This document shows, one piece after another, positions 1 to 41,955 of a stretch of 41,955 nt of DNA. The notes under the pieces were generated by a model, which was not told where the DNA came from, made no database searches, and worked only from the letters and a program-made list of their open reading frames with translations. Position numbers and translations under genes: made by a program. The stretch lies in the UHGV virus genome UHGV-0070165. One strand, written 5' to 3'. This stretch comes from a virus. How positions within the stretch are numbered: the stretch's first letter is position 1; each line of letters opens with the position of its first letter.

Positions 1-34
1 TGGGCCGCAGGTTCGAATCCTGCAGGGCGCGCCA
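1..34 (+). tRNA. argU: 3' end of a tRNA-Arg (argU-type) gene, truncated by window start; overlaps prophage attL
   Basis: Sequence TGGGCCGCAGGTTCGAATCCTGCAGGGCGCGCCA reads as tRNA T-arm, acceptor stem and discriminator; recalled as the argU 3' end; integrase gene lies immediately adjacent. Confidence 0.7.
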
Positions 35-49
35 TTACAATTCAATCAG

Positions 50-1213
50 TTACGCCTTCTTTATATCCTCCATAATTCCAGAGTGGGACATATTTGGGAC
101 ATTATCACCAAAAATGTCGTCTATTTTCCTCGCATGCTCTGTCAAATGATTAGGCGCAAGGTGAGCATACCTACGAACCATTTCTATGGACTCCCATCCG
201 CCCATTTCCTGAAGCACTGATAATGGGACGCCTGACTGAATCAGCCAGCTTGCCCAGGTGTGTCTGAGGTCATGGAAACGGAAATCTTCAATTCCTGCAC
301 GACGACAAGCTGATAGCCATGATGTCTTGCTGTCGATGCGCATCTTCCTGACCGCAGGCGTTGATGTTCCATCTGCTCGCTTAGCCGCCTTGGTATGTAC
401 AAACACCCATTTGTGATGCTTGCCTATTTGATCACGCAACACTTTACAGGCGGTATCGTTCAGCGCCACACCAATGGCGCGGTTTGATTTGCTCTCTTCT
501 GGATTCACCCAGGCAACTCGTCGCTGCATGTCGATTTGTTGCCATTCCAGATTTATGATGTTCGACTTTCTCAGACCAGTTGCCAGCGCAAACTTGACGA
601 CAGATTTCAGTGGTTCGGGGCACTCATCAATAAGGCGTTTTGCTTCCTCCTTTTCCAGCCATCTGACTCGCTTGTTTCTGACCGCTGGTATCTTGATGAC
701 AGGCGCTTTTTCCAGCCACTTCCAGTCGCGTTCTGCAGCACGGAGAATAGCCTTTATCATGGCAAGATGCTTTGCCTTTGTCTGAGTTGATACTGGCTTT
801 GGTTCATAAACAGGCAGTTCTTTACCTTTCCTGATGGCGGCCTGAACTTTCTGTTTCCATATTTCTTTCGTCTTTCTGTTATGCATTCTGCTTACAGCAG
901 AGTAAATCTTTGCCTCCGAGATATCTTTAAGCCTTATACCCTCAAAATGTTCAAGCCAGAACTCAATCCGGCTTTTATCTGAATCGAGAGATTTTTTATC
1001 AGCTTTTTCCTCAAGCCATCTTAGGCAGGCCTCTTCAAAAGTGACATCAGGTAAATCCCCTAGCTTTTCTACTCGCCAGAGTTCTGCTTTTCGCTTGTCG
1101 TGCAACTCCTGAGCTTGCCGCTTGTCCTTTGTGCCAAGAGATTCCTTAATTCGTTTCCCGCCCGGGAGCGAATACGAGGCATACCATATTTCATTTCTGC
1201 GGAAGAGTGACAT
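50..1213 (-). CDS. int: Phage tyrosine integrase (DLP12 IntD-like)
   Basis: 387 aa ORF; C-terminal catalytic region with R...HDLRHT...Y motifs; positioned next to the tRNA 3' end. Confidence 0.9.
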
Positions 1214-1440
1214 TTTCTTTCCTCTGTTATGCCATCACCCGCGCTCACCTGGACAGTATGCAGCGGAGACTGAAGCGCCGCAATGCAGGCTTGCCGTGTT
1301 GTGAGGTAAGGAGATTTTGGCTTGGTTGGATCTTTACGTGTTGCCTGTAGGCGGCCTGTTCGTATCCAGTTGGTGGCGGTTGGTCTGGATATCTTAAGAA
1401 ACTGACAGGCCTCATCGAGTGTGAGGCTGTATGATTCCAT
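1069..1440 (-). CDS. xis: Excisionase-like protein; start moved to the internal ATG (MESYSL...) preceded by AGAGGT
   Basis: ORF immediately upstream of and overlapping int, as expected for xis; tracked ORF trimmed to an ATG with a Shine-Dalgarno sequence. Confidence 0.55.
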
Positions 1441-1690
1441 GGTTACCTCTGCTTTTTGAACGCATGTCACGTAACTTCTTAATGTGTTCTGCCGTTTCGA
1501 TCTCTTCTGCTATCCGATCTGCATCAGCTTTATTCACAGGTTCAAAGTCATGATTAAAGCGGAACATGCTGGCGATACATGTTCTGCCTTTTCGGATGTA
1601 GTGAACTTTGTTGTGGGTAGAACGCAGGATTTTGCAGGGAGTGCCGTGGTGGTCGACGTACCAGGTGTTAGGGTAAATCACTCTGAACAT
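1412..1690 (-). CDS. Hypothetical early-left protein (92 aa)
   Basis: ORF with AAGG Shine-Dalgarno 8 nt upstream; overlaps neighbours by a few codons in operon style. Confidence 0.4.
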   Translation of the reverse strand: MFRVIYPNTWYVDHHGTPCKILRSTHNKVHYIRKGRTCIASMFRFNHDFEPVNKADADRIAEEIETAEHIKKLRDMRSKSRGNHGIIQPHTR

Positions 1691-2003
1691 TCTTGACCTT
1701 GTGTTGTGCGGATTGATATTCAGTGCTGATATTCACCTTTATAGCGAACACCTTTACCGGTTTATCGCCAAAGTGTGGATGTGTGATTGTCTTCACTTCA
1801 TATCCGTCATACGGAACATCAATTCTGCGACTGGAATCGTCGCGCTTCGGATATCCCTTTGTGATAATCAGGCGGTCATACTCCCGGAACATAATTCGCT
1901 TATTCCAATAGTCATTACACAGGCGATACTCCTCCGTTTTCTCTCCGCGAATCATGGCATCGAAAAATTCACTTTTAACAGGAAGTTGCAGGTTAGCCAT
2001 CAC
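1668..2003 (-). CDS. ASCH-like (PUA-fold) domain protein
   Basis: 111 aa; contains the G-x-K-x-x-E-x-R type signature (IRGEKTEEYR) typical of ASCH domains. Confidence 0.45.
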   Translation of the reverse strand: MMANLQLPVKSEFFDAMIRGEKTEEYRLCNDYWNKRIMFREYDRLIITKGYPKRDDSSRRIDVPYDGYEVKTITHPHFGDKPVKVFAIKVNISTEYQSAQHKVKNVQSDLP

Positions 2004-2221
2004 TTAATCCCCCTTTGTTTGCGGATAAGCTCCAGATCTTGCTGGCAACTGGCGCAAGTTCGACAACCCTGAACGGCTAGGCGTCTTCGTTCATCTATCG
2101 GATCACCACACTCACAACAATGAGTGGCAGATACAGCCAGGTGGTTCAGGCGGCGCATTTTTATTGCTGTGTTGCGCTGTAATTCTTCTATTTCTGATGC
2201 TGAATCAATGATGTCTGCCAT
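2000..2221 (-). CDS. DksA/TraR-family C4 zinc-finger protein
   Basis: 73 aa with CxxC...CxxC (CCECGDPIDERR...CRTCASCQ) C-terminal zinc ribbon typical of phage TraR-like proteins. Confidence 0.7.
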   Translation of the reverse strand: MADIIDSASEIEELQRNTAIKMRRLNHLAVSATHCCECGDPIDERRRLAVQGCRTCASCQQDLELIRKQRGIK

Positions 2222-2319
2222 CTTCCATTAATCCCTGAATTGTTGGTTAATACGCTTGAGGGTGAATGCGAACAATAAAAAAGGAGCCTGTAGCTCCCTG
2301 AGGATTTTGCTTTTCATGT

Positions 2320-2601
2320 TCACCGTTCCTTAAAGGCGCCGTTTAACATACCGATTGCCAGACTTAAATGAGTCGGTGTGAATCCCATCAGCGTTACCGT
2401 TTCGCGGTGCTTCTTCAGTACGCTACGGCAAATGTCATCGACGTTTTTATCCGGAAACTGCTGTCTGGCTTTTTTGATTTCAGAATTAGCCTGACGGGCA
2501 ATGCTGCGAAGGGCGTTTTCCTGCTGAGGTGTCACTGAACAAGCCCCATGTCGGCAAGCATAAGCACACAGAATATGAAGCCCGCTGCCAGAAAAATGCA
2601 T
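2320..2601 (-). CDS. Hypothetical protein; start codon uncertain
   Basis: ORF track only; no recognisable motif. Confidence 0.3.
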   Translation of the reverse strand: MHFSGSGLHILCAYACRHGACSVTPQQENALRSIARQANSEIKKARQQFPDKNVDDICRSVLKKHRETVTLMGFTPTHLSLAIGMLNGAFKER

Positions 2602-2611
2602 TCAGTGGTTG

Positions 2612-2803
2612 TCATACCTGGTCTCTCTCATCTGCTTCTGCTTTCGCCACCATCATTTCCAGCTTTTGTGAAAGGGATGCGGCTAACGTATGAAATTCTT
2701 CGTCTGTTTCTACTGGTATTGGCACAAACCTGACTCCAATTTGAGCAAGGTTATGTGCCATCTCAATACTCGTTCTTAACTCAACAGGAGATGCTTTGTG
2801 CAT
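2612..2803 (-). CDS. Small hypothetical protein (63 aa)
   Basis: ATG preceded by a strong GGGAGG Shine-Dalgarno sequence; sits in the small-ORF cluster between exo and xis. Confidence 0.5.
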   Translation of the reverse strand: MHKASPVELRTSIEMAHNLAQIGVRFVPIPVETDEEFHTLAASLSQKLEMMVAKAEADERDQV

Positions 2804-2954
2804 ACCGCCTCCCGTTTATTATTTATCTTCTCAGCCAGCCGCTGTGCTTTCAGTGGATTTCTGATAACAGAAAGGCCGGGAAATACCCAGCCTCGCTTTG
2901 TAACGGAGTAGACGAAAGTGATCGCGCCTACCCGGATATTATCGTGAGGATGCG

Positions 2955-3635
2955 TCATCGCCATTGCTCCCCAAATACAAAACCAATTTCAGCCAGTGCC
3001 TCGTCCATTTTTTCGATGAACTCCGGCACCATCTCGTTAAAACTCGCCATGTACTTTTCATCCCGCTCAACCACGACATAATGCAGTCCTTCACGCTTCA
3101 TACGCGGGTCATAGTTGGCAAAGTACCAGGCATCTTTTTGTGTCACCCACATGCTGTACTGCACCTGGGCCATGTAAGCCGATTTTATGGCCTCGAAACC
3201 ACCGAGCCGGAACTTCATGAAATCCCGGGAGGTAAACGGGCATTTCAGTTCAAGGCCGTTGCCGTCACTGCATAAACCATCGGGAGAGCAGGCGGTGCGC
3301 ATACTTTCGTCGCGATAGATGATCGGGGATTCAGTAACATTCACGCCGGAAGTGAACTCAAAGAGGGCTCTGGCGTCGTTCTCGTACTGTTTTCCCCAGG
3401 CCAGCGCCTTAGCGTTAACTTCCGGAGCCACACCGGTGCAAACCTCGGCAAGCAGGGTGTGGAAGTAGGACATTTTCATGTCAGGCCACTTCTTTCCGGA
3501 GCGGGGTTTTGCTATCACATTGTGAACTTCTGAAGCGGTGATGACGCCGAGCCGTAATTTGTGCCATGCATCATCCCCCTGTTCGACAGCTCTCACGTCG
3601 ATCCCGGTACGCTGCAGGATAATGTCCGGTGTCAT
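2955..3635 (-). CDS. exo: Lambda exonuclease (Red alpha)
   Basis: 226 aa; sequence recognised as near-identical to lambda Exo ([36 protein letters not shown]...). Confidence 0.95.
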
Positions 3636-4417
3636 GCTGCCACCTTCTGCTCAGTGGCTTTCTGTTTCAGGAATCCAAGAGCTTTCACTGCTTCGGCCTG
3701 TGTCAGTTCTGACGATGCGCGAATGTCGCGGCGAAATATCTGGGAACAGAGCGGCAATAAGTCGTCATCCCATGTTTTATCCAGGGCAATCAGCAGAGTG
3801 TTAATCTCCTGCATGGTTTCATCGTTAACCGGAGTGATGTCGCGTTCCGGCTGACGTTCTGCAGTGTATGCGGTATTTTCGACAATGCGCTCGGCTTCAT
3901 CCTTGTCATAGATACCAGCAAATCCGAAGGCCAGACGGGCACACTGAATCATGGCTTTATGCCGTAACATCCGTTTGGGATGCGACTGCCACGGTCCGGT
4001 GATTTCTCTGCCTTCGCGGGTTTTGAATGGTTCGCGGCGGCATTCATCCATCCACTCGGTAACGCAGATCGGATGATTGCGGTCTTTGCGGTAAATCCGG
4101 CATGTGCAGGATTCGTTGTCCTGTTCAAAGTCCATGCCGTCAAACTGCTGGTTTTCGTTGATGATGCGGGACCAGCCATCAACGCCCACCACCGGAACGA
4201 TGCCGTTCTGCTTATCAGGGAAGGCGTAAATTTCTTTCGTCCACGGATTAAGACCGTACTGGTTGGCGACGATCAGCAATGCGATGAACTGCGCATCGCT
4301 GGCATCACCTTTAAATGCCGTCTGGCGAAGAGTGGTGATCAGTTCCTGTGGGTCGACAGAATCCATGCCGACTCGTTCAGCCAGCTTCCCAGCCAGCGTT
4401 GCGAGTGCTGTACTCAT
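3632..4417 (-). CDS. bet: Lambda Beta single-strand annealing protein (Red beta)
   Basis: 261 aa; recognised as near-identical to lambda Bet; overlaps exo start by 4 nt. Confidence 0.95.
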
Positions 4418-4422
4418 CCGTT

Positions 4423-4719
4423 TTATACCTCTGAATCAATATCAACCTGGTGGTGAGCAATGGTTTCAACCATGTACCGGATGTGTTCCGCCATGCGCTC
4501 CTGAAACTCAACATCGTCATCAAATGCACGGGTAATGGCTTTTTTGCTGGCCCCGTGGCGTTGCAAATGATCGATGCATAGCGATTCAAACAGGTGCTGG
4601 GGCAGGCCTTTTTCCATGTCGTCTGCCAGTTCTGCCTCTTTCTCTTCACGGGCGATCTGCTGGTAGTGACGCGCCCAGCTCTGAGCCTCAAGACGATCCT
4701 GAATGTAATAAGCGTTCAT
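4423..4719 (-). CDS. gam: Gam, RecBCD inhibitor (98 aa GamS form)
   Basis: Sequence [21 protein letters not shown]... matches lambda GamS; in-frame stop codons lie upstream of the ATG. Confidence 0.9.
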
Positions 4720-4794
4720 GGCTGAACTCCTGAAAATGGCTGTGAAAATATCGCCCGCGAAATGCCGGGCTGATTAGGAAAACAGGAAAGGGGA

Positions 4795-5001
4795 TTAGTG
4801 ATTGAGGCCGTTACCGCGTCCGTCGAGAAAAACTTCCACGAGCAAATCACGGGTATAAGTGCGCTCGATGCCGCGATGCAGATAAAGCCGTCCGCGTAAA
4901 TTAGCTGATGCAGTCCAGGTACCATCTTTGTGTTTGACCAGCATGCCTGGCATGACCGCACCGCGATTAACGGTCTGCGTTCCGTAATGTTGATGAACCA
5001 T
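4795..5001 (-). CDS. Small hypothetical protein (68 aa) at the kil position; the longer tracked ORF begins with TTG and is probably not real
   Basis: ATG preceded by AGGAG at about 5 nt spacing; first gene downstream of the putative leftward promoter. Confidence 0.4.
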
Positions 5002-5278
5002 AAAAACTCCTGCCCGTAAGCTGGGCTGCTGAACATATAGAGACTTCTGCGCGTATTCAGGCGGTGGATGGCCGCCGGTTGTCATAACTAAGCCGCCTCG
5101 TTGAAGCGACTGAGGTATAAAGTGTTGTGTTGATTTCAGCTGGTCACACCGACGTTCACGCGTCCGTTTCACCCCTCGCACTCCCCGAAGCCTGCTGAAA
5201 TTCAAACTGCGGATCTAAGCGGTCATCGCAACGGTGAAACAGGTGGTTATCGTATCGTTGTGTCGTTGCGATGAATTT

Positions 5279-5352
5279 ATTTAAAACTATAGTTGTTTTA
5301 TCGTCAACAACAAAAGTTGTTTTATCGGTTGTTTTTAATATAACTGGTTGTA
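5279..5352 (-). promoter_or_regulatory. Putative leftward early promoter (pL-like) with operator repeats
   Basis: Minus strand reads TTGTTGTTGACG-17 nt-TTAAAT, closely resembling the rightward promoter TGGTTGTTGACT-17 nt-TAATCT; GTTGTT/AACAAC half-sites repeated, including the near-direct repeat AGTTGTTTTATCG at 5291-5304 and 5315-5328. Confidence 0.55.
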
Positions 5353-5442
5353 TTTAGGATGGATTTATTTTGTGACTTGCATCGCATAGCGATAACTGAA
5401 GTGAGGTGTGGTGGTTTTTTGGACGGTATGAGTTATGAGGGG

Positions 5443-5474
5443 GAGGAAAAGAAAACCCGGCGCGGTTGCCGGGT
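5443..5474 (-). terminator. Rho-independent terminator downstream of the lipoprotein gene
   Basis: On the minus strand, hairpin ACCCGGC-loop-GCCGGGT followed by TTTTCTTTTCC. Confidence 0.6.
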
Positions 5475-5481
5475 ATGATTA

Positions 5482-5862
5482 TCAGTCAGCCCAACCTGAT
5501 TTCGAGTTTATTTGGGTTTCTGACATTGTGTATTTCTTAATCGTGTCATCGTTAAAAAGAATAGTAAGTTCTTTTTTCGTACCGTTCGTTCCATTATGGA
5601 ATAATCCATAGAATGGAATAAAAGTGGTGCCATTCACTTTTACTTTTGCAAAGGCGTACTTCCAGATCTCGTTTCCACTGTCAGTATATGAAACAGCATC
5701 AGGAGAACCAAAGTAAGATTTAACCTCATTCTTGGTTGTTTTACCTTCCTGAAGTTTAGACTGGACACTAATTTCAGTTTCATTTTTGAGTTGCTGGTTG
5801 CCTGAAGAAGCACACCCAGCCAATACAGATGCCATCATGGCAGCGATTAGGATTTTTCTCAT
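5482..5862 (-). CDS. Predicted lipoprotein (signal peptide with LAGC lipobox)
   Basis: N-terminus MRKILIAAMMASVLAGC; TATAAT-like box about 20 nt upstream; own terminator downstream; lies downstream of cI where lambda carries rexAB. Confidence 0.7.
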   Translation of the reverse strand: MRKILIAAMMASVLAGCASSGNQQLKNETEISVQSKLQEGKTTKNEVKSYFGSPDAVSYTDSGNEIWKYAFAKVKVNGTTFIPFYGLFHNGTNGTKKELTILFNDDTIKKYTMSETQINSKSGWAD

Positions 5863-6091
5863 TTTATGTTTCCATTCATTATAATCAGAAACATCTTAAC
5901 ATAATGATTCGAAATAAAAACCGCTACGAGATAGGGGGACATTTTGCTGACAGTAGCAACAAATCTCAGCTAACAACGAGAATATTTACTGAAATATGCA
6001 AACAGATTTGGCGTTCTTATAGAGAATTTAGTGCAATATCTAATCCGAGTGGTATAAACCTTAACCTTCGCTCCCTTAAGTCGTAGATAAA

Positions 6092-6781
6092 TTAACCATG
6101 CTTCCTGTACGTCTGCGGCATGCTTCCAATGACCTTACCGAATATGAACACCCGGTTCATCTCGTCTTTCTCGATCGGGTCCCACGGCGAGTAGCTCTTG
6201 TTATCAGAGATAACCAGCAGCTTATCCTTCATCATTTGAAGACGTTTTACATGGGCAGTGTCGTCGTACAGAAACGCATAGATGCCATCACCGTCGAAAG
6301 ATTTAACAGTGATATCAACGAACAGCAGGTCACCTGGTTCGATCGTCCCTGACATGCTGTCACCTCGCACGTTAATGATGCGGATATTTTCCGCCTTCCT
6401 GCCATCGAACATGTGACGAGCATCGTCAAACGAGTACTCAACCGAGCGTAGAACTTCTACAAACTCACGGTTGATTACACCTGGCCCGGCACTGACTTCT
6501 ATATCAAGAACGTCAATTTTGAAGTATTTGGAATGGCTGACAGTTGATTGTATTGGTTGCACTGTACTGTCTGACATATTTCCAACGCCAGAAGATAACC
6601 ATTCTGCGCGTACACCCAAAGCGTTCGCGATCTCCACGATTTTAGTTGTTTGGTTAGCTTTCCCTGTTTCGATTTTCTGAATAGCAGCCTGGCTAACCCC
6701 GACCAAATCCCCAAGCGCCTTTTGTGTAAGGCCTCGCGCTAATCTGGCTTCTTTAAGTCTTTCTGAGAGTGTTGTTTTCAT
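6092..6781 (-). CDS. cI: CI-type prophage repressor (N-terminal HTH, C-terminal LexA-like S24 autopeptidase)
   Basis: 229 aa; HTH near LTQKALGDLVGVSQAAIQKIE; Ala-Gly cleavage site (SAGPG); Ser (GDSM) and Lys (VKRL) catalytic dyad motifs; divergent from cro. Confidence 0.85.
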   Translation of the reverse strand: MKTTLSERLKEARLARGLTQKALGDLVGVSQAAIQKIETGKANQTTKIVEIANALGVRAEWLSSGVGNMSDSTVQPIQSTVSHSKYFKIDVLDIEVSAGPGVINREFVEVLRSVEYSFDDARHMFDGRKAENIRIINVRGDSMSGTIEPGDLLFVDITVKSFDGDGIYAFLYDDTAHVKRLQMMKDKLLVISDNKSYSPWDPIEKDEMNRVFIFGKVIGSMPQTYRKHG

Positions 6782-6822
6782 AGATCAAATGTACAACCAA
6801 GGTTTTATTTCATCAAACGAAA

Positions 6823-6858
6823 ATGGTTGTTGACTAAAAACAACCATAGTTTTAATCT
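6823..6858 (+). promoter_or_regulatory. Rightward promoter (pR-like) with overlapping operator palindrome
   Basis: ATGGTTGTT-GACTAAA-AACAACCAT is a perfect 9 bp inverted repeat overlapping TTGACT (-35); TAATCT lies 17 nt downstream; sits between cI and cro. Confidence 0.6.
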
Positions 6859-6885
6859 TGATTCGGATTAACCGCGGAGGTTGTT

Positions 6886-7116
6886 ATGAACCCAGCAATC
6901 AAAACAGCGATCAATATCGTTGGTTCACAAAAGAAACTAGGCGATGCCTGCGAAGTTTCACAGCAGGCCGTCTATAAGTGGCTTCACAACAAAGCAAAGG
7001 TATCCCCTGAACATGTCGGCAGCATTGTTACGGCTACTGGTGGAGTTGTGAAGGCATACCAGATTCGCCCGGATCTTCCGAAGTTGTTTCCACACACCGA
7101 AAAGAACGCAGCTTAA
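6886..7116 (+). CDS. cro: Cro-like HTH repressor
   Basis: 76 aa; GGAGG Shine-Dalgarno; HTH (QKKLGDACEVSQQAVYKW); transcribed divergently from cI. Confidence 0.8.
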   Translation: MNPAIKTAINIVGSQKKLGDACEVSQQAVYKWLHNKAKVSPEHVGSIVTATGGVVKAYQIRPDLPKLFPHTEKNAA

Positions 7117-7128
7117 ATTTCCATTTCA

Positions 7129-7141
7129 CGCTCTTTAACAA
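7129..7141 (+). promoter_or_regulatory. boxA-like element (rrn-type consensus) at the nutR position
   Basis: CGCTCTTTAACAA, 12 nt after the cro stop, matches the recalled rrn/lambdoid boxA consensus GCTCTTTAACAA; no obvious boxB hairpin follows. Confidence 0.45.
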
Positions 7142-7185
7142 TAAGCAATCAACTTAACAGTCAATTCAAACTAAAGGAGTCAATT

Positions 7186-7725
7186 ATGCAACCACTTACA
7201 TACCAACAGACTAGCGAATTTATTCCGACTGCGGTGATAAATCGTTCTCAAACAAAACAAGCTCCAGGCCACGAAAAAATCCGTGATGCCGTCCGCGCCT
7301 GGTCGGCTGTAGATAATCAGGATGTCGTTGCCGCACTCATTGTGAATGAGTATCGGGAGCAGGGCGACGGCACCATCGATTTCCCTGATGATGTCAGCCG
7401 TGCACGCCAGAAGCTGTTCCGCTTCCTCGATAACAAATTCGATTCTGAAAAATACCGAAATAACGTGCGTGAACTGACCCCGGCAATTCTGGCGGTACTA
7501 CCGCTGGAATATCGCGGTTACCTGGTTGAGCTGGATAGCTTCATGACTCGGTTGGCTGAAATGGAAAAGGAACTCAGTGAGGCAAAACAGGCTGTCATTC
7601 TCAACGCACCACGCCACCAGAAACTGAAGGAAATGAGTGAAGGTATTGTGTCGATGTTTCGTGTGGACCCGGATCTGGCTGGTCCATTAATGGCGATGGT
7701 GACCACCATGCTGGGGGCAATATGA
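7186..7725 (+). CDS. YdaT-like protein occupying the cII position
   Basis: 179 aa; AAGGAG Shine-Dalgarno; segment ELTPAILAVLPLEYRGYL resembles the Rac prophage YdaT family as recalled. Confidence 0.5.
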   Translation: MQPLTYQQTSEFIPTAVINRSQTKQAPGHEKIRDAVRAWSAVDNQDVVAALIVNEYREQGDGTIDFPDDVSRARQKLFRFLDNKFDSEKYRNNVRELTPAILAVLPLEYRGYLVELDSFMTRLAEMEKELSEAKQAVILNAPRHQKLKEMSEGIVSMFRVDPDLAGPLMAMVTTMLGAI

Positions 7726-7811
7726 CAGGTTCAGAAATGGCGAAAGTCGGTCTGCGGGAACAGAACCGACTTTCAGGTGCAAATCGTAACACACTCATTG
7801 CGGGAGGAATT

Positions 7812-8741
7812 ATGGCAAACACTGCTGAGATATTCAATTTTCCAGTGCCGGATGCGGCACAAAAGGAGCCGCGCGTGGCAGATCTCGATGATGGTTATAC
7901 GCGCATTGCAAATGAGTTGCTGGAAGCTGTGATGCTGGCCGGATTAACACAGCACCAGCTTCTGGTCTTCCTGGCTGTCATGCGCAAAACATATGGCTTT
8001 AATAAAAGACTGGATTGGGTGAGCAACGAGCAACTTTCCGAATTGACCGGGATATTGCCGCACAAGTGTTCTGCTGCAAAAAGCGTTCTGGTAAAGCGTG
8101 GGATTCTTATTCAGAGCGGGCGAAATATCGGCATTAATAATGTGGTCAGTGAATGGTCAACATTACCCGAATCAGGTAAGAAAAATAAAGTTTACCTGAA
8201 AGAGGTAAATTTACCTGAATCAGGTAAGAAAAGTTTACCCAAATCAGGTAAAGGCGTTTACCCGAATCAGGTAAACACAAAAGACAAACTAACAAAAGAC
8301 AATATAAAACCTTTTTCGTCCGAGAATTCTGGCGAATCCTCTGACCAGCCAGAAAACGACCTTCCTGTGGTGAAACCGGATGCTGCAATTCAGAGTGGCA
8401 GCAAGTGGGGGACAGCAGAAGACCTGACCGCCGCAGAGTGGATGTTTGACATGGTGAAGACCATCGCGCCATCAGCCAGAAAACCGAATTTTGCAGGGTG
8501 GGCTAACGATATCCGCCTGATGCGTGAACGTGACGGACGTAACCACCGCGACATGTGCGTGCTGTTCCGCTGGGCATGCCAGGACAACTTCTGGTCCGGT
8601 AACGTGCTGAGTCCGGCCAAACTCCGCGACAAGTGGACCCAGCTCGAAATCAACCGAAACAAGCAACAGGCTGGCGTGACAGCCGGCAAACCAAAACTCG
8701 ACCTGACGAACACTGACTGGATTTACGGGGTGGATTTATGA
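7812..8741 (+). CDS. O: Replication initiator O (lambda O-like); start set at MANTAEIF with GGGAGGA Shine-Dalgarno
   Basis: N-terminal and C-terminal regions recognisably lambda O-like (…NFAGWANDIRLMRERDGRNHRDMCVLFRWACQDNFW…); central region carries the iterons. Confidence 0.9.
   Translation: MANTAEIFNFPVPDAAQKEPRVADLDDGYTRIANELLEAVMLAGLTQHQLLVFLAVMRKTYGFNKRLDWVSNEQLSELTGILPHKCSAAKSVLVKRGILIQSGRNIGINNVVSEWSTLPESGKKNKVYLKEVNLPESGKKSLPKSGKGVYPNQVNTKDKLTKDNIKPFSSENSGESSDQPENDLPVVKPDAAIQSGSKWGTAEDLTAAEWMFDMVKTIAPSARKPNFAGWANDIRLMRERDGRNHRDMCVLFRWACQDNFWSGNVLSPAKLRDKWTQLEINRNKQQAGVTAGKPKLDLTNTDWIYGVDL
8163..8311. repeat. Replication origin: five roughly 19 bp iterons plus an AT-rich tract inside O
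   Basis: Five tandem copies of TTACC-(N7-9)-GGTAA (e.g. TTTACCTGAATCAGGTAAG), followed by CACAAAAGACAAACTAACAAAAGACAATATAAAA. Confidence 0.75.
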
Positions 8742-9439
8742 AAAACATCGCCGCACAGATGGTTAACTTTGACCGTGAGCAGATGCGCCGGATCGCCAAC
8801 AATATGCCGGAACAGTACGACGAAAAGCCGCAGGTACAGCAGGTAGCGCAGATCATCAACGGTGTGTTCAGCCAGTTACTGGCAACTTTCCCGGCGAGCC
8901 TGGCTAACCGTGACCAGAATGAACTGAACGAAATCCGCCGCCAGTGGGTTCTGGCTTTCCGGGAAAACGGGATCACCACAATGGAACAGGTTAACGCTGG
9001 AATGCGCGTAGCCCGTCGGCAGAATCGACCATTCCTGCCATCACCCGGGCAGTTTGTCGCCTGGTGCCGGGAAGAAGCATCTGTTAACGCCGGGCTGCCA
9101 AACGTCAGCGAGCTGGTTGATATGGTTTACGAGTATTGCCGGAAGCGTGGCCTGTATCCGGATGCAGAGTCTTATCCGTGGAAATCGAACGCGCATTACT
9201 GGTTGGTTACCAACTTGTACCAGAACATGCGGGCCAATGCGCTGGCTGACGCGGAATTACGGCGCAAGGCTGCCGATGAACTGACCTGTATGACAGCGCG
9301 AATTAACCGTGGTGAGACGATACCTGAACCAGTAAAACAACTTCCTGTTATGGGCGGTAGACCTCTAAATCGTGCACAGGCTCTGGCGAAGATCGCAGAA
9401 ATTAAAGCTAAGTTCGGACTGAAAGGAGCAAGTGTATGA
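8738..9439 (+). CDS. P: Replication protein P (DnaB helicase loader)
   Basis: 233 aa; recognised as near-identical to lambda P. Confidence 0.95.
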   Translation: MKNIAAQMVNFDREQMRRIANNMPEQYDEKPQVQQVAQIINGVFSQLLATFPASLANRDQNELNEIRRQWVLAFRENGITTMEQVNAGMRVARRQNRPFLPSPGQFVAWCREEASVNAGLPNVSELVDMVYEYCRKRGLYPDAESYPWKSNAHYWLVTNLYQNMRANALADAELRRKAADELTCMTARINRGETIPEPVKQLPVMGGRPLNRAQALAKIAEIKAKFGLKGASV

Positions 9440-9738
9440 CGGGCAAAGAGGCAATTATTCATTACCTGGGGACGCATAAGAGCTTCTGTGCACAGGACGT
9501 TGCCGCGGTAACAGGCGCAACCGTAACCAGCATAAATCAGGCTGCGGCTAAAATGGCGCGGGCAGGAATCCTGGTCGTTGATGGTAAGGTCTGGCGAACG
9601 GTGTATTACCGGTTCGCTACCAGAGAAGAACGGGAAGGAAAGGTGAGCACGAATCTGATTTTTAAGGAGTGTCGCCAGAGTGCCGCGATGAAACGGGTAT
9701 TGAGGGTATATAAAAGAACATCAATGGGAACACAATGA
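9436..9738 (+). CDS. ren: Ren protein
   Basis: Sequence MTGKEAIIHYLGTH...KVWRTVYYRFATREERE recognised as lambda Ren-like. Confidence 0.85.
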   Translation: MTGKEAIIHYLGTHKSFCAQDVAAVTGATVTSINQAAAKMARAGILVVDGKVWRTVYYRFATREEREGKVSTNLIFKECRQSAAMKRVLRVYKRTSMGTQ

Positions 9739-9805
9739 TGAAACAGGTGAGTTGAGTTCAAACTGTAGTACAATTCTCTCCAGTTTGAACAGGAAAGAAT
9801 ATGCT

Positions 9806-10138
9806 ATGAACCCTTATATTTATCTTGGTGGTGCAATACTTGCAGAGGTCATTGGTACAACCTTAATGAAGTTTTCAGAAGGTTTTACACGGTTATGGCC
9901 ATCTGTTGGTACAATTATTTGTTATTGTGCATCATTCTGGTTATTAGCTCAGACGCTGGCTTATATTCCTACAGGGATTGCTTATGCTATCTGGTCAGGA
10001 GTCGGTATTGTCCTGATTAGCTTACTGTCATGGGGATTTTTCGGCCAACGGCTGGACCTGCCAGCCATTATAGGCATGATGTTGATTTGTGCCGGTGTGT
10101 TGATTATTAATTTATTGTCACGAAGCACACCACATTAA
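9806..10138 (+). CDS. emrE: Small multidrug resistance efflux transporter EmrE
   Basis: 110 aa from MNPYIYLGGAILAEVIGTTLMKFSEGF...; four predicted transmembrane helices; recognised as E. coli EmrE. Confidence 0.95.
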   Translation: MNPYIYLGGAILAEVIGTTLMKFSEGFTRLWPSVGTIICYCASFWLLAQTLAYIPTGIAYAIWSGVGIVLISLLSWGFFGQRLDLPAIIGMMLICAGVLIINLLSRSTPH

Positions 10139-10168
10139 AATAATTTGTTTCTAAACGACTAAAATATG

Positions 10169-10200
10169 GAGGCTCTTATATTTATATGAGCCTCGTTTTA
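10169..10200 (+). terminator. Rho-independent terminator after emrE
   Basis: Hairpin GAGGCTC-loop-GAGCCTC followed by GTTTTA. Confidence 0.55.
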
Positions 10201-10392
10201 TGCTTCTTGTTAATGTCTTTATTTTTTATGTATTCTTTTGTGCTTTCAAGATTATGGCGTAAGAAAATTGCAATACGATTATTGTTGTATATTCAAGATA
10301 ATGTGACCTTAATTGTCTTTTTAAATAAAAAATAAACAAAAATTATATCCCACCACTAAGGTTTATAAAAGCATACGTTAGCAGGTGTCACC

Positions 10393-11919
10393 ATGAAAAA
10401 AGCCATAGCATATATGCGATTTTCATCACCAGGTCAGATGTCTGGCGACTCATTAAACCGACAGAGAAGACTTATTGCTGAATGGTTAAAGGTAAATAGT
10501 GATTATTATCTTGATACCATAACATATGAAGATTTAGGATTAAGTGCATTCAAAGGAAAGCATGCACAATCAGGAGCTTTTTCGGAATTTTTAGATGCTA
10601 TAGAGCATGGTTATATATTGCCAGGAACTACATTGTTAGTTGAAAGTCTGGACAGACTTTCAAGAGAAAAAGTCGGTGAAGCGATTGAACGTCTGAAATT
10701 GATTTTGAATCACGGTATTGATGTTATAACTCTTTGCGACAATACAGTCTATAATATTGACTCTTTGAATGAGCCATATTCATTAATAAAAGCCATACTT
10801 ATAGCACAAAGGGCAAATGAAGAAAGCGAGATAAAGTCAAGTCGGGTTAAATTATCATGGAAGAAAAAACGGCAGGATGCACTGGAATCAGGTACGATTA
10901 TGACGGCGTCTTGTCCGAGATGGCTCTCCTTAGATGACAAAAGAACGGCTTTTGTTCCAGACCCCGACAGGGTGAAAACTATTGAGCTAATTTTTAAACT
11001 CAGGATGGAAAGGCGCTCATTGAATGCAATAGCCAAGTATTTAAATGATCATGCTGTAAAGAATTTCTCAGGAAAAGAAAGTGCATGGGGACCTTCTGTA
11101 ATTGAAAAATTATTAGCGAATAAAGCTCTGATAGGTATATGCGTACCTTCATATCGTGCAAGAGGGAAAGGGATAAGTGAAATCGCTGGCTATTATCCCA
11201 GAGTCATATCAGATGATTTGTTTTACGCTGTACAGGAAATTCGGTTGGCACCTTTTGGTATTAGCAATAGTAGCAAGAATCCTATGCTAATAAATCTACT
11301 TCGAACAGTTATGAAGTGTGAGGCTTGTGGTAATACCATGATTGTTCATGCGGTATCTGGAAGTTTGCATGGCTATTATGTTTGTCCGATGAGAAGATTA
11401 CATCGATGTGACAGGCCATCAATAAAAAGAGATTTGGTTGATTATAATATCATTAATGAATTGCTTTTTAATTGTAGCAAAATTCAACCAGTTGAAAACA
11501 AGAAAGATGCTAATGAAACTTTAGAGTTAAAAATTATTGAGCTTCAGATGAAAATTAATAATTTAATCGTTGCATTGTCTGTCGCGCCTGAAGTTACCGC
11601 TATAGCAGAGAAAATAAGACTATTAGATAAGGAATTACGAAGGGCTTCGGTATCATTGAAAACTTTGAAGAGTAAAGGTGTAAATTCATTCAGTGATTTT
11701 TATGCTATTGACTTAACCAGTAAAAATGGACGAGAGTTATGCCGTACACTTGCCTATAAAACATTCGAAAAAATCATAATTAATACGGATAATAAAACCT
11801 GTGATATCTATTTTATGAATGGCATTGTTTTTAAACACTATCCTTTAATGAAAGTAATATCCGCCCAGCAGGCGATAAGTGCTCTCAAATATATGGTTGA
11901 TGGTGAGATTTATTTCTAA
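10393..11919 (+). CDS. ybcK: Large serine recombinase (resolvase/invertase-type catalytic domain plus recombinase and zinc-ribbon domains)
   Basis: 508 aa; N-terminus AIAYMRFSSPGQ...RQ with the catalytic-serine motif; Cys-rich CEACGN...CPMRRLHRCD; AT-rich codon usage. Confidence 0.85.
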   Translation: MKKAIAYMRFSSPGQMSGDSLNRQRRLIAEWLKVNSDYYLDTITYEDLGLSAFKGKHAQSGAFSEFLDAIEHGYILPGTTLLVESLDRLSREKVGEAIERLKLILNHGIDVITLCDNTVYNIDSLNEPYSLIKAILIAQRANEESEIKSSRVKLSWKKKRQDALESGTIMTASCPRWLSLDDKRTAFVPDPDRVKTIELIFKLRMERRSLNAIAKYLNDHAVKNFSGKESAWGPSVIEKLLANKALIGICVPSYRARGKGISEIAGYYPRVISDDLFYAVQEIRLAPFGISNSSKNPMLINLLRTVMKCEACGNTMIVHAVSGSLHGYYVCPMRRLHRCDRPSIKRDLVDYNIINELLFNCSKIQPVENKKDANETLELKIIELQMKINNLIVALSVAPEVTAIAEKIRLLDKELRRASVSLKTLKSKGVNSFSDFYAIDLTSKNGRELCRTLAYKTFEKIIINTDNKTCDIYFMNGIVFKHYPLMKVISAQQAISALKYMVDGEIYF

Positions 11920-12383
11920 ATAATGATCTCGGATTTTAAGTTATGCTATGGTGATAAAGTGCAAGACAGAATTAATTATCTTTGACGAAACTTAATGGGT
12001 AATTACTTTGTTTGCTCCCACAAGCGAGTTTTGTACGGCTGTATTGGGGTAGTAAATGAGCTATACAATCTTAATCATTTGTTAGGTGAGAACTCTTGGT
12101 CGCAGATTCAAATACTGAAAATACGTGACAAATTATTATGAGCAAAATGGTGTATGTCACGTATTTTGAATGGTAGGTTAAAAAATAACACCGACTTTCG
12201 TAGGTATTACTAATAATAAAGCAGAGTTTTTAGATAGTATCAATGTGCTTTGTGTATATTGTGGCAAATAATTGGGTTGGGGGTACAATTGTGATTGCTT
12301 TTGCATGAACATTGCGCCTTTATGCATAATGAGATAAAGGAATATCAAATAAAATAACGATAGGTCATAACAAAGAGGTTTTT

Positions 12384-12935
12384 ATGAAAACACTTATCGT
12401 TTCAACTGTATTGGCATTCATAACATTTTCTGCGCAGGCTGCAGCATTTCAGGTCACTAGTAATGAAATAAAAACAGGAGAGCAACTTACAACGTCTCAT
12501 GTCTTTTCTGGATTTGGGTGTGAAGGTGGTAATACATCGCCCTCATTAACCTGGTCTGGTGTTCCTGAAGGTACCAAAAGCTTTGCCGTAACTGTATATG
12601 ATCCAGATGCACCTACAGGCAGTGGTTGGTGGCATTGGACTGTTGTTAATATTCCAGCAACAGTAACATATTTGCCCGTTGATGCAGGGAGACGTGATGG
12701 AACAAAACTGCCGACTGGTGCTGTTCAAGGCCGAAATGATTTTGGCTATGCTGGGTTTGGTGGCGCATGTCCTCCTAAAGGAGATAAACCACATCATTAC
12801 CAGTTTAAAGTATGGGCTCTAAAAACTGAAAAGATTCCTGTAGATTCTAACTCCAGCGGAGCGTTAGTTGGTTATATGCTTAATGCTAATAAAATCGCAA
12901 CCGCTGAGATAACACCAGTTTATGAGATAAAGTAG
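12384..12935 (+). CDS. ybcL: Secreted PEBP/RKIP-family (YbhB/YbcL) protein
   Basis: 183 aa; signal peptide ending AQA; recognised as DLP12 YbcL. Confidence 0.85.
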   Translation: MKTLIVSTVLAFITFSAQAAAFQVTSNEIKTGEQLTTSHVFSGFGCEGGNTSPSLTWSGVPEGTKSFAVTVYDPDAPTGSGWWHWTVVNIPATVTYLPVDAGRRDGTKLPTGAVQGRNDFGYAGFGGACPPKGDKPHHYQFKVWALKTEKIPVDSNSSGALVGYMLNANKIATAEITPVYEIK

Positions 12936-12944
12936 GGTGAGAGT

Positions 12945-13742
12945 ATGCTGGCAAGAGGTAAGACTAACTTAAAGATCGAAGAAATACGGATGCATAAACA
13001 TCATGAGATTCATAGGGTTAAGCCTCTTATGCCAGCTTTGTGTCGTATCCGTCAGGGAAAGAAAGTTATCAATTGGGAGACGCATACTTTAACTGTTGAT
13101 AATAATCAAATAATATTATTTCCTTGTGGTTATGAATTTTATATTGAGAATTATCCTGAAGCAGGGCTTTATCTTGCAGAAATGCTTTACTTACCCATTG
13201 ATTTAATTGAGAGTTTCCAAAAACTTTATACGGTAACTGATCAAATACGTAACAAAACAAGTTTCTTTTTACCTCAGAATCCTGAGTTAATATATTGTTG
13301 GGAGCAACTAAAAACATCTGTTTCCCGAGGCTTCTCAACTAAAATTCAGGAGCACTTAGCAATGGGCGTTCTACTTTCGTTAGGAGTGAATCATGTTAAT
13401 CATTTACTTTTATCATATAGTAAACAATCATTGATAAGTCGTTGTTATAACCTGCTGCTATCCGAACCCGGCACAAAATGGACAGCAAACAAGGTTGCTC
13501 GATATCTCTACATTTCTGTTTCTACATTACATCGCCGTCTAGCAAGCGAGGGGGTAAGTTTCCAAAGTATACTGGACGATGTGAGGTTAAATAATGCGTT
13601 GTCTGCTATACAAACGACGGTAAAACCTATAAGCGAGATTGCCAGAGAAAATGGTTATAAGTGTCCTTCTCGTTTTACTGAAAGATTTCATAATCGTTTT
13701 AATATAACACCAAGAGAGATAAGAAAAGCTTCCAGAGAGTAA
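12945..13742 (+). CDS. ybcM: AraC-family transcriptional regulator
   Basis: 265 aa; C-terminal AraC-type HTH (…[21 protein letters not shown]…[24 protein letters not shown]). Confidence 0.8.
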
Positions 13743-13956
13743 AAGTGTTTTAAGAAGGAGCAATTCTATCGATTTTGATTTTGGGAAATCAACACGGCAT
13801 AATTATGTCACCGGAGCCTGAACAACTCCGGTGACTTCTGCGCTAAACGGGGACGTTTATGCGCACATACAATCCAAACTCTCTTCTCCCTTCACAGATG
13901 CAGAAATGCACCTGCAATTCTTTGCATCTAGCGTTTGACCTCTGCGGAGGGGAAGC

Positions 13957-14412
13957 GTGAACCTCTCACAAGACGGCATCAAATTACATCGCGGCAACTT
14001 CACCGCTATCGGTCGGCAGATCCAGCCTTATCTGGAGGAGGGCAAATGCTTTCGCATGGTGCTTAAACCGTGGCGTGAGAAACGCAGTCTTTCCCAGAAT
14101 GCACTCAGCCACATGTGGTACAGCGAAATCAGTGAATACCTCATCAGCAGGGGTAAAACGTTCGCCACTCCAGCTTGGGTAAAAGATGCTCTCAAACACA
14201 CATATCTCGGTTATGAAACCAAAGACCTGGTTGATGTCCTAACCGGTGATATCACCACTATCCAGTCGTTACGCCATACCTCCGATCTTGATACCGGAGA
14301 GATGTATGTCTTCCTGTGTAAGGTTGAAGCCTGGGCGATGAATATTGGTTGCCACCTGACTATTCCACAGAGCTGCGAGTTCCAGCTGCTGCGCGACAAG
14401 CAGGAGGCGTAA
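13957..14412 (+). CDS. ninB: NinB recombination protein
   Basis: 151 aa; recognised as NinB/YbcN-like; GTG start after GGAGGGGAAGC. Confidence 0.8.
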
Positions 14413-14582
14413 TGGCTACACCGCTTATTCGTGTCATGAACGGACACATCTACAGAGTACCAAATCGTCGTAAGCGTAAACCTGAGCTGAAGCCATCCGA
14501 AATACCAACACTGCTCGGATATACCGCCAGCTTGGTTGATAAAAAATGGTTGCGACTGGCAGCAAGGAGGAGTCATGGCTGA
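14412..14582 (+). CDS. ninE: NinE-like small protein
   Basis: 56 aa from [24 protein letters not shown]...; ATG overlaps the ninB stop (TAATG); position in nin region. Confidence 0.65.
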   Translation: MATPLIRVMNGHIYRVPNRRKRKPELKPSEIPTLLGYTASLVDKKWLRLAARRSHG

Positions 14583-14865
14583 TTTGAGAAAAGCAGCGCG
14601 TGGTCGGGAATGCCAGGTAAGAATCCCTGGCGTATGTAATGGCAACCCTGAAACGTCTGTACTGGCACATATCCGGCTGACTGGATTGTGCGGCACCGGT
14701 ACGAAACTGCCAGACCTGATTGCCACCATTGCATGTTCTGCCTGCCACGACGAAATCGACCGCCGCACGCATTTTGTTGACGCTGGATATGCAAAAGAAT
14801 GCGCGCTGGAAGGTATGGCGAGAACACAGGTTATCTGGCTGAAAGAGGGGGTTATTAAGGCGTGA
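14575..14865 (+). CDS. ybcO: YbcO-like metal-binding nuclease (DUF1364)
   Basis: 96 aa from [21 protein letters not shown]...; AAGGAGG Shine-Dalgarno; conserved cysteines. Confidence 0.75.
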
Positions 14866-15224
14866 ATACCTACAGCATCACATTACCCTGGCCTCCGAGC
14901 AATAATCGCTATTACCGCCATAATCGCGGGCGCACGCACGTCAGCGCAGAGGGGCAGGCATACCGCGATAACGTCGCCCGAATCATTAAAAACGCAATGC
15001 TGGATATCGGCCTGGCTATGCCTGTGAAAATCCGCATTGAGTGCCACATGCCGGATCGCCGTCGCCGTGACCTGGATAATCTGCAAAAAGCCGCTTTTGA
15101 CGCACTCACTAAAGCAGGTTTCTGGCTGGATGATGCTCAGGTCGTTGATTACCGCGTTGTGAAGATGCCTGTTACCAAAGGTGGGAGGCTGGAACTGACC
15201 ATCACCGAAATGGGGAATGAATGA
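14862..15224 (+). CDS. rusA: Holliday junction resolvase RusA
   Basis: 120 aa; recognised as RusA. Confidence 0.9.
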
Positions 15225-15361
15225 TGTTTGAGTTTTATATGGCAGAACTTCTTCGCCACCGCTGGGGGCATCTGCGCTTATATCGTTTCCCCGGTTCTGT
15301 TTTGACCGATTACCGAATACTGAAGAATTACGCCAAAACCCTGACAGGAGCAGGAGTATGA
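15221..15361 (+). CDS. ylcG: Small protein YlcG-like (46 aa)
   Basis: Short ORF ([23 protein letters not shown]...) that I translated by hand; its ATG overlaps the rusA stop; below the ORF-track length cutoff. Confidence 0.5.
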
Positions 15362-15446
15362 AGTCAGAGATAACAATCAACTAATACTGTTTTGTTGATT
15401 TTTGCTTGTAATTGGCGTTCTGGTCTGATTTTTGTGGAGTAAGTTG

Positions 15447-15830
15447 ATGCGTGATATTCAGATGGTTCTTGAGCGTTGGGGAGCGTGGGCGGCTAATAAT
15501 CATGAAGATGTGACCTAGTCGTCCATTGCCGCCGGTTTTAAGGGATTAATTCCTTCAAAAGTAAAATCTCGCCCGCAATGTTGTGACGATGACGCGATGA
15601 TCATTTGCGGGTGCATGGCCCGTCTGAAAAAGAACAACAGCGATTTGCACGATTTATTAGTAGATTATTATGTAGTCGGTATGACATTCATGTCACTGGC
15701 AGGTAAGCATTGCTGCTCTGATGGTTATATCGGGAAAAGGTTACAAAAGGCTGAGGGCATAATTGAAGGGATGTTAATGGCATTAGATATCCGGTTAGAG
15801 ATGGATATCGTTGTTAATAACTCTAATTAA
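15447..15830 (+). pseudogene. quuD: Late antiterminator Q (QuuD-like) interrupted by an in-frame TAG at codon 24 (15516-15518)
   Basis: ATG at 15447 with GGAG Shine-Dalgarno; 23 codons (MRDIQMVLERWGAWAANNHEDVT) then TAG; the same frame continues without further stops to 15830, a 127-codon frame; Cys-rich zinc-binding region downstream. Confidence 0.7.
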
Positions 15831-15970
15831 TATGCCAATTGTTTACTAAAAATTATTAAAAATGGGGCGTTGAGACGCCCCCAAAAATAAAGGGTAATAT
15901 ATAACAGAAGGTTTATATAGTTAGAAGCAAGGTTGTGCTTCTAAAGGAAGTGGCTTGAGGGAGCCACTTA

Positions 15971-16012
15971 TATGTTGGGGAGGCAACGCCTCCCGCAACA
16001 TATCTTTTTCGT
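15971..16012 (+). terminator. Strong rho-independent terminator after the Q region (tR'-like); also flanks the nmpC 3' end
   Basis: Long hairpin ATATGTTGGGGAGGC-AAC-GCCTCCCGCAACATAT followed by CTTTTTC. Confidence 0.6.
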
Positions 16013-16019
16013 AATCAGA

Positions 16020-17117
16020 TTAGAACTGGTAAACCAGACCTACAGCAACGATGTCATCAGTGCTTACACCGAGTGCTTTAGTGAAGTCATTTTTGTCAAG
16101 CAGGTTGATTTTGTAATCAACGAAAGTAGACATATTTTTGTTGAAGTAATAGGTTGCACCTACATCAACATATTTGACTAAGTCCTGATCGCCCCATACT
16201 CCAAGATCCTTACCTTTAGATTGCAGGTAAGCAACGGACGGACGCAGACCGAAATCGAACTGATATTGTGCAACAGCTTCGAAGTTTTGGGCTTTATTAG
16301 CAACGAAGTGATCAGCAAATACAGTCATATTCTGGGTTTCAGAATAGGTAGTGGCCAGGTAAATGTTGTTAGCGTCATATTTCAGACCTGCGGCCCAAAC
16401 TTCTGCATTTTTACCGGAAGCAAATACTTCAGGAAGAACTTTCCCTGCATTAACTTGAGTGTCGGTACGATCAGATTTCGCATAAGTTGCACCGATACCG
16501 AATCCTTCGTATTCATAGGTAGCAGAGAAACCGAAGCCATCACCGTTACCTTCAGTGTAGTTATCGAAATCGCTACGATCGTTTTTGCCTTGGTACTGAG
16601 CAGCAAAGTTCAGACCATCAACCAGACCAAAGAAGTCGTTGTTACGATAGGTTGCAACACCAGTTGCACGTTGAGTCATGAACACGTCGGTTTGAGTCCA
16701 AGTGTCACCACCGAATTCTGGCAGGACGTCAGTCCACGCACCGATGTCGTATGCTACACCGTAGTTACGGCCGTAATCGATGGAGCCGTAGTCACCGAAT
16801 TTCAGGCCAGCGAAGGCAAGACGGGTTTTATCTTTGGAGGAACCTTGAGATTCAGCGCGGTTGCCTTTGAATTCATATTCCCACTGACCGAAACCAGTCA
16901 GTTGATCGTTGATTTGGGTTTCACCTTTGAAGCCAAGACGGGCATAAGTAGTATCACCATCATCTGCATCATTAGAGGAGAAGTAGTGCTTAGCATTAAC
17001 TTTCCCGTACAGATCCAGCTTGTTACTGTCTTTATTATAAATTTCAGCTGCCTGAGCAGACATCGCCATCAGTACTGATGCAGCTACAGCAGAAATTGCC
17101 ACTGTTAATTTTTTCAT
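16020..17117 (-). CDS. nmpC: OmpC/OmpF-family general porin (NmpC/Lc-like), intact; start set at [11 protein letters not shown]
   Basis: Signal peptide ending SAQA; C-terminal F (…VGLVYQF) typical of outer-membrane beta-barrels; convergent to the late operon. Confidence 0.9.
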
Positions 17118-17544
17118 CGTGAGCCCTTTTTTTGAACTATTATTAAAAAATGATGTCACTGCGCGATAAATATTCATCTAATCAATGTGATTATTTCAAG
17201 ATGTAAGTTTTGGTTTCTCGTTTGATTTGTGAAGTAGATCTCTATTTTTATCTGAACTTTTTTCTATCGAATCCTATTCATGGCTCTTGGCTGAATAAAA
17301 ATAAATCTATTAGCCAATTTATATTAACGGCTGTTATTTATAAGTGCTCTATAATTTTAAGGTTCAATTTAAACCGGCTAAAAATAACACTGGAAATTAT
17401 TTGTTGGTTATTTGTTGAGATTTGCTTATGTATTTGTAGTGGTGTTTTCAATACTCGGTAGCATTCTCGCAAATATCATTTAGTGGTTTACGTACGTAAA
17501 AAATTGGTTATGCTGTTAAGAGTGGTTACTTCGTCACACAGCTT

Positions 17545-17577
17545 AAACCCGCCGTCGAGCGGGTTTTTCCATTTTTT
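17545..17577 (+). terminator. Rho-independent terminator upstream of the lysis cassette
   Basis: Hairpin AAACCCGC-CGTCGA-GCGGGTTT followed by TTCCATTTTTT. Confidence 0.55.
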
Positions 17578-17689
17578 GAGTCTCGATATTAGCTGATAAC
17601 CCAATACCTGAGTTATTCACTGACTCCGAGTCTGTTACGTTTCGTAGTATTCCCTCAATTTACACCCGCTTTGTCTGCGAGGTGGGGTT

Positions 17690-17905
17690 ATGAAATCCAT
17701 GGATAAGTTAACAACGGGTGTCGCCTATGGCACCTCAGCAGGTAGTGCCGGGTACTGGTTTTTACAGCTGCTCGATAAAGTCACGCCCTCACAGTGGGCA
17801 GCAATAGGTGTGCTGGGTAGCCTGGTATTTGGCCTGCTGACGTACCTGACAAACCTTTATTTCAAGATTAAAGAAGATAAGCGCAAGGCTGCGAGAGGTG
17901 AATAA
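17690..17905 (+). CDS. essD: Holin (phage-21 S-type, pinholin-like)
   Basis: 71 aa with two hydrophobic segments and a charged C-terminus ([13 protein letters not shown]); immediately precedes the endolysin. Confidence 0.85.
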
Positions 17906-18402
17906 TGCCTCCATCATTACGAAAAGCCGTTGCTGCTGCTATTGGTGGCGGAGCAATTGCTATAGCATCAGTGTTAATCACTGGCCCAAGTGGTAACGAT
18001 GGTCTGGAAGGTGTCAGCTACATACCATACAAAGATATTGTTGGTGTATGGACTGTATGTCACGGGCATACAGGAAAAGACATCATGCTCGGTAAAACGT
18101 ATACCAAAGCAGAATGCAAAGCACTCTTGAATAAAGACCTTGCCACTGTCGCCAGACAAATTAACCCGTACATCGAAGTCGATATACCGGAAACAACGCG
18201 CGGCGCTCTTTACTCATTCGTTTACAACGTGGGTGCTGGCAATTTCAGAACATCGACGCTTCTTCGCAAAATAAACCAGGGCGATATCAAAGGCGCATGT
18301 GATCAGCTACGTCGCTGGACATATGCTGGCGGTAAGCAATGGAAAGGTCTCATGACTCGTCGTGAGATTGAGCGTGAAATCTGTTTGTGGGGGAAACAAT
18401 GA
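17905..18402 (+). CDS. rrrD: Endolysin (lysozyme with N-terminal signal-anchor-release segment)
   Basis: 165 aa; hydrophobic Gly/Ala-rich N-terminus ([18 protein letters not shown]); lysozyme-like core. Confidence 0.9.
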
Positions 18403-18857
18403 GCAGAGTAACCGCGATTATCTCCGCTCTGGTTATCTGCATCATCGTCTGCCTGTCATGGGCTGTTAATCATTACCGTGATAACGCAATCGCCTACAAA
18501 GAGCAGCGCGATAACAAGGCCAGTGAACTGGAGAAGGCGAACGCCACCATCGCTGACATGCGGAAGCGTCAACGTGATGTAGCAGAACTCGACGCAAGAT
18601 ACACAAAGGAGCTTGCTGATGCTAACGCGACTATCGAAAGTCTCCGTGCTGATGTTTCTGCTGGTCGTAAGCGCCTGCAAGTCGCCGCCACCTGTGCAAA
18701 GTCAACGACCGGAGCCAGCGGCATGGGCGATGGAGAAAGCCCAGGACTTACAGCAGATGCTGAACTCAATTATTACCGTCTCCGAAGTGGAATCGACAAG
18801 ATAACCGCGCAGGTTAACTACCTGCAGGAATACATCAGGACGCAATGCCTGAAATAA
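18399..18857 (+). CDS. rzpD: Rz-like inner-membrane spanin
   Basis: N-terminal transmembrane segment, coiled-coil body; start set at MSRV after GGGGGAAAC. Confidence 0.8.
18613..18804 (+). CDS. rzoD: Rz1-like outer-membrane lipoprotein spanin, embedded in the +1 frame of Rz
   Basis: Lipobox LVVSAC, proline-rich ([13 protein letters not shown]); wholly nested within the Rz gene. Confidence 0.7.
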
Positions 18858-18888
18858 TTTTTTTGCAAATCACAAAGTCCATTTAATG

Positions 18889-18914
18889 AGCCTCGCGATG
18901 CGGGGCTTTTTTTA
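18889..18914 (+). terminator. Rho-independent terminator after the lysis cassette
   Basis: Imperfect hairpin AGCCTCGC-GAT-GCGGGGCT followed by TTTTTTT. Confidence 0.55.
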
Positions 18915-19062
18915 CATCTGAATTTCACAGCGCATCTCACGCGCATATTACATCACCCGAGCCTTTCAGAAAGTTGAGCCTGAGAACTGCCGTATATGGT
19001 GGCGACCATCTCGGGGCGGCTTTTCTGTGAGACAGGCTCACTTTCTAAAAGGTAAAGACGCT

Positions 19063-19551
19063 ATGAACCAATTAGAAGAAAAGCTTCAAAGAATGATTTC
19101 CTTATACAAGGAAGATAACTGCCAAAAAGTTCCTGAAAACATCGCAGAGTTAATGGAATTGGCAAGTGAATTTTCTGGCATGCTTAAGTCGTCAGGTGTT
19201 CGGTCAGCGTTCTTTGTTGAAATGCTGATGCACGGCGGACTTATGGCAACAATGAGACGTGTAATGGAAGACCAGAGAAAAGAACCTCCTCAGGTATACG
19301 TTTTGTCATCGAAGAAAACTGGGCTAACCAAAATTGGGTATTCATCCAACATTCCACAACGCATCAAATCGCTTGGCAACTCTGGACCAGACTGCTTGAA
19401 GCTTGAGTGCCTGATCCCTGGTGGAAGAGAAACTGAAAACATGCTTCATCGCAAATTTGCCGCAAAGAGAAAGCACGGTGAATGGTTCGCCCTGTCCAAG
19501 GATGACATTGAGGGATTGAAATCTGTAGCGATTACTTCTGATGGCTATTAA
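19063..19551 (+). CDS. T5orf172 (GIY-YIG-like) domain protein; start set at MNQLEEK
   Basis: C-terminal segment VYVLSSKKTGLTKIGYSSNIPQRIKSL...HRKFAAKRKHGEWFALSKDD fits the recalled T5orf172 pattern. Confidence 0.55.
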   Translation: MNQLEEKLQRMISLYKEDNCQKVPENIAELMELASEFSGMLKSSGVRSAFFVEMLMHGGLMATMRRVMEDQRKEPPQVYVLSSKKTGLTKIGYSSNIPQRIKSLGNSGPDCLKLECLIPGGRETENMLHRKFAAKRKHGEWFALSKDDIEGLKSVAITSDGY

Positions 19552-20065
19552 TGCTTGTTTAGAGCAATTTTCATAACAACTCTTCATTACAAAGCCCATT
19601 TACGGGTGGGCTTGATAATGAAACCGGAATTTATTCTGGGCCACCAGTTAACGGCAGTACCACGAAACAACCCAAGCCAGTAAGTGGGGAAATAACACTG
19701 GCAGCCACTGAAAGATGAAGCTCCTGCCTTAAGGCAAAAAAGATTCTTTGTGGTGGCGGACTGATGGAAAGACATCGGTTATTGCAGAGGCCATTCAATG
19801 AGTGGTCTCGACAATGGCTTATACCCTACACGGGATAACTTAACTGATATCCCTTTTAACGGATAAAGGTATTCAAGCCTGACACATCATGCGCTGTATC
19901 GTCGCCGTATTCCCGCATTAACCATGACCGTAGCCCGACGGGGAATTCCTTCTGCGTGAGTGTGCGGGAATAATCAAAAACGATGCACACCGGGGTTACC
20001 GGGTACACATATTTCATCATGCCAGCGAGTCCGGTTCTGGCGCGGAAGAAACCGGACGTTATGAT

Positions 20066-20476
20066 TTAGTGCGGAAATATTTGTGTAGTGTTCTGAATGT
20101 TCTCAGTAAATAGTAATGAATTATCAAAGGTATAGTAATACCTTTTGTTATCGTGGATATTTGTAATCCATCTGAAAACCCCTGCTGTAGCAAGATTTTT
20201 CCTGTATTCGTAAAATGATAACTCTCCTGATTTGAATCCTTTTAAGGTGGCTTCTATAAGGCATTTATTTTTTGAAAATCTTACATTTACAACCTTACCC
20301 TGTCCTTTTATTAAAACCGTATTATCGTTTTCAAGAACAAGATGAATATTCTCTGTGGCTAAATAGTAAATGTAATGTGAGACATTGTGACGTTTTAGTT
20401 CAGAATAAAACCAGTGATAGTTTAAATTATTTCGCACTTTATCGAATATTTGTTTAAAAATGGCAACCTGAGCCAT
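20066..20476 (-). CDS. Hypothetical protein (about 136 aa), AT-rich; start set at MAQVAIFKQ with GAAGGT Shine-Dalgarno
   Basis: ORF immediately downstream of the RHH gene on the same strand; no recognisable motif. Confidence 0.45.
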
Positions 20477-20533
20477 TGTAGTACCTTCCATGTGATATGA
20501 TGGGGCGTAGTCTGCACGATTATCTAAATTGCT

Positions 20534-20767
20534 TCAATCTGGTCTGACCTGTTTTCTGAGCAATTCAGTAATGTCACTCTTTTCTTTGTTTGCTTCAGGC
20601 GAAACTCTTTTTTCTGAGCACAGTCTCCGGCGGCAGGCTTCAATGACCCAGGCTGAGAAATTCCCAGACCCTTTTTGCTCAAGAGCGATGTTAATTTGTT
20701 CAATCATTTGGTTAGGAAAGCGGATGTTGCGGGTTGTTGTTCTGCGGGTTCTGTTCTTCGTTGACAT
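20534..20767 (-). CDS. ylcI: Ribbon-helix-helix (Arc/MetJ-like) DNA-binding protein, YlcI-like
   Basis: 77 aa; N-terminal basic stretch then RNIRFPNQMIEQINIALEQKGSGNFSAWVIEACRRRL, consistent with a beta-strand plus two helices. Confidence 0.55.
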   Translation of the reverse strand: MSTKNRTRRTTTRNIRFPNQMIEQINIALEQKGSGNFSAWVIEACRRRLCSEKRVSPEANKEKSDITELLRKQVRPD

Positions 20768-20966
20768 GAGGTTGTCCCGTATTCAGTGTCGCTGATTTGT
20801 ATTGTCTGAAGTTGTTTTTACGTTAAGTTGATGCAGATCAATTAATACGATACCTGCGTCATAATTGATTATTTGACGTGGTTTGATGGCGTAGATGCAC
20901 GTTGTGACATGCAGATGATAATTATTATCATTTTGCGGGTCCTTTCCGGTGATCCGACAGGTTACG

Positions 20967-20978
20967 GGGCGGCGACCT
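20967..20978. other. cos: cosN cohesive-end site (GGGCGGCGACCT) within the cos region (about 20940-21155)
   Basis: …GATCCGACAGGTTACG|GGGCGGCGACCTCGCGGGTTTTCGCTATTTATGAAAATTTTCCGG… matches the recalled lambda right-end/left-end junction; nu1 starts about 190 nt downstream. Confidence 0.85.
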
Positions 20979-21155
20979 CGCGGGTTTTCGCTATTTATGA
21001 AAATTTTCCGGTTTAAGGTGTTTCCGTTCTTCTTCGTCGTAACTTAATGTTTTTATTTAAAATACCCCCTGAAAAGAAAGGAAACGACAGGTGCTGAAAA
21101 CGGGCTTTTTGGCCTCTGTCGTTTCCTTTCTCTGTTTTTGTCCGTGGAATGAACA

Positions 21156-21675
21156 ATGGAAGTCAACAAAAAGCAGCTGGCTGACATTTTCGGTGCGAGT
21201 ATCCGTACCATTCAGAACTGGCAGGAACAGGGAATGCCCGTTCTGCGAGGCGGTGGCAAGGGTAATGAGGTGCTTTATGACTCTGCCGCCGTCATAAAAT
21301 GGTATGCCGAAAGGGATGCTGAAATTGAGAACGAAAAGCTGCGCCGGGAGGTTGAAGAACTGCGGCAGGCCAGCGAGGCAGATCTCCAGCCAGGAACTAT
21401 TGAGTACGAACGCCATCGACTTACGCGTGCGCAGGCCGACGCACAGGAACTGAAGAATGCCAGAGACTCCGCTGAAGTGGTGGAAACCGCATTCTGTACT
21501 TTCGTGTTGTCGCGGATCGCAGGTGAAATTGCCAGTATTCTCGACGGGCTCCCCCTGTCGGTGCAGCGGCGTTTTCCGGAACTGGAAAACCGACATGTTG
21601 ATTTCCTGAAACGGGATATCATCAAAGCCATGAACAAAGCAGCCGCGCTGGATGAACTGATACCGGGGTTGCTGA

Positions 21676-21701
<26 letters not shown>
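21156..21701 (+). CDS. nu1: Terminase small subunit Nu1
   Basis: 181 aa; recognised as lambda Nu1 (MEVNKKQLADIFGASIRTIQNWQEQGMPV...). Confidence 0.95.
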
Positions 21702-25382
<3,681 letters not shown>

Positions 25383-25402
<20 letters not shown>

Positions 25403-26714
25403 TCTCCCGCATATTGCCAGCATGGCTTTTAATGAGCCGCTGATGCTTGAACCCGCCTATGCGCGGGTTTTCTTTTGTGCGCTTGCAGGCCAGCTTGGGA
25501 TCAGTCGCCTGACGGATGCGGTGTCCGGCGACAGCCTGACTGCCGGAGAGGCACCCGCGGCGCTGGCGTTATCCGGTGATGATGACGGACCACGACAGGC
25601 CCGCAGTTATCAGGTCATGAACGGCATCGCCGTGCTGCCGGTGTCCGGTACGCTGGTCAGCCGGACGCGGGCGCTGCAGCCGTATTCGGGAATGACCGGT
25701 TACAACGGCATTATCGCCCGTCTGCAACAGGCTGCCAGCGATCCGATGGTGGACGGCATTCTGCTCGATATGGACACACCGGGCGGGATGGTGGCGGGAG
25801 CATTTGACTGTGCTGACATCATCGCCCGTGTGCGAGACATAAAACCGGTATGGGCGCTGGCCAACGACATGAACTGCAGTGCAGGTCAGCTGCTTGCCAG
25901 CGCCGCCTCCCGGCGTCTGGTCACGCAGACCGCCCGGACAGGCTCCATCGGCGTCATGATGGCTCACAGTAATTACGGTGCTGCGCTGGAGAAACAGGGC
26001 GTGGAAATCACGCTGATTTACAGCGGCAGCCATAAGGTGGATGGCAACCCCTACAGCCATCTTCCGGATGACGTCCGGGAGACACTGCAGTCCCGGATGG
26101 ATGCAACCCGCCGGATGTTTGCGCAGAAGGTGTCGGCATATACCGGCCTGTCCGTGCAGGCTGTGCTGGATACCGAGGCTGCAGTGTACAGCGGTCAGGA
26201 GGCCATTGATGCCGGACTGGCTGATGAACTTGTCAACAGCACCGATGCGATCACCGTTATGCGTGATGCACTGGATGCACGTAAATCCCGTCTCTCAGGA
26301 GGGCGAATGACCAAAGAGACTCAATCAACAACTGTTTCAGCCACTGCTTCGCAGGCTGACGTTACTGACGTGGTGCCAGCGACGGAGGGCGAAAACGCCA
26401 GCGCGGCGCAGCCGGACGTGAACGCGCAGATCACCGCTGCGGTTGCGGCAGAAAACAGCCGCATTATGGGGATCCTCAACTGTGAGGAGGCTCACGGACG
26501 CGAAGAACAGTCGCGCGTTCTGGCAGAAACCCCCGGAATGACCGTGGAAACGGCCCGCCGCATTCTGGCTGCAGCACCACAGAGTGCACAGGCGCGCAGT
26601 GACACTGCGCTGGATCGTCTGATGCAGGGTACACCGGCACCGCTGGCTGCAGGTAACCTGGCATCTGATACCAATAAAGAATTACTTAATACACCTGAAG
26701 CTTTACCGGTATAA
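25383..26714 (+). CDS. C: Head maturation protease C (Nu3 scaffold encoded in-frame within its 3' part); GTG start after GAGGAGAAGA
   Basis: Tracked ORF trimmed to VTAELRNLPHIASMAFNEPLMLEP..., recognised as the lambda gpC N-terminus; overlaps the B 3' end. Confidence 0.8.
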
Positions 26715-26723
26715 GAGGCAGTT

Positions 26724-27056
26724 ATGGCGACAAAAGAAGAGTTTAACCATTACCAGCCGCTGGGTAACAGTGATCCGGCTCATACAGCAATTGCGCCTGG
26801 CGGATTGAGTGCGAAAACGCCTGCAATGACCCCGCTGATGCTGGATGGCACTACCCGTAAGCTGGTTGTGTGGGATGGCACCACCGACGGTGCAGCCGTT
26901 GGCATTCTGGCGGTTGCTGCTGACCAGACCAGCACCACACTGACGTTCTACAAGTCCGGCTCGTTCCGTTATGAGGATGTGCTCTGGCCGGAGGCTGCCA
27001 GCGACGAGACTAAAAAACGGACCGCGTTTGCCGGAACGGCAATCAGCATCGTTTAA
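26724..27056 (+). CDS. D: Head decoration protein D
   Basis: 110 aa; recognised as lambda gpD. Confidence 0.95.
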
Positions 27057-27111
27057 TCTTCCCCTTCATCAACAAAGGCCGCCTGTGCGGCTTTTTTTAT
27101 GGAAATAATTT

Positions 27112-28137
27112 ATGTCTGTATATACAACTGCAGAATTACTGGCATCGACCCAGCATCACTTTAAGTTCGATCCGCTGTTTCTGCGCCTGTTTTTCCGTGA
27201 AACCTATCCTTTCACCACGGAGAAAGTCTATCTCTCACAAATTCCGGGACTGGTAAACATGGCGCTGTACGTTTCGCCGATTGTTTCCGGTGAGGTTATC
27301 CGTTCCCGTGGCGGCTCCACCTCTGAATTTACGCCGGGATATGTCAAACCCAAGCATGAGGTGAATCCGCAGATGACCCTGCGTCGCCTGCCGGATGAAG
27401 ATCCGCAGAATCTGGCGGACCCGGCTTACCGTCGTCGCCGTATTATTCGGCAGAATATGCTGGATGAAAATCTGGCGATTGCCCAGGTCGAAGAGATGCA
27501 GGCAGTTTCTGCCGTGCTTAAGGGCAAATACACCATGACCGGTGAAGCCTTCGATCCGGTTGAGGTGGATATGGGCCGCAGTGCGGCGAATAACATCACG
27601 CAGTCCGGCGGCACGGAGTGGAGCAAGCGTGACAAGTCCACGTATGACCCGACCGACGATATCGAAGCCTACGCGCTGAACGCCAGCGGTGTGGTGAATA
27701 TCATCGTGTTTGACCCGAAAGGCTGGGCGCTGTTCCGTTCCTTCAAAGCCGTCAAGGAGAAGCTGGATACCCGTCGCGGCTCTCATTCCGAGCTGGAGAC
27801 AGCGGTAAAAGACCTGGGCAAAGCGGTGTCCTATAAGGGAATGTATGGCGATGTGGCCATCGTCGTGTATTCCGGACAGTACGTGGAAAACGGCGTCAAA
27901 AAGAACTTCCTGCCGGACAACACGATGGTGCTGGGGAACACTCAGGCTCGCGGTCTGCGCACCTATGGCTGCATTCAGGATGCGGACGCACAGCGCGAAG
28001 GCATTAACGCCTCTGCCCGTTACCCGAAAAACTGGGTGACCACCGGCGATCCGGCGCGTGAGTTCACCATGATTCAGTCAGCACCGCTGATGCTGCTGGC
28101 TGATCCTGATGAGTTCGTGTCCGTTCAACTGGCGTAA
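27112..28137 (+). CDS. E: Major capsid protein E
   Basis: 341 aa; recognised as lambda gpE. Confidence 0.95.
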   Translation: MSVYTTAELLASTQHHFKFDPLFLRLFFRETYPFTTEKVYLSQIPGLVNMALYVSPIVSGEVIRSRGGSTSEFTPGYVKPKHEVNPQMTLRRLPDEDPQNLADPAYRRRRIIRQNMLDENLAIAQVEEMQAVSAVLKGKYTMTGEAFDPVEVDMGRSAANNITQSGGTEWSKRDKSTYDPTDDIEAYALNASGVVNIIVFDPKGWALFRSFKAVKEKLDTRRGSHSELETAVKDLGKAVSYKGMYGDVAIVVYSGQYVENGVKKNFLPDNTMVLGNTQARGLRTYGCIQDADAQREGINASARYPKNWVTTGDPAREFTMIQSAPLMLLADPDEFVSVQLA

Positions 28138-28178
28138 TCATGGCCCTTCGGGGCCATTTTCTCTCTGTGGAGGAGTTC

Positions 28179-28577
28179 ATGACGAAAGATGAACTGATTG
28201 CCCGTCTTCAGGAGCTGGGTGAGCAACTGAACCGCGATATCAGTTTGACGGGAACGAAAGAAGAACTGGCGCTTCGTGTGGCAGAGCTGGAAGAAGAGCT
28301 TGATGACACGGATGAAACTGCCGGTCAGGACACCCCTCTCAGCCGGGAAAATGTGCTGACCGGGCATGAAAATGAGGTGATATCAGCGCAGCCGGATACC
28401 GTGATTCAGGATACGGCTGAACTGGTCACGGTCGTGGCACTGGTGACGCTGCATACTGATGCACTTCACGCCACGCGGGATAAACCTGTGGCATTTGTGC
28501 TGCCGGGAACGGCGTTTCGTGTCTCTGCCGGTGTGGCAGCCGAAATGACAGAACGTGGCCTGGCCAGAATGCAATAA
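28179..28577 (+). CDS. FI: Head assembly protein FI; start set at MTKDEL after GGAGGAG
   Basis: Recognised as lambda gpFI; tracked ORF trimmed. Confidence 0.85.
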   Translation: MTKDELIARLQELGEQLNRDISLTGTKEELALRVAELEEELDDTDETAGQDTPLSRENVLTGHENEVISAQPDTVIQDTAELVTVVALVTLHTDALHATRDKPVAFVLPGTAFRVSAGVAAEMTERGLARMQ

Positions 28578-28588
28578 CGGGAGGCGCT

Positions 28589-28942
28589 GTGGCTGATTTC
28601 GATAACCTGTTCGATGCTGCCATTGCCCGCGCTGATGAAACGATACGCGGGTACATGGGAACGTCAGCCACCATGACATCCGGTGAGCAGTCCGGTGCTG
28701 TGATACGTGGTGTTTTTGATGACCCTGAAAATATCAGCTATGCCGGACAGGGCGTGCGCGTTGAAGGCTCCAGCCCGTCCCTGTTTGTCCGGACTGATGA
28801 GGTGCGGCAGCTGCGGCGTGGAGACACGCTGACCATCGGTGAGGAAAACTTCTGGATAGACCGGGTTTCGCCGGATGATGGCGGAAGCTGTCATCTCTGG
28901 CTTGGGCGTGGCGTGCCGCCTGCCGTTAACCGTCGCCGCTGA
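28589..28942 (+). CDS. FII: Head-tail connector FII
   Basis: 117 aa; recognised as lambda gpFII; GTG start. Confidence 0.9.
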   Translation: MADFDNLFDAAIARADETIRGYMGTSATMTSGEQSGAVIRGVFDDPENISYAGQGVRVEGSSPSLFVRTDEVRQLRRGDTLTIGEENFWIDRVSPDDGGSCHLWLGRGVPPAVNRRR

Positions 28943-28953
28943 AAGGGGGATGT

Positions 28954-29532
28954 ATGGCCATAAAAGGTCCTGAGCAGGCCGTTGAAAACCTCAGCCGTAT
29001 CAGCAAAACGGCGGTGCCTGGTGCCGCCGCAATGGCCATTAACCGCGTTGCGTCATCCGCGATATCGCAGTCTGCGTCACAGGTTGCCCGTGAGACAAAG
29101 GTACGCCGGAAACTGGTAAAGGAAAGGGCCAGGCTGAAAAGGGCCACGGTCAAAAATCCGCAGGCCAGAATCAGGGTTAACCGGGGGGATTTGCCCGTAA
29201 TCAGGCTGGGTAATGCGCGGGTTGTCCTGTCCCGCCGCAGGCGTCGTAAAAAGGGGCAGCGTTCATCCCTGAAAGGTGGCGGCAGCGTGCTTGTGGTGGG
29301 AAACCGTCGTATTCCCGGCGCGTTTATTCAGCAACTGAAAAATGGCCGGTGGCATGTCATGCAGCGTGTGGCCGGGAAAAACCGTTACCCCATTGATGTG
29401 GTGAAAATCCCGATGGCGGTGCCGCTGACCACGGCGTTTAAACAGAATATTGAGCGGATACGGCGTGAGCGTCTTCCGAAAGAGCTGGGCTATGCGCTGC
29501 AGCATCAACTGAGAATGGTAATAAAGCGATGA
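28954..29532 (+). CDS. Z: Tail completion protein Z
   Basis: 192 aa; recognised as lambda gpZ. Confidence 0.9.
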   Translation: MAIKGPEQAVENLSRISKTAVPGAAAMAINRVASSAISQSASQVARETKVRRKLVKERARLKRATVKNPQARIRVNRGDLPVIRLGNARVVLSRRRRRKKGQRSSLKGGGSVLVVGNRRIPGAFIQQLKNGRWHVMQRVAGKNRYPIDVVKIPMAVPLTTAFKQNIERIRRERLPKELGYALQHQLRMVIKR

Positions 29533-29924
29533 AACATACTGAACTCCGTGCAGCCGTACTGGATGCACTGGAGAAGCATGACACCGGGGCGACGCTTTTT
29601 GATGGTCGCCCCGCTGTTTTTGATGAGGAAGATTTTCCGGCAATTGCCGTTTATCTCACCGGCGCTGAATACACGGGCGAAGAGCTGGACAGCGATACCT
29701 GGCAGGCGGAGCTGCATATTGAAGTTTTCCTGCCTGCTCAGGTGCCGGATTCAGAGCTGGATTCGTGGATGGAGTCCCGGATTTATCCGGTGATGAGCGA
29801 TATCCCGGCACTGTCAGATTTGATCACCAGTATGGTGGCCAGTGGCTATGACTACCGGCGCGACGATGATGCGGGCCTGTGGAGTTCAGCCGATCTGACT
29901 TATGTCATTACCTATGAAATGTGA
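29529..29924 (+). CDS. U: Tail terminator protein U
   Basis: 131 aa; recognised as lambda gpU. Confidence 0.9.
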
Positions 29925-29931
29925 GGACGAT

Positions 29932-30672
29932 ATGCCAACACCAAATCCTCTGGCACCGGTGAAAGGGGCCGGGACCACACTGTGGGTTTATAACGGGAGC
30001 GGCGACCCTTATGCAAACCCGCTTTCAGACAATGACTGGTCGCGTCTGGCAAAGGTTAAAGACCTGACGCCCGGCGAACTGACCGCTGAGTCCTATGACG
30101 ACAGTTATCTCGATGATGAAGATGCGGACTGGACCGCGACCGGACAGGGGCAGAAATCTGCCGGAGATACCAGCTTCACGCTGGCGTGGATGCCCGGAGA
30201 GCAGGGGCAGCAGGCGCTGCTGGCGTGGTTTAATGAAGGTGATACCCGTGCCTATAAAATCCGCTTCCCGAACGGCACGGTCGATGTGTTCCGCGGCTGG
30301 GTCAGCAGTATCGGTAAGGCGGTGACGGCGAAGGAAGTGATCACCCGCACGGTGAAAGTCACCAATGTGGGACGTCCGTCGATGGCAGAAGATCGCAGCA
30401 CGGTAACAGCGGCAACCGGTATGACCGTGACGCCAGCCAGCGCTTCCGTAGTGAAAGGGAAGAGCACCACGCTGACCGTGGCATTCCAGCCGGAAGGCGC
30501 AACCGACAAGAGCTTCCGTGCGGTGTCAGCGGATAAAACAAAAGCCACCGTGTCGGTCAGTGGTATGACCATCACCGTGAAAGGTGTTGCTGCAGGCAAG
30601 GTCAACATTCCGGTCGTATCCGGTAATGGTGAACTTGCTGCGGTTGCAGAAATCAACGTCACCGCCAGTTAA
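29932..30672 (+). CDS. V: Major tail tube protein V; start set at MPTPNP
   Basis: Recognised as lambda gpV, including the C-terminal Ig-like domain; Shine-Dalgarno GAGGA. Confidence 0.9.
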
Positions 30673-30687
30673 TCCGGAGAGTCAGCG

Positions 30688-31110
30688 ATGTTCCTGAAAA
30701 CCGAATCATTTGAACATAACGGTGTGACCGTCACGCTTTCTGAACTGTCAGCCCTGCAGCGTATTGAGCATCTCGCCCTGATGAAACGGCAGGCAGAACA
30801 GGCGGAGTCAGACAGCAACCGGAAGTTTACTGTGGAAGACGCCATCAGAACCGGCGCGTTTCTGGTGGCGATGTCCCTGTGGCATAACCATCCGCAGAAG
30901 ACGCAGATGCCGTCTATGAATGAAGCCGTTAAACAGATTGAGCAGGAAGTGCTTACCACCTGGCCCACGGAGGCAATTTCTCATGCTGAAAACGTGGTGT
31001 ACCGGCTGTCTGGTATGTATGAGTTTGTTGTGAATAATGCCCCTGAACAGACAGAGGACGCCGGGCCTGCAGAGCCTGTTTCTGCGGGAAAGTGTTCGAC
31101 GGTGAGCTGA
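30688..31110 (+). CDS. G: Tail assembly chaperone G
   Basis: 140 aa; recognised as lambda gpG. Confidence 0.9.
   Translation: MFLKTESFEHNGVTVTLSELSALQRIEHLALMKRQAEQAESDSNRKFTVEDAIRTGAFLVAMSLWHNHPQKTQMPSMNEAVKQIEQEVLTTWPTEAISHAENVVYRLSGMYEFVVNNAPEQTEDAGPAEPVSAGKCSTVS
31086..31092 (+). other. Programmed -1 ribosomal frameshift site (slippery G GGA AAG) producing the G-T fusion
   Basis: Heptamer GGGAAAG near the end of G in the G frame; the T frame (-1) is open from here to 31526. Confidence 0.8.
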
Positions 31111-31526
31111 GTTTTGCCCTGAAACTGGCGCGTGAGATGGGGCGACCCGACTGGCGTGCCATGCTTGCCGGGATGTCATCCACGGAGTATGCCGACTGGC
31201 ACCGCTTTTACAGTACCCATTATTTTCATGATGTTCTGCTGGATATGCACTTTTCCGGGCTGACGTACACCGTGCTCAGCCTGTTTTTCAGCGATCCGGA
31301 TATGCATCCGCTGGATTTCAGTCTGCTGAACCGGCGCGAGGCTGACGAAGAGCCTGAAGATGATGTGCTGATGCAGAAAGCGGCAGGGCTTGCCGGAGGT
31401 GTCCGCTTTGGCCCGGACGGGAATGAAGTTATCCCCGCTTCCCCGGATGTGGCGGACATGACGGAGGATGACGTAATGCTGATGACAGTATCAGAAGGGA
31501 TCGCAGGAGGAGTCCGGTATGGCTGA
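31092..31526 (+). CDS. T: T portion of the tail assembly chaperone G-T (expressed by -1 frameshift from G)
   Basis: -1 frame ORF overlapping the G 3' end; recognised as lambda gpT. Confidence 0.8.
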   Translation: MFDGELSFALKLAREMGRPDWRAMLAGMSSTEYADWHRFYSTHYFHDVLLDMHFSGLTYTVLSLFFSDPDMHPLDFSLLNRREADEEPEDDVLMQKAAGLAGGVRFGPDGNEVIPASPDVADMTEDDVMLMTVSEGIAGGVRYG

Positions 31527-34080
31527 ACCGGTAGGCGATCTGGTCGTTGATTTGAGTCTGGATGCGGCCAGATTTGACGAGCAGATGGCCAGAGTCAGGC
31601 GTCATTTTTCCGGTACGGAAAGTGATGCGAAAAAAACAGCGGCAGTCGTTGAACAGTCGCTGAGCCGACAGGCGCTGGCTGCACAGAAAGCGGGGATTTC
31701 CGTCGGGCAGTACAAAGCCGCCATGCGTATGCTGCCTGCACAGTTCACCGACGTGGCCACGCAGCTTGCAGGCGGGCAAAGTCCGTGGCTGATCCTGCTG
31801 CAACAGGGTGGTCAGGTTAAGGACTCCTTCGGCGGGATGATCCCCATGTTCAGGGGGCTTGCCGGTGCGTTCACCCTGCCGATGGTGGGGGCCACCTCGC
31901 TGGCGGTAGCGACCGGTGCGCTGGCGTATGCCTGGTATCAGGGCAACTCAACCCTGTCCGATTTCAACAAAACGCTGGTCCTTTCCGGTCATCAGTCGGG
32001 TCTGACGGCAGATCGTATGCTGGTCCTGTCCAGAGCCGGGCAGGCGGCAGGGCTGACGTTTAACCAGACCAGCGAGTCACTCAGCGCACTGGTTAAGGCG
32101 GGGGTAAGCGGTGAGGCTCAGATTGCGTCCATCAGCCAGAGTGTGGCGCGTTTCTCCTCTGCATCCGGCGTGGAGGTGGACAAGGTCGCTGAAGCCTTCG
32201 GGAAGCTGACCACAGACCCGACGTCAGGGCTGACAGCGATGGCGCGCCAGTTCCATAACGTGACGGCGGAGCAGATTGCATATGTTGCTCAGTTGCAGCG
32301 TTCCGGCGATGAAGCCGGGGCATTGCAGGCGGCGAACGAAGCCGCAACGAAAGGGTTTGATGACCAGACCCGCCGCCTGAAAGAGAACATGGGCACGCTG
32401 GAGACCTGGGCAGACAGGACAGCGCGGGCATTCAAATCCATGTGGGATGCGGTGCTGGATATTGGTCGTCCTGATACCGCGCAGGAGATGCTGATTAAGG
32501 CAGAGGCTGCGTTTAAGAAAGCAGACGACATCTGGAATCTGCGCAAGGATGATTATTTTGTTAACGATGAAACGCGGGCGCGTTACTGGGATGATCGTGA
32601 AAAGGCCCGTCTTGCGCTTGAAGCCGCCCGAAAGAAGGCTGAGCAGCAGACTCAACAGGACAAAAATGCGCAGCAGCAGAGCGATACCGAAGCGTCACGG
32701 CTGAAATATACCGAAGAGGCGCAGAAGGCTTACGAACGGCTGCAGACGCCGCTGGAGAAATATACCGCCCGTCAGGAAGAACTGAACAAGGCACTGAAAG
32801 ACGGGAAAATCCTGCAGGCGGATTACAACACGCTGATGGCGGCGGCGAAAAAGGATTATGAAGCGACGCTGAAAAAGCCGAAACAGTCCGGCGTGAAGGT
32901 GTCTGCGGGCGATCGTCAGGAAGACAGTGCTCATGCTGCCCTGCTGACGCTTCAGGCAGAACTCCGGACGCTGGAGAAGCATGCCGGAGCGAATGAGAAA
33001 ATCAGCCAGCAGCGCCGGGATTTGTGGAAGGCGGAGAGTCAGTTCGCGGTACTGGAGGAGGCGGCGCAACGTCGCCAGCTGTCTGCACAGGAGAAATCCC
33101 TGCTGGCGCATAAAGATGAGACGCTGGAGTACAAACGCCAGCTGGCTGCACTTGGCGACAAGGTTACGTATCAGGAGCGCCTGAACGCGCTGGCGCAGCA
33201 GGCGGATAAATTCGCACAGCAGCAACGGGCAAAACGGGCCGCCATTGATGCGAAAAGCCGGGGGCTGACTGACCGGCAGGCAGAACGGGAAGCCACGGAA
33301 CAGCGCCTGAAGGAACAGTATGGCGATAATCCGCTGGCGCTGAATAACGTCATGTCAGAGCAGAAAAAGACCTGGGCGGCTGAAGACCAGCTTCGCGGGA
33401 GCTGGATGGCAGGCCTGAAGTCCGGCTGGAGTGAGTGGGAAGAGAGCGCCACGGACAGTATGTCGCAGGTTAAAAGTGCAGCCACGCAGACCTTTGATGG
33501 TATTGCACAGAATATGGCGGCGATGCTGACCGGCAGTGAGCAGAACTGGCGCAGCTTCACCCGTTCCGTGCTGTCCATGATGACAGAAATTCTGCTTAAG
33601 CAGGCAATGGTGGGGATTGTCGGGAGTATCGGCAGCGCCATTGGCGGTGCTGCCAGTGGTGGAGCATCCGCGTCAGGCGGTACAGCCATTCAGGCCGCTG
33701 CGGCGAAATTCCATTTTGCGACCGGGGGATTTACGGGAACCGGCGGCAAATATGAGCCAGCGGGGATTGTTCACCGTGGTGAATTTGTCTTCACGAAGGA
33801 GGCAACCAGCCGGATTGGTGTCGGCAACCTGTACCGCCTGATGCGGGGCTATGCGGAAGGTGGTTATGTGGGCGGTGCCGGAAGTCCGGCGCAGATGCGG
33901 CGGGCTGAAGGCATTAATTTTAATCAGAACAATCACGTGGTGATTCAGAACGACGGTACGAATGGTCTGCCAGGTCCACAGATGATGAAGGCAGTGTATG
34001 ACATGGCCCGCAAGGGTGCCCGTGATGAAATTCAGACACAGATGCGTGATGGTGGCCTGTTCTCCGGAGGTGGACGATGA
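31519..34080 (+). CDS. H: Tail tape measure protein H
   Basis: 853 aa; Ala/Gln-rich coiled-coil character; recognised as lambda gpH. Confidence 0.95.
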   Translation: MAEPVGDLVVDLSLDAARFDEQMARVRRHFSGTESDAKKTAAVVEQSLSRQALAAQKAGISVGQYKAAMRMLPAQFTDVATQLAGGQSPWLILLQQGGQVKDSFGGMIPMFRGLAGAFTLPMVGATSLAVATGALAYAWYQGNSTLSDFNKTLVLSGHQSGLTADRMLVLSRAGQAAGLTFNQTSESLSALVKAGVSGEAQIASISQSVARFSSASGVEVDKVAEAFGKLTTDPTSGLTAMARQFHNVTAEQIAYVAQLQRSGDEAGALQAANEAATKGFDDQTRRLKENMGTLETWADRTARAFKSMWDAVLDIGRPDTAQEMLIKAEAAFKKADDIWNLRKDDYFVNDETRARYWDDREKARLALEAARKKAEQQTQQDKNAQQQSDTEASRLKYTEEAQKAYERLQTPLEKYTARQEELNKALKDGKILQADYNTLMAAAKKDYEATLKKPKQSGVKVSAGDRQEDSAHAALLTLQAELRTLEKHAGANEKISQQRRDLWKAESQFAVLEEAAQRRQLSAQEKSLLAHKDETLEYKRQLAALGDKVTYQERLNALAQQADKFAQQQRAKRAAIDAKSRGLTDRQAEREATEQRLKEQYGDNPLALNNVMSEQKKTWAAEDQLRGSWMAGLKSGWSEWEESATDSMSQVKSAATQTFDGIAQNMAAMLTGSEQNWRSFTRSVLSMMTEILLKQAMVGIVGSIGSAIGGAASGGASASGGTAIQAAAAKFHFATGGFTGTGGKYEPAGIVHRGEFVFTKEATSRIGVGNLYRLMRGYAEGGYVGGAGSPAQMRRAEGINFNQNNHVVIQNDGTNGLPGPQMMKAVYDMARKGARDEIQTQMRDGGLFSGGGR

Positions 34081-34406
34081 AAACCTTCCGCTGGAAAGTG
34101 AAACCCGGTATGGATGTGGCTTCGGCCCCTTCTGTAAGAAAGGTGCGCTTTGGTGATGGCTATTCCCAGCGAGCGCCTGCCGGGCTGAATGCCAACCTGA
34201 AAACGTACAGCGTGACGCTTTCTGTCCCCCGTGAGGAGGCCACGGTACTGGAGTCGTTTCTGGAAGAGCACGGGGGCTGGAAAGCCTTTCTGTGGACGCC
34301 GCCTTATGAGTGGCGGCAGATAAAGGTGACCTGCGCAAAATGGTCGTCGCGGGTCAGTATGCTGCGTGTTGAGTTCAGCGCAGAGTTTGAACAGGTGGTG
34401 AACTGA
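34077..34406 (+). CDS. M: Tail tip protein M
   Basis: 109 aa; recognised as lambda gpM. Confidence 0.9.
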   Translation: MKTFRWKVKPGMDVASAPSVRKVRFGDGYSQRAPAGLNANLKTYSVTLSVPREEATVLESFLEEHGGWKAFLWTPPYEWRQIKVTCAKWSSRVSMLRVEFSAEFEQVVN

Positions 34407-35104
34407 TGCAGGATATCCGGCAGGAAACACTGAATGAATGCACCCGTGCGGAGCAGTCGGCCAGCGTGGTGCTCTGGGAAATCGACCTGACAGAGGTCGG
34501 TGGAGAACGTTATTTTTTCTGTAATGAGCTGAACGAAAAAGGTGAGCCGGTCACCTGGCAGGGGCGACAGTATCAGCCGTATCCCATTCAGGGGAGTGGT
34601 TTTGAACTGAATGGCAAAGGCACCAGTACGCGCCCCACGCTGACGGTTTCTAACCTGTACGGTATGGTCACCGGGATGGCGGAAGATCTGCAGAGTCTGG
34701 TCGGCGGAACGGTGGTCCGGCGTAAGGTTTACGCCCGTTTTCTGGATGCGGTGAACTTCGTCAACGGAAACAGTGACGCCGATCCGGAGCAGGAGGTGAT
34801 CAGCCGCTGGCGCATCGAGCAGTGCAGCGAACTGAGCGCGGTGAGTGCCTCCTTTGTACTGTCCACGCCGACGGAAACAGATGGCGCTGTTTTTCCGGGA
34901 CGTATCATGCTGGCCAACACCTGCACCTGGACCTATCGCGGCGATGAGTGCGGTTATCACGGTCCGGCGGTCGCGGATGAATATGACCAGACAACGTCCG
35001 ATATCACGAAGGATAAATGCAGCAAATGCCTGAGTGGCTGTAAGTTTCGCAATAACGTCGGCAACTTTGGCGGCTTCCTTTCCATTAACAAACTTTCGCA
35101 GTAA
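34406..35104 (+). CDS. L: Tail tip protein L
   Basis: 232 aa; recognised as lambda gpL. Confidence 0.9.
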   Translation: MQDIRQETLNECTRAEQSASVVLWEIDLTEVGGERYFFCNELNEKGEPVTWQGRQYQPYPIQGSGFELNGKGTSTRPTLTVSNLYGMVTGMAEDLQSLVGGTVVRRKVYARFLDAVNFVNGNSDADPEQEVISRWRIEQCSELSAVSASFVLSTPTETDGAVFPGRIMLANTCTWTYRGDECGYHGPAVADEYDQTTSDITKDKCSKCLSGCKFRNNVGNFGGFLSINKLSQ

Positions 35105-35109
35105 ATCCC

Positions 35110-35853
35110 ATGACACAGACAGAATCAGCGATTCTGGCGCACGCCCGGCGATGTGCGCCAGCGGAGTCGTGCGGCTTCGTGGTAAGCACGCCGGAGGGGG
35201 AAAGATATTTCCCCTGCGTGAATATCTCCGGTGAGCCGGAGGCGTATTTCCGTATGTCGCCGGAGGACTGGCTGCAGGCAGAAATGCAGGGTGAGATTGT
35301 GGCGCTGGTCCACAGCCACCCCGGTGGTCTGCCCTGGCTGAGTGAGACTGACCGGCGGCTGCAGGTGCAGAGTGATTTGCCGTGGTGGCTGGTCTGCCGG
35401 GGGGCGATTCATAAGTTCCGCTGTGTGCCGCATCTCACCGGACGGCGCTTTGAGCACGGGGTGACGGACTGTTACACGCTGTTCCGGGATGCTTATCATC
35501 TGGCGGGGATTGAGATGCCGGATTTTCATCGCGAGGATGACTGGTGGCGTCACGGTCAGAATCTCTATCTGGATAATCTGGAGGCCACAGGGCTGTATCA
35601 GGTGCCGTTGTCATCAGCACAACCGGGCGATGTGCTGCTGTGCTGTTTTGGTTCATCGGTGCCGAATCATGCCGCCATTTACTGTGGTGATGGCGAGCTG
35701 CTGCACCATATTCCTGAACAACTGAGCAAACGAGAGAGGTATACCGACAAATGGCAGCGACGCATACACTCCCTCTGGCGTCACCGGGCATGGCGCGCAT
35801 CTGCCTTTACGGGGATTTGCAACGATTTGGCCGCCGCATCGACCTTCGTGTGA
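35110..35853 (+). CDS. K: Tail tip assembly protein K
   Basis: 247 aa ORF; recognised as lambda gpK-like. Confidence 0.85.
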   Translation: MTQTESAILAHARRCAPAESCGFVVSTPEGERYFPCVNISGEPEAYFRMSPEDWLQAEMQGEIVALVHSHPGGLPWLSETDRRLQVQSDLPWWLVCRGAIHKFRCVPHLTGRRFEHGVTDCYTLFRDAYHLAGIEMPDFHREDDWWRHGQNLYLDNLEATGLYQVPLSSAQPGDVLLCCFGSSVPNHAAIYCGDGELLHHIPEQLSKRERYTDKWQRRIHSLWRHRAWRASAFTGICNDLAAASTFV

Positions 35854-36422
35854 AAACGGGGGCTGAAGCCATCCGCGCACTGGCCACACAGCTCCCGGCG
35901 TTTCGTCAGAAACTGAGCGACGGCTGGTATCAGGTACGGATTGCCGGGCGGGACGTCAGCACGTCCGGGTTAACGGCGCAGTTACATGAGACTCTGCCTG
36001 ATGGCGCTGTGATTCATATTGTTCCCAGAGTCGCCGGGGCCAAGTCAGGTGGCGTATTCCAGATTGTCCTGGGAGCAGCCGCCATTGCCGGATCATTCTT
36101 TACTGCCGGAGCCACCCTTGCAGCGTGGGGGGAAGCCATTGGGGCCGGTGGTATGACCGGCATCCTGTTTTCTCTCGGTGCCAGTATGGTGCTCGGTGGT
36201 GTGGCCCAGATGCTGGCACCGAAAGCCAGAACTCCCCGTACACAGACAACGGATAACGGCAAACAAAACACCTATTTCTCCTCACTGGATAACATGGTTG
36301 CCCAGGGCAATGTTCTGCCCGTTCTGTACGGTGAAATGCGCGTGGGATCACGTGTGGTTTCTCAGGAGATCAGCACGGCAGACGAAGGGGACGGTGGTCA
36401 GGTTGTGGTGATTGGTCGCTGA
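35751..36422 (+). CDS. I: Tail tip assembly protein I
   Basis: 223 aa; recognised as lambda gpI; overlaps the K 3' end. Confidence 0.85.
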   Translation: MAATHTLPLASPGMARICLYGDLQRFGRRIDLRVKTGAEAIRALATQLPAFRQKLSDGWYQVRIAGRDVSTSGLTAQLHETLPDGAVIHIVPRVAGAKSGGVFQIVLGAAAIAGSFFTAGATLAAWGEAIGAGGMTGILFSLGASMVLGGVAQMLAPKARTPRTQTTDNGKQNTYFSSLDNMVAQGNVLPVLYGEMRVGSRVVSQEISTADEGDGGQVVVIGR

Positions 36423-36478
36423 TGAAAAACGTTTATGTGAAACCGCCTCCGGGCGGTTTTGTCGTTTATGGAGCGTGA

Positions 36479-39880
<3,402 letters not shown>

Positions 39881-39897
39881 ATTTTATAACCCAGAAC

Positions 39898-39925
39898 GGG
39901 CGTCAGAAATGACGCCTTTTTTATT
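39898..39925 (+). terminator. Rho-independent terminator after J
   Basis: Hairpin GGCGTCA-GAAA-TGACGCC followed by TTTTTTATT. Confidence 0.7.
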
Positions 39926-39946
39926 GCAGAAAAGCGAGAGGTAATT

Positions 39947-40546
39947 ATGCGTAAACTTTATGCCGCCATTTTGTCCGCAGCCATTTGTCTGGCCGTATCC
40001 GGTGCGCCTGCATGGGCGTCTGAACATCAGTCCACGCTGAGCGCGGGGTATCTTCATGCCCGGACGAACGTTCCCGGCAGTGATGATCTGAACGGGATTA
40101 ACGTGAAATACCGTTATGAGTTTACGGACACACTGGGGATGGTGACGTCGTTCAGCTATGCAGGAGACAAGAATCGCCAGCTGACCCGTTACAGCGATAC
40201 CCGCTGGTATGAAGATTCCGTGCGTAACCGCTGGTTCAGCGTGATGGCGGGGCCGTCTGTACGCGTGAATGAATGGTTCAGCGCGTATGCGATGGCGGGT
40301 GTGGCTTACAGCCGTGTGTCGACTTTTTCCGGGGATTATATCCGCGTAACTGACAATAAGGGGAAAACGCACGATGTGCTGACCGGAAGTGATGACGGTC
40401 GCCACAGCAACACGTCTCTGGTGTGGGGGGCTGGCGTGCAGTTTAACCCGACCGAATCCGTGGCCATTGATGTCGCTTATGAAGGCTCCGGCAGTGGTGA
40501 CTGGCGCACTGACGGGTTCATCGTGGGTGTTGGTTATAAATTCTGA
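39947..40546 (+). CDS. lom: Outer-membrane beta-barrel protein Lom (Ail/Lom family)
   Basis: 199 aa; signal peptide; C-terminal YKF; recognised as lambda Lom. Confidence 0.9.
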   Translation: MRKLYAAILSAAICLAVSGAPAWASEHQSTLSAGYLHARTNVPGSDDLNGINVKYRYEFTDTLGMVTSFSYAGDKNRQLTRYSDTRWYEDSVRNRWFSVMAGPSVRVNEWFSAYAMAGVAYSRVSTFSGDYIRVTDNKGKTHDVLTGSDDGRHSNTSLVWGAGVQFNPTESVAIDVAYEGSGSGDWRTDGFIVGVGYKF

Positions 40547-40572
40547 TTAGCCAGGTAACACAGTGTTATGAC

Positions 40573-40600
40573 AGCCCGCCGGTTCAGGCGGGCTTTTTTG
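40573..40600 (+). terminator. Rho-independent terminator after lom
   Basis: Hairpin AGCCCGCC-GGTTCA-GGCGGGCT followed by TTTTTTG. Confidence 0.7.
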
Positions 40601-40610
40601 TGGGGTGAAT

Positions 40611-41955
40611 ATGGCAGTAAAGATTTCAGGTGTACTGAAAGACGGCACAGGAAAACCGGTACAGAACTGCACAATCCAGCTGAAAGCAAAACGTAACAGT
40701 ACCACGGTGGTGGTAAACACGCTGGCCTCAGAAAATCCGGATGAAGCCGGGCGTTACAGCATGGACGTTGAGTACGGTCAGTACAGCGTTATTCTGTTGG
40801 TGGAAGGATTCCCGCCGTCACATGCCGGGACCATCACCGTGTATGAAGATTCTCAACCCGGTACGCTGAATGATTTTCTCGGTGCCATGACGGAGGATGA
40901 TGCCCGTCCGGAGGCTCTGCGCCGTTTTGAACTGATGGTGGAAGAGGTGGTGCGTAACGCGTCCGCGGTGGCACAGAACACGGCAGCCGCGAAGAAGTCA
41001 GCCGGCGATGCCGGCACATCTGCCCGTGAGGCGGCAACCCATGCGACTGATGCTGCAGGCTCAGCACGCGCAGCCAGCACGTCAGCAGGACAGGCCGCGT
41101 CGTCGGCTCAGTCAGCGTCTTCCAGCGCAGGAACGGCATCAACAAAGGCCACTGAAGCGGAAAAAAGTGCTGCCGCTGCAGAGTCCTCAAAAAGCGCGGC
41201 GGCCACCAGTGCCGGTGCGGCGAAAAAGTCAGAAACGAATGCGGCAGCGTCACAACAATCAGCAGCCACTTCTGCATCCACCGCGACCACGAAAGCGTCA
41301 GAAGCTGCCACCTCAGCCCGGGATGCGGCGGCCTCAAAAGAGGCAGCGAAATCATCAGAAACGAACGCATCCTCGAGCGCCAGTAGCGCAGCTTCCTCGG
41401 CAACGGCGGCAGGAAATTCCGCGAAGGCGGCAAAAACGTCCGAGACGAACGCCAGGTCTTCTGAGACGGCAGCGGGACAGAGCGCCTCAGCTGCGGCAGG
41501 CTCAAAAACAGCGGCTGCGTCGTCTGCCAGTGCCGCGTCAACAAGTGCCGGGCAGGCCTCAGCCAGTGCCACCGCCGCCGGAAAATCGGCAGAAAGTGCC
41601 GCATCGTCTGCTTCAACAGCCACAACGAAGGCTGGCGAAGCCACTGAACAGGCCAGCGCAGCAGCGAGGTCAGCTTCCGCAGCGAAGACATCCGAAACGA
41701 ACGCGAAAGCGTCGGAAACCAGCGCAGAATCCTCAAAAACGGCTGGCGCAACGGCCGCCCGTTCTGCGGGGGCGCCGTCACAACACCGCTGTTTTTCATC
41801 GTCCGCCAGTTCGGCGGCGTCATCGGCCTCATCGGCGTCTGCTTCAAAAGATGAGGCGACCAGACAGGCATCAGCAGCGAAAGGCAGCGCCACGACGGCA
41901 TCCACGAAAGCAACAGAGGCGGCAGGCAGTGCGACGGCAGCATCTCAGAGCAAAA
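40611..41955 (+). CDS. stf: Side tail fiber Stf, N-terminal part only (ORF continues past the window end)
   Basis: Hand translation MAVKISGVLKDGTGKPVQNCTIQLKAKRNSTTVVVNT... recognised as the lambda Stf N-terminus, followed by an Ala/Ser-rich repeat region; absent from the ORF track because no stop codon falls in the window. Confidence 0.8.
   Translation, partial: MAVKISGVLKDGTGKPVQNCTIQLKAKRNSTTVVVNTLASENPDEAGRYSMDVEYGQYSVILLVEGFPPSHAGTITVYEDSQPGTLNDFLGAMTEDDARPEALRRFELMVEEVVRNASAVAQNTAAAKKSAGDAGTSAREAATHATDAAGSARAASTSAGQAASSAQSASSSAGTASTKATEAEKSAAAAESSKSAAATSAGAAKKSETNAAASQQSAATSASTATTKASEAATSARDAAASKEAAKSSETNASSSASSAASSATAAGNSAKAAKTSETNARSSETAAGQSASAAAGSKTAAASSASAASTSAGQASASATAAGKSAESAASSASTATTKAGEATEQASAAARSASAAKTSETNAKASETSAESSKTAGATAARSAGAPSQHRCFSSSASSAASSASSASASKDEATRQASAAKGSATTASTKATEAAGSATAASQSK

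Follow-up and report, generated by a model that had tools for sequence, protein, structure and literature searches.

In phage lambda, N is the first gene of the pL operon, and the site on which it acts, nutL with its boxA and boxB, occupies the first part of the pL transcript, between +1 and +75. The leader of lambda N also regulates N translation, and is mentioned in this connection in PMC5725501. HK022 (putL and putR) and HK639 (putL) lack N and instead carry a promoter-proximal RNA at or near +1 of the pL transcript, and in HK022 the second element, putR, is found in the rightward operon. The put RNAs consist of two adjacent stem-loops of about 70-72 nt, with conserved internal loops and bulges. 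Lambdoid phages that lack N are usually assumed to use put-like RNAs. A quite different role is known for 5'-terminal stem-loops in E. coli, where they stabilise mRNAs, as studies of the ompA leader, RNase E and RppH have established. A put-like RNA was assumed for phage LLS in a recent genome paper (PMC12315714), and a transcription assay for put action, involving the beta' zinc-binding domain and the suppression of pausing and termination in cis, has been described (PMC9378689).

The DNA analysed here, UHGV-0070165 (41,955 nt; the whole stretch is called the window below), is a complete lambdoid prophage of the DLP12-like, Bievrevirus-like, lambda-like E. coli type. Its nearest named relatives are the Escherichia phages PhiR26_1, 4A7 and Perceval of the genus Bievrevirus, and PhiR26_1 is 99.3% identical to the window across positions 4700-5500. 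The gene order runs from int (50-1213) through exo, bet and gam (2955-4719) and kil (4795-5001) to a gene for a BamE-like lipoprotein (5482-5862), cI (6092-6781), a YdaS-type cro (6886-7116) and a gene for a YdaT-type, CII-like protein (7186-7725), which is followed by O, P, ren and emrE and then by DLP12-like late genes. An intrinsic terminator at 5455-5474 on the minus strand (7 pairs, 6 of them G-C, with the tail TTTCTTTTCC) marks the end of the cI-lipoprotein transcript just upstream of pL; it is also the boundary at which homology to phages with other inserted accessory genes stops. Between this terminator and the left operator lies a palindrome, ATCGCATAGCGAT (5384-5396), whose ATCGC/GCGAT ends recur in the hairpin arms described below; it is conserved in immunity regions of the window type and the 4A7 type.

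The region from 5352 down to 5002 is the early leftward promoter-operator (pL/oL) followed by an untranslated leader of 270 nt. The pL hexamers, as read from the minus strand, are TTGACG at -35 (5302-5307) and TTAAAT at -10 (5279-5284), separated by a 17-nt spacer. The oL repeats extend over 5285-5345, with GTTGTT/AACAAC half-sites and two copies of GTTGTTTTATCG, and are recognised both as direct repeats and by their inverted matches to the pR/oR region at 6812-6855. The earlier note had proposed a leftward promoter here as a mirror of pR, and the inverted matches bear this out: 5281-5299 and 6837-6855 are 95% complementary, further inverted arms tie 5297-5337 to 6812-6851, and the -35 hexamer of pL falls inside the mirrored stretch. 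The pR promoter itself (TTGACT ... TTAATC/TAATCT, 6830-6858, plus strand) is identified by its sequence as well as by these matches. The pL transcript very probably begins AUCGCAACG... at A5272, the A of a CATC motif. This is the seventh base past the -10 hexamer, and in an alignment the mapped pL start of lambda (ATCAGCAGG, record position 35582) is its counterpart within the common CATC motif. A start at A5272 would place the 5' end of the RNA two bases inside the 5' arm of an inverted repeat, in agreement with the suggestion that the transcript starts within that repeat.

The first gene of the pL operon in the window is not N but kil, which encodes a 68-aa protein (4795-5001, minus strand; phrog_294, E 1e-37) named 'phage encoded cell division inhibitor protein' in RefSeq. 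This Kil homologue is the sole ORF between pL and gam, where the earlier note had likewise seen no N-like ORF. No N or Nun homologue was found in any frame. When five N and Nun proteins (lambda N, phi80 N and HK022 Nun taken from records, together with P22 N and phi21 N) were compared by phmmer with the 769 six-frame ORFs of the window, nothing scored better than E 0.13, and a Pfam search also returned nothing. One candidate for a hidden N was an arginine-rich, 136-aa extended ORF (4795-5205, minus strand) that shares the kil frame. It was rejected because the extension is non-coding by the pattern of polymorphism and indels: among 66 distinct relatives its polymorphisms are distributed 11/8/8 over codon positions 1/2/3, as compared to 0/0/all in kil, and relatives carry +1, +5 and -1 indels in the part upstream of kil. 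Nucleotide diversity in kil itself is 0/0/0.047 at the three codon positions. The annotated length of kil differs between records (125 aa in PhiR26_1, 139 aa in Perceval, 68 aa in RefSeq); since only the 68-aa form behaves as coding sequence, the longer annotations are likely errors.

The predicted pL transcript opens with a stem-loop at its 5' terminus (5223-5274, minus strand), in which the arms 5274-5264 and 5233-5223 enclose a 30-nt loop and positions 5273-5265 pair with 5232-5224 to give a conserved 9-bp core. The two arms, TCATCGCAACG (5223-5233) and CGTTGCGATGA (5264-5274), form an exact 11-bp inverted repeat 30 nt apart, just as had been described. With the start predicted from the sequence, the stem would leave zero to two unpaired 5' nucleotides. 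Folding of the minus-strand RNA gives -17.5 kcal/mol (z = -2.6 against dinucleotide shuffles, one of 200 of which folds as well), and the core pairs have probabilities of 0.35-0.84 in the ensemble of the whole leader. The repeat alone is not significant, because a perfect 11-bp repeat with a loop of at most 40 nt is present in 22% of windows after mononucleotide shuffling; the case for the stem-loop rests instead on its position and conservation. A covariance model of the hairpin finds one copy in the window, at 82 bits. The next match, at 17 bits inside bet, was dismissed as a second copy since there is no comparable stem there, and the same scan of the window found no second copy in the pR operon. 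A reading of the opposite strand as a terminator (the stem followed by ATTTATTT) was also discarded, as the T-run is the -10 hexamer of pL and is missing in other immunity types.

Apart from this one, the window has just two perfect inverted repeats with short loops and 11 bp or more, at 21075-21131 and 12118-12167. The former has 16-bp arms and is located just upstream of the likely start of the small-terminase gene; by analogy with the lambda left end we take it to be the cosB-like region before nu1, which is ordinary. The latter has 13-bp arms and a 24-nt loop and is intergenic, before an ORF at 12384. Searches for a described counterpart of the pL element gave nothing: Rfam 15 had no match at gathering score anywhere in the window, with chance-level matches alone in 4700-5500 and 6780-7300, and the sequence of the element was not found in the papers searched. 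The small RNA svsR of NC-SV prophages was set aside, since it sits at the 3' end of cI and not at pL.

The stem-loop had been proposed, as a hypothesis, to be a put-like RNA element or another regulatory structure of the leader. A put covariance model was built from an alignment of 28 elements taken from viral contigs, HK022 and HK639, and it scores 90-97 bits for putL and 47-50 bits for putR on true put phages. Run on the window with filters off, the model gave a best match of E 0.39 at 19213 and none in the pL or pR leaders; across 48 loci related through Kil, only the HK639 control matched, at 90 bits. Pairwise alignment of the hairpin with four put RNAs was no better than with shuffles, and the put consensus (GAACGGCGCG ... 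AAACCAUGCGUCGG ... GGCGGG ... CGGCAAU) has no match in the window. In the absence of both a model match and an alignment signal, the element does not belong to the put family. The comparison of folds leads to the same answer, as the window has a single stem with a large, variable loop of 30-38 nt in place of the two conserved stems of put, and its loop is free to change while the put alignment has 22 invariant columns. The proposal thus holds for position only: the element lies at the start of the pL transcript (its stem at about +1) in a phage that has no N, in the slot of nutL and putL and with terminator-like sites downstream. It fails for sequence and structure, in that there is no model match, one stem rather than two, no copy in the right operon such as HK022 has, and a 5' arm that is shared with phi80 and HK639. 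In sum, the stem-loop of the window is neither a member of the put family nor a nut site. Furthermore, none of the 75 loci with put and the 197 with the window hairpin has both. Some put phages do combine RNA-only with Nus-factor elements: in locus L191 (1202-1260, plus strand) put stem I is fused straight to a consensus boxA (..GCGTCGGAACCGCTCTTTAACAATCTGG..), and L136 pairs a left-hand putL with a right-hand boxA after cro.

The behaviour of the stem-loop among relatives was judged from 22 distinct hairpin variants, which stand for about 200 loci. Each pair of the nine-pair core is a standard pair in 20 or more of the 22, and the perfect 11 bp are specific to the window, the relatives keeping 9 bp only. 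At two pairs in the base of the stem the changes are C to U and A to G alone, giving G-U pairs that can form only in RNA. The top pair passes through G-C, A.C and A-U across the variants, and the bottom pair is not kept. Core pairs are broken in few variants (A.G, U.U and A.C, in one or two variants each). The loop is 30 nt long, or 38 nt in L274 and L278, where it is 8 nt longer, and in the L042/O157 type its sequence is unrelated. The sequence from the transcript start to kil is common to relatives with three unrelated promoter-operator regions, and in a wider sample with five (the window type, the 4A7 type, the L042/O157 type, L274 and L278); in all five contexts the base of the stem lies 5 nt past the -10 hexamer, so that the predicted 5' end would be paired or within 2 nt of the stem. 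Nucleotide diversity is 0.008-0.013 in the arms, 0.036 in the loop and 0.047 at third positions of kil. Of the cells in the alignment of the variants, 87% are paired, and G-U-compatible changes occur along with one path from G-C to A-U; this level of pairing is not above shuffles. The covariation was likewise not significant, the observed score being reached by 361 of 500 shuffles of the 22 variants, because the 3' arm hardly varies.

These patterns bear on whether the repeat acts as DNA or as RNA. As DNA, it could offer two half-sites just downstream of pL to a DNA-binding protein of the phage or the host, and it is indeed a perfect palindrome in the window, with a second palindrome of ATCGC/GCGAT ends nearby at 5384-5396. 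However, the transitions seen among relatives keep the RNA pairs and break the DNA symmetry, the outer pairs and the top one are not kept, and the change of 8 bp in arm spacing in L274 and L278 argues against a two-half-site target, so that a DNA-binding site seems highly improbable. The retention of pairing while the loop varies appears to favour an RNA stem over a DNA site, although it does not amount to proof.

The same observations can be set against the idea that the repeat has no function of its own, being a by-product of the junction between the immunity and recombination modules that has been kept only for the youth of the block. The mosaic junction does coincide exactly with the transcript start or fall within the loop, identity downstream of it is 90% or more in all copies, the covariation is not significant, and chance yields an 11-bp repeat often enough. 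A mere by-product would nonetheless have to account for five unrelated promoters joined in the same register, for diverged 5' arms that keep their pairing through G-U-compatible changes, for arms 3-4 times less variable than the loop, and for 5' hairpins of different sequence that recur at the same position in other genera (see below). On balance a functionless repeat is improbable.

The 5' arm has a wider distribution than the stem as a whole. The first 20 nt of the predicted transcript (AUCGCAACGACACAACGAUA) are identical at 17 of 20 positions to the starts of the phi80 and HK639 pL transcripts (p < 0.002), whose 5' ends (AUCGAAACGAAACAUCGAUAG) begin with CAUCG as that of the window does. 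In each of these RNAs the very 5' end can fold into a hairpin, with different partners. In phi80 and HK639, AUCGA pairs with a nearby UCGAU to give a mini-hairpin of 5 bp with a 9-nt loop, whereas in the window the same 5' bases pair over 9 bp with the distant CGUUGCGAU, a 3' arm that is exclusive to these E. coli prophages. Downstream of the mini-hairpin lie nutL and N in phi80 and put in HK639. The 5' hairpin therefore coexists with either system, and is a feature separate from, and older than, the antitermination site.

The rest of the leader leads back to lambda. The segment at 5144-5197 (minus strand, CAGCAGGCTTCGGGGAGTG...) is homologous to the lambda N leader from +75 to +127 (local alignment, z = 4.5 against shuffles, with a further alignment in agreement), and it starts at transcript position 76-78 or so, as compared to about +75 in lambda; motifs related to this segment follow put in HK639 and other put phages. 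Further down is a 9-bp hairpin, AGUCGCUUC-AAC-GAGGCGGCU (5091-5111, minus strand); in locus L108 it and the next hairpin, GGCGG..CCGCC, come immediately after put. The translation-initiation region of kil (5006-5031, minus strand) is similar to the Shine-Dalgarno region of lambda N (..AGCTTACGGGCAGGAG), in an alignment that is weak when taken alone (z = 1.3). The homology of the segment and the likeness of the ribosome sites together point to an N-type leader in which kil occupies the position of N and the hairpin that of nutL, and the window leader descends from the same stock as that of lambda N. The elements through which N acts are missing from it: the minus strand of 5000-5280 contains no boxA even with up to 3 mismatches allowed, and the folds of the pL leader contain no boxB-type hairpin (5-bp stem, 5-nt loop). 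The RfaH ops element was not found in the leader either.

This ancestry gives some weight to a third explanation, in which the leader regulates the toxic kil gene, either as a site for a protein or small RNA or through the loop, C-rich and poor in G, serving as a Rho entry site that attenuates transcription. The leader of lambda N is itself a regulator of translation, and the 270 untranslated nucleotides are under constraint, with a diversity of 0.007-0.03 as compared to 0.047-0.051 at third codon positions. The long helix of the RNase III type found in lambda has no convincing equivalent in the window, however: the duplex there reaches -24.7 kcal/mol as compared to a shuffle mean of -24.0 (p = 0.41), and those of lambda and of Citrobacter relatives, used for comparison, reach -31.5 and -35.3 kcal/mol. 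The loop sequence, moreover, is not conserved between variants and has no known partner. Control of kil by the leader is thus quite unlikely.

In the right operon, a consensus boxA (CGCTCTTTAACAA, 7129-7141, plus strand) lies 13 nt past the stop codon of cro, in the position of nutR, and is the only boxA match without mismatch in the window. It is conserved in at least 62 related loci, and no boxB follows it. At this same position, where lambda has nutR, locus L176 has putR, which is also present in three other put phages. The boxA may serve the pR operon as an N-independent site for Nus factors that counteracts Rho.

The absence of N and put raises the question of how transcription from pL would pass the terminator-like hairpins that lie on the minus strand between pL and xis/int, at 4753-4770, 2872-2894 and 2281-2299. 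The first of these is in a stretch 96% identical to the lambda kil-gam region, and the last is strong, with 8 pairs and the tail TTTTATTGTT. One answer would be that the hairpin, alone or with the leader that follows it, is a new cis-acting processive antiterminator RNA that replaces nutL and N, or put, such that RNA polymerase would be modified once the hairpin is made and would read through the left operon to gam, bet, exo, xis and int. The location is suggestive, since the hairpin fills the interval from +1 to +75 that holds nutL in lambda and homologous leader sequence resumes at about +75 in both phages. Loci that carry put make the same point: in L176, behind a nearly identical pL -10 (CTATAGTTTTAAAT) and with a Cro that is 69% identical, putL occupies +1 and putR directly follows cro, and in L108 put is joined straight to the downstream part of a window-type leader. 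The mutual exclusion of put and the hairpin would also be expected if one substitutes for the other.

The N-less prophages of other genera in which Kil comes first have different cassettes, H1 to H4, in the same pL slot. H1 is a hairpin (CATC-GACAAC-AAGCGCAGC-GTTGTC) at +1 of pL in L353, L360, L345, L088 and some 40 further loci; in enterobacterial prophages at least 12 different promoter-operator regions lead into it, and the same conserved leader (GTTCCGCCAGCCTGGCGACAAGG...) comes after it. H2 and H4 are two more cassettes in the slot of H1. H3, a structured element some 80 nt long (..ACCACC.AGGCAGGACGCCCACGAAGTAGCCGTCCGGGGCATACGAAGACCGGAATGAGGTGGTGAGATTAAC..), opens the pL transcript in N-less, Kil-first prophages; it occurs just downstream of pL in L092, L340, L347, L350, L375 and about 50 other viral contigs. 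Its outer helix covaries, from ACCACC/GGTGGT to GTCATC/GATGAC, and neither Rfam nor the put model matches it, which together make it a candidate for a new RNA family.

Such cassettes, among them H3 with its covarying helix, count in favour of an antiterminator in this slot. Set against it for the window hairpin are the freedom of the loop sequence (as in the L042 type) where put has invariant columns, the plainness of a single stem, the presence of boxA in place of a second copy in the pR operon, and a 5' arm that is common to phages with their own N or put, together with the lack of detectable put similarity. That the hairpin is such an antiterminator is therefore, in our estimate, unlikely. 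A broader version would treat the pL slot from +1 to about +75 as a site of interchangeable cassettes, each a cis-acting RNA that renders RNA polymerase resistant to termination, with nutL, put, the window hairpin and H1 to H3 (of Citrobacter-, Klebsiella- and Enterobacter-type prophages) as alternatives, and with the window hairpin as a new protein-independent early antiterminator paired with a boxA-only site on the right; this general scheme we consider rather unlikely.

The most economical mechanism, held tentatively and at somewhat less than an even chance, would be that the element is a 5'-terminal protective stem-loop on an N-type leader that lacks N. According to this model, the transcript would start at A5272 and fold at once through the 9-bp conserved core (11 bp in the window) with its loop of 30-38 nt. 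Burial of the 5' end in the stem would hinder both RppH and the 5'-end-dependent attack of RNase E, and the long untranslated early message would thereby be stabilised. The greater age of the 5' hairpin as compared to the antitermination site, its single copy and its absence from the pR operon all count for this protective role. So do the fixed distance from the -10 hexamer in five promoter contexts, the tendency of the pairing to be kept while the loop changes, and arms that vary less than the loop or the third positions of kil. Several points do not fit easily. The covariation is not significant, and core pairs are disrupted in a few variants; with the related H1 hairpin of other genera, about 3 nucleotides would stay unpaired; the position is precisely that of nutL and putL; and with neither N nor put, protection of the message would leave the passage of the terminator-like sites at 4770-4753, 2894-2872 and 2299-2281 unexplained.

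The question reaches well beyond one prophage. The 81-nt hairpin region is matched in 2,210 of 5,426 complete E. coli genomes (about 40%), with nothing annotated there, and the lineage includes the viable phages 4A7, Perceval and PhiR26_1. A very common lineage of E. coli prophages thus has neither N nor put, which makes delayed-early expression past terminators a general and directly testable question. The element is short and well defined, and nature supplies ready-made controls in five promoter fusions and several variants of the arms. Readthrough conferred by the hairpin or the neighbouring leader would amount, in lambdoid phages, to a third kind of early antitermination; a hairpin that does no more than stabilise the message would be a modest addition to the biology of phage leaders.

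Among known systems, then, the window resembles lambda in the architecture of its leader, with a hairpin in the +1 to +75 slot where lambda has nutL, and differs from it on the left side in having kil first and neither N, boxA nor a boxB-type hairpin. With the ompA type of leader it would share a stem placed no more than 2 nt from the predicted 5' end, pairing that seems to be kept while the loop varies, and a long untranslated leader that follows. It departs from that type in the unusually large loop and in a placement within the antitermination slot of related phages.

What the first reader, a model, noticed from the sequence alone, without database searches (positions are those of the whole stretch)
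5443..6091. Self-contained lipoprotein gene downstream of cI, where lambda carries rexAB
The 126 aa predicted lipoprotein (lipobox LAGC) lies directly downstream of cI on the same strand. It has a TATAAT-like box about 20 nt upstream of its ATG and its own rho-independent terminator (5443-5474). Genes at this position in lambdoid phages are typically expressed in the lysogen and mediate exclusion or lysogenic conversion. This one is a candidate superinfection-exclusion or envelope-modifying lipoprotein. The family could not be assigned by eye.
Basis: partly seen in the sequence, partly recalled or inferred. Interest (0 to 1): 0.55.

Follow-up and report, generated by a model that had tools for sequence, protein, structure and literature searches.

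The report
Prophage BamE-fold lipoprotein cassette beside cI
A small, low-GC gene cassette between the repressor gene and the terminator of a lambda-like E. coli prophage encodes a lipoprotein, predicted to be in the outer membrane, that is folded like the host protein BamE; it belongs to a widespread prophage add-on family whose function nobody has tested, and its most plausible role is protecting the lysogen at the cell envelope.

Summary
The ORF is real. Window 5482-5862 (-) encodes a 126-aa lipoprotein (lipobox LAGC, Cys17, Ala at +2) under strong purifying selection. It lies between OL (5281-5329) and OR (6812-6855), 229 bp downstream of cI, which is the rexAB-equivalent position.

It is part of a 619-bp, 36%-GC cassette (about 5474-6092). 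The otherwise near-identical phage PhiR34_1 lacks the cassette. About 1520 E. coli genomes carry this cI, but only 69-78 carry the cassette.

- The terminator (5455-5474) is also the cI terminator in phages that lack the cassette.
- The TATAAT (5883-5878) lies only 15 nt from the ATG and is not conserved. A conserved extended -10 (TGtTAAGAT, 5901-5893) is the better promoter candidate.

Close relatives sit in two prophage add-on slots: after CI repressors, and before the tape-measure gene (the HK97 gp15 slot). Distant relatives are lone chromosomal genes.

No function is published in the library searched. Envelope-level superinfection exclusion is my best guess (about 0.4) and is untested.

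The parts
5482..5862 (-). Coding sequence of the 126-aa BamE-fold lipoprotein (PHROG 3135; PGAP 'SEN1984 family lipoprotein')
   Evidence: ORF. phrog_3135 matches at E 2.9e-48 over the full length. An identical cassette is annotated WP_001226568.1 'SEN1984 family lipoprotein'. Purifying selection shown.
5815..5862 (-). Signal peptide (residues 1-16: MRK, a hydrophobic core, and the lipobox LAG); the lipidated Cys17 codon follows at 5812-5814
   Evidence: Read from the sequence. A simple lipobox pattern was found in 121 of 150 family representatives. Cys17 is invariant in alignments A1, A2 and A10. The +2 residue is Ala.
5575..5628 (-). Codons for residues 79-96, the tip of a long beta-hairpin carrying the family signature FIPFYGLFHNG; this segment is absent from BamE
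   Evidence: F81, I82, P83, Y85, G86, F88, H89, N90 and G91 are invariant in the close family. P83 is nearly invariant in the wide family. hhalign places a roughly 14-residue insertion here relative to BamE. AlphaFold2 predicts strands 65-82 and 87-104 with a low-confidence tip.
5445..5474 (-). Intrinsic terminator (stem-loop 5474..5455 plus T-run). It ends both the cassette and the cI transcription unit.
   Evidence: Called by the terminator scan. The same hairpin follows cI in PhiR34_1, which lacks the cassette. It belongs to a terminator sequence family that also flanks the gene in S107.
5893..5901 (-). Candidate extended -10 promoter element TGtTAAGAT (predicted)
   Evidence: Conserved in S107 and Citrobacter copies and in front of an unrelated lipoprotein gene. 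In Citrobacter L005 the scan calls TTGACC-16-TAAGAT with a preceding TG. The window copy has only TTTTTA at the -35 position.
5878..5883 (-).
   Evidence: Present. Relatives have TGCAAT here. It lies 15 nt from the ATG, has no -35 and was not called by the scan on this strand.
5863..5907 (-). Portable leader/promoter block that travels with the gene
   Evidence: DNA homology to S107 and Citrobacter copies extends to 5907-5915. The same block precedes a phrog_7441 lipoprotein in S107 and in Cronobacter phage ENT47670.
5912..5938 (-). Degenerate remnant of an upstream terminator (CCCCCTATCTCGTAGCGG plus T-run) that can no longer form a stem
   Evidence: It aligns with intact terminators upstream of the gene in S107 and Citrobacter. 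No terminator was called between cI and the gene. The spacer RNA folds no better than shuffles (z -0.96).
5474..6092 (.). The 619-bp cassette that is present or absent among related phages; 36% GC
   Evidence: Homology to PhiR34_1 covers 4700-5473 and 6093-7200, and PhiR34_1 has 122 unrelated bp in between. GC content.
6092..6781 (-). cI repressor (HTH_3 + Peptidase_S24), the upstream gene of the presumed operon
   Evidence: Pfam matches. PhiR26_1 annotates it as cI.
5281..5329 (.). OL-type operator repeats (AACnAnAGTTGTTTT), with a PL-like -35 TTGACG between them
   Evidence: Direct repeats D1 and D3, and inverted matches I1, I2 and I5 to the OR region. The PL hexamers were read by eye.
6812..6855 (.). 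OR-type operator repeats between cI and cro
   Evidence: The cro-like YdaS gene is at 6886-7116 (+).

Best explanation
What it is (confidence at least 0.9): a mobile add-on ('moron') cassette in the immunity region of a lambda-like prophage. It encodes a small lipoprotein that is secreted, lipidated at Cys17 and, because residue +2 is Ala, should be sorted by Lol to the inner leaflet of the outer membrane.

The mature domain has the BamE/SmpA-OmlA fold (two helices packed on a beta-sheet) on a short tether. It carries a family-specific long beta-hairpin whose tip, FIPFYGLFHNG, is invariant across Enterobacterales.

How it is expressed (inferred): in the lysogen, by read-through from the cI promoter, since no intact terminator lies between cI and the gene. 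A weak promoter of its own (extended -10 at 5901-5893) may add to this. Transcription ends at the shared terminator 5474-5455, just before OL/PL.

What it does (inferred, about 0.4; the confidence value given here refers to this functional claim): it protects the lysogen at the envelope. Held against the periplasmic face of the outer membrane, it would use the conserved hairpin to bind a conserved outer-membrane or periplasmic component that incoming phages need, such as a receptor barrel or the DNA-entry route. That would block adsorption or genome delivery. In outline this resembles Cor/Llp at FhuA or HK97 gp15, but uses an unrelated protein.

The phage probably recruited the gene from chromosomal stand-alone lipoproteins of the same family.
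For: Lipoprotein features: the signal peptide and lipobox are read directly from the sequence. Cys17 and a G21-N22 motif are conserved across the wide family.

Fold:
- Two AlphaFold2 models from different alignments have core pLDDT above 90.
- Foldseek's top six hits are all E. coli BamE chains at probability 1.00.
- hhalign of the family against BamE gives probability 92.7%.
- 82 of 101 distant members hit Pfam BamE.

Immunity-region position: operators lie on both sides of the gene.

Cassette status. The cI region is found in 1520 of 5426 E. coli genomes, the cassette in 69-78.

Recurrent linkage to repressors: an S24 CI-type repressor is the immediate neighbour in at least 21 of 57 IMG/VR contigs. 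The same holds in Citrobacter prophages and in Salmonella phage S107.

Second slot: the gene sits just before the tape-measure gene in Serratia, Klebsiella and others. That is where HK97 gene 15, a proven exclusion gene, lies (PMC3594210).

Sister phages carry other presumptive defence cargo in the same cI-downstream slot.

Autonomy of the gene: terminators on both sides in S107, and a promoter called in Citrobacter.

Strong purifying selection, with the hairpin invariant.

No conserved partner gene in 67 genomes, which fits a stand-alone protein.
Against: - No experiment or paper shows expression or any phenotype for this family. SEN1984 in the Salmonella island ROD21 is only predicted to be BamE-like (PMC10655114).
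- No PADLOC match.
- Similarity to Cor is confined to the signal peptide (E 0.066).
- The gene rides on phages with very different tails and hosts: lambda-like, Rac-like and S107-type (Erf recombinase) phages, plus Klebsiella, Serratia, Pseudomonas and Alteromonas phages. PhiR34_1 matches the first 25 kb of the window best yet lacks it. So, unlike cor with FhuA-binding tails, it is not tied to one receptor specificity.
- Distant homologues are chromosomal genes in housekeeping neighbourhoods, such as the atp operon in Moraxella. That points to a general envelope role rather than a phage-specific one.
- The promoter is weak by consensus, and the window copy lacks the -35.
- Outer-membrane sorting and the short tether are predictions.
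Confidence: 0.4

Rival explanations
1. Lysogenic-conversion fitness factor. The lipoprotein strengthens or alters the envelope for the host's benefit (barrier function, stress, serum or bile resistance), as lambda Bor and Lom do, and has no role against phages.
For: - Distant homologues are single chromosomal genes in many Pseudomonadota with no phage context.
- An Alcaligenaceae homologue sits beside two Lambda_Bor lipoprotein genes and autotransporter/YadA genes.
- A homologue-named family member, SEN1984, is on the Salmonella pathogenicity island ROD21.
- The same prophage already carries envelope cargo: emrE, a porin and lom.
- The fold relatives BamE and OsmE are envelope housekeeping or stress lipoproteins.
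Against: The two slots it occupies are best known for anti-phage cargo (PMC3594210). There is no phenotype evidence for either reading. Its spread on phages across many genera does not tell the two apart.
Confidence: 0.25
2. BAM-directed BamE surrogate or modulator. The phage protein docks on BamA/BamD in place of, or beside, host BamE. This would change outer-membrane protein assembly (for example receptor levels or RcsF signalling) or shield BamA from agents that use it.
For: The closest solved structures by two methods are E. coli BamE chains within BAM complexes. Profile homology to BamE is supported. The short lipid tether resembles that of BamE.
Against: - Only 24% identity to E. coli BamE, with E 0.016 in a two-sequence comparison.
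- Below the Pfam gathering score: 21.8 against 23.2 bits.
- No hit to the NCBIfam BamE equivalog.
- The BamE N-terminal segment 29-38 aligns to a gap or to unrelated residues, and the family has a roughly 14-residue hairpin insertion that BamE lacks.
- What is conserved is the fold core (G-x-P, W-x-Y, F103), not a known interface.
Confidence: 0.12
3. Periplasmic inhibitor or orphan immunity protein. Like other proteins of this fold (BLIP, Bacteroides T6SS immunity protein BtiO), it binds and neutralises an incoming enzyme, such as a T6SS effector, a bacteriocin, or a phage tail lysin.
Confidence: 0.12
4. It is simply BamE, as most RefSeq records name it ('outer membrane protein assembly factor BamE'), or an inert passenger gene.
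For: The PGAP product name in most E. coli genomes, and the sub-threshold Pfam BamE hit.
Against: It is an accessory prophage cassette present in 78 of 5426 genomes. It shares 24% identity with the real BamE. Newer PGAP runs rename it 'SEN1984 family lipoprotein'. An inert passenger is contradicted by dN/dS of about 0.05 and invariant motifs across genera.
Confidence: 0.03

Closest known systems
BamE (SmpA/OmlA), lipoprotein subunit of the BAM complex (Pfam PF04355; PDB 8adg_E, 9mgg_E)
   Different: 24% identity. Below the Pfam threshold and no NCBIfam BamE hit. It has a roughly 14-residue conserved hairpin insertion and a different N-terminal segment. It is an accessory prophage cassette, not the single-copy chromosomal gene. 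BAM binding is untested.
SEN1984 of the Salmonella Enteritidis island ROD21, and the PGAP 'SEN1984 family lipoprotein' / PHROG 3135
   Same: The same family name is applied to the identical E. coli protein. Both are small (SEN1984 is a 378-bp gene), both sit on a mobile element, and SEN1984 was also predicted to be BamE-like, by Phyre2 (PMC10655114). phrog_3135 matches over the full length.
   Different: SEN1984 sits on an excisable island among transfer genes, not in a phage immunity region. I could not retrieve its sequence to measure identity. Neither protein has a tested function.
Cor (phi80, N15) and Llp (T5): phage lipoproteins that inactivate the receptor FhuA
   Same: A small phage-encoded lipoprotein that could work the same way, by blocking a receptor from the periplasmic side of the outer membrane.
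   Different: No sequence relationship beyond the signal peptide. Cor and Llp go with FhuA-using phages, whereas this gene is not tied to one tail type. No exclusion phenotype is known for it.
HK97 gp15 moron (superinfection exclusion, blocks DNA entry)
   Same: Relatives of this gene occupy the same slot, between the tail-assembly chaperone genes and the tape-measure gene (PMC3594210). It has the same moron features and the same likely origin from a chromosomal envelope protein (YebO for gp15).
   Different: gp15 is a small inner-membrane protein with no similarity to this one. In the window the gene is in the immunity region, not the tail operon.
lambda rexA-rexB
   Same: Same map position: downstream of cI, inside OL-OR, ending at a terminator before PL. 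It is presumably co-transcribed with cI in lysogens.
   Different: Unrelated proteins. RexAB is a cytoplasmic/inner-membrane abortive-infection pair, whereas this is a single exported lipoprotein. No PADLOC hit.
lambda Bor (serum-resistance lipoprotein moron)
   Same: A prophage-expressed outer-membrane lipoprotein moron with homologues outside phages. One family member neighbours two Bor-family genes.
   Different: Different fold and family, and a different map position.

Membership tests
BamE orthologue (BAM complex subunit) | Match to curated models: Pfam PF04355 at or above the gathering score, and the NCBIfam BamE equivalog NF008585 | tested here: not met
   PF04355 scores 21.8 bits against a cut-off of 23.2. 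The window protein has no NF008585 hit at E<=1, and only 3 of 101 family members hit it weakly.
BamE orthologue (BAM complex subunit) | BamE fold (two helices packed on an antiparallel sheet) | tested here: met
BamE orthologue (BAM complex subunit) | Single-copy core chromosomal gene | tested here: not met
   Found in 78 of 5426 complete E. coli genomes. In every record listed it lies next to a phage repressor.
BamE orthologue (BAM complex subunit) | Binds BamD and BamA POTRA5; conserved interface residues (N-terminal segment around I32/Q34, recalled from memory) | tested here: inconclusive
   hhalign aligns BamE 29-38 to a gap or to unrelated residues. Binding itself cannot be tested with these tools.
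SmpA/OmlA (BamE-domain) superfamily | Profile-level homology to the domain | tested here: met
   82 of 101 family representatives hit PF04355 at E<=0.01, the best at 2.4e-11. hhalign probability 92.7%, E 4e-7.
PHROG 3135 / PGAP 'SEN1984 family lipoprotein' | Full-length match to the family model, and the curated product name on the identical protein | tested here: met
   phrog_3135 at E 2.9e-48 covers residues 1-124. WP_001226568.1 in the identical cassette is named 'SEN1984 family lipoprotein'. NCBIfam release 20 did not return that model.
Bacterial lipoprotein (signal peptidase II substrate) | Positively charged N-terminus, hydrophobic core, lipobox [LVI][ASTVI][GAS]C, conserved Cys | tested here: met
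   MRK, then ILIAAMMASV, then LAGC. Cys17 is invariant. A simple lipobox pattern was found in 121 of 150 representatives. Lipidation itself cannot be tested here.
Phage moron (Juhala/Hendrix definition, PMC3594210) | An extra gene absent from closely related phages | tested here: met
   PhiR34_1 and Turner lack the 619-bp segment. About 5% of E. coli genomes with this cI region have it.
Phage moron (Juhala/Hendrix definition, PMC3594210) | Base composition different from the flanking genes | tested here: met
   The cassette is 36% GC and the gene's GC3 is 0.36. The window is 51% GC and cI's GC3 is 0.51.
Phage moron (Juhala/Hendrix definition, PMC3594210) | Its own promoter and terminator; expressed from the repressed prophage | tested here: inconclusive
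   A terminator is present but shared with cI. A conserved extended -10 is predicted; a full promoter is called in Citrobacter, and S107 has terminators on both sides. Expression cannot be tested here.
Cor/Llp receptor-blocking exclusion lipoproteins | Sequence membership (phrog_1119; NCBIfam NF047972) | tested here: not met
   phrog_1119 at E 0.066 covers residues 1-29 only, the signal peptide. One of 101 relatives hits NF047972, at 0.0025.
Cor/Llp receptor-blocking exclusion lipoproteins | Exclusion phenotype through receptor inactivation | not testable with these tools
   Needs plaque and adsorption assays.
Known anti-phage defence systems (PADLOC-DB) | Match to any defence-protein model | tested here: not met
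   No families matched at E<=1.

The most novel reading that the evidence does not exclude
The BamE-fold lipoprotein is a new class of envelope-level superinfection-exclusion factor. Phages recruited it from chromosomal stand-alone lipoproteins. It uses its invariant aromatic hairpin to clamp a component conserved across Enterobacterales at the inner face of the outer membrane (BAM itself or receptor barrels), and so blocks genome delivery by many unrelated phages. It moves between phages as a terminator-flanked cassette with a portable promoter.
Probability: 0.3. Interest if true: 0.65.

Novelty: new member of a known kind. Interest (0 to 1): 0.45.

Why it matters
The cI-downstream slot and the slot before the tape-measure gene are places where temperate phages keep genes that act in the lysogen. 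This family fills both slots in many Enterobacterales prophages: 117 IMG/VR contigs and 78 complete E. coli genomes. It also gives its name to a gene on a Salmonella pathogenicity island. Yet it has no assigned function, and most RefSeq records mislabel it as BamE.

Showing what it does would annotate a common prophage gene. It would also correct a systematic misannotation. If it blocks phages, it would add a defence mechanism built on the BamE fold. The cassette anatomy, with a shared terminator family and a portable leader, also offers a concrete case of how such add-on genes move between phages.

Tried and rejected
- Sequence search of the PDB with the family profile found nothing meaningful.
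- PADLOC found nothing.
- NCBIfam gave only signal-peptide-level hits.
- Rfam found nothing in 5000-7300. The 229-nt spacer folds no better than shuffles, so there is no evidence for an RNA element.
- The antisense ORF 5829-6086 (+) was treated as spurious.
- The afdb50 fold library was unavailable.
- The BFVD viral fold search returned only other unannotated SmpA/OmlA phage lipoproteins.
- Literature searches found no functional study: BamE-like plus prophage; SmpA plus exclusion; OmlA plus moron; the phage name; and a six-term search on prophage lipoprotein exclusion plus BamE.
- A link to toxin-immunity or conjugation genes was looked for in neighbour-gene surveys and not found.
- The idea that the gene is tied to one tail or receptor type, as cor is, was rejected on its spread across unrelated phages and its absence from PhiR34_1.
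Full report
**1. The observation**

The minus strand of 5482-5862 holds an ATG-to-stop ORF of 126 codons. It begins MRKILIAAMMASVLAGC, a textbook lipoprotein signal peptide with lipobox LAGC and Cys17. The gene 229 bp upstream on the same strand (6092-6781) is a CI-type repressor with HTH_3 and Peptidase_S24 domains. It is followed, divergently, by cro-like (YdaS) and YdaT-like genes and by O and P.

A G+C-rich hairpin with a T-run lies at 5474-5445, and the terminator scan called it. A TATAAT hexamer lies at 5883-5878.

The gene is real. Against homologues in Salmonella, Citrobacter and Serratia prophages, synonymous sites are saturated (pS 0.72-0.99) while non-synonymous differences stay at 0.09-0.18. 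dN/dS is about 0.05 where it can be computed.

**2. Position**

Operator-like repeats (AACnAnAGTTGTTTT) at 5281-5329 are mirrored at 6812-6855 between cI and cro. The lipoprotein gene and cI therefore lie together between OL and OR. The terminator sits just upstream of the leftward early promoter region.

**3. A cassette, and what that means for 'self-contained'**

The region is 99.6% identical to Escherichia phage PhiR26_1, which annotates the gene as a putative lipoprotein. The phage that best matches the first 25 kb of the window, PhiR34_1 (89% coverage, 97.5% identity), lacks the gene.

Homology to PhiR34_1 runs from 4700 to 5473 and resumes at 6093. The left break is inside the terminator stem and the right break is at the cI stop codon. 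PhiR34_1 has 122 unrelated bp in place of the window's 619 bp.

The cassette is 36% GC, against 51% for the window. The cI-OR segment is found in 1520 of 5426 complete E. coli genomes at 80% coverage or more. The cassette is in only 69-78 of them.

So the terminator is not private to the gene. It is the terminator of the cI transcription unit in phages without the cassette. It belongs to a recognisable sequence family, CCCGGCnACCGnGCCGGG followed by a T-run. That family flanks the gene on both sides in Salmonella phage S107 and lies upstream of it in Citrobacter prophages.

In the window, the upstream copy (5938-5912) has decayed and can no longer pair. No terminator is predicted between cI and the gene. 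I infer that transcripts from the cI promoter read through into the lipoprotein gene.

**4. Promoter**

Relatives have TGCAAT at that position.

A better candidate is TGtTAAGAT at 5901-5893, an extended -10. It is conserved in S107 and Citrobacter copies. In Citrobacter the scan independently calls TTGACC-16-TAAGAT with a preceding TG, 31 nt before the ATG.

The same 40-45-nt block (window 5863-5907) also precedes an unrelated lipoprotein gene (phrog_7441) in the tail regions of S107 and Cronobacter phage ENT47670. It therefore behaves as a portable promoter/leader. The window copy has lost the -35. All of this is prediction.

**5. Family and fold**

The protein matches phrog_3135 (function unknown) over its full length, at E 2.9e-48. 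Most RefSeq records name it 'outer membrane protein assembly factor BamE'. A recent one names it 'SEN1984 family lipoprotein'. SEN1984 is an uncharacterised gene of the Salmonella Enteritidis island ROD21, predicted by Phyre2 to be BamE-like (PMC10655114, PMC3198454).

The Pfam BamE domain scores just under threshold for this protein (21.8 against 23.2 bits). However, 82 of 101 distant family members hit it, and the family profile aligns to E. coli BamE with 92.7% probability. I checked that BamE sequence against the PDB and it was identical.

It is nevertheless not BamE:
- Identity to E. coli BamE is 24%.
- There is no hit to the NCBIfam BamE equivalog.
- The N-terminal segment differs from that of BamE.
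- A hairpin insertion of about 14 residues, tipped by FIPFYGLFHNG, is absent from BamE. Nine of the eleven tip residues are invariant across Enterobacterales and the other two nearly so.

Residue +2 is Ala. By the E. coli sorting rule (Asp at +2 retains a lipoprotein in the inner membrane; established knowledge), the protein should go to the outer membrane.

**6. Distribution**

An exhaustive HMMER search found 1332 clusters (at 50% identity) with E<=1e-3. Most of the 150 best match a simple lipobox pattern (121 of 150), typically followed by C-[AS]-S-x-G-N.

In Enterobacterales the close relatives are on prophages, in two slots:
- Directly after a CI-type repressor. This was seen in 5 of 23 species genomes, in at least 21 of 57 IMG/VR contigs, in Citrobacter prophages and in S107.
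- Just before the tape-measure gene, in Serratia, Klebsiella and others. This is where the first described moron, HK97 gene 15, sits. HK97 gene 15 is a proven exclusion gene (PMC3594210).

Other phages carry the gene next to the integrase (Pseudomonas phage Lodos) or between head and tail genes (Alteromonas phage P24).

Distant relatives are single chromosomal genes with no conserved partner. In Moraxella the gene lies between atpG and atpD. In Pseudovibrio it lies near pheT. In an Alcaligenaceae genome it lies beside two Bor-family lipoprotein genes and adhesin genes.

**7. The slot**

Sister phages with the same cI family carry other cargo between cI and the terminator:
- nothing (PhiR34_1, Turner);
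- a HipA-like kinase pair (PhiR5_1);
- a 356-aa and a 124-aa protein (IdasGreatGrand);
- a 339-aa protein plus a 167-aa membrane protein (Perceval).

The slot is therefore a cargo hotspot of the kind that holds rexAB in lambda.

**8. Interpretation**

Shown here:
- a real, conserved lipoprotein gene;
- a BamE-type fold with a distinct conserved hairpin;
- a mobile low-GC cassette inside the immunity region;
- recurrent linkage to repressors, and to the slot before the tape-measure gene.

Inferred:
- expression in the lysogen, by cI read-through and/or its own weak promoter;
- outer-membrane localisation;
- function.

I rank the functions as follows:
- Envelope-level protection against superinfecting phages (about 0.4). 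Both slots are known for such genes, and a short-tethered outer-membrane lipoprotein with a conserved binding loop suits blocking a receptor or the DNA-entry route.
- A host-fitness envelope factor like Bor (0.25). This is favoured by the chromosomal homologues and by the lack of linkage to any one tail type.
- A BAM modulator (0.12).
- A BLIP/BtiO-like periplasmic inhibitor (0.12).

No published experiment was found that bears on any of these.

**9. Verdict**

It is, however, a member of a known kind: a prophage add-on lipoprotein in a family that databases already recognise and leave without a function. Interest is moderate. The gene is common, misannotated and easy to test. A BamE-fold exclusion factor would be new, but nothing here shows that it is one.

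Noticed in passing
window 5863-5907; L086 1501-1545 (Salmonella phage S107); L087 1501-1539 (Cronobacter phage ENT47670): The 40-45-nt leader/promoter block in front of the lipoprotein gene also precedes an unrelated 117-118-aa lipoprotein (phrog_7441, function unknown) in the tail region of two other phages. In ENT47670 that ORF is unannotated. It looks like a portable expression module for lipoprotein add-on genes.
   Followed up: partly
window 5455-5474 and 5912-5938; L003 3918-3935 and 4396-4413; L002 about 2650-2680: One terminator sequence family (CCCGGCnACCGnGCCGGG plus T-run) flanks the cassette on both sides in S107. It is the cI terminator in cassette-free PhiR34_1, and it is exactly where window/PhiR34_1 homology breaks. 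Terminators may serve as recombination joints for cassette exchange.
   Followed up: partly
L088 (PhiR5_1), L089 (IdasGreatGrand), L090 (Perceval), L002 (PhiR34_1): The slot between this cI family and its terminator is a cargo hotspot. It is empty in some phages and holds a HipA-like kinase pair, a 356-aa plus 124-aa pair, or a 339-aa protein plus a 167-aa membrane protein (an architecture like RexAB) in others. Apart from the HipA-like pair, the cargo proteins fall in PHROGs of unknown function.
   Followed up: partly
window 9752-10138, 10393-11919, 12384-12935, 12945-13742, 16020-17177, 39947-40546: The prophage carries DLP12-type cargo: an EmrE-like SMR transporter, a large serine recombinase, a PEBP (YbcL-like) protein, an AraC regulator, a porin and Lom. 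PhiR26_1 has PD-lambda-1 after ren, where the window has the emrE block.
   Followed up: no
L062, L063, L065, L072, L082 (Moraxella spp. and one MAG), about 5001-5381: A bona fide homologue (lipobox AVGC, ASTGN, FTDSGNEIWTY, NFIP) sits inside the ATP synthase operon, between atpG and atpD.
   Followed up: partly
L015/L016 (Alcaligenaceae MAG), 5074-6390: A 46%-identical homologue lies directly after two Lambda_Bor-family lipoprotein genes and next to autotransporter and YadA adhesin genes.
   Followed up: no
P0099; window 5829-6086 (+): One database protein is a chimera. Its first 30 residues equal part of the antisense ORF of the spacer, and the rest is the lipoprotein from residue 31 onward. 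It could be an inversion variant or an assembly artefact on a 679-bp contig.
   Followed up: no
window 4795-5205 (-) and 5206-5454: Leftward of OL the first gene is Kil-like (phrog_294 covers residues 59-135 only). I saw no N-type antiterminator gene between the PL region and kil, although S107 has N in the equivalent place.
   Followed up: no

Follow-up and report, generated by a model that had tools for sequence, protein, structure and literature searches.

Early antitermination in lambdoid phages is taught as the N/nut system, with the put RNA of phage HK022 as the single exception. A nut site consists of boxA and boxB and is read by N together with NusA, NusB, S10 and NusG; the putR element of HK022 acts as RNA on RNA polymerase, modifying it with neither N nor Nus factors. 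In lambda, P22 and phage 21, nutR occupies the first untranslated nucleotides after cro in the PR transcript, in a C-rich, rut-like context. The boxA of phage 21 is identical to the boxA of rRNA (rrn) operons (PMC3177189), which means that a nut site with an rrn-type boxA is not unusual by itself. In lambda, the G2U substitution in boxA abolishes NusB-S10 binding and N function (PMC3177189). BoxA alone suffices in rrn operons and CRISPR leaders (PMC7665894, PMC5725501), where it recruits Nus factors and blocks Rho (PMC7665894, PMC4807359, PMC6614797). At the BoxA in the 5'-UTR of suhB, the complete Nus complex represses translation, which is followed by Rho termination (PMC5725501); the functional boxA consensus derived in that study is GYTCTTTAANA. 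Thus, BoxA-only regulation, nut sites and an rrn-type boxA within a nut site are all known already.

The DNA analyzed here is virus genome UHGV-0070165, a lambdoid prophage of E. coli; its full length of 41,955 nt is referred to as the window (Table 1). It carries a DLP12-like accessory set comprising emrE, ybcK, ybcL, ybcM, ybcN, rusA, quuD and a porin. The lipoprotein moron encodes a signal peptide and a weak BamE-like domain (PHROG 3135), is followed by a strong intrinsic terminator (5455-5474) and is absent from several otherwise identical phages. The gene for the Q-type late antiterminator (quuD homologue, 15447-15830) contains an in-frame stop codon at 15516-15518, a position at which QuuD of DLP12 presumably has W. 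Judged from this stop, the window prophage is probably defective for late gene expression, and because of the nonsense codon this copy may be outside phage-level selection.

Table 1. Coordinates of the features discussed, in positions of the window.
Feature	Position	Strand	Basis or remark
int	50-1213	-	
exo, bet, gam, kil	2955-5001	-	
OL operators and PL (-35 TTGACG, 5307-5302)	5279-5345	-	
Lipoprotein moron with its own terminator	about 5445/5482-5862	-	between cI and PL
cI-type repressor (HTH and S24 peptidase)	6092-6781	-	
OR operators (ACAACC-type) and PR (-35 TTGACT, 6830-6835)	6782-6885	.	direct reading; similarity to PL
cro (YdaS-type helix-turn-helix protein, 76 aa)	6886-7116	+	
cro-ydaT spacer	7117-7185	+	69 nt, untranslated, unstructured, 15 C vs 6 G
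boxA CGCTCTTTAACAA	7129-7141	+	direct reading; homologous boxA in relatives; consensus of PMC5725501
Deletion scar	7154-7162	+	TTAACAG 7154-7160; CAGTC 7158-7162, surviving right arm of GACUG-AUUAA-CAGUC
Shine-Dalgarno AGGAG (7175-7179) and ydaT ATG (7186)	7175-7188	+	direct reading
ydaT (CII-equivalent regulator)	7186-7725	+	PMC9986795
O	7722-8741	+	
P	8738-9439	+	
ren	9436-9738	+	

The sequence-only reading had placed an rrn-type boxA at the nutR position of this phage, 12 nt after cro. This placement is borne out. The motif CGCTCTTTAACAA (7129-7141) is separated by 12 nt from the cro stop codon (TAA, 7114-7116), and the order of cro stop, short gap and boxA is the same as in P22 and lambda, where boxA keeps an equal distance from cro. 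Its 12-mer GCTCTTTAACAA (7130-7141) is the E. coli rrn boxA core with no differences, and its core GCTCTTTAACA (7130-7140) fits the functional consensus GYTCTTTAANA (PMC5725501). The 12-mer occurs once in the window, counting both strands, and was contained in none of 100 dinucleotide-preserving shuffles. Matches with up to two mismatches were found in the window at chance level, and only the exact copy is therefore meaningful. The motif lies within the PR transcript, ~270 nt from the promoter and 45 nt upstream of the ydaT ATG.

The RNA around the motif is largely unpaired. The segment 7110-7200 folded to only -4.1 kcal/mol (z = +0.41) with an unpaired centroid, and no boxB hairpin was detected by RNA folding in the 69-nt spacer, in agreement with the earlier impression that boxB is missing. 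By comparison, the cro-cII spacer of lambda folds to -24.5 kcal/mol and that of P22 to -17.0 kcal/mol, with clear boxB hairpins directly 3' of boxA. The 3' end of cro and the spacer together provide the top four C/G windows of 78 nt in the whole early-right operon, with 19-21 C vs 6-8 G. By composition the spacer is rut-like, and it lies at the position of lambda tR1, where lambda has the rutA-boxB-rutB arrangement. We found no strong or convincing intrinsic terminator on the + strand between PR and Q; the first strong one (17545-17566) is the late-operon terminator. Rho is thus the only obvious obstacle to transcription of the early-right operon. A 9-nt inverted repeat, AAGTTGTTT at 7081-7089 and AATCAACTT at 7147-7155 (89% complementary), would enclose boxA in a 57-nt loop; the repeat is AU-rich and probably a chance match. 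At gathering thresholds, Rfam returned no family match for the whole window; over 4900-7400, nothing meaningful appeared at E <= 5.

Lambda-type nut sites combine a boxA of the form CGCTCTT(T)A with a boxB stem-loop ~10-25 nt 3' of it, a promoter-proximal gene in the PL operon for a cognate N with an arginine-rich motif, and a nutL partner in the PL leader that repeats boxA and boxB. This phage has the boxA and none of the other three. No N-type ORF was recognized in the window by Pfam or PHROG, and tblastn with lambda N and four N proteins from relatives gave no match below E = 0.09 and none near PL, so that the statement of the sequence-only reading that no N gene is apparent stands. N annotation is likewise absent from the near-identical phage PhiR26_1 and from phage 4A7. 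An arginine-rich frame upstream of kil (VKRTRERRCDQL, 5172-5137) resembles an arginine-rich motif and was considered as a hidden N. It was rejected: variable sites are distributed 16/11/12 over its codon positions, compared to 6/6/18 in kil, it contains indels, a stop codon interrupts it in 45 of the 139 related sequences compared, and it has no Pfam or PHROG match. The frame is under no coding constraint. An N of the phi80 type was also rejected, as tblastn found none in the window or in 12 related loci, despite the widespread phi80-type PL leader. A second boxA that could mark nutL was not found in the whole window at up to one mismatch, and there is none on the PL side; boxA, boxB and N are all absent from the PL leader (5275-5002, - strand).

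The slot after cro is also that of putR in HK022, which, like this phage, is lambdoid and lacks N. However, the window resembles put neither in sequence nor in structure. The HK022 early region showed no similarity to the PL leader or the PR operon of the window, and the two-stem-loop put RNA of HK022 was not found there. The fold of the PL leader is not unusually stable (z = -0.72), and the right operon contains no paralogue of it. With the spacer unstructured as well, a put-like RNA was rejected. The PL leader (5002-5275, - strand) measures ~270 nt, shows no coding signature and is 96% identical to the leader of 4A7-type phages despite different immunity.

For comparison with relatives, Cro homologues were gathered from species-representative genomes and IMG/VR without regard to boxA. 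Cro and its downstream sequence occurred in 61 distinct combinations, 45 of which have a boxA within 70 nt after the cro stop. The post-cro slot falls into five states: a classical nut site, an HK022-like putR, boxA with a palindrome, boxA only, and nothing. The classical state is found in Xenorhabdus, Photorhabdus, Arsenophonus, Buttiauxella, Erwinia and Rosenbergiella. Here boxA is followed by boxB, and a matching boxA-boxB pair on the leftward strand precedes an N ORF with an arginine-rich N-terminus. In six loci (L137-L142) with a Cro ~86% identical to that of the window, a near-identical HK022 putR lies ~15-100 nt after cro; N/nut, put and boxA-only elements are therefore interchangeable cassettes at this slot. 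In the palindrome state, boxA is followed after ~20 nt by GGCTGA-N4-TCAGCC. A pattern scan detected this unit in 53 IMG/VR contigs (L340-L392), with a single copy in each, and it is also carried by L135, L136, L148, L152, L153 and L157. The stem is fixed and the loop is free (GAAA, GGAA, ATTA, TTCG, GTAA and others); the unit may be an RNA hairpin or a DNA palindrome. The unit stands behind at least six unrelated cro families and always 30-60 nt before cII or ydaT. Neither an N-like ORF nor a matching PL-side hairpin was seen in the three such loci inspected in depth (L262, L264 and L304). The boxA-only state comprises the window and its E. coli relatives. In the last state, represented by L003, L004, L005, L009 and the 4A7-type E. 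coli phages, only 30-40 nt separate cro from the next gene. Phage 4A7 and its relatives have the same ydaT-O-P operon, another cro and a 30-nt gap without boxA, and are viable. The element is thus dispensable and has been lost repeatedly.

Related prophages therefore conserve the motif, on which the sequence-only reading had made its proposal depend, and canonical N and boxB were found solely in more distant relatives of other genera, not in this phage. The palindrome state is linked to the boxA-only state by the close relatives L148, L152 and L153, in which a Cro 86% identical to that of the window is followed by boxA, GGCTGA-N4-TCAGCC and ydaT in this order. Alignment A2 is best conserved over the boxA block, while the stretch from the cro stop to boxA is unalignable between lineages. 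On this comparative evidence, the window boxA is homologous to that of the unit of boxA, ~20 nt and hairpin in many Enterobacterales lambdoid prophages. Relatives that still carry boxB and N show, moreover, that the window site descends from nut sites.

Loss of the hairpin can be followed within E. coli. A minority allele, with the sequence CTTAACAG ACTGATTAACAG TCAATT, retains a weak version of the hairpin, GACUG-AUUAA-CAGUC (-5.7 kcal/mol). Relative to this allele, the window is shorter by exactly 12 nt, namely the ACTGATTAACAG segment between two TTAACAG repeats. A 12-nt deletion between these repeats, with the signature of slippage, accounts for the removal of one hairpin arm. Note that the hairpin stem is invariant outside E. 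coli and that the E. coli allele is not in register with it in the alignment. Both boxA variants that we found are confined to the minority allele. C to T at 7131 (lineage L036) yields GTTCTTTAACA, which is exactly the functional suhB boxA, and G to T at 7130, in one lineage, is of the G2U class; in L043 the hairpin stem is disrupted. The motif is thus a genuine nutR-derived boxA, orphaned within what was once a nut-like site.

Among 5426 complete E. coli genomes, 1515 carry the 101-nt segment 7100-7200, and 1461 of these carriers match it with at least 99% identity over 101 nt. Another 47 carriers fall into the 80-90% identity band, as expected of the 12-nt longer allele; two genomes sampled from this band align over 113 nt vs 101 nt. 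The identical site is found in the plaque-forming phage PhiR26_1, whose record lists E. coli K-12 MG1655 as its host. In exchanges with other cro modules, the junction falls exactly at the ydaT ATG, which indicates that the spacer travels with cro.

Sequence variation was analyzed in 83 loci (64 haplotypes), of which 76 are hairpin-less. Across the 83 loci, nucleotide diversity was 0.005 in the spacer, compared to 0.035 at third positions of cro, 0.048 at third positions of ydaT and 0.029 in the operator region, making the spacer 6-9 times less diverse than adjacent synonymous sites. Among hairpin-less loci, 3 of 69 spacer sites segregated, all as singletons, versus 52 of 255 flanking third codon positions (Fisher p = 9e-4); counting non-singleton sites, the values were 0 of 69 and 40 of 255 (Fisher p = 5e-5). 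By these measures of variation, the hairpin-less spacer is under purifying selection. The constraint spans the whole spacer, and boxA (0 of 13 sites segregating) is no more conserved than the remainder (3 of 56).

These data bear on the possibility that the site is an evolutionary relic, in which N was lost, nutR is decaying, the hairpin was deleted and boxA has not yet been hit, any Nus binding being without selected consequence and the spacer being conserved for other reasons. The series of alleles fits such a course, with a hairpin partner that is degenerate in 47 genomes and deleted in ~1460, as does the tolerance of G to T at 7130 and of the disrupted stem in L043. The whole element is gone in 4A7-type phages, L003, L004, L005 and L009, and the window offers neither a nutL partner nor a strong terminator to overcome. 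However, boxA shows no change in any of the 76 hairpin-less loci, within a spacer of markedly reduced diversity, and it is perfect in several apparently N-less lineages with unalignable 5' flanks. In addition, a perfect rrn boxA in free RNA would be expected to bind NusB-S10 whether selected or not. We regard it as rather doubtful that the site is a mere relic.

Since the constraint is uniform over the spacer, it could be caused by promoter or operator DNA. The spacer would then carry a leftward PRE-equivalent promoter and YdaT operator half-sites, and boxA would be kept by overlap only. In CP-933P, the YdaT operators and a PRE-type promoter under YdaT control lie exactly in the corresponding ydaS-ydaT interval, of which YdaT protects ~95 bp (PMC9986795). 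In the window, an AATCAA half-site (7147-7152) adjoins boxA, and direct repeats of AGTCAATT are found at 7159-7166 and 7178-7185, spaced 19 nt apart. In contrast, a full TTGATTN6AATCAA operator is absent from the spacer, where the best match has 3 mismatches; a YdaT operator was therefore rejected, leaving the half-site only, and no minus-strand promoter-like site was called. Moreover, boxA is kept after cro genes of many unrelated kinds, and the gene that follows it may be cII or ydaT, whose products bind different DNA. Conservation of boxA through such an overlap thus appears very unlikely.

An exact match to the published YdaT operator does occur elsewhere in the window. The sequence TTGATTTTGGGAAATCAA (13775-13792) is situated in the intergenic region that precedes ybcN, where promoter-like hexamers overlap it on both strands. 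Phage 4A7 (L002, 13454-13471) has a site that differs in the N6 spacer only, ~180 nt upstream of ybcN. From its sequence and position, TTGATTTTGGGAAATCAA could mark a promoter of the nin region that is under YdaT control. L102 was considered as a carrier of the published operator and rejected, as the operator is not there.

The distance to ydaT also invites comparison with suhB, whose 5'-UTR likewise has a consensus boxA a few tens of nucleotides upstream of the start codon. By analogy, the Nus complex would repress ydaT translation and Rho would then terminate within ydaT, coupling the level of the CII equivalent, and with it the lysis-lysogeny decision, to the host pool of free Nus factors. 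With its fit to GYTCTTTAANA and a start codon no more than 50 nt away, the boxA shows the combination used as a criterion in PMC5725501. Repression by the suhB boxA persists even when the Shine-Dalgarno sequence lies as far as 100 nt from it (PMC5725501), a range that accommodates the 45 nt from boxA to the ydaT ATG; the spacer is rut-like, and the boxA-hairpin units of relatives keep a fixed range of distances to cII or ydaT. The suhB site differs, however, in being 5'-terminal, whereas the window site is internal to a phage operon. The same geometry serves antitermination in lambda and P22, and polarity on O, P and Q would seem costly to the phage. Furthermore, E. coli E24377A carries the post-cro site, yet the published boxA catalogue (PMC5725501 supplement) lists this strain for suhB only and omits the site. 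We consider control of ydaT in this manner improbable.

In the reading that we favor, the orphan boxA mediates N-independent loading of Nus factors. Each PR transcript would bind NusB-S10 at boxA; together with NusA, NusG and SuhB, NusB-S10 would build an rrn-type complex on RNA polymerase; and the complex, with no phage protein involved, would keep Rho away from the rut-like spacer and from the 8.5-kb early-right operon up to Q. The ydaT start codon lies 45 nt further on, so that the same complex could also adjust translation of the CII equivalent. We infer NusB-S10 binding, the rrn-type complex and Rho resistance because the sequence equals the rrn boxA and because BoxA-only systems have been published. 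The perfect consensus, situated in unstructured, untranslated, C-rich and G-poor RNA within a constrained spacer, fits such loading, and PR transcripts should accordingly bind NusB-S10. The rrn and CRISPR elements offer the closest parallel, with the same 12-nt boxA, no dedicated phage or accessory RNA-binding protein and Rho resistance as the proposed effect. They differ in that they protect long untranslated RNAs, whereas the window boxA lies between two ORFs and the downstream operon is translated. Translation already protects this operon against Rho, which counts against Nus loading. Also against it, the site is the remainder of a boxA-hairpin unit in the comparative series, viable sister phages are without boxA, no strong intrinsic terminator is present, the constraint is not boxA-specific, the PL side has no boxA and the window copy, with its nonsense codon in Q, may have left phage-level selection; a necessary role is further opposed by the repeated loss of the element and by the lineage with the knock-out-type G to T at 7130. 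N-independent, Nus-dependent antitermination, as proposed in the sequence-only reading, is plausible in that it is compatible with the data. That the orphan boxA loads Nus factors independently of N and with a biological effect would, on balance, come close to an even chance without quite reaching it. The wider statement, that a large group of N-less lambdoid phages, one of which resides in ~28% of complete E. coli genomes and whose relatives in other genera have the boxA-palindrome unit, load NusB, S10, NusA, NusG and SuhB on their PR transcripts via boxA, is put forward only tentatively and seems to us somewhat unlikely.

Were this statement true, the phages would use a third early-gene strategy beside N/nut and put RNA, one that needs no phage factor, and the host pool of free Nus factors could set early gene expression or the level of the CII equivalent. 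To our knowledge, a boxA kept as an orphan in the nutR position by a highly prevalent lambdoid family that forms plaques and lacks N is undescribed, as is the boxA-GGCTGA-N4-TCAGCC unit. A search of the literature available to us for both found nothing. The immunity module thus represents a third state, boxA alone, in plaque-forming phages and in more than one quarter of complete E. coli genomes. Should the orphan boxA be functional, BoxA-only Nus regulation, as in rrn operons, suhB and CRISPR leaders, would extend to phage early operons. PhiR26_1, with and without a boxA mutation and with and without the 12-nt hairpin, would then be a simple mutable system for Nus complex action on a translated operon. 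If it is idle, the site would be a dated example of nut decay once N is gone, in a series that runs from N with boxB to hairpin only, weak hairpin, deleted hairpin and deletion of the whole element.

Several further observations concern the PL leaders of the related phages. The PL leader of phage phi80 is annotated as a putative nutL and contains a boxA variant, GCTTTTTAA, and a 'core' hairpin with an A-rich loop. The stem of this hairpin co-varies, being CACG/CGTG in some loci and CGCA/TGCG in others. Leaders of this type, up to 97% identical, are found in many prophages without a phi80 N homologue, including L005 (1463-1730), L304 (6767-7000), L003, L264, L342, L370 and L371 on the leftward strand. 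A perfect GCTCTTTAACA is present in the phi80-type leader of L371 and L377. The PL leader of an Enterobacter prophage (L005, ~1380-1460, - strand) contains a tRNA-like sequence ending in CCA, for which Rfam made no call, and a Buttiauxella prophage (L011, 1804-1875, - strand) carries a tRNA gene between nutL and N (Rfam tRNA, 45.6 bits).

Follow-up and report, generated by a model that had tools for sequence, protein, structure and literature searches.

The large serine recombinase gene ybcK in the low-GC cargo slot of a lambda-like phage: comparison with related integrases and their islands

The emrE-ybcK-ybcL-ybcM locus, annotated long ago, is a lambda-like phage cargo region of the known DLP12 type. 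In the DLP12 cryptic prophage of E. coli K-12, the island is 99.9 % identical to the one analysed here, and the genes, their order and their flanks are alike. The window, that is, the whole 41,955-nucleotide stretch of virus genome UHGV-0070165, differs from DLP12 in holding a full-length prophage that includes head and tail genes and lacks the IS3 insertion, whereas the K-12 copy is defective, and in carrying an amber codon in its Q gene. A second group of comparable systems is the moron or defence-cargo hotspots of phages such as P2 and P4, in which, as here, conserved flanks enclose alternative cargo of low GC content, including the known defence genes PD-lambda-1 and BstA. Such hotspots normally have no dedicated recombinase, whereas in this locus the recombinase is itself an item of the cargo. 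A literature search yielded no functional study of YbcK, only work on Rho terminators and a study of sabinene tolerance.

The initial annotation described a low-GC stretch carrying emrE, ybcK (508 aa), ybcL and ybcM, and the ORF positions, family matches and GC content all bear this out. The GC content of 9739-13956 is 36.8 % (0.368), whereas O-P-ren reaches 0.509 and the nin genes 0.487, a drop that exceeds local fluctuation by far. All features from ren to ybcN lie on the plus strand. The conserved gene ren (9436-9738; named Ren in related phages) borders the cargo slot on the left. It is followed by the emrE module (9730-10145), with an inverted repeat in the promoter region (9756-9790) and the emrE ORF (9806-10138), the product of which matched its NCBIfam model with 239.7 bits (cut-off 226; 3.6e-72). 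The 247-bp ybcK leader (K5; 10146-10392) contains a terminator-like hairpin (10167-10195) and the small ORF ylcJ, and precedes ybcK itself (10393-11919). The short 3' flank of ybcK (K3; 11920-11960) is present in diverged form in every ybcK variant, and leads into the 268-bp M3 segment (11961-12228). The ybcL-ybcM module (12229-13773) encodes a PEBP protein and an AraC regulator: ybcL (12384-12935) matched Pfam PBP/PEBP and NCBIfam PRK09818 (1e-120), and the N-terminus of its product resembles a signal peptide, while ybcM (12945-13742) encodes an AraC-type HTH_18 domain. A conserved backbone element (13774-13956) 5' of ybcN forms the right boundary of the slot. It contains a promoter-like TTGATT-17-CATAAT, detected by promoter scan, and a hairpin, GTCACCGGAG-CCTGAACAA-CTCCGGTGAC; at the equivalent position, the phage 82 record X92588 carries annotated ‒35 and ‒10 signals and a regulator-binding site. 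The right flank is ybcN (13957-14412), the NinB-like first gene of the nin region, with a match to NCBIfam PRK09741 (4e-83) and a Pfam NinB match of 22.8 bits, slightly under the cut-off. An Rfam scan of 9400-14500 yielded nothing, and EmrE, YbcK, YbcL and YbcM were all without a PADLOC match (E <= 0.01).

These genes do not form one 4.2-kb island, as had been proposed. The emrE, ybcK and ybcLM genes assort separately as at least three independent modules, and the low-GC stretch is made up of stacked accessory modules (emrE; ybcK with its 247-bp leader; ybcL-ybcM) with separate histories. The left boundary of the slot lies at about 9702-9730, homology to phages with other cargo stopping at 9702-9710, and the right boundary lies at 13773/13774, the conserved backbone restarting at 13774 and not at 13957. 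Both boundaries are common to unrelated cargo, and the 13774-13956 element is kept in all cargo variants. The slot ends coincide, on the left and on the right, with ordinary module-exchange points, an outcome that the initial annotation had specified beforehand as counter-evidence. In the same slot, related phages carry PD-lambda-1 with Rha, an acyltransferase with a lipoprotein, or small ORFs; in other ybcK phages, ybcLM is exchanged for an alpha/beta hydrolase, BstA, an HNH-like protein and others, and emrE-ybcK is followed by at least 10 distinct downstream contents among 80 viral loci. Unrelated alternative cargo between the same conserved flanks, with a GC content below that of the backbone, places the slot among phage moron or cargo hotspots. 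The modules are swapped through recombination in the conserved flanks, with occasional illegitimate joins. A further idea was that YbcK captures cassettes at a site directly 3' of its gene. It was rejected because the breakpoints downstream of K3, where the gene content switches, are staggered by ~11 bp, because many variants show one and the same illegitimate join into a Rha-like gene, and because PhiR26_1 has the same variable-gene slot without ybcK.

Judged from its sequence, YbcK is a large serine recombinase of the kind that phages use as integrases, intact and kept by selection. It contains the Pfam domains Resolvase (PF00239, 5.5e-19), Recombinase (PF07508) and Zn_ribbon_recom (PF13408), and matched PHROG 95 'integrase' at 4e-120. 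Degenerate catalytic residues, the other counter-evidence named in advance, were not found: R9, S11, Q15, D87, R88, R91, R140 and E143/E144 are invariant among 24 family members, as are the zinc-ribbon residues C309, C312, C331 and C339. A search of solved structures with the single YbcK sequence gave no result; the YbcK profile matched residues 39-320 of the C-terminal domains of the A118 integrase (4kis), including the coiled-coil region (5.6e-16), and also the N-terminal domain of the TP901-1 integrase. The protein thus combines the catalytic residues with the Recombinase domain, four-Cys zinc ribbon and coiled-coil insert of integrase-type large serine recombinases. The dN/dS of ybcK is about 0.07 (0.077) over 51 substitutions, which equals that of the replication gene P. 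About 1,400 genomes, as well as plaque-forming phages, carry the ORF at full length.

In other Enterobacterales, YbcK has relatives that integrate small cargo islands. The hofB gene of Mixta, Serratia, Leclercia and Rahnella is split at codon ~311 by islands of 7-10 kb that carry AbiTii; the junction lies 53 bp 5' of the recombinase gene, attL and attR were both found, and the reconstructed attP is dyad-symmetric. Smaller islets occur in phage genes. One of 2.98 kb lies in a DUF1367 gene, with a restoring copy of 229 bp (82.5 % nucleotide identity, 58/59 amino acids), and one of 2.9 kb lies in gene P, with stop codons in the displaced fragment. In addition, a recombinase-only block, 96 % identical, is common to two genera. 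In the islands of these relatives, the att junction is always 50-350 bp 5' of the recombinase gene, with the cargo on the 3' side of that gene. Relatives with proven targets share only 39-59 % identity with YbcK. The closest outgroup clade (60-61 % identity) likewise borders lambdoid nin regions on their left. For some relatives, the gene is the final one of a prophage and adjoins host DNA, next to tmRNA/smpB in Atlantibacter and lepA in Erwinia. The suggestion that ybcK marks a captured mobile element gains from relatives that integrate small islands, some of them into lambdoid genes, but neither an att site nor movement was found for YbcK itself.

As the initial annotation stated, the prophage already has a tyrosine integrase, its 'first' recombinase (50-1213, minus strand; PF00589 Phage_integrase, 5.2e-47), which adjoins an excisionase-like HTH_17 ORF (1069-1470); the remark that the second, serine-type recombinase has no recognisable att site or partner also stands, none having been identified in the window. 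The ends of the ybcK segment carry no att-like dyad or terminal repeat, only the 6-bp AATAAT. A 13-nt direct repeat at the boundaries, ATTTGTTTCTAAA (10143-10155, left junction) and ATTTATTTCTAAA (11908-11920, at the ybcK stop codon), was attributed to chance, since shuffling gave equally good repeats in 10 of 200 cases and 26 related loci gave no consistent signal. An inverted repeat within M3 (12118-12167) has perfect 13-nt arms and a 24-nt spacer, with a predicted RNA fold of -18.9 kcal/mol (z = -3.1). M3 occurs in 675 genomes, only where ybcK and ybcLM co-occur and never elsewhere. The repeat was rejected as the attP of YbcK, because it is present only with ybcLM after ybcK and is missing in the other half of the ybcK phages. 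Within the ybcK segment, there were no copies of the emrE 3' end or ybcL 5' end of the kind expected from target restoration, and the window contained no att arms of the hofB islands. Neither prophages permuted at ybcK nor inverted arrangements of the segment were observed among the 80 viral loci and the sampled genomes. Overall, no target site or present-day movement was found for YbcK in E. coli. To our knowledge, recombination directionality factors are not recognisable from sequence; ylcJ is the only nearby candidate.

The ybcK gene was detected in 1,427 of 5,426 E. coli genomes, including K-12. In 80 of 80 viral loci and all sampled genomes, emrE, the leader and ybcK are contiguous and always in this slot, and in no sampled context was ybcK found anywhere but after emrE. 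About 2,600 genomes carry a decayed prophage at fliE that keeps emrE-ybcLM and lacks ybcK. Compared with this ybcK-less emrE-ybcL joint, the ybcK segment (10146-12228) forms one clean indel of 2.07 kb, the left junction of which lies 247 bp 5' of the ATG and 7-10 bp past the emrE stop codon. The emrE block is 91.9 % identical to the fliE remnant and the ybcL-ybcM module 89.6 %, and the ybcK-less joint is confined to this old lineage (86-92 % identity) of decayed prophage. Because its right junction falls inside Q, the emrE-ybcLM-porin locus at fliE is a decayed prophage, and for the same reason this chromosomal locus was rejected as the ancestral source of the cargo. A deletion of ybcK in the fliE lineage explains the 2.07-kb indel equally well. 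None of the 5,426 genomes has ybcK inserted at the fliE emrE-ybcL joint, though many contain both a ybcK phage and the joint. No truly empty joint of emrE to the backbone occurs in these genomes, where such a fusion was limited to two internal-deletion derivatives, and ren joined directly to the backbone element was absent from the phage collection. PhiR26_1 has no footprint of the ybcK module beside its internal backbone copy. In HUSEC2011, an emrE'-'ybcK fusion pseudogene is present.

The reading that we tentatively prefer, as a possible rather than a probable one, is that ybcK is the integrase of a small islet that lodged after emrE and is now carried passively. It draws on the shared slot boundaries, the separate assortment of the modules, the clean indel, the intact and constrained protein, the behaviour of the family, the position of the outgroup and a NusG-dependent Rho terminator reported in the ybcK 5' UTR (PMC4150792). 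In a lambdoid phage, the islet with ybcK would have inserted 7-10 bp past the stop codon of emrE, and ybcK would have travelled with the phage since. The Rho terminator in the leader may keep ybcK silent in the lysogen, and its transcription would accompany that of the early-right operon under N-type antitermination. We infer, rather than observe, the arrival of E. coli ybcK as an islet, the time of its expression and its continued recombination of DNA. The lack of a terminal att dyad and of an empty site, the occurrence of ybcK only after emrE, its absence from the fliE joint in all 5,426 genomes, the alternative of deletion at fliE and the low identity of the relatives are points against the islet reading.

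Several other explanations were weighed against it. The ybcK gene could have been part of an emrE-ybcK-(cargo) block from its origin and never an islet, the fliE remnant having deleted it; it would then serve a role other than mobility, e.g. recombination or interference with co-infecting or resident phages. This account, which we consider unlikely, agrees with the linkage of emrE and ybcK in every locus inspected and the absence of empty sites, with the fliE remnant, demonstrably formed by deletions and with its right junction inside Q, with purifying selection in the absence of visible mobility, and with the richness of the slot in defence cargo. All family precedents, however, indicate integration, YbcK has no PADLOC match, and we know of no defence system made of a lone large serine recombinase. 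It seems still harder to accept YbcK as a second integration module of the whole phage, which would recombine an attP near ybcK with a secondary attB, either in hosts without the site of the tyrosine integrase or in a resident prophage, and so offer the phage another path to lysogeny. No prophage is permuted at ybcK, the contiguity of emrE, leader and ybcK is unbroken in the 80 viral loci, and no attP-like dyad is conserved with ybcK, the 12118-12167 repeat, the only strong inverted one, being missing in half of the ybcK phages. These observations outweigh, in our judgement, the intact and selected integrase-type protein, the relatives that end prophages next to host DNA in Atlantibacter and Erwinia, the retention of ybcK beside a tyrosine integrase in functional phages such as Perceval, and a position in the early-right operon that would permit expression on infection.

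If ybcK were a relic without function, left over from an old integration module and decaying in place, this would account for the missing partner site, for the silence of ybcK in K-12 (PMC4150792) and for pseudogenes in the region, such as the HUSEC2011 fusion. With a dN/dS of 0.07 and a full-length ORF with invariant catalytic residues in so many genomes and plaque-forming phages, this explanation is disfavoured as very improbable. The initial annotation also raised the possibility of a DNA invertase. That YbcK flips a nearby segment to switch expression of the island genes is hardly credible. YbcK is a serine recombinase and a perfect 13-nt inverted repeat lies 3' of its gene, but the arms of this repeat are just 24 nt apart, no inverted-repeat pairs of at least 24 nt involve the island, and the segments are all in one orientation in the 80 viral loci and the sampled genomes. 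Moreover, a protein of 508 aa with integrase domains does not resemble the small Hin/Gin/Pin invertases of ~190 aa with a C-terminal HTH.

Roughly one in four sequenced E. coli genomes, K-12 included, carries this intact putative recombinase. An active YbcK would add a new, compact enzyme to the serine integrases, from a host amenable to genetics, and ybcK would represent a route for loading an efflux pump, defence genes and similar cargo onto lambdoid phages; if inert, ybcK would simply be a passenger, well preserved, in a cargo hotspot of the ordinary kind. The findings on the relatives do not depend on YbcK activity; the small islands of these relatives, some in phage genes with restoration of the target gene, supply concrete att sites. 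A broader proposal, which we also regard as unlikely, is that recombinases of the YbcK family mark out a class of miniature integrative elements of 2-10 kb (a recombinase with one to few cargo or defence genes) that use temperate-phage genomes as both targets and vehicles and insert in early-right genes with a replacement gene end, and that emrE-ybcK of E. coli is still active at infection or induction.

YbcK shares its three-domain architecture, its catalytic residues and its zinc ribbon with the large serine integrases of the temperate phages A118/LI, TP901-1, phiC31 and Bxb1. Those integrases adjoin attP and are the sole integrase of their phage, whereas YbcK is internal and second to a tyrosine integrase, with no attP/attB pair or directionality factor identified. 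The hofB defence islands, as defined here, encode an integrase of the same family (39 % identity) and share the arrangement of recombinase first and variable low-GC cargo after it, with the junction just 5' of the gene; they are chromosomal with both att junctions found, whereas ybcK of E. coli lies in a phage and has no identifiable att junctions. The islets in lambdoid genes (loci L012 and L120), also defined here, are of the same family (48-59 % identity), 2-3 kb in size and, like ybcK, situated in the early-right operon between the replication and nin genes. They split a coding gene and bring a restoring copy, whereas the ybcK junction is intergenic and without duplication.

A complete lambdoid prophage makes up the window. 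Its tyrosine integrase gene (50-1213, minus strand; PF00589 at 5e-47) lies beside an excisionase-like ORF, and the prophage also encodes a CI-type repressor, RecT/YqaJ recombination proteins and the replication proteins O and P. Analysis of ORFs, domains and GC content bore out the low-GC stretch that the initial annotation had placed between ren (9436-9738) and the NinB-like ybcN (13957-14412), with emrE (9806-10138), ybcK (10393-11919; 508 aa, Pfam Resolvase, Recombinase and Zn_ribbon_recom), ybcL (12384-12935; PEBP family, with a signal peptide read at the N-terminus) and ybcM (12945-13742; AraC type). GC content was 0.368 in 9739-13956, as against 0.509 in O-P-ren and 0.487 across the nin genes. 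The cargo region shared 99.9% identity with DLP12, a prophage of E. coli K-12, and 100% with one E. coli isolate from chicken. Elsewhere in the window, a 126-aa low-GC ORF adjoining the CI repressor gene (5482-5862, minus strand; weak match to a BamE-like lipoprotein) is probably another moron. The Q (quuD-type) antiterminator gene (15447-15830) carries an in-frame TAG at 15516-15518, where phage Perceval has TGG; because this amber codon cuts Q at codon 24, the window prophage may be unable to turn on its late genes. The nmpC-like porin gene 3' of Q (16020-17177, minus strand) is intact, with an ORF of 385 aa; the DLP12 copy in K-12 is broken by an IS element.

The cargo was initially described as one single island, a view that did not hold: what occupies this ordinary cargo slot is several stacked modules that assort separately between common flanks. 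Among close relatives, phages and prophages alike, the same flanks enclose PD-lambda-1 and a Rha-like gene in phage PhiR26_1, an acyltransferase and a lipoprotein in PhiR30_1, and three small ORFs in O55:H7. In all of these, homology to the window is lost over the final codons of ren (9702-9710) and restarts at exactly 13773/13774. The conserved right-hand element (13774-13956) contains a promoter-like TTGATT-17-CATAAT and a hairpin with a 10-bp stem, and promoter signals are annotated at the matching position in the phage 82 record. PhiR26_1 (L018 3733-3887) contains an internal copy of this 154-bp backbone promoter/hairpin element, 80% identical, between PD-lambda-1 and the Rha-like operon; thus, the element acts as a repeated cassette boundary. 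Hairpins with differing GC-rich stems and the conserved loop (C/T)CTGAACA(A/G) also recur in unrelated lambdoid phages, ahead of genes in the nin region (window 13810-13838; around 9626, 12612 and 15199 in L012, the locus of a YbcK relative). These hairpins, without a match in Rfam, are candidate terminators or nut-like elements.

Among 5,426 complete E. coli genomes, 1,427 carried ybcK, and the gene order ren-emrE-leader-ybcK-[variable]-backbone-ybcN was found in all 80 viral-contig loci retrieved. At least 10 versions of the variable part 3' of ybcK were present in these loci, including ybcL-ybcM (29 loci), an alpha/beta hydrolase (10) and nothing at all (7). In other versions, several genes, BstA among them (PADLOC 3.6e-121), are placed after a truncated Rha-like ORF, a join that represents one illegitimate event common to many variants. 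Since the same Rha-variable-gene-backbone layout occurs in PhiR26_1 without ybcK, the variability 3' of ybcK is independent of ybcK.

A version of the cargo lacking ybcK was identified between fliE and yedK in approximately 2,600 genomes, in the order emrE-ybcL-ybcM-porin. This locus (E. coli MS20674, L001 8001-11803) contains emrE, ybcL, ybcM, a 3' stub of Q and the nmpC-like porin gene, and aligns to window 9730-10145, 12229-13949 and 15732-17400. Its right-hand junction falls within the Q coding sequence, which rules it out as the source of the cargo and identifies it as the remnant of a DLP12-like prophage, with the cargo alone kept and all phage backbone genes deleted. In strain HH45 (L180), the fliE locus shows gene conversion by phage alleles. 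Compared with this locus, window 10146-12228 (2,083 bp: the ybcK leader, ybcK and 309 bp 3') is a clean indel, starting 7-10 bp past the emrE stop codon and flanked by AATAAT as its sole repeat. By sequence, the indel would fit insertion in the phage lineage or deletion in the remnant alike.

YbcK is intact and under selection. Degenerate catalytic residues, which the initial annotation had named among the findings that would refute its reading, were not observed: R9, S11, Q15, D87, R88, R91, R140, E143/E144 and four zinc-ribbon cysteines were invariant in 24 family members. The family profile matched the C-terminal domains of A118 serine integrase (4kis, 5.6e-16) and the catalytic domain of TP901-1 integrase. 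Between the window and Perceval, ybcK showed 39 synonymous and 12 non-synonymous differences, giving a dN/dS of 0.077, on a par with that of replication gene P (0.061). According to published work (PMC4150792), a Rho terminator dependent on NusG lies in the ybcK leader (10146-10392) and holds the gene silent in K-12. As ybcK sits in the rightward early operon, it would be expressed under active N-type antitermination.

Relatives of YbcK were found in small islets within phage genes. In L012 (59% identity to YbcK), a 2.98-kb islet (recombinase, KGG, DinI) interrupts DUF1367 within a lambdoid nin region. The 229-bp direct repeats at its two ends match at 82.5% of DNA positions and at 58/59 amino acids; such divergence in DNA with almost unchanged protein indicates that the islet brings its own copy of the DUF1367 5' end. 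In L120 (Pantoea), whose recombinase is 48% identical to YbcK, replication gene P harbours an islet of 2.9 kb; P stays intact through an islet-borne copy, while its displaced 3' part (residues 76-229), upstream of the recombinase, is riddled with stop codons. The closest outgroup clade (60-61% identity) has the recurrent order recombinase-DinI-DUF1367-NinG-Q at the left edge of the lambdoid nin region, beside variable cargo, as for ybcK. Further members lie after tail-fibre genes at prophage ends or on plasmids.

A recombinase 39% identical to YbcK is the first gene of low-GC islands in Mixta, Serratia, Leclercia and Rahnella (L114-L117, about 9948 to 17239-21050). The hofB segment for C-terminal residues 311-457 stops 53 bp before the recombinase start codon (ATG), and the N-terminal part, with ppdD, lies at the opposite island end, 7-10 kb off. 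Mixta and Serratia share a block of 96% identity that covers the recombinase gene alone (−78 to +14). The cargo includes paired AbiTii genes or other genes; a small resolvase is also present. Both attL and attR are directly readable, and the reconstructed attP is an imperfect dyad, as expected for a serine integrase site. The hofB gene, a type II/IV secretion ATPase gene adjoining guaC, is therefore a conserved target of 7-10 kb serine-integrase defence islands in four enterobacterial genera.

The E. coli geometry fits this family pattern: the junction precedes the recombinase by a few hundred bases, low-GC cargo of variable content follows it, and the whole sits between replication and nin genes. 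For this reason, the best explanation may be that ybcK is the integrase of a small integrated element lodged after emrE and now carried by the phage. We hold this explanation only tentatively, because direct mobility tests in E. coli were all negative: the window gave neither an att-like dyad nor a terminal repeat of significance for ybcK, no empty emrE-backbone joint was found in 5,426 genomes and no empty ren-backbone joint in the phage collection, ybcK was seen in no other context among the sampled E. coli genomes and 80 viral-contig loci, and no genome had a fliE-locus joint with ybcK acquired, though many strains hold both. The strongest local dyad, 50 bp long at 12118-12167, is a perfect inverted repeat of 13 nt; it occurs only in the ybcL-ybcM variant and was rejected as a general YbcK site.

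Three rival explanations are live. ybcK might serve the entire phage as a second integration module; in Perceval, an internal ybcK accompanies a canonical tyrosine integrase and excisionase. Alternatively, this intact and selected gene might have been co-opted for a non-mobility role. The third, an invertase or a relic, is much less likely. Perceval, a functional lambdoid phage, also carries sitABCD, an operon for an iron/manganese transporter, in the interval from the tail-fibre genes to the integrase (L181 22393-25842).

The locus, long annotated as DLP12, was already known, and cargo hotspots in phages and integrases of the large serine type are both familiar kinds. Our comparison newly shows that the island breaks down into independently assorting modules, that the fliE locus is what remains of a prophage reduced to its cargo, and that the YbcK family includes integrases of very small islands, some in phage genes with target restoration. 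The behaviour of these relatives is the most informative part of the analysis.

Follow-up and report, generated by a model that had tools for sequence, protein, structure and literature searches.

A small T5orf172-domain gene behind the lysis cassette of a DLP12-type Escherichia coli prophage, a candidate for a throttled and mobile late nuclease

The DNA analysed here as a single window of 41,955 nucleotides is a complete lambdoid prophage of the DLP12 type, found in E. coli with tRNA-Arg as its integration site. The gene located directly behind its lysis cassette is tentatively interpreted as a tightly throttled, late-expressed, mobile nuclease of lambda-like temperate phages, homing-endonuclease-like or competitive in its action. 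The protein combines an acidic N-terminal helical bundle with a C-terminal T5orf172-type nuclease domain, and the pairing of a leader RNA hairpin over the Shine-Dalgarno sequence of the gene is supported by covariation. The homing-endonuclease-like reading is the one we favour over a role in lysogen defence, which is considered unlikely. The features on which the analysis is based are collected in Table 1.

Table 1. Features of the post-lysis region, with positions given in the window
Feature	Coordinates	Strand	Basis and details
Lysis cassette	17690..18857	+	ORF list; in the identical chromosome, RefSeq has essD, rrrD and lysis protein
Holin	17690-17905	+	ORF list
Lysozyme	17905-18402	+	ORF list
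Rz	18387-18857	+	ORF list
Rz1 lipoprotein, embedded in Rz	18613-18804	+	ORF list
Intrinsic terminator t1, directly after Rz	18888..18915	+	Terminator scan; 9-bp G+C-rich stem, then seven T
Conserved leader hairpin	18962..19052	+	Stem of 18962-18987 with about 19021-19052; MFE fold, RNAalifold
Terminator-like apex of the leader hairpin	18989..19026	+	GCCG...CGGC then TTTTCT, read from the sequence; helix 3 of the consensus
Gene of the 162-aa two-domain protein (HK106 gp64 family, PHROG 4284)	19063..19551	+	ORF list, Pfam, PHROG, RefSeq
N-terminal domain, aa 1-72, acidic three-helix bundle	19063..19278	+	Helices 3-20, 23-43 and 49-71 (AlphaFold)
T5orf172/MUG113 nuclease domain, aa about 76-155	19288..19527	+	Y79, K90-I91-G92, R100, E125, H129, E140-W141-F142
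Non-coding right flank, conserved, common to Rha/KilA-N versions of the slot	19575..19800	.	blastn against HK106, SPN3UB, HK620 and phiKp_30
DUF1398 gene	20066-20491	leftward	Between the window gene and cos
YlcI/DUF3950 gene	20534-20767	leftward	Between the window gene and cos

The open reading frame ran intact over 162 codons from its ATG to a TAA stop, and a Shine-Dalgarno sequence (AAAGG) was located about 10 nt 5' of the ATG. A GTG at 19027 was considered as the start and rejected in favour of the ATG at 19063, since the sequence upstream of unrelated genes in the same slot stays homologous to the window through the ATG and a few bases more, as far as 19067/68. In the chromosome of E. coli strain Combat11I9, which was 100% identical to the window across the tested stretch, RefSeq places a "GIY-YIG nuclease family protein" (WP_016245257) at these very coordinates, and identical (100%) gene sequences were present in several E. 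coli chromosomes. HK106 gp64 (YP_007151734), likewise located after Rz, differed from the window protein by 1 aa, with 99.8% nucleotide identity. This is the same gene, and the genomic background alone differs, the HK106 gene being followed by an HNH endonuclease and a packaging module of the HK97 type and the window gene by DUF1398, YlcI and the lambda-type nu1/A genes. A full-length match was also obtained to PHROG 4284 (E 9e-88), a group without assigned function. The gene is therefore already held in databases as HK106 gp64, WP_016245257 and PHROG 4284, in each case without a function, and literature searches found no functional study of HK106 gp64 or of any GIY-YIG gene behind a lysis cassette.

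A C-terminal T5orf172 (GIY-YIG-like) domain had been proposed in the earlier note on this DNA, and the proposal was borne out by profile searches as well as by the fold of the modelled domain. MUG113 (PF13455; E 6e-15, 56 bits against a cut-off of 22.3, aa 90-151) and T5orf172 (PF10544; E 2.8e-10, 41 bits against a cut-off of 20, aa 78-150) both scored above the Pfam cut-offs, the generic GIY-YIG model (PF01541) reached an E value of 0.19 only, and an NCBIfam search with the whole protein gave no match. When the whole protein was modelled with AlphaFold (pLDDT 87.6), the C-terminal domain took the order beta-beta-alpha-beta-alpha-beta-alpha, which contains the beta-beta-alpha-beta-alpha core of GIY-YIG nucleases. 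The top PDB matches of a model of the domain by itself were GIY-YIG nucleases; helical bundles dominated the results of fold searches with the whole-protein model, and a profile of the family alignment found no relative among PDB sequences.

All the motif residues given in Table 1 for the nuclease domain were invariant, distant relatives included, and Y79, K90, R100, E125 and E140 were unchanged in 51 of 51 diverse sequences, so that the conservation of the GIY-YIG catalytic positions, which the earlier note had left to be checked, holds for their equivalents here. The spacing of 11 residues between Y79 and K90 and of 10 between K90 and R100 equals that of Y6-Y17-R27 in I-TevI, and hhalign weakly pairs the same residues with one another. 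Judged from topology and spacing only, E125 corresponds to the catalytic E75 of I-TevI and E140 to the position of N90. The domain is basic (pI about 9.4), and it looks catalytically competent. In an exhaustive profile search, the T5orf172 superfamily comprised 38,241 cluster representatives, of which only 3 reached E <= 1e-30. The match extended into the N-terminal domain in about a dozen, indicating that the two-domain architecture is a small family. Two-domain relatives with 23-35% identity retained both domains and all motif residues.

The N-terminal region, described earlier as about 80 uncharacterised residues, was found to comprise some 72-75 aa with no match in Pfam or NCBIfam and no PDB match by sequence. 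No Cys/His zinc motif was present in it, and no sequence-specific DNA-binding domain fused to the nuclease was recognisable in Pfam, NCBIfam or PDB searches. The domain has a net charge of -2 and a pI of 5.4, it is acidic in 15 of 17 homologues, and it is poorly conserved, with G45 alone nearly invariant. A profile of the domain compared with 5.8 billion proteins recovered solely copies attached to T5orf172 domains or truncated copies of the same gene. Its acidity, its variability and its confinement to a T5orf172 partner argue against DNA binding, and its charge and fold suggest that it may serve in oligomerisation, partner binding or self-restraint. As far as searches show, the architecture of an acidic helical bundle joined to a T5orf172 domain is undescribed.

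Close parallels are the T5orf172 genes of ICP1, T5-like and other phages, described as putative homing endonuclease genes near terminase and structural genes, at recombination boundaries (Barth et al. 2023, PMC10448857). The window gene shares with them the C-terminal nuclease domain, the free-standing form, a place adjoining terminase and structural genes, sporadic presence, decayed alleles and location at a boundary of genetic exchange. About 87% of the surveyed T5orf172 homing endonuclease genes carry Zn-finger domains (PMC10448857), whereas the window protein has no CapR, DUF723 or DUF4397 Zn-finger or other DNA-binding domain; it is also much smaller at 162 aa, has a 72-aa acidic bundle instead, and belongs to a family found in temperate lambdoid phages. 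In the nuclease Odn (Gp88) of ICP1, also of the T5orf172 type, the E180A substitution abolishes cleavage, and the Odn description gives a Lys in place of the second Tyr, together with the missing His/Tyr of helix 1, as typical of T5orf172 domains (PMC8263062). Like Odn, the window protein is phage-encoded, carries its nuclease at the C-terminus, and has the conserved Arg and Glu but not the His/Tyr that classical GIY-YIG enzymes carry on helix 1. For its targeting, Odn relies on a RepA_N domain at the N-terminus, a copy of one in the satellite that it attacks, but RepA_N gave no Pfam match in the window protein at E values up to 10. The window protein would be a minimal added member of the free-standing phage T5orf172 nucleases.

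A GIY-YIG-type nuclease core is also shared with two defence-related proteins. In SNIPE, the Glu corresponding to that of Odn, the predicted catalytic residue of a GIY-YIG domain not named T5orf172 there, is needed for defence (E414A; PMC13190303), but SNIPE carries a transmembrane segment and DUF4041, both of which are absent from the window protein. The model of the PADLOC candidate PDC-S57 was matched at E 7e-6 by a 74-aa core (aa 73-146) on model positions 3-83 of 212; in this model the nuclease is N-terminal and is followed by about 130 positions unmatched by the window protein, so the full-length PDC-S57 architecture was not recovered. In contrast to SNIPE and PDC-S57, the window gene lies in a late operon and not in a defence island.

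The region between Rz and the gene is occupied by expression signals. The terminator t1 is carried as a rho-independent terminator in the HK106 annotation, and a homologue of it precedes a distant relative of the gene (locus L006). The leader had a minimum free energy fold of -67 kcal/mol (z -3.1), and the 3' arm of its stem contains the Shine-Dalgarno AAAGG (19048-19052). Nine leaders, among them diverged ones found in Klebsiella, at an insertion between the tail genes V and G and at the loci of the relative P0014, were aligned, and the RNAalifold consensus comprised 25 pairs, with 89.5% of the alignment cells paired. Compensatory double changes were found at 11 pairs, compared with 2.6 +/- 1.4 in shuffled alignments (0 of 500 reached 11) and 0-6 in slid controls, and the apex shows a compensatory change between the window (ATGGT/ACCAT) and HK106 (AGGT/ACCT). 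G-U pairs occurred on the + strand only, indicating that the structure belongs to the mRNA sense.

This leader is not confined to the window gene. About 150 nt following t1 are conserved among all occupants of the slot, and a leader of about 200 nt, made of the terminator and the hairpin that buries the Shine-Dalgarno sequence, is common to T5orf172, Rha and KilA-N genes. The slot, the terminator, the leader hairpin and the sequence around the start codon are shared by the window gene with P22 rha (orf201) and with the Rha or KilA-N plus ORF11CD3 genes of lambdoid and P22-like phages, and part of these phages, though not every one, have the right flank as well; Rha, KilA-N and ORF11CD3 proteins have no domain in common with the window protein. 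An Rfam scan of 18300-21300 with E values up to 1 found no leader family. Matches to Rfam miRNA families at an inverted repeat (21070-21136) were discarded as spurious; the repeat itself lies between cosN and nu1. As far as searches show, a Shine-Dalgarno-sequestering leader RNA shared by the genes of this slot is undescribed.

No sigma-70 promoter was found at the window gene or upstream of its homologue P0014 by a simple consensus scan, which may miss weak or non-canonical promoters. A candidate read by eye within the leader (TTGAGC-N15-TATGGT) was weak and not conserved in other leader haplotypes, and it was not accepted as a sign that the lysogen expresses the gene. Because the rha genes of P22 and phi80 are known to be controlled by IHF, the leader was also searched for the IHF consensus WATCAANNNNTTR, which gave a single site with 1 mismatch over the start codon, at chance level. 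In P22, the late-operon gene rha becomes harmful to phage growth once IHF control is lost (PMC4936722), and by analogy this behaviour is consistent with a slot for products that need throttling.

The window gene is the first gene 3' of Rz/Rz1, and the exact lambda cosN sequence is found at 20967, 1.4 kb past it. The earlier note had placed it in a variable accessory slot between Rz/Rz1 and cos. This description was confirmed, the slot flanks being present in 1685 of 5426 complete E. coli genomes and the window gene in 80-82 of these 1685, with mostly Rha and some KilA-N genes in the remaining slot-bearing genomes. The window gene is not alone in the interval to cos, which also contains the leftward DUF1398 and YlcI/DUF3950 genes. 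A sample of 120 IMG/VR loci among the matches listed contained 113 with complete slot ORFs, and these were 88 of the Rha type, 12 of the KilA-N type, 12 of the T5orf172 type and 1 other. No empty post-lysis slot was seen in the records sampled, and the alternative to the window gene was always another gene.

The borders of the exchange were determined against phages with other genes in the slot, namely SPN3UB (KilA-N), HK620 (KilA-N and ORF11CD3) and phiKp_30 (Rha and ORF11CD3). Homology on the left stopped at 19067/68, a few bases into the gene, and by blastn it resumed at 19575-19590, 24-39 nt past the stop codon, indicating that exchange involves essentially the ORF alone. Between the window and HK106, the ORF was 99.8% identical, compared with 88% for the leader, 90% for Rz and 95-96% for the right flank; a near-identical ORF in diverged flanks indicates transfer at the level of the ORF into diverged backgrounds. 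Most of the 82 E. coli copies lie within one conserved DLP12-type late block, so the near identity of these copies may be partly due to vertical or block inheritance. At least 79 of the 82 copies were intact and at least 3 were decayed, and several deletion and frameshift alleles are also present in the protein database. Among the 12 T5orf172-type ORFs of the IMG/VR sample, 10 were intact and 1 was frameshifted; the last, a paralogue at 32% identity, had its GEWF motif interrupted by a nonsense codon.

More distant relatives were found in other surroundings. Two of them follow a different lysis cassette and precede a different terminase (P0007, 80% identity to the window protein; P0014, 49%, or 47-49% by alignment), one follows a lysis cassette and is followed by an Endonuclease_NS gene (P0009, 76%), one lies between the tail tube gene V and the chaperone gene G (P0013, 51%), and one is found among tail genes (P0016, 38%). 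All copies examined have the same orientation as the late genes. The V-G insertion (locus L131, with the 51%-identical relative) carries a homologous leader, and in Providencia phage PSTCR8lys the V-G junction is uninterrupted and represents an empty site; the cassette is flanked by terminators in L006 and L131. Of the traits of a moron, an insertion in a phage operon that is expressed independently, the insertion and the terminators were seen and no promoter was found. A packaging-helper role, by analogy with the HNH protein gp74 of HK97, a neighbour of the gene in HK106, was rejected, because the gene occurs alike with lambda-, HK97- and P22-type packaging modules. A fusion of Rha to a T5orf172 domain (P0030) was found among the close relatives of the nuclease domain. 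In four genomes that share one heavily deleted DLP12 remnant junction, the gene is intact and the Q late-antiterminator region is absent; retention in cryptic remnants was not accepted as a sign of selection, with just four genomes sharing the junction.

Under the homing-endonuclease-like reading, the gene would be a mobile single-gene cassette, selfish or competitive, for a small free-standing endonuclease of the T5orf172 branch within the GIY-YIG superfamily. The anatomy of the region suggests that transcription would come from the Q-antiterminated late promoter and pass through t1 and the leader hairpin, so that expression would be confined to lytic growth. The stem, whose structure is supported by covariation, would hide the Shine-Dalgarno sequence, so that a protein with the potential for harm would be translated little or only under certain conditions. 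The GIY-YIG-type site formed by Y79, K90, R100, E125 and E140 would cut DNA, as may be expected from Odn and SNIPE, and the acidic bundle would contribute oligomerisation, partner binding or self-restraint rather than DNA binding, to go by its charge and fold. If the DNA of a co-resident related phage or prophage with another allele in the slot were cut and then repaired across the short conserved flanks, this would explain why replacement is confined to the ORF and why an almost identical ORF lies between diverged flanks.

Several lines of evidence point to this reading: the Pfam matches, the GIY-YIG matches of the domain model, the invariant motif and the catalytic Glu of Odn and SNIPE; the ORF-precise mobility, with 99.8% identity in diverged flanks; the sporadic distribution (80-82 of 1685 genomes, 12 of 113 slot ORFs) together with decayed alleles; the V-G insertion that carries the leader, with its empty-site relative PSTCR8lys; placement beside essential conserved genes (lysis/terminase, V/G); the strict co-orientation with late genes, the upstream terminators, the covarying hairpin over the Shine-Dalgarno sequence and the negative promoter scan; and P22 rha, a late-operon gene of the same slot type that is harmful if misregulated (PMC4936722). 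On the other side, recognition of a long target is hard to account for in a protein with an acidic N-domain and no recognisable DNA-binding domain. In the sampled records the post-lysis slot has no empty site and the gene replaces genes instead of being inserted, and mosaic recombination at conserved linkers could also yield such replacement. Most E. coli copies belong to one DLP12-type block, the intactness of at least 79 of 82 copies is atypical of a decaying homing endonuclease gene, and the absence of a promoter is the result of a simple consensus scan. The reading is put forward as a tentative preference.

The earlier note had suggested an exclusion or defence function. In such a role, a nuclease present at a low level in the lysogen would cut incoming phage DNA, with the N-terminal bundle sensing a phage protein or restraining the nuclease until infection. 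The weak match to PDC-S57 (E 7e-6), the intactness of most copies, including those in the four deleted DLP12 remnants without the Q region, and the frequent use of nuclease effectors in defence systems are in its favour, and a fast-evolving acidic N-domain would fit a sensor or inhibitor. Yet no sigma-70 promoter was found, and the gene is preceded by t1, by the terminator-like hairpin and by a stem occluding the Shine-Dalgarno sequence. The same leader serves Rha and KilA-N genes, which as 'Bro-network' genes of late operons are the other occupants of the slot and are not known defence genes. The relatives are always co-oriented within late operons, also where embedded between tail genes as in the V-G insertion; the only match in the defence library is confined to the 74-aa nuclease core, in a model otherwise built differently, and the transmembrane segment and DUF4041 of SNIPE are lacking. 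This evidence speaks against the suggestion, and lysogen defence is regarded as an unlikely function.

Action against non-allelic competitors, as an Odn-like nuclease directed at satellites (PICIs) or resident elements or as a counter-defence factor, aimed through a partner of the N-domain, is judged quite unlikely. T5orf172 nucleases of ICP1 (Odn) and analogues in coliphages have been domesticated against satellites (PMC8263062, PMC10448857), the late-operon position would suit action during lytic growth, and the N-domain is variable and unique to this architecture, but neither RepA_N nor another recognisable targeting domain is present, no similarity to satellite-derived sequences was found, and the idea is speculative. 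There is little to be expected from a non-catalytic, regulatory DNA-interacting protein of the 'Bro network', analogous to Rha and KilA-N and comparable to CapR, a domesticated T5orf172-related repressor (PMC10448857): the slot and leader are those of Rha/KilA-N genes, a Rha-T5orf172 fusion exists (P0030) and CapR is a precedent, but no domain is common to the window protein and Rha, KilA-N or ORF11CD3, and the invariance of the catalytic-equivalent positions in 51 sequences argues for retained catalysis. It is just as improbable that the gene is a neutral passenger, a leftover cassette with no current role that is moved by normal lambdoid mosaic recombination. Exchange at short conserved boundary sequences and the existence of decayed copies would be explained in this way, but relatives at 23-35% identity keep both domains and the motif residues, the E. 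coli copies are intact in at least 79 of 82 cases, and the late-operon position is kept across different lysis and packaging modules.

A wider interpretation, also unlikely as it stands, is that the post-lysis position of lambdoid and P22-like phages is a socket for interchangeable, potentially toxic late genes (Rha, KilA-N, T5orf172 nuclease) kept under one portable Shine-Dalgarno-sequestering RNA. The nuclease would then serve late in infection as a partner-aimed weapon, used on satellites, on host systems or on other phages resident in the cell. The terminator-containing leader hairpin would then travel with the gene to other late-operon sites, and a partner of the fast-evolving acidic bundle, not a DNA-binding domain, would aim the nuclease. 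Among the by-products of the analysis, the leader RNA common to these genes has the best claim to novelty; the gene itself would hardly surprise a specialist.

On present evidence, the gene is a poor candidate for a defence function. The shared leader, which hides the Shine-Dalgarno sequence and is absent from Rfam, offers a testable explanation of how harmful late accessory genes are restrained, and as a short homology linker it could also mediate the ORF-precise exchange of cassettes. If the gene does encode an active late nuclease that biases inheritance or attacks co-resident elements, it would provide a minimal example of a T5orf172 protein, with 162 aa and no classical DNA-binding domain, and T5orf172-based homing and competition, so far described from the lytic vibriophage ICP1 and T5-like phages, would extend to temperate lambdoid phages.

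A structured leader lies upstream of each of the three kinds of gene found in the post-lysis slot, those encoding Rha, KilA-N and T5orf172 proteins, and is conserved among them. The leader forms a long hairpin, the apex of which is terminator-like and the base of which pairs with the Shine-Dalgarno sequence. Compensatory changes were observed at 11 of the 25 leader pairs, a level that none of 500 shuffles reached, and Rfam holds no entry for this leader. In locus L131, where the T5orf172 gene is inserted at the junction of tail genes V and G, it is again accompanied by the leader. The positions of the features are listed in the table below.

Features of the window and of two compared loci
Feature	Location	Strand	Remarks
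Porin gene, OmpC/NmpC-type	window 16020-17177	-	between Q antiterminator and holin
Intrinsic terminator t1	window 18888-18915		directly after Rz
Structured leader hairpin	window 18962-19052		upstream of slot gene
Terminator-like site	window 19740-19721	-	
Near-perfect inverted repeat	window 21070-21136		between cosN (20967) and nu1 (21156)
Homologue and Endonuclease_NS pair	L133, 4001-5187		Klebsiella variicola prophage, GCA_029476385.4
Heavily deleted DLP12-locus prophage	L136, NZ_CP032986 3317542-3328030		E. coli BE2-5

For the regions around the gene, the porin gene is the usual nmpC-type lysogenic-conversion gene of DLP12 and is intact; the mechanical ORF list gives it 385 aa, and RefSeq calls it at 1098 nt (about 365 aa). 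The approximately 500 nt located 3' of the T5orf172 gene (19552-20065) carry no annotated gene, and the first 230 nt or so are kept in phages with other slot occupants. In lambda the equivalent region contains bor, whereas bor is absent from the window. The terminator-like site within this region probably marks the end of the leftward DUF1398/YlcI transcript. The inverted repeat before nu1, which we take to be the hairpin of the lambda cosB/nu1 leader region, is probably ordinary; its Rfam miRNA matches, present on both strands, were rejected as spurious.

Variant and decayed copies were also observed. In the IMG/VR locus L122, the ORF behind the same leader is a 32%-identical paralogue with the same two-domain architecture (P0017 type), in which a premature stop within the GEWF motif of the nuclease domain leaves 140 aa compared with 161 aa, and in L061 the allele of the window is present as a frameshifted copy of 95 aa. 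P0002, representing a Salmonella/E. coli cluster of 114 members, carries E140G (GEWF to GGWF) together with D110Y, and these substitutions suggest that this representative, the one cluster member compared, may be an inactive variant.

In the deleted prophage of BE2-5, decay includes an IS3 element, truncated Rz/Rz1, and terminase and J as remnants, and the Q/late-promoter region is missing from the annotated stretch. The T5orf172 gene, DUF1398 and YlcI are all still intact, and the junction was found in 4 genomes only.

In the K. variicola prophage, a 76%-identical homologue is followed by a gene encoding a 232-aa Endonuclease_NS protein (PF01223), the stop and start codons overlapping, so that the lysis cassette is followed by a pair of nuclease genes; the window has no such pair. 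In P0030, a 220-aa protein of the representative library, a Phage_pRha domain (E 2e-14) is fused to a closely related T5orf172 domain, and this fusion is a domain-level link between the two kinds of slot occupants.
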